NCBI GenBank assembly: GCA_038087875.1
Contig: CM075992.1
Location: 9,302,001-9,366,000 of the forward strand
From: Malacoraja senta
Lineage: Eukaryota
DNA: 64,000 bases
Reading direction: 5' to 3'
Of the stretch, positions 1-64,000 are shown in pieces. Under the pieces are notes generated by a model that did not search any database, had not been told where the DNA came from, and saw nothing but the letters and a program-made list of their open reading frames with translations. Numbering within the stretch: position 1 is the stretch's first letter; each line of letters opens with the position of its first letter. Both the position numbers and the translations under genes were made by a program.

Positions 1-592
1 AGGAGTAGCAACTTCCCTACAACCATCAGGCTATTAAACATTACAAGCTCTGAACTAAACAGAAAATATGTGCAGGATTAGGCCATTCGGCCCTCCATTC
101 AATATGATCACAGCTGATCATCCAAAATCAGTACTACATAGACTTGTTTACATATCTCTTGTGCTGCTACAATTAAGAATTTCATTATTCCTTTTCGGGA
201 CATATGACAATAAAGCACTGTTGACTGATATCCCTGGGATACCAAATCACATCCAGAATTGGCTAGAAATGATTCCAATATTAAGAGAAGTAACACTGGC
301 TGGAAAAGGCAAGTTCCTTTCTCAAGTGCTGAGCATTCTCCAGCTCTGGGGAGAAGGCAGGCATGGGTTATTGATAGGGGACGGTCAGCCATGATCACAA
401 TGAATGGCGGTGCTGGCTCGAAGGGCCGAATGGCCTCCTCCTGCACCTATTTTCTATGTTTCTATGTTTTCTATGTTTCAACCGACATCATTACAACCGA
501 CCATAAGCACCCACTCTTTTCGTAGTTAAATTGATCTGAATTATCAGTGAAATTATTTGGTGGCCTTGTGATGCTTTCAGCTCAAAACTTAC

Positions 593-721
593 CCCATTTC
601 CAGGAATATCTGTCGGAATTCAGTTCGAACTTTCATCAAGGGGTGGAGGTGTCCACACTCTGGAATGATGCCCAGGGCATCAAAGTTGTATGGCTTGAAC
701 TTTCTCTCTTGCCATGAGCCA
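593..721 (-). CDS. FARSA: FARSA coding exon 6 ([43 protein letters not shown]); gene continues beyond window start
   Basis: 129 nt, CAG/GTAAG sites, [17 protein letters not shown] class II aaRS motif-1 region. Confidence 0.96.
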
Positions 722-1598
722 CTGTGGACAAAGTTTACACAGATGCAGCTTTATGATCTCAGCACAGCTTCAGCGATCGTTACGAGTCACAACCAAGGAA
801 AGAAACTCATTTTGCTTATGGATCGAACCCGGTTCTCTTGCGCTGTAAGGCTGCGACTCTACCATTGCGGCAACTCTACTACTGCCCCAAATTAACACTC
901 TGTGCCCCCTTGGGAAAAGTCACTGCAATCATCCACTGACGTGCTCGTGTCTGCCTCTCGAATATGAAGTGGTTTCCATCAAGGCTCAAGAGTCAATACT
1001 TTTAGTTACATAAACCCACAGAAAACCTATCAAGTGAATGTGCCCGATTTATTTGGATTAAAAACTTGGATTGTTTTCTCTACAGCGTGGAGGCTGAGTG
1101 AGGACCTGGTAGAAGTATTTAAAATGATGAGAGGCATATATATATATATAGAGGGTAGAGAGTCAGAACCTTTTTCCCCAGGGTGGAAATGTTAAAGACT
1201 AGAGGGCATTGTTTTAAGGTCAGAGCGGGAAGTTTAAAGGAGACATGCGAGGCAAGCTCTCTGTTACAGGCAGGGTGGTGGGTGCCTGGAACACACCGAC
1301 AGGGGTGGTGGAGGAGGCAGATACGATAGTGACATTTCACAGACTTTAGGATAGGCATGAGTGGATAGGCAGGGGATGGAGGGAGATGGATCACGTGCAG
1401 ACAGAGGAGATTAGTTTAACTTGACAACATGTTTGGCAAGGACATTGTGGGCTGAAGGGCTTGTTCTTGTGCTGTTCTGTTCTATGTTCTACTTCAGGAC
1501 AAAAGGAGTGACAGAGAATGAAAGTGAAAAAGAAACTCTTCAAACTAAGGGTGCAGTATTTGCCAAGTGCGAGTTTTGTAACTGCTCAGTTGATCAGT

Positions 1599-1650
1599 GG
1601 GGTCAAGGAAAGAGCACTCACGTCGCGGCCCTGTTTCCACCAATCTTTCT
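1599..1650 (+). ncRNA. Degenerate copy of the family A minimal HDV-like ribozyme
   Basis: Same sequence as 46555-46606 except P3 GCA/CGC mismatch, L3 CUCACGU and a terminal P2 G-U. Confidence 0.65.
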
Positions 1651-1782
1651 ACCACCACGCACAAGAAGCGACAAGACAGACACCCATTGTATGCAGATGC
1701 CGAGAAGCAAAGATATCTTTGCCGAGAAGTGTGTTCAGCTCTGGCTGAACAACGTCTGATCTTGTGTGTGGACTCGATAAGA
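1599..1782 (+). mobile_element. Ribozyme-headed short retroposon, family A (second copy, in FARSA intron 5)
   Basis: TSD AGTTGATCAGT at 1588-1598 and 1783-1793; homologous to 46555-46719 with about 20 extra internal nt. Confidence 0.85.
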
Positions 1783-1893
1783 AGTTGATCAGTAGCCAAA
1801 ATGTGGAAACAATGATTGAATGATACATTATTGCCACATGTATCTAGGAACTGTGAAATGCTTTGTTTTCCTTACAACCCGGTAAAATCGTAT

Positions 1894-2105
1894 GTGTTGA
1901 AAGAACTGCAGATGCTGGTTTAAATCGAAGGTAGACACAAAATGCTGGAGTGACTCAGCGGGACAGGCAGCATCTCTGGAGAGAAGGAATGGGTGACGTT
2001 TCGGGTCGAGACCCTTCTTCAGACCTCACCGAAACGTCACCCATTCCTTCTCTCCAGAGAAGCTGCCTGTCCCGCTGAGTTACTCCAGCATTTTGTGTCT
2101 ACCTT
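1894..2105. mobile_element. Short Penelope-tail fold-back element with hammerhead motif (example; similar at 7064-7243, 34591-34720, 46248-46446, 48090-48315, 49680-49920, 50267-50379, 53478-53700, 59470-59655, 63815-64000)
   Basis: Inverted halves ACACAAAATGCTGGAG...GAAAC / GAAACG...CTCCAGCATTTTGTGT; 14-bp target duplication at 1880-1893 and 2106-2119. Confidence 0.8.
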
Positions 2106-2555
2106 CGGTAAAATCATATAGCAGACCTCACCTCGGCTGCCATCATCTGGCACCGACAAAGTTACAAAACAGGGAACTGCAGATGCTAGCTTAGAAAAAA
2201 AGACAAAGTGCTGCAGTAATTCGGCCGGTCAGGCATCATCCTGAAGAAGAGTCCGCCCCCCCCCCCCACCCCCACCCCCACCCCCCCAAAACTTCACCTA
2301 TCCATGTTCTCTAGGGACACTGCCTGACCCGCTGAGTTACTCCAGAGATTAGTGTCTCTTTTTGATCAGTCGCCATGCTGGACTATGGCACAGCATGATC
2401 CCATGCTCAACGCAATGGCAGCATCAAGCTGTGCAGGTCTGTGCAACATTCCCGTCACAAGAAACTGAACCACTACTTTTCTTTGATCTGTACTGTCTAA
2501 TTTGGAATAGTCACGGAGAAGCGAGGCGGCTTACTTGACAGTTCTGAAATCTTAC

Positions 2556-2648
2556 TTGGCAATCATCTCAGGGGTGAGGTCAGTGTCCTGTTTCACCACT
2601 GTGGTGCTGAATGAACTTCCTTTAGTAATCCAGTAGGTCTTCAGAGTC
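2556..2648 (-). CDS. FARSA: FARSA coding exon 5 ([30 protein letters not shown])
   Basis: 93 nt, TAG/GTAAG splice sites, phase 2-2, peptide matches FARSA. Confidence 0.95.
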
Positions 2649-4011
2649 CTACAAAAAAGTGGAGTGACACAGTTAAAGCACTGAAGTGTGTGTGAATTCC
2701 CACAGAACAAGAGACAAACCCGAAACAAAAAAAACAGGACTTGCATTTCTACCGCACGTTCATGACTTGAAAGGTGTTTTATAGGCAATGAACTAGTTTA
2801 ACTTCAGTGGTGTAACAGTTTGTAGTGCTGATGTCTCGCAGTGCAGAGACCTGGGTTAGATTCTAACCTAGGGAGCTGTCTGTGTAGATTTTGCACATTC
2901 TCACCAAGACCATGCCTTTTCCTCCGATTTCCTACCACATCCCAAAGCCATACGGGTATGTAGGTTAATTAGCCTCTGCAAATTGTCATTAATGTGTAGG
3001 GAGTGGATGAGAAAGTTGGATAACGTGGAACTAGTGTGAACGATGGATGGTTGGTTTGGACTCAGTGGGCCGAAGGGTCCATTTCTATGCTGTATCTCTA
3101 AACTAAACATATTTATTCACATAAAATTCCCTTTAACCATATGACAATGAGCAGAAAATCGATTATGAAGTTTCTTAAAGAACTGATCGAAATACCAAGC
3201 AGAATCCCGTCAAACTCCAATGGTATGAACTCCCTCACCACACAGAGCGCAGTGACCTAAGAAGCCATCTTGTCCAGTGCAGCTGTGGAATGGCAATAAC
3301 CGCTGCCCCGCCGCTGATTCCTACATTCAGAGATTGAGAGCAGGATGGGAGGTCTGGGGTGTTGGGGTGGCGGTGTGGCAGGGTGAGGAAACCCTCTTCC
3401 ATTCCAAGTGAGATTCTCACGACCAGCTGCCCGCCCGGACAGGGTGAAAGGATATCGACCTTAAACGTTAACTCTGTTTCTCCTTACAAAGACACTACCT
3501 AACTAGCTAACTGTACAAACTTATCTTTAACCGCTAAAAATGTATTTTTGTTACTGTAAACTAATAGTACTAAATATTAGTACTAAATACTAAATAAACA
3601 CTGTTTCATAGAGTTAAGTTCAATCTAAGCAATGGCTTGTCAGTTTCAATGGCCTCTGCAGTGTAACTACCAGTGTATTCTTAGAGAGACAGTGCTGTTT
3701 GATTACAGTGGGTACACGCCATCTGCTATAACCAAAATCTGTTATTAGGACGTCCATAATAATGAGTAGCATTATCTGATTTCATTAATAAACCAACACC
3801 AAAGCACCCCGTGTGACTGGCATCTCAACATTCCTATTTAGTTTTGTTTGGAGAAACAGCTACGAGGAAAAAGGCCCTTCTGTCCACCCAGTCCACGCTG
3901 ACCATCGATCTCCCGTTCACACTAGTTCTATGTTATCCCACTTTCACGTCCACTCTTGATACATTATGGGTGATTTAAAAGAGGTCAATTAACCTGCAAA
4001 CTCGCATGACT

Positions 4012-5033
4012 TAGGTATGTTACAATACTTACCTTCAGCGGCGCTGCAATTCTGCCACTGGCCATGTGCGCGATTTTGGCGCCTTTGAGGGGGGGGGCGG
4101 GGTTAAAACGCGGGTTTCTCCTACCTTGTCCTGTATTATATTTCGTTGGAGTACCAGCTTTTGCGGAAGAATCGTTCCGAGCAGCGTTTTGAGTATTTTG
4201 TTTTAAAAATCTCTCGACAATTTCATCGCTGGAGTCATTTTAAAATCAGCTTCTGAAGCCGTCAACGCCGACAACGGGGACGGATTTCACGTACGGGAAA
4301 GGTAAACGAAAGCAGTTTATTTTAATGTATAAACGTTCTCCTTAAGAAGCCTTTAATTCACATTTTTACATGCAAAACGGTGATTCTTTTCCCCGAACTA
4401 ACAGTACGGGGTTAAATTCACCGCAAATCAACGTTCCAAATGATCGCGTTCCAGAAATCCCCATTCGCAAGATGATTTAAATGCCCATTAATTTGTAGGT
4501 ATTAAACATTAAATTTCTTCCATTTGGCCTATAAATCCATGACAATGAGATTAAAAAATTATGTTACATTGTGAATTCTTGTGTGAATGTTATTTGGACA
4601 CTTAGGCTATTTAAAAATGTTAATCTATTCTTAAGAAATTGATAGATGTTTAGATCTAGTAATTGAATTTTGTAATTAGCTACAATTAGGTACTAACTAA
4701 TTATATGCTTTAATTTCATGTCATCTAAGTAAGATTGTTTCATATTTGTTTCAGAATGCTTCAATCTATAATAACTGAAAATTACTTTTTCTCTTAATTT
4801 TTAAGAAAGTTATGGGCTTTTGTCTGTCCTCGATCACAGCTTTTGTGTTAAGTCAATGGAAAAGCAATAGGGAACAAGCTGCTAATTTCCGAGTATGAAA
4901 ATGGCCATAACCTTTTTAATACTGAAGATATGAAAGTGAATTAGGTGTCAAATTAAAGTTCTTTTTATGCTTTATCTGATGGGATAAATTACAGACTTTA
5001 TTTTTAAAATCTCAAAATTTTGTAACATTGCTA
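4012..5033. mobile_element. Non-autonomous DNA transposon, ~1.0 kb, TAG...CTA ends, 7-bp TSD (copy 1)
   Basis: Imperfect TIR TAGGTATGTTACAA / TTGTAACATTGCTA; TSD CATGACT at 4005-4011 and 5034-5040; interrupts a SINE. Confidence 0.85.
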
Positions 5034-5047
5034 CATGACTCTGGGAT

Positions 5048-5345
5048 AGTTTAGTTTGGTTATACAGCGCGGAAACGGGCCCTTTGGCCCACCAAGTCCA
5101 ACTGACCAGCGATCCCCACACATTAACACAATCCTACACACACTAGGGACAATTTTACATTTATACCAAGCCAATTAACCTATAAACCCGCACGTCTTTG
5201 GAGTGTGGGAGGAAACTGAAGATCTCGGAGAAAACCCACGCGACCGCGGGGAGAACGCACAAACTCCGTACAGACAGCACCCGTAGTCGGGATTGAATTC
5301 GGGTCTCTGGCGCTGTAAGGCAGCAACTCTACCGCTGCGCCACCG
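5048..5345 (-). mobile_element. tRNA-derived V-SINE (HE1-like); further copies at 6315-6607, 7689-8180, 27050-27345, 39425-39725, 42560-42780, 43655-43945, 44750-45305, 47340-47630, 53165-53453, 55515-55740, 62700-62980
   Basis: A/B boxes GGCGCAGCGGTAGAG and GTTC(G/A)ATCC, V-domain TGCGTGGGTTTTCTCCG, CR1-like tail ending in (TAAAC)n. Confidence 0.9.
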
Positions 5346-6617
5346 ATGTGGAATGTGGGAGGAAATTGGAGCACCTGGATGATTTAGTGGTTGAGAGAAA
5401 ATAGTTGTCATTGGCTCTATAAATTACTAAGTTATTATTCTGCTTGATTCATAGCTTCCTTGTACATGAGTGGTCTCGTGAGTCTGTAAATGAAACATTA
5501 TAAGGTAGTTCTATCATGCAAAACTCATTTATCATGTCAAAAAGCTTTGGTCATGCGAGAACTGTTTTAAATGTTCCGCATGCAACACACAAATATCCCC
5601 AAAGCCAACAAGCTCAGAATGGAAATTATCTAAGAGATTTTAAAAAAGCGTGGGTCAGATAATGCAGAGACAAGGAACTGCAGATGTTAGTTACCAAAGA
5701 AAGACACAATATGCTTGAGTAACTCAGCAGGTCAGGCAGAATCTCTGGAGAACATAGATAGACAATGTTTCGGGACCCTTCTTCAGAATAATTATGATAG
5801 AGTGGGAAGAGGGAAAGAAAGTTGGTAGAAAGGAGGGGCAGGACAAGGTCTGGTGAGTAATAGGTGGATTCAGGTGATGGGGTTGGTAGGCAGAGGGTAG
5901 AACAAGGTCCAGAGATGAGAAGACAAAAGGTGTGCGATAAGGATAGAAGAGGTGCAAATTGTGAAGCCTGTAGTAGGAATATGGGTGGCAGGGGAGGGGA
6001 AAGGGGAGAAATGGTTGTGAATACAGGAGAGGCACAGGACACACAAGGTAGGGGGAAAGAAGTAGGGAGGGGGGTTGCCTGTGGGTTAGTTACGGTCGTG
6101 AGAAGACAGCGTAGACGGTGATGAAACTATGATAAAAAATTCTCAGTATTGCATTAAAAAGATTGAAATTAATTTGAAAAAGAGGATATACACAATACAC
6201 AGATTCCGGCTTTATTCACAGAATATTCAGGCAGAGACCAACAAGCCTTTCAGATCACTGTACATTTTAATCCTGGTCTCTTGTTCATCTCTCGTTTAGG
6301 TCGTTGTGTCTTCTTTAGACTTTAGAGAAACAGCGTGGAAACACCCCCATCGGCCCACCGAGTCCACGCCGACCAGCGATCACCCCGCACACTAACACTA
6401 TCCTACACACTAGGGACAATTTACAATTTTACAGAAGCAAATTAATCTACAATATTGTATATCTTTGGAGCGTGGGAAGAAACTGGAGCACCCGGAGGAA
6501 ACCCATGTGTTCACAAACATAAAAAACTCCGTACAGACAGCACCCGTGGTCAGGATCGAACCCAGGTTTCTTGCGTGGTAAGGCAGCAACTCCATCGCTG
6601 CGCCACTCTATCATGCC

Positions 6618-6755
6618 TTAGCCTTAGATTGAGTTTACCACCCGCTTCGGGCTCCATTCATTCACAAGCAACCAGACTCCAAGAAGACTCCATCCGGACG
6701 AGCCAGGAGCCATTACCGGCCTCACACCGTCCACAGGCTAGGACTCAATCAGAAG
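6618..6755 (-). pseudogene. Degenerate 28S rRNA fragment (5' domain)
   Basis: TTAGCCTTAGATTGAGTTTACCACCCGCTT...TACCGGCCTCACACCGTCCAC is the reverse complement of a conserved 28S 5' segment, with many substitutions. Confidence 0.8.
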
Positions 6756-9125
6756 CCTTCTGTTGCACCCATGCTCCAGGGTTCTCTCCCTAATGCTCTC
6801 TCGTTCAAGGTACAAACTTTTAACTCCTTGTCAGGCTTGGCATAACATTTTGTTTAACAGGGACTCGTATGAAGCAACTTCCAACATTTTTCTGATTAAG
6901 GGCACCACATAACATCAACTGCTGAGACACAAGGGACATTAACTAACTTCTCTCAGTCTGTCTGGCACTGGGCAATGGCAACCAAATACATTGCAGACGC
7001 GAGTGGATGCAAATCAACAAATTGGAAATACTGGAAATCTGAACTAAATTAAGATCAGATGCTTAAGAAGGAACTGCAGATGCTGGAAAATCGAAGGAAG
7101 AACTGCAGATGCTGGAAAATCGAATGGTAGACAAAAGTTCTGGAGAAACTCAGCGGGTGCAGCAGCATCTATGGAGCGAAGGAATTCCTTCGCTCCATAG
7201 ATGCTGCTGCACCCGCTGAGTTTCTCCAGCACTTTTGTCTACCTAAGATCAGATGCTGCTAGGTGGGCTGTGCTTTTACTACAATGTCTGCTCTATGTCA
7301 GTTGATGCGCTTATTATCAGCCAGTAGGTAAGCAGTAATGTTAGGAGGAACAGTGAAGAGGCTGAACTCTCTCAATAAATCTATGTATGAAGTTTTGAAA
7401 GTTCCTAGGCCGATTAGAAAACGTAATGATTCAGAATGTGGCTGCCTTGAGTCCATTTTGCAGTCCCTGACGTCAGTATAGTTACATATCAAATCTTCTG
7501 CAGTTTCAGTGGACTGAAACCAGGTCGCTTTTGCAGAAGAATACACAGCACAGTGTGCACATACAGTGTACTGAGTGAACAGCTTCCACCACAATAAAAC
7601 ATTCCACTCACTCAACTGCCCATTGTGTTCATGTTAAGAGATTGGTAAGAATGCGGAACTCACACTCACAGGGAGTAGTCAAGACAAGGGCGGCACAGTG
7701 GTGCAGCGGTAGAGTTGCTGCCTTACAGCGCCAGAGACCTGGGTTCAATCCTGATGACTAAGGGTGCTGTCTGTATGGAGTTTGTACGTTCTCCCGTGAC
7801 CTGTGTGGGTTTTCCCCGGGAGCTCCTGTTTCCTCCCACACTCCAAAGATGTACAGGTTTGTCGGATAATTGGCTTGGTAACTGAGTAAGTAAGGAGTAA
7901 GGGCGGCAAGATGGTGCAGCGGTAGAGCTACTGCCTTACAGTGTCAAAGATCCAGGTTCCATCCAGGTGCTGTCTGTACAGTGTTTGCACATTCTTCCTG
8001 TAACCGCGTGGGTTCTCGCCGGGTGCTCCGGTTTCTTCCCACACTCCAAAGACGTACAGATTTGTAGATTAATTGGCTTGGTTAAAATTGTAACGTTTTA
8101 GTAAGCGGGGATCGCCTTGTGGCGCGGACTAGGCGGGCCAAAGGGCCCGTTTCCGCGCAGTTTCTCTAAACTAAACTAAAAACACAGATGCATTTCAAGT
8201 AAAAGGACCATTCAGCCACCATATCCAGGCCAAACAATGGGCACCCATGCATAATAATGCCATTTCTCAGCACTTGGCCTGTAACCTTCAACTCCTTGGT
8301 GATTCAACTGCTCAGCTAGGCTCTTAATAACAGAAATGATTCTGTTTCCACCACTCTCTTTAACATTGCATTCCATGTACTCACTACCCTCTGGATGAAA
8401 ACAATCCCATTCAGACCCCTTCTAAATCTCTTACTCCTCACCATAAATCTGCACCTTCTAGCTTTATCTTCCTCTGAAATGGGGAAAAGATTCCTGCAGG
8501 TTTGCCCTATCTGTACTCATAATTTTATACACCTCATCCGTGTCCTGCTAAGCTCCTGTACTCCAGAGAGGACCGATCTAGCCTCTCCAGTAGAAACAAG
8601 GAACTGCAGAAGCTGGTTTACAAAAGACAACACAAAGTGCTGGAGTAATTCATCAGGTCAGGCTGCATCTTCGGAGAACATTTCGGGTAACGTTTTGGGT
8701 CGGAACCCTTCTTCAGATTCCACTCACAATGACGAAGGGTCCCAACCAAAAATACCATCACAATCACAATACTTTATTAGCCAAGTGTGTTTTGCAACAT
8801 ACGAGGAATTTCATTTGCCAAGTCAAATAAAAATCAACGGAACACACAAAATACATTTTAACATAAACATCCACCACTGTGACTCCTCCACATTCCTCAC
8901 TGTGATGAAAGGCGGAAAAAAATTCAAATCTCTTCCCTTCTATCGATGTTCTCCGAAGATGTTGCCTGACCCACTGAGTTATTCCAGGACTTTGCATCTT
9001 CCCTAACCTCTCCAGTCTTTCCTCATCACTTGTACTCTTATCTATTCCCCTCATGATTTGGACCCACCAAGTTCCCCCAGCGGTTTGTACTTTGCTGAAG
9101 GAGAGAAAATGTTTGGAAGACTTAC

Positions 9126-9244
9126 ACTTCACTCAGCAGCTTCCTCTTTTTCAGTTCATTTTTTTCCTTGTCTTCCAAGGCGTTGTCCTTACCCTGCTGG
9201 ACCAGCAGCAGCTTGGCTTTGACCGAATCGTCAATACTATCCAT
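9126..9244 (-). CDS. FARSA: FARSA coding exon 4 (MDSIDDSVKAKLLLVQQGKDNALEDKEKNELKKRKLLSEV)
   Basis: 119 nt, CAG/GTAAG splice sites, ELKKRKLL motif, phase compatible with exons 3 and 5. Confidence 0.93.
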
Positions 9245-10949
9245 CTGTCAGGGAAAGGCCAGTTACACATGAGCATTGTTCTTTAGATGAGAACAAGTTT
9301 GGTTATTCAAATCTATTATTTTATATTTCCTGTGCCACAGCATCAGTAAAACAAAAAGTCAACAGCAGGGCAATTAGCATCTTTGAAAAGCCACTGAGTA
9401 AGGGCGACATGGCGGTGCAGCAGATAGAGCTGCTGCCGCACGGTGCCAGAGACCCAGGATCGATCCTGACCTCCGTTATCTGAGTATTCTCCCACATCCC
9501 AAAGATCCTCGGGTTTGTACATTAATTGGCCTCTGTAAATTGCCCCTAGTGTGCAGGGAGTGAATGAGAAAGTGGGATAACTTCGACCTAGGATGAACAG
9601 GGATGGTCAGTGTGGTCTCAGTCGGCCGAAGCGTCTGTTTCTATGCTGTATCTCCAAATTAAACAGCTGCAGTGAAAATAGATTAATGGTTATGTACAAT
9701 TATAGAAACATAGAAAATGGGTGCATGAGTAGGCTATTCGGCCCTTCGAGCCTGCACCGCCATTCAATATGATCATGGCTGATCATCCACAAGGGCCACA
9801 TCTAACTCCCTCTTAAATATAGCCAATGAACTGGCCTCAACTACCTTCTGTGGCAGAGAATTCCACAGATTCACCACTCTGTGTGAAAAATGTTTTTCTC
9901 ATCTTGGTCCTAAAAGACTTCCCCCTTATCCTTAAACTGTGACCCCTTGTTCTGGACTTCCCCAACATCGGGAACAATCTTCCTGCATCTAGCCTGTCCA
10001 ACCCCTTAAGAATTTTGTAAGTTTCTATAAGATCCCCCCTCAATCTTCTAAATTCTAGCGAGTACAAGCCGAGTCTATCCAGTCTTTCTCCATATGAAAG
10101 TCATTATTATTTAATTTAATTGAATCAAAATGTTATTTAGAAAGTAAATATGGAGAACTGGCAGACAGCATGGGATAGGAAACTCTGGCAGAGGTAATCA
10201 TGGATCGATTGTGGCTCGGAGAGCCCAATTGATTTTGTACTTTCAAACTATGTTGATTGACCCATTCTGAAGAAGGATCTCGACCTGAAACATCACCCAT
10301 TCCTTCTCTCTCCTGTTCCGCTGAGTTATTCCAGCATTTTGTGTCTATCTTCGACCCATTCAAGATTCTATGTTATCCAACTTTTGCTTCTCTGTGCAGT
10401 GGGTTTGAGGGAAAAGCTCTCACCTCCTGGTTTGGATCTTACTTGCCACTCACTCCACCTCCCCAGTCAAGTGGACAAATGTTGCCAAGCTCATTATTAA
10501 GCTACCTGCTGGGAAGACTCAAGATTCAACAGAGTTGGTACAACATCCCACCCAGCCTCTGGATAATATCTGTTCATGTTGAAATCCAGTCATCCCCTAG
10601 CTACCCAATGTAGACAAAAATACTGTAACTTGTGCAAGTGATAATAAACTTCATTCGACTTGAACTAGTCCAAGACAAAACTCTGTACATAATAGAAGAA
10701 AAGCTGAATTTGGGGCAAAGAGAAACAGAACAGGGGTCGATGGAAGCACGAAGCAGTTAATCAGCATTTGAAAAAAATCATAGTTAGGTTGGGGATAGAA
10801 ATTGCAGAGCAATTCATTGTTTGGTAGACAACCAGAAATATTTCCATGCCTCTCAGGAACATGCGTTGCCTGAATTGGAATCCGGTTTCTAAACAAAATG
10901 TTCCCAGAACTGACGGCACACACAAGGTGGAAGTTTGGTGTCCACTTAC

Positions 10950-11048
10950 AGCCTTGTAGGCCCGAGGTCCCCCCTCAGCAGTCTTGTCAATGCGGATCCA
11001 TTTATTAGACATGGCCTTGCTGAATCCCACTTTTCCACTTGGGAGGTT
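10950..11048 (-). CDS. FARSA: FARSA coding exon 3 ([33 protein letters not shown])
   Basis: 99 nt, AG acceptor and GTAAGT donor, [14 protein letters not shown] motif typical of FARSA. Confidence 0.95.
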
Positions 11049-11364
11049 CTGCTCAAAAGAAGGAAAAAATTATCATGGAAGCAGAGCTTAACACTTTGTA
11101 AACAACCATACTGAAAATGCATTTGCTGTAGATTAGTTTACTTTAGTTTAGAGCAGGGGTCGGCAACCTTGTTCTGCATAGGGGCCAGGACCCATGTCTG
11201 TGAGCGGATGGCGGGCCACATCTATTGCCATATGTTAATAAATGTAGGTAATTATACATACTAAATTAGTAATTAATACATAATAATACATAAATTAGTA
11301 ATAATACATACTAATAATACATACTAACTAGTGATGTTTTTCGCGTGTTTTTCAATTAGTTTTC

Positions 11365-13724
11365 TGCAGTTCCCAGATCCCTCGCGTCCCTGGGACTAGG
11401 TGCAGTTCCCAGGTCTCCTGCGTGCCCCGGGACGGGCTGTAGCGTCCAGGTCGCCTGCGAACCCCGGGACTAGCTGTAGCGCCCAGGCCGCTTGCCCCGG
11501 GACTGGCTGTAGCGCCCAGTTTGCCTGCCCCGGGACTGACTGTAGCGCCCAGTTTGCCTGCCCCAGGGTACACAAAAATGCTGGAGAAACTCAGCGGGTG
11601 CAGCAGCATCTATGGAGCGAAGGAAATAGGCAACGTTTCGAGCCGAAACCCTTCTTCAGACTGATAGGGGATAGGGGGGAAGGGCGGGGAGAAGAAAGGA
11701 AAAAGGAGGAGGAGCCCGAGGGCTGAGGGAGAGATAGGGAAGGGGAGGAGACAGCAGGGGCTAACAAAATTGGGAGAATTCAATGTTCATGCCCCCAGGG
11801 ATGCAGACTCCCCAAGCGGAACATGAGGTGCTGTTCCTCCAATTTCCGGTATTGCTCGCTCTGGCCATGGAGGAGACCCAGGACAGAGAGGTCGGATACG
11901 GAATGGGAGGGGGAGTTGAAGTGCTGAGCCACCGGGAGGTCAGGTTGGTTATTGCGGACCGAGCGGAGGTGTTCGGCGAAACGATCGCCAAGCCTCCGCT
12001 TGGTCTCACCGATGTAGATCAGCTGATGCAATAGATGAGGTTGGAGGAGATGCAGGTGAACCTCTGTCGCACCTGGAACGACTGCTTGGGTCCTTGAATG
12101 GAGTCGAGGGGTGAGGTAAAGGGACAAGTGTAGCATCTCTTGCGGTTGCAAGGGAAAGTGCCCGGGGAGGGGGTGGTACGGGAGGGAAGGGAAGAATTGA
12201 CAAGGGAGTTACGGAGGGAGCAGTCTTTGCGGAAGGCAGACATGGGGGGAGACGGGATGATGTGGCGAGTGGTGGAGTCACGTTGGAGGTGGCGAAACTG
12301 ACGGAGGATAACTTATTGCATGTGACGGCTGGTGGGGTGAAAGGTGAGGACTAGGGGACTCTGCCCTTGTTGCGAGTGGGGGGATGGGGAGAGAGCAGTG
12401 TTGCGGAGTATGGCAGAGACCCTGGTGCGAGCCTCATCTATGGTGGAGGAGGGGAACCCCCGTTCCCTGAAGAATGAGGACATTTCAGATGCCCTGGTGT
12501 GGAACGCCTCATCCTGGGAGCAGATGCGGCGTAGATGGAGGAATTGGGAGTAGGGGATGGAGTCCATACAGGAAGCAGGGTGGGAAGAAGTGTAGCCCAG
12601 ATAGCCATGGGAGTCAGTAGGTTTATAGTGAATGTCGGTCAGAAGTCTATCACCTGCGATGGAGATAGTGAGGTCAAGGAATGGTAGGGAAGTGTCGAAA
12701 ATGGTCCAGGTGTATTTGAGTGCCGGATGGAAGTTGGTGGTGAAGTGGATGAAGTCAGTCAGTTGTGTGTGGGTGCAGGGTGTGGCACCAAAGCAGTCAT
12801 CGATGTAGCGGAGGTAGAGGTCGGGGGATGGGGATGGGGCCCTGGTACGTAGCGAACAAGGATTGTTCGACGTACCCGACAAAGAGGCAGGCGTAGCTGG
12901 GGCCCATGCATGTGCCCACAGCTACGCCTTGTATTTGGAGGAAATGGGAGGAGTCAAACGAGAAGTTATTGAGGGTGAGGACCAACTCCGCTAGGCGGAG
13001 GAGAGTATCAGTGGCCGGGTATAGGTTGCTTCTCTGGTCGAGGAAGAACCGGAGGGCTTTGAGACCATCCTGGTGGGGGATGGAGGTGTAGAGTGACTGG
13101 ACGTCCATGGTGAAGATGAGGGGGTGAGGGCCTAGAAGAATGGAATGCGCGGAGACGACGGAGAGTGTCTGAAGTGTCTTGAACATAGGTAGGGAGGGAT
13201 TTAACCAAGGGGGATAGGATGGAGTCAAGGTAGGTGGAAATGAGTTAGGTGGGGCACGAACAGGCAGAGACAATGGGTCTGCCGGGACAGTCAGGTTTGT
13301 GGATTTTGGGGAGAAGGTAAAATCGGGCGTGCGGGGCTGGGGAACGATGAGGTTGGAGGCTCGTTCGGGCAGGGCGTGGGAGTTGATAAATGGACTGGCT
13401 GCAGTTCCCAGGTCTCCTGCGTACCCCGGGACTAGCTGCAGTTCCCAGGTCTCCTGCGAGCCCCGGGACTAGCTGTAGTGCCCAGGTCACCTGCGTGCCC
13501 CGGGACTGGCTGCAGTTCCTAGGTCGCCTGCGAACCCCGGGACTAGCTGTAGCGCCCATGCCGCTTGCCCCGGGACTGGCTGTAGCGCCCAGGTTGCCTG
13601 CCCCGGGACTGCTGCAGTTCCCAGGTCGCCTGCGTGCCCCGGGTCTAGCTGCAGTTCCCAGGTCGCCTGCGAGCCCCAGGTCTAGCTGCTGTTTCCAGGT
13701 CGCCTGCGTGCCCCAGAAATGGCC
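11365..13724. repeat. GC-rich ~33-37 bp minisatellite (CCCCGGGACT(A/G)GCTG...), split by the PLE into 11365-11567 and 13393-13724, and running into the gap
   Basis: Direct tandem units on both sides of the PLE. Confidence 0.9.
11568..13392 (-). mobile_element. Penelope-like element (5'-truncated): RT plus GIY-YIG endonuclease, 3' UTR with hammerhead motif
   Basis: FYLLPKIHK...GRPIVS, MDVQSLYT, YLRYIDD, IYIGETKRRLGDRFAEH...VAQHFN motifs; frameshifts; CTGAAGA...GAAAC at 11630-11662 on the minus strand. Confidence 0.93.
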
Positions 13725-13924
13725 NNNNNNNNNNNNNNNNNNNNNNNNNNNNNNNNNNNNNNNNNNNNNNNNNNNNNNNNNNNNNNNNNNNNNNNNNNNN
13801 NNNNNNNNNNNNNNNNNNNNNNNNNNNNNNNNNNNNNNNNNNNNNNNNNNNNNNNNNNNNNNNNNNNNNNNNNNNNNNNNNNNNNNNNNNNNNNNNNNNN
13901 NNNNNNNNNNNNNNNNNNNNNNNN
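13725..13924. other. Assembly gap (200 N)
   Basis: Run of N. Confidence 1.
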
Positions 13925-14894
13925 GTCCCGCTGAGTTACTCCAGCCTTTTGTGTCTATCTTTGGGCAGACAGCATCTCTGGAGAAAAGGAACAGGTGATG
14001 CTTTGGGTCCAGACACAAGGTACCATCCAATCTGAGTACCCCTAACACAAACACCGCTTCAAACCCGCTAGCCCATCAACTCACACCCAAAGCCCACAAC
14101 ACACTACCTATGCCCTGCTCACCCTTTACACATTCCCCCAAACCCCACCCACCCTCCAACACACGCCAAACCACACCTCACCCAACCCCCACCACCCTCT
14201 ACACCCGTCCACTGTACATCCCCACCAAGCCCTCACCACCCTTTATTCCCCCACCACCCACAACCCCCTTTATCACCCCACACACCCCTTTACCACCCAA
14301 CACCCACGTTTAGTGGTGAATCTGTGGAATTCTCTGCCACAGAAGGTAGTTGCGGCCAGTTCATTGGCTTATATTTAAGAGGGAGTTAGATGTGGCCCTT
14401 GTCACTAAAGGGATCAGGGGGTATGGAGAGAAGGCAGGTACAGTTTACTGAGTTGGATGATCAGCCATGGTCATATTGAATGGCGGTGCAAGCTCGAAGG
14501 GCTGAATGTCCTACTCCTGCACCTATTTTCTATGTTTCTATGTTTAACCCCCACCACCCTAAGCTTTTTACCCCCTTCCACCCCAATTATCCCCCCACCA
14601 CCCTTTACTCCCAGCACCCTATGCCCCCCATACCACCCCACCCCCTTTACCTCCTCCACCACCCTATACCCCTCTTCACCCTCCCATCACTCTACACCCA
14701 AATTTACCTCCCCTCCACTCTCACCCCCCACCACCCTAAACCCCCCTATACCATCACACCCTACATCCCCCTTACCTCCTACACCCCCAATAAGCCCCCG
14801 TCCGTTACCTCCCCTCACCCCCTCCCCTTTACCTCCCTACCATCCACCACCCTTTATCCCACCACCCACTACACCCCCCTTTACCTCCCTACCA

Positions 14895-15580
14895 TCCACC
14901 ACCCTTTATTGCCCCTCCATCCACCACCACCACCACCATCACCCTTTATTGCCCCTCCATCCACCACCACCACCCTTTATTGCCCCTCCATCCACCACCA
15001 CCACCACCACCACCCTTTATTGCCCCTCCATCCACCACCACCACCACCACCCTTTATTGCCCCTCCATCCACCACCACCACCCTTTATTGCCCCTCCATC
15101 CACCACCACCACCCTTTATTGCCCCTCCATCCACCACCACCACCACCCTTTATTGCCCCTCCATCCACCACCACCACCCTTTATTGCCCCTCCATCCACC
15201 ACCACCACCCTTTATTGCCCCTCCATCCACCACCACCACCACCACCCTTTATTGCCCCTCCATCCACCACCACCACCACCACCACCCTTTATTGCCCCTC
15301 CATCCACCACCACCACCCTTTATTGCCCCTCCATCCACCACCACCACCACCACCCTTTATTGCCCCTCCATCCACCACCACCACCACCACCCTTTATTGC
15401 CCCTCCATCCACCACCACCACCACCACCACCCTTTATTGCCCCTCCATCCACCACCACCACCACCACCACCCTTTATTGCCCCTCCATCCACCACCACCA
15501 CCACCACCCTTTATTGCCCCTCCATCCACCACCACCACCACCACCACCCTTTATTGCCCCTCCATCCACCACCACCACCC
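14895..15580. repeat. Minisatellite (CCA)n-CCCTTTATTGCCCCTCCAT, 19 units, in FARSA intron 1
   Basis: Counted directly; unit length varies with the number of CCA triplets. Confidence 0.97.
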
Positions 15581-15657
15581 TCGTGGGGATGAAGACCAAC
15601 GCCTGCTGCTGCGGCGCTGACCGGCCTCTCTCCTCTCCCTCTCCCAGACCCACTCAC

Positions 15658-15807
15658 ATCGCCCAGCGTCTGCAGGCTCTTGACGGCGCCCACCACCACC
15701 TGGTGGTCGAGGTCCAGGCTGTGGGCCAGACGGGCGCTGTCGGCGCCGCCATCTCCCGCCTCCTGCAGCCGCCGCAGCAGCGTCTCCAGCAGCGCCCGCT
15801 CCGCCAT
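15658..15807 (-). CDS. FARSA: Phenylalanyl-tRNA synthetase alpha subunit, coding exon 1 (MAERALLETLLRRLQ...VVGAVKSLQTLGD)
   Basis: ATG in AAGATGGCGG context at 15807; 150 nt ending at a GTGAG donor; peptide matches the FARSA N-terminus (HQxVVGAVKSLQ); lies in a CpG-rich region. Confidence 0.95.
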
Positions 15808-16000
15808 CTTGCCGCCGCCGCCGCCGCTCACTCACTCACCCCTCACCCCGGGCCACAGGGCACCGACAAATAAACACAAAACACCACAGAATTACACTCC
15901 CCGCGGCACCAGGACAACCACAACTCTTGGCGTTTCACATTCTCCATGCCATTTAATACATTGCATTACTGCTTGGGCTCGGCCTGGTCACGTGACGCTA
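15800..16000 (-). promoter_or_regulatory. FARSA promoter/5' region: palindromic E-box GTCACGTGAC (15987-15996) and YY1-type AAGATGGCGG over the start codon
   Basis: Motifs read directly; CpG-rich, no TATA seen. Confidence 0.55.
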
Positions 16001-16185
16001 CGCCACACCGCCTCAGTTGCTGGAAGGGTCGAGAATGTTGTGGAAGAGCCGAGAAAATGTGGCGGAGACGAAGTGCTGGAGTCACCCCGCGGGGTCTCTG
16101 GAGGGCAGGGAGAGGCGATGACTCGGGTCGGGACCTTTCAGACGTTTATTTATATTTATAGATAGTCTATTGTCATATACAGGTG

Positions 16186-17095
16186 CAGTGAGGTACAGGT
16201 ACAAATGGGGTGGAGGTACACGTGGGGTATATTTACTGTACCTGTTCCCCACTGGTACCTTGCAAAACGTTATTCACATTATTCCCTTTATCATGTATCA
16301 GTACACTGTACAACAAGTGGGGTAGAGGTACAAGTGGGGTCCAGGTACAGGTGAAGCGCAGGTACAAGTGAAGTACAGGTACAAGTGAGGTAGAGCTACA
16401 AGTGAGATACAGGTACAAGTGAGATAGAAACATAGAAAATAGGTGCAGGAGGCCATTCGGCCCTTCAAGCCAGCACCACCATTCATTGTGATCATGGCTG
16501 ATCGTCCCCAATCAATAACCCGTGTCTGCCTTCTCCCCATATCCCTTGACTCCACTAGCCCCTAGAGCTCTATCTAACTCTCAAATCCATCCAGTGATTT
16601 GGCCTCCACTGCGCTCTGCGGCAGGGAATTCCATAAATTCACAACACTCTGGGTGAAAAAGTTTTTTCTCACCTCAGTCTTAAATGGCCTCCCCTTTATT
16701 CTAAGACTGTGGCCCCTGGTTCTGGACTCATCCCACATTGGGAACATTTTCCCTGCATCTAGCTTGTCCAGTCCTTTTATAATTTTATATGTTTCTATAA
16801 GATTCCCCCTCATCCTTCTAAACTCCAGTGAATACAAGTCGACAAGTGAATACAAGCCCTGAGATACAGGTACAAGTGAGACAGGTACAAGTGAGATACA
16901 GGTACAAGTGAGACACATGTACAAGTGGGGTTGAGCTACAAGTAGGGGTAGAGATACAAGTGGGATACAGGTACAAGAGAGGGTACAGGTTCAAGTGGGA
17001 GGGGAGGTACAATTGAAGTACAGGTACGTGGGATACAGGTACAAGAGAGGGTACAGGTACAAGTGGGATACACTCACTGTACCTGTACCCCACTT
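16186..17095. repeat. Degenerate GGTACAAGTG tandem repeat, interrupted by a CR1 fragment; resumes at 25393-25425
   Basis: Direct reading. Confidence 0.8.
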
Positions 17096-17142
17096 ACACC
17101 TGTTCCCCACTAGTACCTTGCACTAAACATTATTTGCGTTAT

Positions 17143-18232
17143 TTATGTGAGTGACATGCCAACTACCTCGTCCAGGAAGTTTGCATATACAGATGACCTT
17201 GCCCTTGCCTACCAGGGAGCTGCCCTTGAGGATATCAGCAGAGTGCTAACCCAATACTTGAAGGGGATGGAGGAGTACTTCACCTTCTGGCAACTTCGCC
17301 CTAACCCATCTAAGACAACTGTCTCTGCCTTTCACCTCGGCAATCGGCTCGCCAATGCAAAGTGCCAAGTGTCCTTTTGTGGTAAGCCGGTGAAGAATTA
17401 AGAATTCCCCAAGTACCTCGGAGTCACCCTGGATCGCACCCTCACCTATCGTGAACACCTGAAGAGGGTGGCTGATAAACTGAAAGCAAGGGTCAACATC
17501 ATCGGGAAACTTGCAGGCAACAGCTGGGGATCCAATGCACACACCCTCCGTACCGCAAGCTTAGCCCTAGTCTACTCAACAGCCGAGTTTTGCTCAACAG
17601 CTTGGGCTAATAGTTGCCACACCGAACGAGTTGACAATGCCCTTAACTCTGCAATGCGGGTCATCACAGGGACGCTTAAGTCAACACCTTTGCAGTGGCT
17701 CCCTGTCCTCTCTCATATCGCCCCTCCCAGCATACACAGATGGGAGAGGATGTTGAAAGATTTGGTGCACCATCGAGGCTAACCCTGACCTTCCCATCCA
17801 TGCTGACTTGAACAATCTGCCCAACATGTGCCTGAAGTCCCGCAAACCCTTCTGGTCTTCCGTTAAATCCCTGGAAGACTTTGACTCCAAGACTGAGTGG
17901 CGCAGAGCCTGGAAAGATGCCAACATCACAGACCCGACAGTGAAACCACCGGGTTTTGACCTCCACCACAAGCAATGGCTAACCCTGAACAGAATCCGCA
18001 CCCTCCATGCAAGACCAGCCCATCACCTGCATAAGTGGGGGAATGACAGACAGCCCTGCTTGCGACTGGGGACATCCAGACCAGACCATCCCACACATCG
18101 TGAATGGCTGCTCACTGAGGCTTCTCCCTGGGGGCATCAAAGACATCCACCCAGTAACTGATGCTGTCCTGGCCTGGATGTCTACCCTTGATCAACAACT
18201 TTAGGCTGTACACGCCATACACAAAGAAGAAG
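17143..18232 (+). mobile_element. 5'-truncated RTE-X-like non-LTR retrotransposon (RT C-terminal half, disrupted)
   Basis: FAYTDD RT motif, KYLGVTLDRTL, LALVYSTAEFC, WLPVLSHIAPP; (AAG)n tail; 11-bp TSD ATTTGCGTTAT at 17132-17142 and 18233-18243. Confidence 0.85.
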
Positions 18233-18669
18233 ATTTGCGTTATCCCCTTATCATGTATCTGTACACTGTGGATGACTCGATTGTAACCATATGTTGTCTT
18301 TCCGCTGACTGGTTAGCACGCAACAAAAGCTTTTCACTATACCTCGGTACACGTGGCAATAAACTAAACTTTTTCTCACAGAGAGTGCTGAGTCTGTGGA
18401 ATTCTCTGCCTCAGAGGGTGGTGGAGGCTTTCCTCCACCAGAGGGTGGTGGAGGCATCCCTGGATGCTTTCAAGAGAGAGCTAGATAGGGCTCTTAAAAA
18501 TAGCGGAGTCAGGGGATATGGGGAGAAGGCAGGAACGGGGTACTGATTGGGGATGATCAGCCATAATCACATTGAATGGCGGTGCTGGCTCGAAGGGCCA
18601 AATGGCCTACTCCTGCACCTATTGTCTATTGTCTATTGTCTAAACTAACGTCAAAAGGTTTAGACAATA

Positions 18670-20346
18670 GACAAAATTCAACTTAAATACAATACAACAA
18701 TCCCCTTTAAAAATAGTTAAAGATAAACTTAAATATTTAGGAATCTATGTAACTAAGACATATACCTCTTTATTTAAACAAAATTTTCCATCCTTACTTA
18801 ATAAATTACACAAACATATTCAGTACTGGAAAACACTTCCTATTTCAATGCTTGGTAGAATTAATGCTATAAAAATGATTTTCTTACCGCAACTACTATA
18901 TTTATTTCAATTAATTCCGATATATATTCCAAAAAACGTTTTCAAAAAAGTCGACTCCATTGTTACAAGCTTTATTTGGGATTATAAGAATCATAGAATA
19001 AGTAAAAAACATTTATGTAAGTCAAAGAGCAACGGAGGTTTGGCCTTGCCAAATTTCTTATTTTATTTTTGGGCAGTCCATATTAAAAACATGAATTTCT
19101 GGCTGGAAGAAATGGACCAACAACCAGAATGGTTAACTATGGAAAAGGAAGACTGTTTACCTTTTGAAATAGGTTCGATTATATTTGCTACCACAAAATT
19201 GCATAAAAAAACCTATAAGGAAAACCCTATAATACATAGTGGAATACGAATTTGGAAACAATTAAAAAAGGCTTTAAAACTGAATAATATACCACTATGT
19301 CTTCCCATTGTAAATAATCCTCTATTCAAGCCATCCATATTGGATAGAGGTTTTATACAATGGAAAAATCATGGAATTAAAAGGATTGGACATCTTTATA
19401 GGGAAGGCATCTTTCTGTCATTTCAAGAGTTACAACAGAATCATGGACTACACTCAAATAACTGTTTCAGATATTTACAAATTAGAGATTATGTTAAATC
19501 CAATACACAAGTTTATAGGACTAGGGAACCAGAAATTCTTGATGAATGTTTGAATAAGCATCCTAACACTGAAAAATTAATAGCTTATATTTATAACATT
19601 CTCCTAAATAATGAGATACCACCGATGGAACTATATAGACATAAATGGGAAAATGAGTTAGGTTATCCTATTACGAAAGATATTTGGGACGAAAGTTTAC
19701 AACATATACATCAATGTTCGTTAAATGCCAGACATGCTTTAATACAATTTAAAGTCTTACACAGATTACATTACTCCAAAATAAAATTAAATAGAATTTT
19801 CCCACATATTTCTCCTATATGTGATAAATGCCTGCACCTAGAGGCCAATTTAACACATACCTTTGCAAATTGTATAAAAATTAAAAATTACTGGACTGAT
19901 ATTTTTCAAATAATCTCTGAAGTTGTTAATACCAAATTGGCTCCAGACTCAAAATTAATAATACTTGGGATATCAGAACAAAGTTCAACACTCACAACAA
20001 GCCAAAGAAACTTCCTTGACTACAGTATAATAACAGGGATAAAATTAATATTAAAATTCTGGAAAGGCCCTACAACCCCCACAATTAAAATGTGGATTGT
20101 GGAAATGTCGGAGACCCTACATCTAGAAAGAATTAGACTTGTCTTAATGGACAAGCAAGAACTTTTTGTTAAAATATGGGCTCCATTCATTGCCTATTTG
20201 AAGGGATAGAGTGGCACAGCGCGAAAGCCCAACTGAAGCTTGAACTCAGGATTAGATGTAATTATATTTCATAACCTACGAACTTATCTCCTATGACGTA
20301 TTATAAGTTATTCATTCCACCTCTTTTTCTTTTTTGATATTGTAAT
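18670..20346 (+). mobile_element. 5'-truncated L1-clade LINE: ORF2 C-terminus (open 18848-20209) and 3' UTR, interrupted by DIRS
   Basis: KYLGI, GRINAIKM, GGLALPN motifs and CCHC knuckle CDKC..HTFANC; the UTR resumes at 25185. Confidence 0.9.
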
Positions 20347-23300
20347 TAGTAAGATTAAACGAGAACTTACCTAAGTTTGAAGTTTGATCTTTATTTTATG
20401 AGGAGTTACGTAGGTGATTACGTGAAGAACCCCGCCAGTGCGCCTGCGCGTCAATCTTCAAAGCAGCGGTGTGAAATCACAAAAAACAACAACCGAAGTA
20501 ATATAGTCTCATACTAAAACGAGTAAGACAAGAACTTCCATCTGACCTTTATGATAGAGGGTAGGGTCGTGGTGGGCACGTAATCACCTACGTAACTCCT
20601 CATAAAATAAAGATCAAACTTCAAACTTAGGTAAGTTCTCGTTTAATCTTACTATTTTACTTCGGAGTCACGTGAGTGACTACGTGAAGATTTTAAAGCT
20701 TTGTGATTTCATGCCGTGGATCAATCCCGGCTTCTCACTGCATAGATTGACTCGGAACGAGAATAATCAATCATGCATTCATAATAACATTTGTACCACA
20801 AATGCAGTAATTCATTTCAATAATGAAATGAATCAGATCCCCTTTAAACCAGAGGAATTTACACAGAACTTAAAATAGTTTCTGCAAACAACCCCGCATT
20901 AACAATAGGCCGATGGTAAAAATGTTGAAACATCAACTCATTGGACCACCCGGTGGCTGCGAGGATATGGTCGACGGGGCCGTCTTTTGCCCTGGCCGCC
21001 GACGTTTCTGCTGCCCTAGTCGAGTGAGACGTAAAAACATAAGTGTTAATACCAGCAGCTGTTAAGACTTCTTTTATCCATCTGGAAATAGTCTGTATTG
21101 AAACTCTCTTGTGTGGTTTCTTGTGTGTGATCAACAACCCAGTTTCCGTATCCTCAAATTCTTTGTGACCTCAATGTATTGTAATAAATATGTCTTAATA
21201 CAGAGACATGGATCATTTGGATATGCTGCCAGCATAATTTTAAATCCTGTCACACCTGGCCTAATTTGCTTTAGTAGGTCATAGATATAGAATGTAACCT
21301 TGTCTTCAGTTACTTCCATACTGTCTATTTGTAATTTTCCAAGTGTTTGCACTCGTTGTGCTGTCACTCATGCCATAAGCATGAATACTTTCATACTGAG
21401 CTTGACCAAAGGTAAAGACACACTTGATGACCATTCACGAAGTAGTTTCAGTACCACACTTACATCCCAGATTGTCACGTACCTAGGTTTCGGTGGTTTG
21501 GAATTAAAGATTCCTTTCATTAGTCTGGAAACAATTGGGTGTGACCCAATTGAGTTTCTTTCTGAATCCAGAACCAAATATGAGGACAATGCACTTCTGG
21601 CTGAATTAATTGCACTACAACTCAGACCTTCATCATAATAAAGTATTGACAGAAATTCTAAACATTTGAAATATCTGCAGTACTTTATTGCACATTCTTT
21701 TGTACCCAGAACTCTTCCCATTTCTTAATATAAGAAAGGTACTGTTTTTGAGTGCTCTTCCTCCAGGCTGCCGTAAGCATGTCCACAGTATGCTCAGACA
21801 GTCCTCGTCCCAGAAAAGGCATTCTCAAAACCTGCAAATCAACAAATCCAAACGATCATATAATGGATGTTGTTCCCCTGTACAGGGTGCAGCAATAAAT
21901 TACTCTTTTTTGGGACTTTCATCAACATTTGTGTTGTTAATTCTAATATCAACGGATACCATGGCTGTGTAGACCAATCTGGTACTACCAATACCCTTGA
22001 AGCAGCATCTTGCCTGATTTTAAGCAAACATTGGCTTATGAGGCAGAAAGGTGGAAATATATATGAAAACATACCACCCCAATGTAGCGAGAAAGCATCA
22101 ATCGCCACTGCTCCTGGATCTGGTTTCCATGAGACATATCTCGATAGCTGATGATTCAAGTCGATGTCGGTCATTCCAAATCTGATTACTATATCATTGA
22201 ATACCTCTTGATTCAACATCCATTCTTTATTATCATGGAACTTTTCGTGACCTGGTGTCTGCTATCGTTCATTCTACCTGGTAGATAGATAGCTGAAATC
22301 CAAATGTTCTTTTCAATACACCAAGCCCAAAGTTGATTAACCATTTTGTCACAAGACACCAACTTAATTCCACCCATATCATTAATATAAACAACTACTG
22401 TTGTGTTTATCAATTTGAACTTGAACATGCTTATTAGTTGTGTTAGAACAATAAGCTTGGAGCCCATAGAAACATCCTAGAAGCTCCAAATAGTTAATTC
22501 CCCATGTCTGCAGTAACAATGACTCTTCCTGATTCCATCTGCCTCCTCAGCTAGATGTTAAGTCAGTTGCACCCCATCCTGGTGCACTGGCATCAGTTTG
22601 TAATATCATGGAAGGTTGTTCAATCAGCACTTTGCTGGAACTGCTTGAGACATGTAGAATCCACCACTGCAGATCAGAAACAGCATTTGTTGTTAGTTGC
22701 ATGGTTCTATCAAAATGACCAACATGCATTCTCGGTGCCTGTTCTTTAAGTCTCTGCAGCTGTTGATAATGTAATGGTCCGAATTGGACTGCTGGGAATG
22801 CTGCTACTAATTTTCCCAGTACACGAGCCACCTGTCTAATTGAAGGTTTTTGCTCGTTTAGGAGATTACTGCAATCTTTAATCAAATCCACCCTTTTTTC
22901 CCTGGGCAAAGTAATATTCATTTGGACTGAATCAATTGTGAACCCCAAATAATTAATAGAGGTACATGGTGTTAACCTAGATTTCTTTGGATGAATTAGA
23001 AACCCCAAATTTTCAAAAGTTGATTTCACAACTGCAACAGATGCTTCTGTTGACTGTTTTGTCTTTCCTATAATCAAGACATCATCCAAATATGCCATTA
23101 GTACATGCCCCTGGCTACTCAGCAAGCCCAGAATTGGTTTTAACAATGTTGTGAATATTCTGGGAGCAGATATTAACCCATTAGGCAGAGCTTTGAACTG
23201 CCACAACTGGTTCATCCATTTAAATTTAAGATACTTCCTATCTTCTGAATGAACAGACACTGAATAATATGCATCTTTCAAGTCTATAGTTGCCATATAA

Positions 23301-25184
23301 CATGCTTCTGAAATTAGCTGTTTGGCAGTCACAAATGTTTCCATTTTAAAATGTCTAAATTGCACAAAAGGATTCAGATTTATCAAATCTACAAGAATCC
23401 TACATCCTCCATCCTTTTTTTGATCGAGGGAATATATTTGACACAAATTGGTGACTTTGGTAGACTGATTTTTCAATAACCCCTTTTTTATATAGGGTTT
23501 CAATTGCAACCTGAACCTCCATCACTACTTTTTGTACAAAGTGCAGAGTTCGGCTAGGAACATGCTGAACAGGCAAATCATAATTTGGATTGAATTCAAT
23601 TCGAAATCCTTGTATATTATTCAGGATTACCACATCTGAAGTAATTTTCTTCCAATTATTATAGAAGAAATGTAACCTGCCTCCAACTTTTGGACTTAAT
23701 CCAGTTAGTATGTTCCCATGAGAACCAGGTCCACCTACCTCTTGAGTCATTTGAGTACCCTGAGATTCCTGGGTTCTCCCGGAAGCACGCCCACTGGTTC
23801 TTGCTCCCGCTGCAGGCCGCCAACTACGTCCCTGCATTGATGAGCGACTTGGTCCAGGATCCGTATGACGTCTGAAAGGATACTTCCTCTTTACAGACTT
23901 CACAACCATTGATGTCTTCATCAATCCTGTTTTCGCTTCATCTTCCAACTCTTTAATACGTCTCCCGAGATCTCTCCAAAGAGTAAGTTGGATAATTTGT
24001 ATATTACTTGGTTTGCAGAGTGCTGCGAATTTTGGATTCATAGTAGACCGTATAGCACTTCTCGAAGTGGGTGCTGCATAGCAACCCCAGTGCTTGCTGA
24101 TGCAACTTCGTCATCTTTTGGTTGTTACCTGCTATTCTGGTAAAAGGAGTTATTCCAGAACCCAGCAGCTTTAATATTCTCTGCAACTGATTCCAGATAA
24201 TTTAATTCACTGCTGCTGCTTTCAGCAACCCACAGTTACTTCTTGCAGTCTTATCCATTTCATGCTGTTCCAGCTAATGGTAAACCAAGTAATTTATTAA
24301 GGAGGCCAGTTCTTCCTAATGGCTCTCCTGACCCTGACGGGGCAGCGAATCCTACTGCCAGGGATGGAACATCTGGCAGCTGCCGTTCATCGCCTTGTAC
24401 AGCCTCACCGTCAGAGTCGGGGTCTGAAATCTCATGACCCGTAGCACACTCCTCATTCCTGAGGGTGCATTCCATCAGCCCTGAGCCAGGTGCTGTTAAG
24501 CTGCTCCTGCAGCTTGGATTACAGTACACTCCTTCCTGAGTGAACTTTGCTCCAACAACCTATGAAAAAGGCTTCTATTTGGGCAATACGCTCGAAAGCA
24601 GTATCTAGCCCTGTACCAGGAGCTGTTTGAGCTGTTTCCAGCAGCTTGGCTTTCAGAACACTCCTCCCTGAGTGAACTTTGCTCCAACAGCCTGTGTAAA
24701 AGGCTTTCTATTTGGGCAATACGCTCGAAAGCAGTATCTAGCCCTGGAGCTACTCCATTGCCTGGGACTCCCTCCGTTGGGATTTAAACTTTGTCTTTTG
24801 CCCGACAGGCGCTGACTGTGTTTTCACCAGCCCCAGGTCCACAGTCGCTATGCTCACCGCTGGCGACTGTACCGGGGTTTAGAGGCGGTTGGTCTCTAAC
24901 CGCAGACTCCCGACTTTCCCGACTTCTGTCGGCTATGTCGCTCGCCTCTTCCCCCTGTCCGTTTTTTCCCATGGCGTCTGTGGAAAAAATCGCCATAGAC
25001 CCACAGTAAACGGACCTGGAAAACCTGTAAAAAAGTTTTTACTTACCTTGTAGTTGAAAAACTACAAACCACTCGAGGAGCACTGCTCCTCACGTCCGTT
25101 TGCGTCAAGGCGTCTGACGTAATGACGCGCAGGCGCACTGGCGGGGTTCTTCACGTAGTCACTCACGTGACTCCGAAGTAAAAT
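20347..25184 (-). mobile_element. DIRS1-group tyrosine-recombinase retrotransposon, full-length with frameshifted ORFs
   Basis: gag-like pieces ~25000-23700; RT (YLDD) and RNase H (TDAS) 23509-22213; methyltransferase-like domain (DAFSLHW...FPPF) 22219-21839; YR (HSTR...GWS...FY) 21721-20859; ITRs at ~20419-20453 and 25123-25156; ICR at 20577-20690. Confidence 0.95.
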
Positions 25185-25392
25185 CTTCTTTCTCTCTCTT
25201 CTTTCTTCTTTCTCTCTATTTTTCTTTTTCTATCTATATAAAAAACCCCACTAGAAGCAGAATTAACTGACAATTGACAAATTTAATAATGTATGAGTGA
25301 TTGATGTATATGAAAAGTTTTTTCTTCTATTATAATATGCTACTCTACATTGTAATATGTTTGCTTCTAATAAAAATTTAAATCATAAAAAA
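25185..25392 (+). mobile_element. Remainder of the L1 3' UTR with AATAAA and A-rich tail
   Basis: Pyrimidine-rich UTR continuing the sequence left of the DIRS insertion; ends AATAAAAATTTAAATCATAAAAAAA. Confidence 0.7.
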
Positions 25393-28300
25393 AGGTACAA
25401 GTGGGGTGCAGGCACATGTGTGGGGTAGAATCGCAAGTTTGGGGCATCCCAAAGTGCTCATCTCGTCTTCAATACTCTCCGAGTGAAAATGAGCAATGCA
25501 CTGAAGAATTGTCCCTTTAATAACACACACATCCTTCTTGAAAGAAACATAGAATAAAATAAACATAATTGGCATTTTCTCCCTCAATATCCAACTAAAT
25601 TATCTGCAAATTGTAACCAGAATAATGACAAGACCATAATTGTTATGACACAATAAAAATTCTGGAAATAGTTTGCAACGAGTTAGACAGGATCTCTGGA
25701 ATGAAAAAGGGAATTAACATTTCAGGTCGATCAAGTTTCATCCGAATTTTGAATATCCAGCAACCACAGTATTTTGCTTTTGGAATAGTTTTACATAGAA
25801 AAAACAAACTGAGCCAAATGTGTTGTAGAGCCACAGGATTACACAGCACGGAAACAGCCCCTTCCAACTCATCCATGACGACTAAAATGCCCCATCAAAG
25901 CTAGCTCTAGTTTCAAATGTTTGGCCCATATCCCTCTAAACTATTCCTATCCACGGACCTGTCCAAATGTCTTTTATAGTACCTGCCTCACCCACTTCCA
26001 TTGGCAACTCATTCCTCGTATCCACTTCCCTACGTGTGAAGTTAGACAATAGACAAAAGGTGCAGGAGCAGGCCATTTGGCCCTTCGAGCCAGCACCGCC
26101 ATTCAATGTGATCATGGCTGATCATCCCCAATCAGTACCCCGTTCCTGCCTTCTCCCCATATCCCCTGACTCCGCTATTTTTAAGAGCCCTATCTAGCTC
26201 TCTCTTGAAAGCATCCAGAGAACCTGACTCCACCGCCCTCTGAGGCAGAGAATTCCACAGACTCACCACTCTCTGTGAGAAAAAGTTGCCCCTCAGATTC
26301 CTATTTAATCTCTCCCCACTCTGGAATTCTCTGCCTCAGAAGGCAGTGAAGGCCGGTTCTCTGGATGGTTTCAAGAGAAGGTTAGATAGAGCTCTTAAAG
26401 ATAGCGGAGTCAAGGGTTATGGAGAGAAGGCAGGAACGGGGTACTGATTGTGGATGATCAGCCATGATCACATTGAATGGCGGTTCTGGGTCGAAGGGCC
26501 GAATGGTCTCCTCCTGCACCTATTGTCTATGTATGTATCACTCACTTCTACCGATGCCCTCTAGTTCTCGATCTCCCCCCGACCCTGGAACAAAGACTCC
26601 ATTCACCCTTTCTGTTCACCTCGTAATTTTATATGCCTTTATAAGATCATCCCTCCGCCTCCAGCGCTCCAAGGAATAAAGTCCTAGCTTGCCCAACCTA
26701 TTCCTGTAGCTCAGGCTCTCAGGCCTTGGCAAGATCTTCATAAATTTTCTCTGCATCCTTTCCAGCTTAAGGGCGTTTTTCTTATAGCAGGGTGACCAAA
26801 ACTGAACACAGTACTCTATAAGTACGGCTAAGAGTAACGCAAGGATGGAGGATGGGAAATAATGAGACCATTTTAAATTCATATTGTCTCCTGTCACGTT
26901 TATATTACTGTACCCACTGGCTGGAGGCTGTATTAAGGAGTTGGAGGAATTTTTTCGATTAGTTCACATCTTGTGTCTACATCTACAGGCAGGGAACTGC
27001 ATATTTCCTCCGGAAACAAGTAATAGTTGTATCAACATTTGGTTATTTTACTTTAGACTTTAGAGATACAGCGTAGAAACAGGCCCTTCGGCCCACCCAG
27101 TCCCTGCCAACCAACGATTGGCACCATCCTATACACTTGTGACAATTCACAATTTTACAGAAGCCAATTAACCTACAATCCTCTAGGCCTTTGGAGAGTG
27201 GGAGGAAACCGGAGCACCTGGAGAAACTCCATGGGTCACAGGGAGAACGTACTGTCCAAACTCTGTACAGACTGCAGCCGTAGTCGGATTCGAACTCTGC
27301 CTCTGTAAGGGAGCAACTCTACCGCTGGTGCCACTGTGCCGCCCAATTTGTGGACACCATTGCTGATTCAAAACTTTTATGGAATTCTTAATCTATTTAG
27401 TTAGTTGAGTTTCAGTACCCTAGCTGCCATAATAAGATTGGAACCCCCAAGGTTTCTTAATCATTAGCTCTGGCCTTTGGAATATTCATTGAATAAAACA
27501 TGCTATCAGACCTGGTAGCATACATTACAAACCCAGTGCTATTCAGGATATGCTCATTGAAATAAAGTTTTTCATCTGTGAATTCTGTTACTTTGTTTTT
27601 TAGTTTATTAGTTTAGAGAAACAGCGCGGAAACCGGCCCTTCTGCCCACCGAGTCCGCAGCAACCAGCGATCCCCGCACATTAACACTACCCTACAAACA
27701 CTAGGAACAATTTTTTACACATACACCAAGCCAATTAACCTACATACCTGTACATCTTTGGAGTGTGGGAGGAAACCGAAGATCTCAGTTAATAGAAAAT
27801 AATTGGATCCCATAAATTATCGGTGGTATTGTTGGTATATCCTTTTCAGGTTTCTGCACCTTCAAATCTTAATCTATATCATGGAATATTTTCCTCATAG
27901 CGCCAGAGAGCTGGATTAAATCCTGACCTCGGCTGCTGTCCATATGGGGTTTGTATGTTCTCCCTGTGAACGTGTGGGTTTCCTCCGAGTGCTCCAATTT
28001 CCTCCCACATCTCAAAGACACGCAGTTTGTAGGTCAAAGATAGACACAAATTGCTGGTGTAACTCAGCAGGACAGGCAGCATCTTTGGAGAGAAGGAATG
28101 GGTGAGGTTTCGGGAAGGGTCTCGACTCTTCGGTTTAAACCAGCGTCTACACAGTTTGTAGGTCAATTGGCCTCTGTAAATTTCCCCGAATGTGTAGTAA
28201 GAAGCGAAAATGGGGGTAACTAACATGGAACTTGTGTGAACAGGTGATTGATGGTCAGCATGGACTCAATGGGCCAAAGGGCCTGTTTCCATGCTGTATC

Positions 28301-29212
28301 ATTTCAATTCAATTCAAAACATATGACAGAGAATGAGGCCATTCAGTCTGTCATGCTCATGCCCATTAAAAAATAAGTGCTAATGCTAACTTCCAGAATA
28401 AGATTTATATCTCGGGAGGTCAGAAAACTCTTCAAGTACACATACATTTACTATTGAATGTGATGAGGGTTTCTGCATCACACCTTCTCACCCCACACTG
28501 CCTGACCACTGGTTGAAAACCTTTCTCCTTAATTCTCCATTACCAATGACATTAAACCATGGCCTCTCTGTCTTGTAACACCCCTGCTGATCAAAATAGA
28601 TCTTTCTTATTTATTTTTATCTAGGCTCCTCATTACTTTATGCATCACAATTAAGCTTCAGCTCAGCTTCTTCCAAAGAAAACAATCCTTCCTTATCTAG
28701 AATCCTGGACCTGAAGCACTGTTCCTCCATTCCGACACCGGAGTTCCGATCATCCCGGCGAGAGGGCCTGTACATCGGGCCGTCCGTAGAGGCGACTGCA
28801 GAGGGTTCTCTGCCCCGACCACGGGTGGACACAGAGGAAGATGACTGAACTTTATTGCCTTCCATCCCAATGGGAAACGTTGAATCCGCTGTGGTGGATG
28901 TTTATGTTAAACTCTATCGTGTATTGTGTTTTTATTTTTAACTCAAATTTCACTGTACCAATTGGTACATGTGACAATAAATGTGACCTTGAACTAATCC
29001 TTGTTTTCTCTCTCCACGGGTGCTGCCTGAGTTTTTCTCGCATTTTCTGTTTTATCTGTAGCTGTTTTGTTTCAGTGTACTATTTCATCCAATGCACTCC
29101 TTCATTTGGTATTGGTGTTGGTTTTATTATTATCACATGTATTGAGAAACGGTGAAAAGCTTTATTTTTGTTTACTAGCCAGGCAAATCATGCCATATAT
29201 CAGCTTGCGCAA

Positions 29213-29266
29213 GGGGTGGGAGATTGCAACCTTCACGTGGTCCGCCCTGTTTCGACAAATGCAATC
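29213..29266 (+). ncRNA. Minimal HDV-like ribozyme at the 5' end of a short retroposon (family B)
   Basis: P1 GGGGUGG/CCGCCCU; P2 GAUUGCA/UGCAAUC; P3 ACC/GGU; L3 UUCACGU; GU-UUCGA linker; J4/2 CAAA with C at 29256; stems covary with the family A copy. Confidence 0.85.
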
Positions 29267-29351
29267 AACCCGGCGTGCACAATCAAATAAGATCAAATAG
29301 AACAAGTTGTCCGACAACTTTAGGTTGTGCAGGCCATACGCAAGAAGAAGA
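29213..29351 (+). mobile_element. Ribozyme-headed short retroposon, family B, with RTE-X-like tail
   Basis: TSD AGCTTGCGCAA at 29202-29212 and 29352-29362; (AAG)n tail; last ~37 nt match the LINE end at 18195-18232. Confidence 0.87.
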
Positions 29352-30508
29352 AGCTTGCGCAAAAGAGAAAATAAACAGACTGCAGAATTTAGTGTTACAG
29401 CGATCCCCGCACATTAACACTATCTACTCACACTAGAGATAATTTAGAATTATACCAAGCCAATTAACCCACAAACCTGTATGTCTTTGGAATATGGGAG
29501 GAAACCGGAGAAAACCCATGCAGGTCACAGGGAGAACGTATACAAACTCCGTCTATACCAGTATCGAACCCAGGTCTCTGGCGCTGTGAAGCAGCAACTC
29601 TACACTGTGCCCCGTCATTATGAACATGTTGAACCTCCGTAGCCTTAGAGTAGAGATGTTAGTGTGTCTCTCCAGTGATACAGAAGCAGGCCGTTCCATA
29701 AACTGCCACCGAGAGAGCAAACTAATTACTCCCATTCCCTGATCTCTTATCACAGCCGGCAACTTGTCATTTCCAAATCTTCACCTAATTCCCCTATTGA
29801 ATGTGATTATGCACATCAGCGGTGATATTATTTACTGCAGAGCATGCCTGCGGAGCCTAACGGCTTATTGCTACTTCTTTCAATGTATCCACTCTGTTTC
29901 CATCATTCTTCCAGTCAGAAAATTTCATAAAGAACACGTGCAAAAATTGTATCTATTTTTCATACCATCTCCGGTTCATTTGCCAATGCCATAAATCAAC
30001 CCTGTTATCACCAGAAATCATTTCTCCTTATCTACTTGACAAGAAGTACATACATCGTGGCTCAAAGGACAGCTTTTCATGTTTATACATAGCCAGAGAC
30101 CAACCCCCGCTTCCCTCTGGAGCCTAATTACAGCATCCTTGACTGTCGTAAGCTTTGCCTGACCGCACAGGTTTAACAACATTCCCTTGCCTGGTGAATT
30201 GTGCAATTATTTCTGTTTCCTCAATTATTCCCTTCTTGTTCCACGGCGCACATTTCTAAGCATATCTCTGTTGACGAACAAACATCAGCACCTTTTAATC
30301 CTGAATTTCAAGTTATGTTCATAGCAATCCAATACATCACCCAAGATAGACCCAAAAAGATGGAGTAACTCAGCGGGTCAGACAGCATCTCTGGAGAAAA
30401 GGAATAGGTAACTTTTCGGGTTGAGACCCTTCTTCAGACTGGGTCTTGACCCGAAACATCCATCACCCATTCCTTCTCTACAGAGATGCTGTCTGATCCG
30501 CTGAGTTA

Positions 30509-30990
30509 AGGGCCTGTCCCACGGGCATGCGATTCCAGGCGGCAAGCGCAACCTAACCGGAAGCGGTTGCCGCGCGGAGGCCGAGTGATCACCGTACAGC
30601 CTGTCCCACAAGCATGCGAATGCATGCAACTAACCGGAAGCGGGGGGTGCGCGGACGTCCATTTTGAGCGGTCTGTTTGAAGCTCGAGTGATGACGTCGG
30701 GTTTGAAGGCTTCGGGTGATGACGTCAGCGCGCAACGCAATGCGCTAGCCTACTCCGTCGAGACGGTGCGCGGCGTCCAGGCGGTGCTCGCGGCGGCAGC
30801 AGGGCGGCAGGCTGTTGCCGCACGGGATTTTTGGACAGTGTCAGTTTTTCTGAGCCCCGCGCGGTGTCGGGACCACCTACATACGGCTCCAGTGATCTAC
30901 GTGGGACCGACCCCGCGGTCCCCGCGCGGCTTCCGCTTCCTGCTAGGTCGCGCTTGCCGCCTGGAATCGCCTGCCCGTGGGACAGGTCCT
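30509..30990. mobile_element. PIF/Harbinger-type MITE
   Basis: TIR AGGGCCTGTCCCAC extended into long inverted arms; TTA TSD splitting the Penelope-tail sequence GAG-TTA-CTCC. Confidence 0.85.
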
Positions 30991-31120
30991 TTACTCCAGC
31001 TTTTTGTGTCTATCTTCAGTTTAAACCAGCATCTGCAGTTCCTTTGGACACAATGTATCATCCAGCTTGTCACCACAGGGGAAGTGTTCATTGTGAAATC
31101 TAGGATGCTCGTAACAGTTA

Positions 31121-31704
31121 AAGGCCTGTCTCACGAGTCTGCGGTCATTGGCGGCGAAACGGGAAGAATCTGCCACCATAGACCGCGCACTTGTGAGAAC
31201 GCACAATTCCGGGGCCGTGCGGCGTTGTTCCCAACACCGCACGGTGCTAAAATAAAACCTACACTGTTGAAAACTATATTCTTACCGCACAACCTCCACC
31301 AGTGATGCACGAGTGCGGCACGGCCGCCCGCACGGGCCGCCGCCAGTGTGGCTCGAGCGCCGTGCGTCAAACTTCCACCGCCACAGCCTCCGCCAGTGAG
31401 GCACGTGTGCGGCACGGCCGCAGGCACAGCCACCGCTACAGCACCGCGATCAGGACGGCCGCCGCCACAGCCGCCGCTAGTGAGTCACGTGCGGCGGGCC
31501 GTCGTCATCGCAGTCGGCCCGCCCTTTTTTTAACTTACCGCAAGCACGTGGGACCAGCCGTATTTGAATCACTCGGCCCCCGCGCAGCATCCGTGCGGCG
31601 CTCCCGTGGATAGGCTCGGCGCTCTCGCCGTTGACGTGCGGTCCACTCTACAGGCGAAGCCGCGCTTCACCGCCGATGACCGCAAACACGTAAGACAGAG
31701 CCTT
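31121..31704. mobile_element. PIF/Harbinger-type MITE, GC-rich
   Basis: Ends AAGGCCTGTCTCACG ... CGTAAGACAGAGCCTT flanked by TTA/TAA. Confidence 0.65.
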
Positions 31705-31909
31705 TAATATTTTCATTGTGATATTGTACATTTTAATATGTTTAGGTTTATTGTGGAAAGTGCACTGAGGAACAGTGAAAAGATCAGATAATATGAGAGA
31801 AACTGTTGTTCCTTTGTTTAAGAAAGGAAGCAGAGAGAATCTAGGGAACTCTAGGCCGGTGAGCCTCATGACAGTGGTAGGGAAACTATGGGAGAGAATT
31901 CCTCGAGAT

Positions 31910-32601
31910 CAAGAGCGGATCTCGCTATCAAAACATGGGGACGGGACACAATTTTTTGGCGGCCACGCGCACATGCGCACTCTCACACACACGCGGCGAG
32001 GATTCGGAGGCTCAATCCAGCGCTAAATGCAGCTCAACTGCCTGTCTCATCAGGTTAACTACAGCCCTGTCTGGACTGACGGGACACCAGCGCTGCTTCT
32101 CCGCACTGGCCATATTTCCCGCAAGTCCAACAAGGGTTGTAAGCTCACCTGGCGGGACAGGCAGAGTTAGCTGGGATTAGCGCTGCTTCTCTGCGCTGGC
32201 CCGTCTGACTGCCGACCAAAGATCCTATAGCGGAGGATCTTTGCTCCTGACCTCTCTGGCCACCCGTGGGGGGGAGGGGGGGTACTCGGGTGGGGACGGG
32301 ACAGCGCTGGAGACCCGGCCGGGATCGATCCTGTCCTGGCTGCGGATGAAGCGCAGGTCTGTGCCACGTCTCCCTCCTCCAATCATCGCGCTGAATCATG
32401 TCCCGCCCCCATTGCCTGCTGACCGACGTCTCTCTCATCCAATCAGCGCCCTCGATCATCAGTCCCACCCCCATTGTCTCGCGGAAAGCGGAGATTTTAA
32501 AATCCGGATCACAAAAACTTGGGGGGTATGTCCCACACCTCTCAAAACATGGAGGGGACGTGTTCCCTCTGGCCCCCCCCCCCCCGGGTTTTCCGCCCCT
32601 G
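31910..32601. mobile_element. hAT-type non-autonomous transposon inserted in a CR1 fragment
   Basis: 8-bp TSD CTCGAGAT at 31902-31909 and 32602-32609; CA...TG ends (CAAGAGCGGA / TCCGCCCCTG); the CR1 frame VVGKLWERIPRD-RIYSH resumes after it. Confidence 0.8.
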
Positions 32602-33734
32602 CTCGAGATAGAATTTATTCTCATTCAGAAGTGAATGGGCTAATTAGGGAGGGCGGCAGGTCGTGTCTCAGTATCTTGATTGAGTTTTTTGAGGAGATGA
32701 CAAAGGAAATTGATGAAGGTGGGTGTTATATACCTTGGCTGGCATATATGAGGCTTCCGATCTCAACCTCATTGAGACATCCGCGGCCGATCACCGGGTC
32801 GACTGTGGATGGGGCTCTGGAACACCAGCCCGGCCGGAGCCGACAGATCCGTTCCCATAGCCGACGTCTGAGGCTGAATTTGAGAGCCAGTATCTCGCCC
32901 CCCCCCCTTCCCCTCCCCCCGAGGATATGTTCTCTGTTGGTCCGGCAAAACGGATAATAGGGCAAAGCTCTGGAACCAATGGTGCCGGAAAAATGGTGGA
33001 GGACCTGCACAGCGCGATATAGATCAGCTGGAGAAATGGGTGGAGAAATGGCAAATGAAGTTTAACCCAAGCAAGTAAGAGGTGTTGCACTATGTGTGGT
33101 TGAATGTAAGGAGATAATATACAGTTAATGGCAAGATTATTAACAGCATTGATGTACAGAGGGATCTTGAGAGTCCAAGCAATCACAATCATAATAATCA
33201 TAATCATACTTTATTTGCCAAGTATGTTTTGCAACATACGAGGAATTTGATTTGCCATACAGTCATACCAATAAAAAGCAACAGAACACACAAAATACAT
33301 TTTAACATAAACATCCACCACAGTGACTCCTCCACATTCCTCACTGTGATGGAAGGCGAAAAAAAGTTTAATCTCTTCTCTTCTTTGTCCTCCAGTGGTC
33401 GGGGGCCTCTAGCCTTCCGTTGACAGGACCATCTTACTCCCATAGCCGGTGGTGGGCCTTCTCGTCGGGGGGATCAAGCTCCTGCCTCGGGGGGGAATCT
33501 CAGCTCCCCCGTGCCGGGTGATCTACCCCGGGTCGGGGCTAGTCGATCGTCGTGTGACTTTTGGAGCTTCCTGACGTCGGTCTCAACCTGAGACTGCGAG
33601 CTCCTTGATGTTAAAGTCCGCAGTTGGAGCCTCGATCCCAGGCAAGGAATCGGCTCCGATGGTAAGTCCACGCCCCCGCGGTTGGGCTCAAAGTCAGTCC
33701 CGAGCAAGGCCTCCAGCTCCACAATGTTCATAAC

Positions 33735-35172
33735 TTACTAAAGTGGCAGCACAGTGGAAACGGTTGTTAAGAAGGTGTAAGGTATGCTTGCCTTCATTGT
33801 TGGGGGCATTGAATATAAGAATAAGAAAGTCATGATGCAGCTCTATATGACAGTGGTTAGGTCACATTTGGAGTATTGTGTGCAGTTATGGTCGCCCTAT
33901 AATAGGAAAGATGTGGAGGATTTGGAGAGGGTGCAGAGGACGTTCACCAGAATGCTGCCTGGATTAGAGGGGTTCACCTTCAGGGAAAGGTTGGATAGAC
34001 GTGGATTGTTTTCTCTGGAATGTCGGAGGTTGAGGGGAGACTTGAGAGGTATATAAAATTATGAGAGACATAGACGCAGTAGACAGTCATAATCTTTTTC
34101 CCAGGGTGGAAATGTCCACCACTAGAGGGCATAGCTATAAGGTGAGAAGGAAAAGGTTTAATGGAGATGTGTAAGGCAGGTTTTGTGCATAGAGGGAGGT
34201 AGGGACCTGGAACGCATTGCCAGGGATGGTGGTGGAGGAAGATATGATAGTGGCATTTCAGAGGCTTTTAGATATGCACATAGGTAAATGCAGGATGTCA
34301 AGTGTCAAGTTGGGAAACGGGGAAGTACAACGGGATCTGGGGGTCCTTGTTCATCAGTCACTGAAAGCAAGCATGCAGGTGCAGCAGGCTGTGAAGAAAG
34401 CAAATGGCATGTTGGCCTTTATATCAAGAGGAGTTGAGTATAGGAGCAAAGAGGTCCTTCTGCAGTTGTACAGGGCCCTAGTGAGACCACACCTGGCGTA
34501 TTGTATGCAGTTTTGTCCCCTAATTTGAGGAAGAACATTCTTGCTATTGAGGGAGTGCAGCGTAGGATTACAAAGTTAATTCCTGGGATGTTTAAGAAGG
34601 AACTGCAGATGCTGGAAAATCGAAGGTAGACAAAAATGCTGGAGAAACACAGCGGGTGCAGCAGCATCTATGGAGCGAAGGAAATAGGCAACGTTTCGGG
34701 CCGAAACCATTCTTCAGACCTTAATTCCTGGGATGGTGGGACAGTCATATGCTGAGAAAATGGAGCGGCTGGGCCTGTATACTCTAGAGTTTAGAAGGAT
34801 GAGAGGATATCTTATTGAAACATAGACGATTATTAAGGGTTTGGACACGCTAGAGGCAAGAAACATGTTCCCGATGTTGGGGGAGTCCAGAACCAGGGGC
34901 CATAGTTTAAGAATAAGGGGTAACCATTTAGAACGGAGACGAGGAAACACTTTTTCTCACAGAGAGTTGTGAGTCTGTGGAATTCTCTGCCTCAGAGGGC
35001 GGTGGAGGCCGGTTCTCTGGATACTTTCAAGAGAGAGCTAGATAGGGCTCTTAAAGATAGTGGAGTCAGGGGATATGGGGAGAAGACAGAAACGGGGTAC
35101 TGATGGGGATGATCAGCCATGACCAGCTGGCTCGCAGGGCCGAATGGCCTACTCCTGCACCTATTGTCTATT
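33735..35172 (+). mobile_element. CR1 (HER1-like) LINE 3' fragments; others at 1070-1490, 9705-10095, 16427-16845, 18370-18640, 26040-26820, 35245-36110, 43050-43570, 46720-47320, 55110-55450
   Basis: LYxALVRPHLEYCVQFW, RRLRGDLIE, TRGHSL, FFSQRVV motifs and (CTATTGT)n tails. Confidence 0.9.
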
Positions 35173-38165
35173 GATCACAATAAGACTGCATATATATGTG
35201 ATGTTGGTGAACTTAACTGATGTCCAATTTACAAGTTAATTTGTTATAGGAGTAGAATTAGGCCATCCGGCCCATCGGGTCTACTCCGCCATTCAATCAT
35301 GACTGATGTCTACCTCCTAACCCCATTCTCCTGCCTTCTCCCCATAACCCTTGACATCCATTCTAATCAAGATTTTATCTATCTGCCTTAAAAATATCCA
35401 CTGACTTGGCCTCCACAGCCCACTGTGGCAATGTTCCCCAGATTCCCCATGTTCCCCAGAGATTACCCTCTGACTAAAGAAGTTCCTCCTCACCTCCTTT
35501 CTAAAAGAGTGCCCTTTAATTCTGAGGCTATGACCTCTGGTCCTAGACTCTCCCACCAGTGGAAACATCTTTTCCACATCCATTCTATCTATGCCTTTCA
35601 TTATTCTGTAAGTTTCAATGAGGTCCCCCCTCAACCTTCTAAACTCCAATGAGTACAGGCCCAGTACTGTCAAACGCTCATCATATGCTAACCCATTCAT
35701 TCCTGGAATCATTCATGTAAACCTCCTCTGGACCCTCTCCAGAGCCAGCACGTCCATCCTCAGATATGGGGCTATTTGATGAGAAGTTACAAATTTATTT
35801 TAACCCAATGCTTTTTAGAACGGAGACAAGGAAACACTTTTTTAGAACGGAGATGAGGACATTTTTTTTCTCACAGAGAGTGGTGAGTCTGTGGAATTCT
35901 CTGCCACAGAAGGCGGTGGAGGCCGGTTCTCTGGATGCTTTCAAGAGAGAGCTAGATAGGGCTCTTAAAATAGCGGAGTCAGGGGATATGGGGAGAAGGC
36001 AGGAACGGGGTACTGATTGGGGATGATCAGCCATGATCATATTGAATGGCGGTGCTGGCTCGAAAGGCCGAATGGCCTACTTCTGCACCTATTTTCTTTT
36101 GTCTATTGTCTAATGCTTTCAGAAACTGAAACTCCTAACCAGTGAGGACTTGAGACATGCAGCAACTGCAATGTTGTTCTGAAAAATGTCATAAAGATTG
36201 CCGCTTAACCTTCAAAACTTGACATTCAAACTAGCAAGTGAGATAATTCCATTTGTGGAAATAAAAGTTGAAACTATTTTGGCAGCCACACAGAATTACA
36301 GTATATAAGTATGTATTCGGACAATTGCAGATCCCATGATGCTGTGTGAAAAGCGAGTATGATGGGCAACTCTGTAATGGGAGTTATTTAGCACAATGGT
36401 CCAATGGTACTTTATTCTTACTTGTGCCTAAATACTGTGAAATTCTATTTTTGCCAACAGTTTAGTGACAGTCCTACTATACACTAGGCACATCATACTA
36501 AGTACAAGAGTGTGAGATAATAGACCGTACTGCACCAGTATACAAGAGACGCCATGTTTGAGGCGCCATCTTATAACCTTCCAGTCCAATTTTTTTTTTA
36601 AATCTTGAGTCTTAACTTGACCACAAAGGTCTGTTGTTTTGGTGGCCGCACTGCGTTATGGAGTTGCATGGGTCATAACTCACAGGAGCTGAATTAGGCC
36701 ATTCGGCCCATCGAGTCTTGCCAGGGTCAAGCCAGGGTTGTCCTGGCCAGGTGATGTGTCGATGTCCTCCACCGCTGCGCTGCTGCTCCGTGCCGCTGTA
36801 AGCCGCGTCTGATCCACGTGCTCAGCTACTTGGAGCGGAGCAGAATCTAATGGAGCCCCAGGCTGCTTCAGGGCTTCCAGCGGCCTACTCCGCTGACTCA
36901 ACCGCAGCCAGTGAATGTGTCAACAGTTAAAAAGTCACTAATAATGGCTCAGTGGTGCTTTATTGTCATGTGTGAAAACACGCTGCTATATTATTTTCCT
37001 TCAGTAAAGTATTACCATGCCTAAGCACAACCCTGATTTAGCAACATGTACAGAAGCAGTCCACTGAGATGGCATGCATGAGGCGCCAGATTTTGGCGCC
37101 ATTTTTGAAGTCCAGTCCAAAGATCATCTGTGCTCAAGGTATTATGAGCGGTGCCCGATCCAGGCGTGCCCCAGGCTGCTGCAGGGCCTCCAGCCAACGC
37201 CACCCTTGGACATCAGGATTGTCTGGTGAACCCACGTCCCTCTCCTCGCCCGTCCACGTTTGTGCTTCCCGTAGCCAACCTTGCCGGCGCGGAAGACCAG
37301 TCCCCGGATCACTCTCTACTGGACTTCCTCCTCGCGTCCGTCCTTATCGGCTCCATCCTCTCTGGTCTTTGGGAGACGAGCAAGGGCCGGCTTGGCGGCT
37401 TCCCCCTACAGTCCGCAACCCACGGGGCCTTCATTCGTCCGGCCACACGCCGCGTCAGGTCTTTAAAGTCATAAGTGCATCAGTTCAGAGTAGCAAGGTA
37501 CTTCAATTGTAGAAAACAGACAAACATGGACTCTGGAATCAGGTTTAAATAGTAGGTCCAAAGTCAAATAGTGCCCCAAATATAAGGGAATCATCTGCTG
37601 AGGCAAAGCCATAGAAGGGAGGTTGCTATAACTTTGAGGTGAATGACATATGAGACAAGTATGTTTGTGTAACGTGAGTGATGGTGGAAATAACAACTTC
37701 AAAATGAGAGTACAAGTTAATAATCAGGGCATGAGCAAAAAACACAGTGCAGCCTGAAGGAGGGTCCCGACCCAATGGTCCCGACCCGAAACGCTGTCTG
37801 TTCATTTGCTTCCACAAATGCTGCATGAGCTGCTGAGTTCCTCCAGCACTCTGGGGGGTTTTTTGCGCACACATTACAGACTGCTGCATCTAGGGATGAG
37901 GAAATTTGATAAAGTCAGTTCCTCCCAATAGAAGAACCTCTGGCCAGCATAATATCAATGCATCTCAATCGAACATGGAAGAATCCAGCCAGAGTGAGGC
38001 CCAGTGAGTGTGAGGCCCAGCGCAAACTGGAGGAACAGCACCTCATATTTCACTTGGGCAGCTTACATCCCAGCGGAATGAATTTTGATATCTCTAACTT
38101 CAAGTAACCCTTGCTTTCCCTCTCTCTGTCCGTCCCCATCCTAGTTCTACTGTCCTCCTGATTAA

Positions 38166-38900
38166 ATCATAATCATAATCATATTCATACTTTATTAGCC
38201 AAGTATGTTTTGCAACATACGAGGAATTTAATTTGCCATACAGTAATACCAATAAAAAGCAATAAAACACACAAAATACATTTTAACATAAACATCCACC
38301 ACAGTGACTCCTCCACATTCCTCACTGTGATGGAAGGCGAAAAAAAGTTCAATCTTGCCCTTCTTTGTCCTCCAGTGGTCGGGGGCCTCTAACCTTCCGT
38401 TGACGGGACGATCTTACTCCTGTAGCCGGTGGTGGGCCTCCTCGTTGGGGCGATCAAATTCCTGCATCGGGTGGGAATCTCAGCTCCCCCGTGCCGGGCG
38501 ATCTACCCCGGGTCGGGACTAGTCAAACGTCGTACAGCTTTCGGAGCTTCCCGACGTCGGACTCTTACCTGAGACTGCGAACTCCTTGATGTTAATGTCA
38601 ATCCCAGGCAAGGAATCGGCACCGATGGTAAGTCCACGCCCTGCGGTGGGGCTCAAAGTCAGTTCTGAGCAAGGCCTCCAGCTCCATGATTTTATGCCGC
38701 AGAGCGACCGGAGGTACAATCGCATCTCCCGCAAGGTAAGAGATTGAAAACAAGTTTCCCCCGACCCCCTCCCCCACATAAAACAAAATAGAGAACATTA
38801 ACACATACTTTTTAAACACACTAAAAATAACAAAAAATAGACGAAAAGACAGACTGATCGTTGGCGAGGGTGCCATTGCTGACGGCGCCACCCGGTGGTA
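38166..38900 (-). mobile_element. Non-coding retroposon family with (ATGATT)n tail; partial copies at 8760-8940, 28700-28990, 33180-33730, 41810-42070
   Basis: High identity between copies, shared tail CTTGGCTAATAAAGTATGATTATG, no ORF. Confidence 0.7.
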
Positions 38901-39896
38901 TCAGTAAATATTACTGATTGCGTGTTGCCACCTTCCCCTCAGCTAACAATGAAACATTCTACATTTCCTTATCTTCATTTGCTTTGATCTGTTATGTTCA
39001 CACCTTACCCTTCTAGATCTTTAGTCTCCCTCTCCCCTGACTCTCAGTCTGAAGAAGTGTCTCGACCCAAAATGTCACCCATTCCTTCTCTCCAGAGATG
39101 CTGCCTGTCCCCGCTGAGTTACTCCAGCATTTTGTGTCTATCCTTGTGCCTGCGCCGACCACAAGGACAGAATCAATGAATACCATCTGTCTGCATGTGG
39201 TCCATATCCCTGGAGACAGGCATAACCAGAGGCCAGAAACAAGCTGCTGGAGGAAGCGGCAGGACAAGGCAGCATCTGTGGAATTGACAGATAAAGGTTT
39301 TGGGCTTCAGTAAGATTGGACCAGCTATGATCTTACTGCATTAACTAGAAGTAATCATTAGAGAAGTGCTCATTAAAGCTGAGAATATTGCCAAGCGATG
39401 CTCTGTACAAATTGGAACAAGGAGGGGCGGCACAATGGTGCATTGGTAGTGTTGCTGCCTTACAGCACTAGAGGCCCAGGTTCGATCCTGACTATGGGTG
39501 CTGCCTGCAAGGAGTTTGTACGTTCTCCCTGTGACCACATGGGTTTTCTCCGGGTGCCCTGGTTTCCTCCTGCACTCTAAGCAAGTACAGGTTTGTAGGT
39601 TAATTGGCTTCTCTAAATTGTAAATTCTCCCCAGTGTGTGTAGGATAGTGTTGGTGTGCGGGGATCGCTGGTCAGCACGGACTCGGTGGGTCGAAGGGCC
39701 TGTTTCTGTACTGTATCTCTAAAGACAAAGGTCTGAACAGGATTACCCCTTACAAGGTAGGAATGACAGTAGACTGATACTGCATGGAAAACTAGTGGGA
39801 AAATGTTGAGACAGAATAAAGAAGGTACTCCAGTGGTCCTGTGTTCTTAGTTTACAGAGGTCACCGAACAAGCTTTTATTGACGTACCGTAGAAAG

Positions 39897-41315
39897 ACAT
39901 CATCCTCGGCGGTCACTCGAAATGAGTATGACTGTCCTCTCATGGAGGACGCCTGTGCGTGAATTTGTTTAACGTGGGGAGACTGGTTCACAGACAGCCA
40001 CCACACGGTCCTTGAGAGATCTGGGTCAGGATCTAGTGGCATGGAGTCCAAGACGACTGGAGATCCTTTTCTGCTGCAGCCTTCATCCGCCTTCCCAGCC
40101 GTTGTGACACTCCACTAAGGTCAGCCATCGTCCTCCGCCTGTTCCACCGTTGAGGTCTTGGTTGGATTGCTCTTTGTAGGTATGTTACAAAACTTACCTT
40201 CAGTCGTGCTGTAATTCTGCCGTGTGCGCGATTTTGGCGCCTTTAAGGGGGGGCGGGGTTAAAACGCGGGTTTCTCCTCCCTCGTCCTGGAGTACAAGCG
40301 TTGGCTGAAGAATCGTTCCTAGTGGCCTTTTGTGTATTTTTTATTTTTATTAAATCAATGTCAGCGCTGGAGTAATTTTAAAAGCAGCTCCTGAAGCGTC
40401 AACGCCGTTAACGGGGACGTATTTCACACACGGGACAGGTAAACGAAAGTGGTTTCTTTAAATGTATAAAAGTGCTTCTTAAGAAGCCTTTAATTCACAT
40501 TTTTTCATGCGACACAGTGATTTTACTCCCCGAATTAACGGCAGTATTTTTCATGCCAATACGGGGTTAAATTCACCGCAAATGAACGTTCCAAAAGATC
40601 GCGTTCCAGAAATCCTCACTCACAAGATGATTTAAATGCCCATTAATTTACAGGTATTAAACATTCAATTCCTTCCATTTGGCCTGTAAATTCATGAAAA
40701 TGAGATTTAAAAATTATGTTATATTGTGAATTATTGTGTGAATGTTATTTGGACACTTAGGTTATTTAAAAATGTTAATCTATTCTTAAGAAATTGATAG
40801 ATGTTTAGATCTAGTAATTGAATTTTGCAATTAGCTACAATTAGGTAACTAACTAATTATATGCTTTACTTTCATGTCTTCTAAGTAAGATTGTTTCATA
40901 TTTGTTTCAGAATGCTTCAATCTATAATAACTGAAAATTTCTTTCAGTTATCTTAATTTTTAAGAAAGTTATGGGCTTTTAACTGTCCTCGATCACAGCT
41001 TTTGTGTTAAGTCAATGGAAAAGCAATAGGGAACAAGATGCTAATTTCCGAGTATGAAAATGGCCATAACTTCTTTAATACTGAAGATATGAAAGTGAAT
41101 TAGGTGTCAAATTAAACTTCTTTTTATGCTTTATCTGATGGGATCAATTGCAGACTTTATTTTTTAAATCTCAAAATTTTGTAACATTGCTACTCTTTGT
41201 CAGGGACCTCCCCCTCGACCTTACCACCATGGGTGGCCCTACCAGGAGCATAGCTCCAGACGGCATCGCTCTCAGGATCTCAGGTCCACACAAGCTTCTC
41301 CACCACGACAAGGTA
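39897..41315 (-). mobile_element. RTE-derived non-autonomous (bipartite) retroposon, split by the 7-bp-TSD transposon
   Basis: 5' end ACCTTGTCGTGGTGGAG...GAGCTATGC...GGGCCACCCA resembles RTE/BovB 5' UTRs; ends in a GATGATG tail; no ORF. Confidence 0.55.
40177..41192. mobile_element. Non-autonomous DNA transposon, same family (copy 2)
   Basis: Colinear with 4012-5033; TSD CTCTTTG at 40170-40176 and 41193-41199. Confidence 0.85.
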
Positions 41316-44300
41316 TCCCAACTGGGTGCATCATGGCCTGGTATGACCATTCCAACACACAGGAACACATGAGGCTGCAGAGGGTAGTGGACTCAGCCAG
41401 GTATATGAGAAGCTGCCTCAAGAAGGCAGCATCTATCATCAAGGATCACCACCATCCTGGCCATACCGTCTTCTCGCTGGTACCATCAGCTAAGAAGTAC
41501 AAATGCCTGAAGTCCCACCACACTGGGCTCAGGAACAGCTACTTTCCTACAATTGTTTTGATACAACTTACAGAACCCTAATCTGACCTCGACAATGAAA
41601 CAGTAACATGTACCTCTTGCAATACCATAGACTACTTTCTTTTAGAATTGTATGGATAATTAGTTGTTGTTGTTTTTTCTGAGTCTATGTGCCTGGGCTG
41701 CTGATGAAAGGGAGATTTTCATTGTACCTGTGCCTCATTGTACATGTACATCTGACAATAAACTTAACTCGACTTGAAAGGATTGGGAAAATCTATTCAA
41801 TGTGACACCCCACGGCCACCAGGGGCGCCGCACGATTAGCAGCTCTGCCAACAGTCTGTTTGTTTTTTCGTCTTTTAAAATATTTAGTGTGTGTTTAAAG
41901 TCTGTGTAAATGTTCTCCGGTTTGTTTTATGTGGGGGGAGGGGGAAACTTTTTTTTCAGTTTCTTACCTTGCTGGAGATGCGATTACTTTTCAGATCGCA
42001 TTCTCTGGTCGCTCTGCGGCCTACCATCGATGGAGCTGGAGGCCTCCTCAGACTGACCTTGGGCCCCACCGGTGGAACTTCATCCAATATGGTGAAGCAG
42101 AGAGAGTGGGGGAAAAGAAATGAAAACATCGAGACAATCATAGAGAAGAGTTTGTGTACAGAGACCTTTCCTCAGCTGTTCAGGGGAGGGGAGGAGGTGG
42201 GAGGTAGAAGACATGCAGAATTATCTTCTGAATACTGGAGAGAAATCCTATTATGCCCAGGTGGACTAATTTATCCTGATTCTGTTAACTGAGAAAAGTG
42301 CTAATAAGAGTGCAAGATCTAGGTTGAGGTTTATTATTGTCATGAGTACCGAGGTACAGAAAAAACCCTTGCTTTACATGCTATCAGATCAGATAATACT
42401 GGACATAAATACAATCAAGTCGCAATCAAGTAAAAGGGAAGATACAGAGTGCAGAGTGCAGTTCTCAGCATTGTAGCGCACCAGTTCCAGAGACAAAGTC
42501 CAATGCCCGCAATGGGGTAAAGGTGAATGGGACAGTACCCTAGCTTATGGTTACCTGGGCAGTCACGGTGACGCAGCGGTAGAGTTGCTGCCTTACAGCA
42601 AAATGCAGCGCCGGAGACCCGGGTTCGATCCAGATTCCGGCCCTGTCTGTACGGAGTTTGTACGTTCTCCCCGTGACCTGCGTGGGTTTTCTCTGAGATC
42701 TTCGGTTTCCTCCCACATTCCAAAGACGTACAGGTTTGTAGGTTAATTGGCTTGGTGTAAATGTAAAAATTGTCCAGTATAAATTGTCCAGCTTCCAGTA
42801 TAGTCCCTGGTGGATTCTTCGGAAGGTACAAGGGGCAAGGGGCAAGGTTATGGAAGGACCATTCGGAAGCCTCGGAGTAACTTGGATAAATCTGTTAAAA
42901 TGTTAAGTTAATTTATTTTAAAGGAGTGTGGCATCGTTTCTGAAATGTCGCCTGGGACTGAAGTAAGAAACAGGAATAGGGGTGGGTCAGGAAGCCCCTT
43001 GAGCTACTCTGCCAATCGGTAAGACCATTATTGATCCAACCTTGCCTTCAATAGACAATAGGTGCAGGAGTAGGCCAATCGGCCCTTCGAACCAGCACCA
43101 CCATTCAATGTGATCATGGCTGATCTTCCCCAATCAGTACCCCGTTCCTCCCTTCTCCCCATATCCCCTGACTCCGCTATTTTTAAGAGCCCTATCAAGC
43201 TCTCTCTTGAAAGCATCCAGAGAACCTGCCTCCACCGCTCGCTGAGGCAGAGAATTCCACAGACTCACAACTCTCTGTGTGAAGAAGTGTTTCCTCGTCT
43301 CCGTTCTAAATGGCTTACTCCTTATTCTTAAACTGTGGCCCCTGGTTCTGGACTCCCCCAACATCGGGAACATGTTTCCTGCCTCTAGCGTGTCCAAACC
43401 CATAATAATCTTATATGTTTCAATAAGATGCCCTCTCATCCTTCTAAACTCCAGAGTGTACAAGCCCAGCTGCTCCATTCTCTCAGCATATGACAGTCCC
43501 GCCATCCCGGGAATTAACCTTGTAATCCTACGATGCACTCCCTCAATAGCAAGAATGTCCTTCCTCAAATTAACACCACTTTCCTGCTCTCTCCCAATGC
43601 CCCGAGGCTCTTGTAGTTTAGTTTATTGTTACGTGTTTGGAGGTTTGTGGTGGTACGCTGGTGCAGCGGTACAGTTGCTGCCTCACAGCATCAAAGTCCC
43701 GGGTTCGATCCTGACCACAAGTGCTGTCTGTACAGAGTTTGTGCGTTCTCCCCGCGACAGCACGGATTTTCTCCAGGTGCTCCGGTTTCCTCCCACACTC
43801 CAAAGAAGTACAGGTTTGTAGGTTAATTGGCTTCGGTAAAAATTGAATTTTGTCCCTCGCGTGCAGGATAGTGTACAAGGTGGTTGCTGGTCGGCATGGA
43901 CTCGGCGGACCGAAGGGTCTGTTTCCGCGCTGTATCTCTAATGTCTAAAAGCTGTTCGATGCTGCTGATGAGAATGCACATGTCTGGGCTGATGTGTGGG
44001 GAGGGAATCGAGGCACAAGGTTGATCGCTTTCAAATGACCATTGAACCAAGGGGTGCAAATTACTTAATCATAGAGTGAAACTGGATGGAAACAGACCCT
44101 TCGGCCCAAATCTGATCTGCAGTCTGATGAAGGGTCTCGACCCAAATCTTCACCTATTCCTTCTCTCCAGAGATGCTGCCTGTCCCACTGAGTTACTCCA
44201 GCATTTTGTGGTATCGTTTCTGAAATGTCGCCTGGGACAGTGAAGTAAGAAACAGGAATAGGGGTGGGTCAGGAAGCCCCTTGAGCTACTCTGCCAATCG

Positions 44301-45824
44301 GTTTGACCATTATTGACTTCACCTATTCCTTCTCTCCAGAGATGCTGCCTGTCCCACTGAGTTACTCCAGCATTTTGTGTCCCCTTCAGTAAAAAATACT
44401 TACTAACACTATGTACCATATCCCAAGTCGGGTCTCTCTCCTCACCTCAAGGTTGTTACTGCTTTAAGGATCCTGTCACGTGACGAACTGCTCTGGGTTG
44501 TAACAATAAGGGCAAATTTTAAAGGAGATGCGCTGGACAAGTTATTTACACAGAGGGTGGAGGGTGCCTGGAACGCACTGCCAGGGATGGTAGTGGAATC
44601 AGATATGATAGTAGCTTTACAGGGGATTTTAGACAGGCATGTGGATATGCAGGGAATGGAGGGACATGGATCACATGCAGGCAGAGTTTACCTTGGGATT
44701 TTGTTTGGCACAGACATTGTGGGCCGAAGGACCTGTTCCTGTTCTGTACTTTTAGTTTAGTTTAGGGACACACCGCGGAAAAAGGCCCTTAAGCCCACTG
44801 AGTCCACGCCGACCAGCGATGCCAGCACACTAACACTAGGGACAATTTACAATTTTTACCGAAGCCAATTAACCTACAAACCTGTATGTCTTTGGAATTC
44901 AAGATTCAAGATTCAAGAGAGTTTATTGTCATGTGTCCCTGATAGGACAATGAAATTCTTGCTTTGCTTCAGCACAACAGAACATAGTAGGCATTGACTA
45001 CAAAACAGATCAGTGTGTCCATATACCATTATATAAATATATACACACATGAATAAATAAACTGATAAAGTGCAAATAACAGATAATGGGCTATTAAAGT
45101 TCAGAGTTTTGTCCGAGCCAAGTTTAATAGCCTGATGGCTGTGGGGAAGTAGCTATTCCTGAATGTGGGAGGAAACCAGAGCACCCGGGGAAAACCCACG
45201 CAATCACGGGGAGAAGGTACAAACTGCATACAGACAGCACCCGTAGTCAGGATCGAACCCGGGTCTCTGGTGCTGTGAGGCAGCGACTCTTCCGCTGCGC
45301 CACCGAGTTCTATGTTCTAATAGTTGTGGCAGACTGTGATGAGGCCTTAAATGAACACACATGTCGGTTGGGCCACTCGTGTCTCATATGGGTTAACCTG
45401 TGCATTATGCTGTGGACTGTGTTGAGATTAAGAACCCACTGAGCAAATATACTATACAAGAATCGAAGGTAGACAAAAATGCTGGAGGAACTCAGCGGGT
45501 GAGGCAGCATCTATGATCTACTATTGATTTTTCCAGCATCTCCAGTTCTTTCTTATACAATAATCAGGAGCCTTTTTTTTAGGTGTCAAAAGTGGTGGTC
45601 ATCACCTGGTCCGTCATGGGTACTGACCTCGCCACCATCGATGGGATCCGAAGAAAGCACTGCCTCAAAAGGCATCAAAGATCCATACCAGCCTGGCCAC
45701 ACTTCTGCCATCGGGAAGAAGATATAGAAGTCTCAAAACTATGACCTCCTGGTTCAAGAACAGCTTAGTCCCAACAACCATCAGCTCTTGAACACTGCAC
45801 AACACCAACGAAATTATGAACTAA

Positions 45825-46070
45825 AGGGCCAGTCCCACTTGGCGATTTTTTCGGCGACTGCTGGCGTCATATCAGTGTCGCCAAAAGTTTTTGAACATTT
45901 TAAAATCCAGTGCCGACAAAAAAAATGTTGCGACACTTGAAAAAACGCTGTGCATCAAACGTCATCACGCTGCATCACAGCTGCATCATGCCGCAAATTT
46001 TTCGGTGACCTGATACGTCAGTCAATGATGCCGGCAGTCGCTGAAAAATTCGCCAAGTGGGACAGGCCCT
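45825..46070. mobile_element. PIF/Harbinger-type MITE
   Basis: TIR AGGGCCAGTCCCACTTGGCGA / TCGCCAAGTGGGACAGGCCCT with TWA flanks. Confidence 0.8.
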
Positions 46071-46554
46071 TTAGTTGCATTAATGACTTTGGGCTTTTTA
46101 TGCAATAGTATAGGGGTTGTTAATTTATTGATTTATTTAGTTTATTATACGTTATCTATAAATACTATGTTTACAGGTCGGTAATGCAAGTAAGAATTTC
46201 ATTATTCAGTTGTTGGTACATATGACAATTAAACACTCTTGATTATTGTTTAAGAAAGAACTGGAGATGCTGGAAAAATTGAAGGTAGACAAAAATGCTG
46301 GAGGAACTCAGCGGGTGAGGCAGCATCTATGGAGAGAAGGAATGGGTGACATTTCCGGTCGAGACCCTTCTTCAGACTCAATGTCATTGTTCCATTTCAG
46401 TGGATGCTGCCTCACCCGCTGAGTTCCTCCAGCATTTTTGTCTACCTACCACCTTTTGTAATCTCCTTTTGTAATCTACAGCGTCAGAGGCTGCAGTAGG
46501 GCCCGGTCGAAATTACCTCTGCCACCATGACATAGAGTCATACCGCCTGGAAAC

Positions 46555-46606
46555 GGGGTCAAGGAAAGAGCGTTCACGTCGCGGCCCTGTTTCCACCAAT
46601 CTTTCC
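46555..46606 (+). ncRNA. Minimal HDV-like (CPEB3-type) self-cleaving ribozyme at the 5' end of a short retroposon (family A)
   Basis: P1 GGGGUC/GGCCCU with G1-U wobble; P2 GGAAAGA/UCUUUCC; P3 GCG/CGC; L3 UUCACGU; J4/2 CCAA with C75-equivalent at 46596; P4 replaced by a short linker. Confidence 0.85.
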
Positions 46607-46719
46607 ACCACCATGCAAAAGAAGCACAAGACAGACGCCATTGTATGCAGATGCAGAGAAGTGTGTTCAGCTCTGGCTGAACAACTTCTAATGTTGTATG
46701 TGGACTCGACAAGAAAAAG
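46555..46719 (+). mobile_element. Ribozyme-headed short retroposon, family A
   Basis: TSD GCCTGGAAAC at 46545-46554 and 46720-46729; AAG-type tail; inserted in a CR1 tail. Confidence 0.85.
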
Positions 46720-48544
46720 GCCTGGAAACAGGCCCTTCGTTCCAACTTGCCCACGCCGACCAACATGCCCCATCTACACCAGTTCCACTGCCTGCGCTTG
46801 ACCCATAACCCTCTAAACTTATCCTATCCATGTACCTGTCCAAATGTGTCTTAAACATAAAACAATAGTACCTTCCTCAACTATCTTCACTAGCAGCTCG
46901 TTCCACATACACACCAATCTTTGTGCAAAAAAGTTACCCCTCTGGTTCCTATTAAATCTTTCCCCCCTCATCTTTTGTTCTTGATTCCCCTACTCTGGGC
47001 AAAGGATTGTGCATTTACCCAATCCATTCCTCTCATGATCTTGAACACCTCTATAAGATTACTCCTCATCATCCTGCGCTCCAAGGCATAAAGTCCTAGC
47101 CGGCTCAACCTCTCCCTATAGCTCAGGTCCTCAGGTCCTCAAGTCCTGGCAACATCTCGTAAATCTTCTCTGCGCCCTTTCCAGCTTGACAACATCTTTC
47201 ATATAACTTGGTGATCAAAACTGAACACAATACTCTAAATGTGGCCTCACCAATGTCTTATCCAACTGTAACATGACCCTCCCAACTTCTATATTCAATA
47301 CTCTGACTGATGAAGGCCAATGGGTAGAGCTACTGCCTCAGCGGTAGAGCTACTGCCTCACAGTGCCAGAGACCCAGGTTAGATCCTGACTAACTGAGCT
47401 GTCTGTACAGAGTTTGAAAGTTCTCCCCATGACGTGCGTGAGTTTACTCCGAGATCTTCGGTTTCCTCCCACACTCCAAGGACGTGCAGGTTTGTAGGTT
47501 AATTGGCTTGGAATAAATGTAAAATTGTCCCTAGTGTGTGCAGGGTAGTGTTAATGTGTGGGGATCGCTGGTTGGCGCGGATCCGGTGGGCTGAAGGGCC
47601 TGTTTCGGCTCTGTATCTCCAAACTAAATTAAACACCCTATGTACCTGTGAGCTTAGATACCGTTTGGCATGATCCTCGAACCATAGTATATGTTGGAGG
47701 GCTTCAATGTCCTGATTGTGTTCCACGACATATATTTATCTGTGTGTTGCTGCATTTACGGGCCAGTTAAGTTGCAGCAAAGAAGAATCTCATTGTCTGT
47801 ACATATGACACTCAGTAATATTGTAGGGGTGGCTTCACCAGAAGGAAAGCAGCAATTCAAGGAAGTGCTCACTGCCATCTTCTCAAGGACAAGGAAGAGT
47901 GGGTGTTAAATACTGGCCTTGACAATAGCATGGCATTGTGATAAATGTGAGGTGAAGTGTATCCTCAGCAGTACATTGAAGTGTCAGCAGAGCTTGGTTT
48001 GCCTTCCAGGCAAAATCTATGGGAATAGCCACAGTGAAGAGGTTGCAGGCAGTGGGGAGAGCACTCCCAAGATGTCTCTATCAGAAGATAAGACACAAAA
48101 AGCTGCAGTAACTCAACGGGTCAGACAGCATCTCTAAAGAAAAGGAATATGTGATGTTTCGGTTCGAGACCCTTCTTCAGCATGGTCTGAAGAAGGGTCA
48201 GGACCTGAAACGTCACCTATTCCTTCTATCCAGAGATGCTGCCTGTCCCACTGAGTTACTCCAGATTTTTGTGTAAATCTTCAGTTTAAACCAGCATCTG
48301 CAGTTGCTTCCTACATATGTATCTATCAGTACCTGGTGGAAAATTGTGCAATGTTCTGTTGAAATGCTACCTAACATGTTGGAATGTATGTTCATAATAG
48401 AATTAATATTCTTTAAAAGAATATGTGAATAGGTTAGATGCATATGCTGGTGTGCGTGCTGCATTAGGTTTTATTTTGCAATTTACAAGCATTGTATTGA
48501 GAAAGACAGCCGTCTCTGCCTGGCAAGATTGACGGGCGCACTGA

Positions 48545-48840
48545 CCAATCACCCGTGACCACCCGAAGGGAAGGCGGGACTTCCGGTCCAGCCCGACGTC
48601 GGAACATGTGGTCGATGCCCATTGGCCGGCGCCGGTCGCCATGACGCTGCCGGCAGCCAATCAGCAGCAGCCATCTGGGCAGCGGCGCAACCTAGCTTGC
48701 TGGCGGCGGGGGGGCGTGTGAGTGGCGGGCGCGTCGGCCAATGGGGGAGCGGGGAATCGGGTGCAGTGCGAGCGGCGGCCAATGGGAGCGGAGGGCGGGA
48801 CTAGGGAGGGAGGTTTGTGTGAGGCGCGGGGGTATATAAG
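48545..48840 (+). promoter_or_regulatory. CALR promoter: ERSE-like elements, multiple CCAAT boxes, GC boxes, TATA box
   Basis: CCAAT-N9-CCACC at 48545-48563; reverse CCAAT-N9-CCACA at 48607-48625; CCAAT-N9-CCATC at 48657-48675; further CCAAT near 48738 and 48779; GGGCGG boxes; TATATAA at 48833-48839; CpG-rich. Confidence 0.85.
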
Positions 48841-48992
48841 GGGCGGGCGGGCGGCGCTTCTCTCCCGGTGGCTTCAGTCGTGACTCAGCGACCCCTCCCT
48901 CTAGTCGGCGGCTCGCTCGGTCTGTGGCGACCCCGGACCAGCTAAACACATACACTTAGAGGTCGGAAAAACCCACACACAATACGGGAAAG

Positions 48993-49080
48993 ATGAAGAC
49001 CAGGTTGTTGTTCTGTCTGATGGTGGCGACGGTAGCGGCGGAGCCCAACGTCTATTTCACCGAGTTATTTAACGATGGAG
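48993..49080 (+). CDS. CALR: Calreticulin coding exon 1 (signal peptide MKTRLLFCLMVATVAA + EPNVYFTELFNDG)
   Basis: ATG about 155 nt downstream of a TATA box; hydrophobic signal peptide; EPxVYFxExFxDG N-terminus; GTGAG donor. Confidence 0.93.
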
Positions 49081-52000
49081 GTGAGTTGTGTGGAGGCGAA
49101 GGGAAGGGAAGGGCCTGAGCCGCGTTAAACCGACCCCCCCCCCCCTGTATGTACAGCTTCACCCCCCCCCCCCCCCTCTCTCCCCTCTCGGGCAGGAGCT
49201 GTGGCCCGGCTCCGGGCATGCAGTGTGTGGCCTGTGATCCGGCAGCGCTCACTGACGAAGGGGGGGGGAGGGGTGCAGGTTATCAAACTAAAAGAAAAGA
49301 TGGGTTTGAGGGGGTGGGGAGCGGAAAACGCAGAATAATCTGCATTTCTATTAAAATGTATCTTCGCTTGTAATGTTGCTTTTAGCAGATTGTCGTAAGT
49401 AAAGCATCAGTTAACAGAAACATTGAATCTCAATTTGGAAGATCATCAAATGCGACCCCCTCTTTTTAGGGGTTTTACCATCATGTTACTTTTAATAACG
49501 TTTGAATCTGAGCGAGCTTTTTGTAAAGTCTAGTTTTAAATGCATCCTTGCCTTCTTCTCTGCCCAACGGATGCCTTTGTTCATTGGTAGTCGTCCTTCT
49601 GATGTCCATTCAATTTTAACGTTACATTATTAGTTTTGAATGTGTTTTATTTTGTGCAAAGCAAATCAAATTGGGCACAAGGAACTGCAGATGCTGGAAT
49701 CTTGCGCAAAAAAACACAAGGTGCAGGAGGAACTCGGCGGGTCAGGAGGCAGCATCGACCCAAGAGTGTCTAATTGTTATATGTACTGAAATGGAACAAT
49801 GACATTGAGTCTGAAGAAGGGGTCTCGACCCGAAACGTCGCCCATTCCTTCTCTCCATAGATGCTGCCTCGCCCGTTGAGTTTCTCCAGCATTTTGTCTA
49901 CTTTCGATTTTACCAGCATCTCAGTGAGCAAAAATAAAGTTCAATAAAAACAAAATGGTATGAAACAAAAGCCCAAAATACCTAGTTGCATCCAAGACTG
50001 TTTGAAGTTTAGTTGGTGTTTGTAGTGTTGAATGGTTGCTGAGATGCTGTTCTTGAACCTGGAGGTCATGATTTTTAGGCTATGTCACCTTCCTGATGGC
50101 AGGACTGAATTGAGGTGTGGCCAGGGTGATGTGGGTCCTTGACGAATTGTATTGATGGGATGTATTGGGAAGGGTTTAAAGATAACTGTTATAAGAACTC
50201 TCAAAATCCTTTTAAACTAAAACAACAAATTATTAGTGGGAAAGTAATGCTCTTGTCAAGTTTGTTTAAGAAAGAACTGCAGATGCTGGAAAAATCGAAG
50301 GTAGACAAATGCTGGAGAAACTCAGTGTCTATGGAGCGAAGGAATAGGTGATGTTTTGGGTCGAGACCATCCTTCAGACTGTCAAGTTTGTTGTTCTGAA
50401 GATAGACAGTGCTGGTGTAACTCAGCAGGTCAGGCAGCATCTCTGGGGAGAAAGGATGGGTGATGTTTTGGGTTGGGACCCTTCAGATTGATATTTGATG
50501 CAGTTTGGTTGTACAAAAGTCCAACATTTTGTGTCTGTCTTGTACTAGCCTCTGTTGAGTGACCGGCGAGATTGGAGGAACTGCATGGTTTCACTCGAAC
50601 TTGACTACATCTTTTGCCACAATCTCATGACCTTTGTAGACAGCAGATTCAGACAGTTCCTCCTCGTGAGCTTTTCTGTGCAAAATAATTGCGATTAGTT
50701 GCCTGACTTGGGAAATACAGGATGGCTTACCCTTTCGCAGAGAGCAAAATGGGGAAATTTACTGAAAGTGGTAATAAAATGCCATTTACTGATGGCTATA
50801 AGTTTTAAATTATTTTTTTCCTGTTGTGTAATGTAGCATTCCACTTGTGTTAATCTTGGAATCATATTGCCTTATCTAGAACGATGAACTTTTTCATCAA
50901 CTATGTCCCTGGTTCTTTGGTAGAGATAATTCCTTAGGTTTTTACTAACTTGTATTTGTATAACATCTTGAATTTTGTGAAACAATAGAAAGTCCCTAAG
51001 GGAAGTGGTTACATTGGCACCAATATCTTAAAATGGGTTTGGGGATATCTTAAAGGAAGGGGGAAGTGAGGAGTTGATTATTTTATTTTTCCTTATATTT
51101 AGATTGGGGGCTGTTTAGCTATCAAGTCTGTTAGTTCTTGGAACATTCCCACTTCCCTGCTGATTTGGGGAATTCCAGAGGTTAAGATTGATTCCCAGCT
51201 CCAAGATAATGTTGAAAGTGGTCATGGGTGTGATCTGTAATTGGACTTGAGTTAATGGGGAGAGGTGGTTTGAGACTAATTAGATTATAACAGTGGAACG
51301 TTTCCTAGATGTAAACTGATTTTGGACCAAAGAAGCCCCATTCTCTGTCATCTGGTCATGGTCAATGGGGTGTTTGAGTGATGTGACTGACTGATGGGTT
51401 ACATGTGGATGGAAGGCTTTTTTACAAGAGCTGGATTTTTGTGAAAGAAGTCTGGAGCTTGTGAGGACTAGGTTTTGGCACCATTCACTGGGATATGAAC
51501 GATAGTACACCAGTTTTATTTTTCCCCTTGAGCTATGTCTTCTCTAAATTCTCCTGTTGTCGGCCAATTCCTCAGGCTTGACTCATTTTTGTTGTGTTGA
51601 GATGATCCCTCTGAAACCATCTCCTGTCAGGAAGAACAAATGCCTATGTTCTCCAGCGCTGATGGGCCTGACACCAGTCTGAAGAAGGCCTTGACCTGAA
51701 ACGCCACCCATTCCATCTCTTCAGAGATGCTGCCTGTCCACTGAATTACTCCAGCATTTTATGTCTACCCTGGTGGGTACGAGTTGGCTGAGTAGCTTCA
51801 TTAAGTGGCGGCACACTGTTGAACATGATTGTTGGGCCAGTACAAATGCTGAGACTTCAACCAGTTTAGAGCAAACGCAAAATACTGGAGGATTCAAAAC
51901 TCAGCTGGTCGGGAGTATCTGTGGAGGGAATGGACAGGCTATATTTAGTGTCACGTCCTTTAGATTGGAATAGGAAGCCGGGAATGAGGTGGTGGGGATT

Positions 52001-52289
52001 GGAGCAAAGCGTGCCCTAATTGTTTGAGGACAAAGGAAGGGGGTGATTGTCACTTACGCCACCCGTCTGCCAAAGGCTAGATGTGAAAAGAAGCCAAAAT
52101 TGTCGAGTGATGGGAGGGGTTAATGTGAACCTGGAGGGAGCGATATGGATGGAAGGGGAAGAGGGGTAAAATAAAATATGAAATGAGTGTATAGACAGAG
52201 GGGGAGGCAGCAGGATGACTGGGATGATGGACAATAGTGGAAGTTATGTGTGTGTGCACTGTGGTAGGGAGGGGGGGGGGGTATTGTAT

Positions 52290-52560
52290 GGGAAGGAGTT
52301 ACATGGTTTGCAACCAAGAAGTCCAGCATGCCTTGGTGTAAGTGTTCGGTGACATGGTTGCCTTGTCTTTGCTTGGCCTCGGTGACATACAGGAGGCCAC
52401 ATTGGGAGCACTGAAATGCAATGGGAGGTAGGAAGAGATGCATGTAAACCTCTTTCTCGCATGGGGTGGCAGTGAGAGCACACGTGGCATCTCCTGCAGT
52501 CGCAAGGGAAAGTGCCTGTGGTGGGGCAGGTTGAGTGTGGAAGGGATGAGAACACCCAAG
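52290..52560 (-). mobile_element. Degraded Penelope-like endonuclease fragment
   Basis: GTFPCDCRRC and CSQCGLLYVTE resemble the PLE at 11568-13392. Confidence 0.7.
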
Positions 52561-55500
52561 GGTTGTGGAGTCATCTCTATGGAAAGTACAAAGAGGTGTG
52601 ATAGGATTTACAAATATGGTTATGACCAAGATACACAAAGCTGGAGTAACTCAGCGGGTCAGACAGGATCTCTGGAGAAAAGGAATAATTGATATTTTAG
52701 GTCAAGACCTTTCAGGCAAACGTACAACCTTTCTAGTCTGAACTACAGCCTCTTTTGTTGTATCATTGCAGTACCATTGACCATTGTAGTTACTGCTGGA
52801 TCTCGGGTAAAATAGATAGACTAACCTTGTATTAAAACACTGGATTCTAACTAGTTCATTTTTTGTTCTCTTGAAAGATAAGCCTGGTAAATACTTGAGC
52901 AGCTGGGTGGCTGTGGTATCGGCTCTCTTGTATCAATGACTCACTTGGTACAGAAGTGACTGCTACCAATCTGTTTTATTGGTGATGTATACTTTCTCCA
53001 CAGCTTTTAACCATGTTAAAACAAAACCTCACTATGAATTGAGCACACAATTTTAAATATCCTGGAGAAAGAAATAGTTGATTTGTCATCCAAGTCTGAA
53101 AAATATTGCTTGAAGTTGTTGACCTTTTCTCTCCCTTGCCCAGTGTTCTGGAACCAGGTTTTACTTTCGTTTTAGAGATACTGCGTGGAAACGGGCCCTT
53201 TGGCCCACTGTGCACCCTGACCAGCGATCTCCGCACGCTAATAATATCCTACACACACTCAGGGGGGAAAATTTACACGTACACCAAGCCAATTGACCTG
53301 CATATCTGTACACCTTTGGAGTGGGAGGAAACTGAGGATCTCGGAGAAAACCCACGGGGAGAACGTACAAACTCAGTACAGTCAGCACCTGTAGTTGGGA
53401 TCGAACCCATGTCTCCAGTGCTGTATGGCAGTAACTCTACTGCTGTGCCGCCCATAAAATAACTTGGAACTCCTACTGTTTAAGAAGGAACTGCATATGC
53501 TGGAAAATCGAAGGTAGACAAAAATACTGGAGAAACTCAGTGGGTGAGGCAGCATCTATAGAGCAAAGGAATAGGTAACGTTTCGGGTGCTGAAACCTTT
53601 CTTCGTCTGAAGAAGGGTTTCGGCCCGAAACGTTGCCTATTTCCTTCGCTCCAAAGATGCTGCCTCACCCGCTGAGTTTCTCCAGCATTTTTGTCTACCC
53701 TGGAACTCCTACTTTTGGTTTGTTAAATTTTAATCTTAGATGCTCCATTTTCTTCTGTGATGCCTCATACATATGTTTCAAGACTTTTTGCCCTGTCAAC
53801 ATCTATCTTGTAAAGGAATCTGAAGAAACTGCCCAAAACGCCACCTATTCCTTTTCTCCAGTGATGCTGTCTGACCCGCTGAGTTACTCCAGCATTTTGT
53901 GTCTATCTTGTAAATCCACTGTTACTTAATGGCTGCTATTCTGCCAAAGCAAATCATTTCCCCCTGGGTAATTGGGACTCCTGAACGTAAAAAAAATTGG
54001 AGTGGGATTCTGCCCTCTTGTTCCTACCTGCCATTCATCAGATCATGGCTGATCTTCAACCTCAAACCTGAAGCTGGTGAATCCCCTTTGTGCTCCCTGT
54101 ATGGCAATGATATTTTTGGACAAGGAAACCAAAACTACATGCACTCTCCAGGTGTGGTTTCACAAATAATCTGTAATTATATAGATATTTTACAGCTTTA
54201 TTCAGATGCTCTTGCAAATAAGGCCATTCTCACCATTAGCCCTCCCTATTTGGTATTTGCACTTAAAATGTGGGCCTCCAGTGATTTGCACAAGGACACC
54301 TGGTCTCTTTTGAATATTAGCATCTCCCAATGTCACTTTCTTAAATTGTACTCTGCACTACAAATGTATGAGCTTGCATTTTTCTACATTGTATCCAACT
54401 GTAGTGTTCTTCAGCCTACCCATTTTAGCCAGTCTATGTCCTTGAATCCTTCTCCCTACTTGCAATCCTGACAGCTTTTGTATTATCAGCAAGCTCAGAG
54501 TTGATAATACTGAGTTGGCTTGTAGCCTGCCAACTTGAGTACGGTCCATTTGCCCCACCTTAATTTGTCTATTCACCAGTTTTCAATTTGTATCGGTATA
54601 TGTTACTCTTTCTCCAGAGATGGTGCCAGACCTGCTGAGTTACACCTGCACTTTGTCTATCTTTGGTATAAACCAGCATCTGCAGTTCCTTTCTACATGT
54701 GCTCTGTATGTCACCCCAATTTGCATGTGCTCTATAGCTTTGCTAACCAAACTCTTCAGTTGGACTTTATCAGGAGATTTCTGAAAATCTAAATGCGCCA
54801 TATCTAATGGTTTCTCTTTTTCCTTTCAACTAGCCACATACTCTTAGACCTCCAGTGGTAACACAAAAGAGATTACAGGTGCTGCGATCTAGAGCAAAGG
54901 AACTTGGTGGGTCAAGCAGCATCTGTGGAGGCAGATGTGCAAATTGATGTTTTGGGTTTCTACTTGAAACACTTGACTTGCACCTTTTGCCTCCACAGTT
55001 ACTATGAGTTACTATGAAGTCTGGGTTCTATAATGTTTTAAAAAGATTAATTAATTAGTCTTTTTTTTTCTGTAAGCAGAGTTGGCAAGGATTTCTAGAT
55101 GTTATGTTATAGAGAATAGGTGCAGGAGTAGGCCATTCGTCCCTTCGAGCCAGCACCGCCATTCAATGTGATCATGGCTGATCATTCCCAATCAGTACCC
55201 CGTTCCTGCCTTCTCCCCATATCCCCTGACTCCGGTATCTTTAAGAGCCCTATCTAGCTCTCTTGAAAGTATCCAGAAAACCAGTCTCCACCGCCCTCTG
55301 AGGCAGAGAATTCCACAGACTCGCAACTCTCTGAGAAAAGGTGTTTCCTTGTCTCCGTTCTAAATGGCTTACCCATCATTCTTAAACTGTGGCCCCTGGT
55401 TCTGGACTCCCCCAACATCGGGAACATGTTTCCTGCTTCTAGCGTGTCCAAAGGTTCGTTTCCAAGGGCAATTGAGTCCAAGCTGAGCGAGCAGGAAAAT

Positions 55501-58500
55501 GGCAACAATTGTTTATTTCCGAGATACTGCAGGGCCCACCAAATCTGTGCCGACCAATGATCCCTGTACACTAGCCCTATCCTACACCAGGAACAATTTG
55601 CAGAAGCCAATTACCCTACAAACCTGTACATCTTTGGAATGTGGGAGGAAACCGAAGCACCCGGGAGAAAGGTGTAGTTGGGATTGAACCTGGGTCTCTG
55701 GCACTGTAAGGCAGCAACTCTACTGCTGTGCCATCGTGCTGCTCCTATTGATTGACAAAGGGTTGCAGGCCTGAAGCATTGACGGTTTTTCTTTTGTATG
55801 CCCGCTAACTTGCTGACGTTACCGAAATTTTGTTTTTAATATTTAGATTTGGCTTTTCTCTGTGCTGGCTAGTGCTGATAAACTGGTAAGACTGTTTAGC
55901 TGAAACTCTTGAATCATTAAGTCAGGAGGATATGCGATTCAGTTGCTGAAGCTTGCTTTGGGCTTGTGTTGGAAGACCATGGTCCCTCCACAAATGCTGC
56001 TGGACCTGATGAGTATTTCCATACTTTCCTAATTGCAATTTTGTGCTCTTGAGGCAGACACCAAAAATGTCAATTTGCATATTTGCTTTCACAGGTGCTA
56101 CTTGACCCACCAAGTTCCTTCGTTCCAGATGACAGCACCTGCAGTCTCTTTTGTCTTCAATCTACTAGAGGTCTTTGAGTATGTGACTAGTTGAAAATAA
56201 ACCATTAGATATGGTGTATTTAGATTTTCAGAAGTACTATAAATGCGTGTGTTCCTTTAAGAGCGTCTTGCTGTTGGCAAATGACCTGACTGGACGCCTG
56301 ACACACTAATTCTCACAGATCTTTGGGCATTTTCCAAGCTAAGTCTTCATTCATTAATGACGATGCAGTATCTATTTCATTAAGTTAATTATGGGTAGTG
56401 TTGGTGAAATAGGAGAATTGCAGCAAGGGAGCAATACTATATATTACTGTGAAAATGGACTAGTATTTGCCCATCTATTGGATTGCTACTAGTGCTGCTT
56501 TTTATTTAACTAATAAAACTTTGTTTGTTGAATCCTCTTGCTTGTCCCTAGAGCTGAAGGTATGGTGTGCATATGTTTTTTTTTCTATGTCCTTGGATGA
56601 TGGTGGACATCGGTTCACTCGGTCATTGTTCACCAGTGGTACTCTACAACCATTTAAGTGCAAAGACTGTCAGAGCTGAGCCTGCTTCCATTATACCGTG
56701 ATATTTACAGTGCCTTTTCAGGTGGAGTCAATGGGGAATAATTGGGATTACCTCCCACTACGGGAGGTAAAATTGTTTTGTTTTTTTAACCCTTTGAACC
56801 ACTGCTAAAACAATGCAGTCAGTAGTGTTGATTTAGACCTTTTTCTGTTTGGTCAAGTGCTTCTTGAGTGAACATGTTATGCAGTTGAGGAATCTCTATG
56901 CCTATTGATGTAAAATGAAGAATCTAGTTGATGCTGTAATTCAAGCAAATGAATTGAATTGTAGTTTATTCCAAAAGATTAATTCAGAGCTCAACATAGT
57001 ATAAATTATTTATTATTAAGTTCTAAATGAGGTAGTAACTGAGACCTAGGTTGGTGCTGGTGTCCCAATCTAAAGTCAGTTTTAACATGGAGTTGGATAA
57101 TTGTTAATATTAATATCTAATTAATGCAGTCTGTAGTGTTGATCTAATTAATATCTAATGATCAACTTTTGACCAACTGAGTCCATGTTGATCATCGATC
57201 AATGATTCACGCTAGCTTTATCCCATTTTCTCATCCATACACAAAGGGCAATTTACAGAATCCAATTACCTTACCAGGACAACTCTCAACTTCTGGAGTC
57301 CCAGAGAAAACAATACAGATATGTCCAACTTCCTGTAGCTACTACCACCTAATCCAGGCATCATTCTGGTAAACCAGCTCTGCACCCTTTCCAGAGCCTC
57401 CATGTCCTGGTAATGGAACACCAGAAACATAGAAAATAGGTGCAGTAGTAGGGCATTTGTCCCTTTGACCCATTCAATATGATCATGGCTGATCATCCAA
57501 AATCAGTACCCTGTTCCTGCTTTCTCCCCATATCGCTTGATTCCATTAGCCCTTAGAGCTAAATCTAACTCTCTACAAAATACACCATGTGACCTAACCA
57601 ATCTCCAATAAATTTGCATCATGACTGCCTGACTTACAGCTCCATTTAGTTTATTGTCACGTGTACCGAGGTACAGTGAAAAGCTTTTGTTGCATGCTAA
57701 CCCGCCAGCAGAAAGACAATACATGATTACAATTGAGCCATTCAGTGTACAGGTACATAAGGGAATAATGTTTTGTGCAAGGTAAAGCCAATAAAGTCCA
57801 ATCAAAGATAGTCTGAGGGTGACCGATTAGTTCAGGACTGCTCTCTGGTTGTGGTAGGATGATTCAGTTGCCTGATACCTTTTGCCCAATGGCAGAGAGC
57901 GACCAGGGTGAGGCAGTGTGAGGTATAAATGCAGTCCATGAAAAGGAGGTTGGTTTGTTGTGATGGTCTGGGCTGCGTCCATAACTCTGCAATTTCTTGC
58001 TGTCTTGGATGGAGCTGTTCCCAAACCAAGCTGTGATGCTTTCCGATAGAATGCTTTCAGGACTGCATCATGATTTCTTGACTTGCATACGCAATGCTCT
58101 TATCAGTACTTAGGCAAGCACTTACCACTTTCTACTTGTGAGGTTGTCACTTTCAGGGAGTGTGTTCTGTGTGGAACTGTGGAGAAGTGATGCAATGGCA
58201 CTACCAGAGATGGATAACTGCCTTGGTTTAATCAATGTCAAGTTTCATTCATGCATGATAGATGGCACTGCTGTGACATGTCTTGGTGGGTGAAGTAGCA
58301 TCCGTGGAGCTCAACCTGCAGCTGAACACCAACAAGGAGTTAGTTGTGGACTTTGGGAGGAGAGGAACATCCCTGTCCCCTGTCTTCATCAAGGGTGTGG
58401 ATGTGCAGGTTACCCAGGAGTAAAGTACCTTGGAGTTTACCTGGACAGTACACTGGGCCAGGAAGGCCGAGGCACTGACAGCTGTCTATACTTTCTTGGA

Positions 58501-59129
58501 GACTCTGCTCTTTCAACATCTGCAGTAAAATGCTGCAGATGTTTTATCAATCGGTGGTGGCCAATGCCATCTTTTACACTCATGTGTTGAGTATCTGTGG
58601 ACGCCAACAGAATCAATATGTGCTGTGCAATAACTGGTCACTTAAATTTCATTTTTATAATGTATGACACTTTGATGCTTTGTAACTATCTTTTGACTAG
58701 TGGCAGACCAAGTTCCCTCTGGGATAAATAAAGTTGTATCCTAATTGTTATTCTAATCTTGGCTAGCAGTTGGCCTAGTTGAATGGTACTTCATGGTGTT
58801 TTTCAGTGACTTTATCTTTTCTAGCTATTGGGCAGTTTTATGGAGAATCTACACTCGTATCCTGTGCAAAGTCAGGGCATCGTAACTGTTCAATGTATTC
58901 CTTTTAAGTGGGGATGTTGAGTTTCAGTCCTGTGCTACTCCATTTTGTGTTGTGATTTAACTTTTTTAGAATGCATAATTTTATTGAGATGCCACCTAGA
59001 GGCCTGATTAATGTATACACATGGAGTTACATTCCGTGTTTAACAATTTGCAAGTTCTCATTCCTAAGGAGGTCTTTGTTTTGGTTTTGTTTTAGAAGTG
59101 TAATGATAGTTTCTGTTTCTTTGAATCAG

Positions 59130-59231
59130 ATGCCTGGACACAGAGATGGGCAGAATCGAAGCACAAAACTGATTATGGAAAATTCAAGCTGACTGCTGGC
59201 AAATTTTTCGGTGATGCAGAGAACGATAAAG
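59130..59231 (+). CDS. CALR: CALR exon 2 (AWTQRWAESKHKTDYGKFKLTAGKFFGDAENDK)
   Basis: 102 nt, CAG/GT sites, ESKHK.DYGKF motif. Confidence 0.95.
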
Positions 59232-61079
59232 GTGGGATAATTTCTGTTTTGGTTGAAATTACTAACAGTAAATGGTTTGAGCTCTTCCATTGCTACAACA
59301 CTCCCCCCAAGTCAAGTTTGTTGTGACTGATGCAGTTCTACAAAATTTGATTTTATATTTATGCAATTTTGGTCTGACTTCCCCTCATTAAATTTAATCA
59401 CAGTCTTAGATTTGGTGTAGTGTGTTGAAATAGTCCAAAAGATAGTCCACAAGTTAATTTAAAGAACAGCAAATGCTGGTTTATACTAAAGGTGGACACA
59501 AAATGCAGGAGTAACTCAGTGGGTCAGGCAACCTCTCTGGAGTGAAGGAATGGGTGACGTTTCGGGTTAAAACCCTTCAGATTGAAGTATGAAAAAGGGT
59601 CCTGACCCGAAACGCAACTTATTAATTTTCTCCAGAGATGCTACCTGACCCGCGGACTGACTTTACCATTTTGTCTATCAAGAGTCCATACGTTCATAGT
59701 TAAAATTAGTGCTGTGTGGTGTTCAAAAGCCTCATAGTTGTTCAGAAGATATTTATATTCAGTTGTTCAGAAGATATTTATGAACACTGCTTTTGGACTC
59801 TGTGGTCGGGCGGTGTGGGTCTATGATATTGGCTGCCTCTTTGAGGCAGTGGCTCCTGTTGATCCCTTCAATGGCAGGGAGGTCAGTACCAAAATCTTGT
59901 TGGTAAATGATGGCTCAAACTCAGATGTTAATTGGCACCATCTAGATAGTCCACTGGATGGTGCCAATTAGATTTGGGCCATCATTAACCAACTGAAGAT
60001 TTTGAGTTACCTGGCTCTCTAAGGGATGAAAGAACATGGGACAGTTTGCATAGGGACTGTCACCCACAGTGTTTTTGATGTCTGGTTCCTTTTGGCTGAG
60101 AAGTTCAGGTCAGCAGGTTGTTCAGATATGCTGATATGGTTCAGCACAGCTTGACCTTGCTGACTAGAACTGTTCTTCAATCCAATTTCAAGTATTGGAC
60201 CCTTTCCCCTGCCCAACCACTCCAGTGCACATGCATCTCTTGCTGTCTCCCACCATCCTGTCATGTGCTCCTTTCCCTTCCTCTGTAAGCACTTCCTATC
60301 TCTGCTGTCCCACCTTTCCCTTTTAACCTCCTTTGCACTTCCACCCATATCCCTCCCTCCCTGGCTTTACACTTGCCTCCTGCTCTCTTCCTTGCCCGAC
60401 ATCCTTGTTTCCTATTCACCTCTAGCTTTTGTCACTGAGCCAGGCTGTCTGAGTTCCTCCAGTACTTTATTTCTTTGTTAGTTAGTTATCTCCCTGGTGC
60501 AGTGAGACTAGGAGAATTGGTGTTTCTGTGATGGTCCACGCCAACTAGCAATTCCCCACACATTAGCACTCCTACACTAGCGTCAATTTACAATTTTACC
60601 AAGGCCATTAACCTACAATTAACCTGTATGCCTTTGGAGTGTGGGAGGAAACCAGAGCATCCGGAGAAAACCCACCCGGTCACGAGAGAAACCTCGCAAC
60701 ATCATGGGAACGTACTAACTCTGTGCAGACAGCACCTGCAGTCAGGATCGAGCCCTGGTCTCTGGTGCTGTGAGGCAGCAACTCTACTGCCCAAGTAAAA
60801 CATTTAAATGTAGTAATGTTAAAATTGGTATGTCTAGAAATAATTGGGTACTTGTGCTTGAACAATGTTCTTAACTTTGTTACAAACGTTAGTACTTTTT
60901 GGTTTGGAAACTAGACCTTTCTGGTGGAGCTAATGTACCTGTGCAGTATTGCTGGTTTTGTGCTTGGTGATTGTAATATGGTGCATGGCGTGGAAGAATG
61001 AGGTGGAATCTCTAGTATCAGTACTGAATGGCAAGCATTAAGCAGGGCTCATTATCCTCTGACTGCATTCCATTTCCAG

Positions 61080-61283
61080 GACTCCAGACAAGTGAGGATG
61101 CCAGATTCTATGCACTGTCAGCAAGGTTTGAGCCCTTCAGTAATGAAGGGCAGACCCTTGTTGTCCAATTCACAGTCAAGCATGAACAGACCATCGACTG
61201 CGGAGGTGGCTACGTGAAGATCTTCCCTTCGGACCTTGACCAAGCCGAGATGCATGGAGACTCCGTCTACAATATTATGTTTG
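61080..61283 (+). CDS. CALR: CALR exon 3 (LQTSEDARFYALSARFEPFSNEGQTLVVQFTVKHEQTIDCGGGYVK...YNIMF)
   Basis: 204 nt, calreticulin signature KHEQxIDCGGGYVK, CAG/GTAAG sites. Confidence 0.97.
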
Positions 61284-61379
61284 GTAAGTGACCCTTTTGG
61301 GTAACATCCATCTTCACTCAGCTATCCAAGAGCACCATAGGAACCGGTAGTGATATTATTCACTTTGAAATCGGAAAGA

Positions 61380-61890
61380 CCAAAAAACTAATACTCAAAT
61401 TTTGGAAACATACATCTGCCCCATCTCTCAAAATGTGGATTACAAACATGTCTGAGACGCTACATCTTGAAAATATTAGACATGTCTTAGCAGAAAAACA
61501 GAGCATTTTTCAAAGACATGGACACCATTCATTGATACATTACAAGGATAGTATGGTGCAACACAATTTTGGAGTTAAATCTAATTACGGGTTGGGTGAT
61601 GGGTGGGGAGGGATACAAGGCAGGTATATCATCACCTTTTGTTTTTCTTTCTGTTTTTGTCTTTTTATTTCTCTACGTCTTTCTTATTTCTTTTACTTAC
61701 TCACTCTTTGGCTACACCAATTTGGTAGTCTAGGGGTTCTATTCTTGCACATCCACTTTTTCTCTCTTGCTTTCTCTCTTCTTTTCTCAACTTTAGCTAA
61801 AAATTAAAACGAGCTGTACAATAACTGTATTATGTCATATGCTGCTGCTTATATGTTTGTACACTGCTTCTAATAGATAAAAATATATAT
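61380..61890 (+). mobile_element. L1 3'-end fragment in CALR intron 3
   Basis: KMWITNMSETLHLE matches the end of the L1 ORF at 18848-20209. Confidence 0.8.
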
Positions 61891-62390
61891 GTTTTTAAAT
61901 CGGGAAGACCAAGCTGTAATGCTTCATTGTTCCATAATACGTACACCTGAGAATGCTTAGCACTTGGGGAGAGCTAGCTTTTGATTGAATTTTCATTAGA
62001 AATTGCCAACAACCCACTTTTTCTTGGGAGGTTTTGATCTGCGGCTCTGTTCTGATGCAAATATTTCCAAGATTTTTTGTTATTTAAGATTGTCAGTGTC
62101 TGAAGTATTTTGCGGACAGTCTGTTTATACATCCATCTGTTAACAATTATGAAGTAAAAGTTTGTAACTCTGGAGTTAAATTGGACATTTGGGAGAAATC
62201 CTTTCCTGCAGGGATGAGTGTTTAAAGGTTTCAACTGATTTAATTTCTTTTCCGGGCTAGTCCTCGATCAATTAGCAATATCCTGTTGTGCTGTAATGTG
62301 GTTGAATAATTGTTTATCGGTCTTGTGTTTTTAAAAAAAAAACCCAACCCTAGCGATGAATAAGGATAACGGTTTACTGTTAAATTCTAG

Positions 62391-62485
62391 GCCCTGACAT
62401 CTGTGGCCCGGGAACAAAGAAAGTCCATGTCATTTTCAACTACAAAGGAAAGAATCACTTGATATCCAAGGATGTTCGTTGCAAG
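62391..62485 (+). CDS. CALR: CALR exon 4 (PDICGPGTKKVHVIFNYKGKNHLISKDVRCK)
   Basis: 95 nt, GPDICG signature, TAG/GTGAG sites. Confidence 0.97.
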
Positions 62486-63215
62486 GTGAGTAGTGTTCTG
62501 CTCGGAGGAGTGATCAAAGTTGTGGTTTAATATTGGGCATTAGGTCTCATCAAAACTGGGGAAATAAACTATGTCCCTATACATATCTCCCATTCTTTTA
62601 TGTTAGCTTTGGGGCTTTTCAGGGATTGTGGTGTGAAGATTTTTGTTTGTTGATTTGGTTAGTGTGTGTAAAAGCATCTCCTGTAGTATCACTTGCACTC
62701 AGTTTAGACTTTGGAGATACAGCGTGGAAACGGGCCCTTTGGCCCATTGAGTCTGTGCTGATCAGTGATCACCCTGTACGCTAGCACTATCCTGCACACT
62801 GGGGACGATTTACAATTTTACAGAAGCCAATTCACGTACAAACCTAACGTCTTTAGAGTGGTGGAGACCGGAACACCTGGAGAAAACACAGCGAGAATGT
62901 ACAAACCCCGTACAGACAGCACCCGTAGTCAGGATCGAACTGGGTCTCTGCTGCTGTAAGGCAGCAACCCGACTGCCACAGTCTTGGAACATTTCTGTAC
63001 AGATGCTAGAACAAATTAAATTGGGAGATACTTAGTGGCAGAAGTAAAATTAACTGTTGCAGGTTGATTACTTAACTTGCACACTACTTTGGGTGGTTGT
63101 TGTAGTAATAATTGAAGAGTTCTGGTTACAGTGTCCAGATGAAGTGATGCAGTTTAGTGCTGCAGCATTGCATGTGCTCAAGGCCAGCTGAAGCATCTTT
63201 CCTTCATTTTTCTAG

Positions 63216-63425
63216 GATGATGAATTCACACATCTGTATACCCTTATCGTCCGTCCTGACAATACATACGAAGTAAAAATTGACAACCAGAAAGTTGAAT
63301 CGGGTAGCTTGGAAGAAGACTGGGATTTCCTGCCACCAAAGACTATTAAAGATCCAGATGCCAAGAAACCAGATGACTGGGATGAGCGTGCAAAGATTGA
63401 TGATCCCGAGGATGTAAAACCTGAG
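63216..63425 (+). CDS. CALR: CALR exon 5 ([24 protein letters not shown]...[11 protein letters not shown])
   Basis: 210 nt, start of P-domain repeats, TAG/GT sites. Confidence 0.97.
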
Positions 63426-63516
63426 GTGACTGGGGCTGTTGCGGTAATGGCGTGGTTGCGTATTTAGATGGTGATTTCCTTCGTGGTCTCTTTACCTTCT
63501 GTTTTTCCCCCATCAG

Positions 63517-63630
63517 GACTGGGATAAGCCAGAGCATATTCCTGACCCTGATGCCAAGAAACCTGAAGATTGGGATGATGAGATGGATGGGGAATGGGAG
63601 CCACCTATGATTCAGAACCCCGAGTACAAG
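63517..63630 (+). CDS. CALR: CALR exon 6 ([38 protein letters not shown]); gene continues past window end
   Basis: 114 nt after a 91-nt intron, P-domain repeats, CAG/GT sites. Confidence 0.97.
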
Positions 63631-64000
63631 GTAGCCCTTGACTTTGCTTTTCTTACGGCATCAGCTTGCCTGTTCTGTATCAATGTATTGTTTGATATCT
63701 CATCCATGGAGCATCTCAGTGGGTCAGGCACCATCCCTGGAGTACGGTACTGAGAATGTGCTGCATGAATGCCAGCCTAGATTCAAGATCAAATTTCCAC
63801 TCTTACCCTGAAGGGTAGACCACAATGGTGGAGAAACTCAGTGAGACAGGCAGCATCTCTGGAGAGAAGGAAAGGGTGACGTTTTGGGGCGAGACCCTTC
63901 TTCAGACGTCTCAACCCAAAAGTCACCTATTCCTTCTCTCCAGAGTTGCCTGTCCCGCTGAGTTACTCCACCATTTTGTGTCTCTCTTTGGTTTAAACCA

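What the first reader, a model, noticed from the sequence alone, without database searches (positions are those of the whole stretch)
29213..29351. Second ribozyme-SINE family with covarying stems
This 139-bp element (11-bp TSD) has different stem sequences but the same fold: P1 GGGGUGG/CCGCCCU, P2 GAUUGCA/UGCAAUC and P3 ACC/GGU. The single-stranded parts are kept: L3 UUCACGU, GUUUC.A linker and C-N-A-A. P2 and P3 differ from family A at several positions yet all pairs are kept, and the element again starts at G1 next to the TSD. This covariation inside one window is strong evidence that the structure is selected and that at least two ribozyme-SINE lineages exist.
Basis: partly seen in the sequence, partly recalled or inferred. 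Interest (0 to 1): 0.9.

Follow-up and report, generated by a model that had tools for sequence, protein, structure and literature searches.

The report
Ribozyme-headed miniature of a LINE
A 139-base jumping element, present in thousands of copies, is just the two ends of a larger retrotransposon. It starts with a tiny predicted self-cutting RNA, and a sister retrotransposon's self-cutting RNA closely resembles the mammalian CPEB3 ribozyme, hinting at where that ribozyme came from.

Summary
29213-29351 has an 11-bp TSD and a complete P4-less HDV-like fold. The genome holds 2,328 exact core matches, and 34 of 46 insertion sites are compatible with a start at G1.

It is not a SINE with an independent head. 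It is a bipartite internal-deletion derivative of a ~3.05-kb Vingi-like LINE (endonuclease + RT, no RNase H): nt 1-76 match the LINE's own ribozyme-bearing 5' end (71/76), and nt 95-139 match its stop codon, 3' UTR and tail. This is the NARTc/RIME/R2-SIDE design.

Against family A, 8 of 16 pairs differ, all on both sides and still paired. Across six lineages 94 of 96 cells pair, though three lineages were picked by a pairing scan. Consensus J4/2 is CGAA; this copy's CAAA is partly a sublineage marker.

Apparently new: a vertebrate-like host, a Vingi-like partner, a P4-less ribozyme in a eukaryote, and a 5'-3' closing stem. A sister LINE in this genome and a metagenomic relative carry 5' ribozymes scoring 56-64 bits against Rfam's mammalian CPEB3 model (cutoff 35), suggesting CPEB3's ribozyme is an exapted LINE head. 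Cleavage is untested.

The parts
29202..29212 (+). 5' target-site duplication (11 bp)
   Evidence: identical to 29352-29362
29213..29266 (+). Predicted P4-less HDV-like ribozyme, 54 nt: G1=29213, 7-bp P1, 2-nt J1/2, 7-bp P2, 3-bp P3, CPEB3-type L3, P1.1 candidate C29234-G29249, candidate catalytic C29256
   Evidence: L3 and J4/2 match the Rfam CPEB3 consensus shown
29213..29288 (+). Segment derived from the extreme 5' end of the partner LINE (71 of 76 bases identical to L090 and to L091)
29272..29281 (+). 5' arm of a closing stem that pairs with the 3' UTR
29282..29306 (+). Junction zone: a duplicated 9-10-nt unit (one unit missing in L066 and L082) plus about 6 nt of unclear origin
   Evidence: alignment
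29304..29320 (+). 7-bp inner hairpin across the deletion junction
29307..29351 (+). Segment derived from the LINE 3' end: last codons, stop codon at 29321-29323, 3' UTR and (GAA)n tail
   Evidence: matches the 3' end of 28 of 30 LINE loci
29326..29335 (+). 3' arm of the closing stem (10 of 10 pairs in a near-consensus copy, 9 in this copy)
29352..29362 (+). 3' target-site duplication
17141..18233 (+). 5'-truncated, broken copy of the partner LINE family (RT C-terminal half, CCHC knuckle, same 3' UTR and tail)
46555..46716 (+). Family A element, comparison lineage: 6-bp P1, J4/2 CCAA, its own LINE-like 3' end
1599..1783 (+). Second, more diverged family A copy

Best explanation
The element is a bipartite non-autonomous retrotransposon (a SIDE/NARTc-type miniature) made by internal deletion of a ~3.05-kb Vingi-like APE LINE. 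Shown: it keeps the LINE's first ~76 nt, which form a minimal HDV-like ribozyme, and its last ~45 nt, and copies are full-length retroinsertions with ~8-16-bp TSDs that start at or next to G1. Inferred: a copy is transcribed by read-through from upstream or from an internal Pol II promoter; the ribozyme cuts 5' of G1 using C29256 and frees a unit-length RNA; the LINE protein binds the 3' UTR/(GAA)n end, helped by a stem pairing nt 60-69 with nt 114-123, and inserts it by target-primed reverse transcription through to G1. Selection acts on the source elements only; most genomic copies simply decay.
For: LINE L062:2383-5418 begins with element nt 9-77 (93%) and encodes EN + RT. All 10 LINE 5' ends fetched carry part of the ribozyme and 2 of 10 carry it whole from G1, with P1 U-A where the short element has U.G. 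The tail is shared with 28 of 30 LINE loci. 20 of 20 position-ordered core matches are the short element. At 46 distinct sites the TSD ends exactly before G1 in 20, overlaps only G bases of the head in 14 more, lies within 2 nt in 44, and is absent in 1. In contigs of 4 public runs from 4 coded organisms, unrelated flanks join at 29213 (42, 11, 37, 42 contigs); within the ribozyme only 29244 (pair-compatible G>A), 29254 and 29257 vary at 5% or more in several runs. Six lineages give 94 of 96 cells paired and 13 of 16 pairs with two-sided changes; 0 of 100,000 shuffles reached that. Ribozyme-headed NARTc and SIDEs are active in vitro (PMC3185411, PMC4035085, passages).
Against: No cleavage data. 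Rfam does not call family B. Three of the six lineages were found by a scan that demands pairing, so the shuffle test is partly circular. The 2-nt J1/2 is short: in another ribozyme a 1-nt linker gave little activity and 3-7 nt only several cuts per hour (PMC4908430, passages). The MFE fold pairs the 5' G-run with nt ~56-59 instead of P1 (pseudoknots are not modelled), a possible attenuator. An internal promoter would also give a fixed +1. 9 of 18 distant LINE relatives with an EN start showed no ribozyme by descriptor or blast. No partner LINE was found for family A (0 of 15 tails). The closing stem is clear only in B, A and L141, weak in C and L140 and lost in one of six B copies folded.
Confidence: 0.77

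Rival explanations
1. Same ancestry, but the precise 5' end is set by an internal Pol II promoter in the first ~77 nt (as Pr77 does in L1Tc). The ribozyme is slow or secondary.
For: Pr77 is both promoter and ribozyme and starts at +1 (PMC3185411, passages). Some family A copies and L140 have an extra 5' G, as cap copying would give. J1/2 is only 2 nt.
Against: A promoter does not explain compensatory pairing at 13 of 16 positions or the kept catalytic C. The base before G1 is T in 27 of 46 sites (background 31%, p 7e-5), not G.
Confidence: 0.14
2. The fold is kept as a protein-binding or nuclease-protecting 5' module and is not catalytically active in this family.
For: Inverted 55-105-nt heads cap 4 of 29 truncated LINE copies, so the head lies near the insertion site during integration. 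A review describes cap-like protection by an R2 ribozyme fold (PMC13708176, passage).
Against: The C, the G1 wobble, the L3 bases and the A-A of J4/2 are kept nearly throughout the lineages, while the J4/2 base that is flipped out in HDV varies freely (G/U/A/C; PMC6326823). That is the pattern of catalytic constraint.
Confidence: 0.07
3. A classical Pol III SINE whose independent small-RNA head happens to fold like a ribozyme.
For: Short, non-coding, high-copy, with TSD and simple-repeat tail.
Against: No tRNA, no box A and no box B beyond one loose 6-mer, and the head is the LINE's own 5' end.
Confidence: 0.02

Closest known systems
NARTc/L1Tc, RIME/ingi, NARTco and SIDERs of trypanosomatids (PMC3185411, PMC4035085; passages read)
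   Same: Non-autonomous element sharing its first ~77 nt with an Ingi-type APE LINE, with an HDV-like ribozyme positioned to cut at +1 and dispersed insertion with TSDs.
   Different: Animal host, partner without RNase H, ribozyme of 54 nt without P4, (GAA)n tail instead of poly(A), thousands of copies.
R2 SIDEs of Drosophila (PMC3414825, abstract in listing; PMC6765202, passage)
   Same: Short internally deleted element that keeps the 5' HDV-like ribozyme and the 3' recognition end.
   Different: R2 is rDNA-specific with an RLE endonuclease and a much larger ribozyme; this element inserts at dispersed sites.
Vingi non-autonomous derivatives, e.g. of Vingi-1_EE (PMC5786205, introduction and passages read)
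   Same: Bipartite internal-deletion elements from a compact single-ORF LINE of about 3.1 kb lacking RNase H.
   Different: [quoted passage not shown] Kojima 2011 and Ruminski 2011 were not held, so an earlier mention cannot be excluded.
Minimal P4-less HDV-like ribozymes: drz-Mtgn-1, theta ribozymes (PMC10879173, passages)
   Same: No P4, short linker to the catalytic C.
   Different: Those are phage or metagenomic; that study's refined motif gave no eukaryotic hits in human, mouse and protists. Here the ribozyme heads a retroelement and has a CPEB3-type L3.
Mammalian CPEB3 ribozyme (Rfam RF00622)
   Same: Same L3, same G-U after P1 and, in the family consensus, same CGAA. Family A scores 31.5 bits; the sister LINE C head 56.7-63.8 and L140 55.6.
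   Different: Family B has different stems, no P4 and no hit to RF00622. CPEB3 is a single intronic copy in mammals.

Membership tests
HDV-like ribozyme | 6-7-bp P1 opening with a G1 wobble | tested here: met
   7 bp with G1.U; LINE has U-A at pair 5
HDV-like ribozyme | ~7-bp P2 pseudoknot and 3-bp P3 closing a 7-nt L3 with U..CG | tested here: met
   descriptor features from PMC6326823 and PMC4908430 passages
HDV-like ribozyme | P1.1 of 1-2 pairs between L3 and J1/4 | tested here: inconclusive
   one C-G pair possible, as in the CPEB3 model; UCC goes with GG (2 lineages) and UUC with GU (4 lineages)
HDV-like ribozyme | Catalytic C in J4/2 (C-R-R-A descriptor) | tested here: met
   C29256, CAAA here and CGAA in consensus; CUAA and CCAA variants differ at the flipped-out second base
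HDV-like ribozyme | P4 helix (absent in the minimal subclass) | tested here: not met
   only 5 nt between GU and the C; fits the minimal subclass
HDV-like ribozyme | Score above the gathering cutoff of an Rfam HDV-type family | tested here: not met
   14.4 and 17.5 bits vs cutoff 44 for RF02682
HDV-like ribozyme | Mg2+-dependent self-cleavage 5' of G1, lost in C-to-U | not testable with these tools
   needs an in vitro assay
Bipartite non-autonomous LINE (SIDE/NARTc type) | 5' part is the extreme 5' end of an autonomous LINE | tested here: met
   71 of 76 identical to L090 and L091
Bipartite non-autonomous LINE (SIDE/NARTc type) | 3' part is the same LINE's 3' end; no ORF; TSDs | tested here: met
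Bipartite non-autonomous LINE (SIDE/NARTc type) | Mobilised in trans by the LINE protein | not testable with these tools
   inferred from shared ends
Pol III SINE (tRNA/5S/7SL head) | Small-RNA-derived head with box A and box B | tested here: not met
Vingi clade (partner LINE) | Compact single ORF, APE + RT, no RNase H | tested here: met
   Pfam EN and RT only; most of the best 120 homologues are 900-1,100 aa with no RNase H family listed; definition from PMC13708176
Vingi clade (partner LINE) | RT phylogeny groups it with named Vingi elements | not testable with these tools
   tree has no named Vingi or Ingi reference; the CCHC-knuckle argument against RTE is recalled
CPEB3 ribozyme RF00622 | Score of 35 bits or more | tested here: not met
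   family B has no hit and family A 31.5; met only by sister lineage C and L140

The most novel reading that the evidence does not exclude
CPEB3-type HDV-like ribozymes are the standard 5' module of Vingi-like LINEs in animals. This element shows the module shrunk to a P4-less 54-mer and spread as a parasite. The single mammalian CPEB3 intronic ribozyme is an exapted 5' head of one subclade (LINE C / L140), whose heads match it even in stems that vary freely between lineages.
Probability: 0.5. Interest if true: 0.82.

Novelty: new variant of a known kind. Interest (0 to 1): 0.63.

Why it matters
It extends the ribozyme-headed SIDE/NARTc strategy to a vertebrate-like genome and to Vingi-like LINEs, a clade now used for RNA-based gene writing (PMC13708176), where 5'-end processing matters. 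It offers one of the smallest predicted HDV-like ribozymes in a eukaryote, with thousands of natural variants. If the CPEB3 link holds, the origin of the best-studied mammalian ribozyme becomes a directly testable retrotransposon-exaptation question.

Tried and rejected
Whole-window Rfam scan: no call on this element.

MFE folding cannot show the pseudoknot.

The first 30 loci were picked by similarity to this copy and overstate CAAA (27 of 30), so I used position-ordered matches instead. Four duplicated-flank loci were dropped before the TSD count, leaving 46 of 50.

A pattern for a third lineage with a different central P3 pair found only mutated A/B copies and chance hits in the 100 of 122 matches listed, against a control of 83.

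Family A's partner LINE was not found (15 of 701 tail matches fetched).

No RNA holder listed as such; the runs guessed to be RNA are contigs and cannot show expression or ends.

The bacterial promoter scan is irrelevant here. The fifth row of the alignment was on the wrong strand and is ignored. mis-sliced lineage C by one base; one search is the corrected count. A homologue search with LINE C gave no named vertebrate protein in the best 120.

Literature: ten searches listed no paper on a Vingi ribozyme, on this family, or on a retrotransposon origin of the CPEB3 ribozyme. PMC8233481 has no occurrence of 'origin', 'transpos' or 'retro'. Ruminski 2011, Kojima 2011, Webb 2009 and Jimenez 2015 were not held, Repbase was not available and no supplements were read; any of these may already hold part of this.

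Full report
OBSERVATION. Slicing gives a 7-bp P1 with G1.U, a 2-nt J1/2, a 7-bp P2, a 3-bp P3, a 7-nt L3, GU, five more bases, C29256 and then P2'. There is no P4. A structural descriptor finds only this site and family A (46555) in the window, and nothing in 3,776 simulated windows. Rfam does not call it (14.4 bits, E 1.7). The host genome G000 is 1.94 Gb. Its repeats look like those of cartilaginous fishes, but that is recalled and was not tested.

FAMILY. The DNA search gave 1,277 candidates, and the 40 scored were 97-100% identical. A 28-mer across P3'-P2' has 2,328 exact matches and 0 for the reversed control. In the first 100 listed, the second J4/2 base is G 62, U 27, A 9, C 2 (hand count); the CUAA form has 670 matches. 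A relaxed core covering A and B has 3,208 matches on one strand alone. All 20 position-ordered matches fetched are the short element with its tail. At 46 distinct insertion sites (4 duplicated-flank loci of 50 dropped), the TSD ends just before G1 in 20, overlaps only G bases of the head in 14, lies within 2 nt in 44, is weak in 1 and absent in 1. The family is held by runs of at least 8 coded organisms in 11 studies, and in the 4 runs laid, unrelated flanks join at 29213. CAAA is partly a sublineage marker: it is linked to G at nt 101 (29 of the first 100 of 286 copies; 61 CGAA copies genome-wide; p 2e-4). The other CAAA copies listed sit on the CGAA background and fit CpG decay.

WHAT IT IS. 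The last 39 nt match the end of a broken LINE in the window (17141-18233). That LINE has 1,037 candidates, and the tail matches 28 of 30 loci. A near-full copy, L062:2383-5418, begins with element nt 9-77 and encodes an APE endonuclease and RT with a C-terminal CCHC motif and no RNase H. Homologues are mostly ~1,000-aa single ORFs on 3.1-3.5-kb contigs. That fits the description of Vingi as a compact single-ORF sister of Ingi without RNase H (PMC13708176, passages), but no named reference was available for the tree. All 10 LINE 5' ends fetched carry ribozyme sequence, and two are complete from G1, matching the element at 71 of its first 76 bases. The element is therefore LINE 5' end + short junction + LINE 3' end, the bipartite class described for RTE, Ingi, Vingi and R2 (PMC5786205, introduction and passages). 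It has no tRNA-like head.

COVARIATION. B versus A: 8 of 16 pairs changed, all on both sides and all still paired, while 16 of 18 loop bases are identical. To go beyond two sequences I fetched 80 metagenome loci of related LINEs. Of 18 with an EN start, 2 gave a descriptor hit about 200 nt upstream (L140, L141; both full-length with TSDs beside the ribozyme). Six carry a further head type (L142 family) found by blast, 1 carries a partial L140 head, and 9 showed none. A second, younger LINE of G000 (lineage C, 464 candidates, ~98% identical copies) was followed upstream without any pairing criterion. 4 of 14 copies reach the 5' end and all 4 carry a ribozyme with P4; L214 is full-length with an 11-bp TSD right before G1. 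Across six lineages 94 of 96 cells pair and 13 of 16 pairs show two-sided changes; the shuffle mean is 66.5 and the maximum 82. Three lineages were chosen by a pairing scan, so this test is partly circular. Their position at LINE starts is independent evidence. The four ribozyme-bearing LINE lineages in the tree (B, C, L140/L141 and the L142 family) fall in one 31-row clade (99/99), which also holds rows where no ribozyme was found; family A has no protein and is not in the tree.

MECHANISM. Shown: shared ends, precise starts, conserved fold and catalytic C. Inferred from the L1Tc/NARTc and R2 systems (PMC3185411, PMC4035085, PMC6765202; passages): self-cleavage before G1 frees a unit RNA from read-through transcripts, and the LINE protein copies it by TPRT. 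Two further features bear on this. First, nt 60-69 pair with nt 114-123 of the 3' UTR (z -3.5 for this copy; -3.2 to +0.2 in six others). Family A has a different 12-bp stem in the same place (z -1.7 to -4.5), and the LINE's two ends form the duplex too (-20 kcal/mol against a best of -17.5 in 140 body windows). In other lineages it is clear for L141 and weak for C and L140. Second, 4 of 29 truncated LINE copies are capped by an inverted 55-105-nt head. In L046 the head carries LINE-specific sequence inside a 13-bp TSD, two others have near-perfect TSDs and one has none. This suggests twin priming on a 5' end held close to the target. T precedes G1 at 27 of 46 sites (p 7e-5), which would fit a non-templated A on a finished cDNA, or a nicking preference. 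Against the reading: no assay, a short J1/2 (PMC4908430), a competing helix in the MFE, and the promoter alternative.

CPEB3 LINK (beyond the finding). Lineage C heads score 63.8, 59.7 and 56.7 bits and L140 55.6 bits against RF00622 (cutoff 35). Family A scores 31.5, and B, L141 and L145 give no hit. L140 matches the model consensus in P1, P2 and P3, although these stems vary freely between lineages, and C and L140 are sister LINEs in the tree (100/99). Shared ancestry is more economical than convergence, but no mammalian flank was examined, so it remains a hypothesis. Ten literature searches listed no such claim. PMC8233481 has no mention of origin or transposons (term search) and the PMC10919898 passages give none. 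Four key papers were not held and no supplements were read.

VERDICT. Real, and well supported as a ribozyme-headed short internally deleted LINE. The kind is known. The host group, the Vingi-like partner, the P4-less size and the closing stem appear new within what I could search. The CPEB3 connection is the most valuable lead.

Noticed in passing
L214:103-170; L201, L202, L210 (G000 lineage C LINE 5' end): A second, younger Vingi-like LINE of this genome starts with an HDV-like ribozyme with P4 that scores 57-64 bits against the mammalian CPEB3 model.
   Followed up: partly
L140:3251-3323: Full-length LINE in a metagenome record whose 5' ribozyme matches the CPEB3 consensus in P1, P2 and P3 (55.6 bits); sister to lineage C in the RT tree.
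   Followed up: partly
L034, L040, L046, L047, L061; probably also L142 and L150: 5'-truncated LINE copies capped by an inverted piece of their own 5' head, often with a multi-kb deletion; looks like twin priming just downstream of the ribozyme.
   Followed up: partly
L203:371-530: A lineage C copy whose 5' end holds about six tandem repeats of a ~26-nt piece of the ribozyme, suggesting repeated template jumping at the 5' end.
   Followed up: no
window 46555-46716 and 1599-1783: Family A ends in codons resembling a LINE C-terminus of the C/L140 type plus a 3' UTR, but no autonomous partner was found in 15 tails.
   Followed up: partly
46 family B insertion sites (L001-L030, L065-L084): The base just before G1 is T in 27 of 46 sites (background 31%), mostly as the last base of the TSD.
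   Followed up: partly
window 7140-7229 and 26049-26530: Perfect or near-perfect palindromes made of two head-to-head pieces of common interspersed repeats; they give spurious miRNA hits in Rfam.
   Followed up: no
window 11362-11538, 13361-13723, 14813-15618, 16308-17120: Minisatellite arrays (37-, 31/40- and 17-bp units) with strong GC skew, and a 200-base gap at 13725-13924.
   Followed up: no
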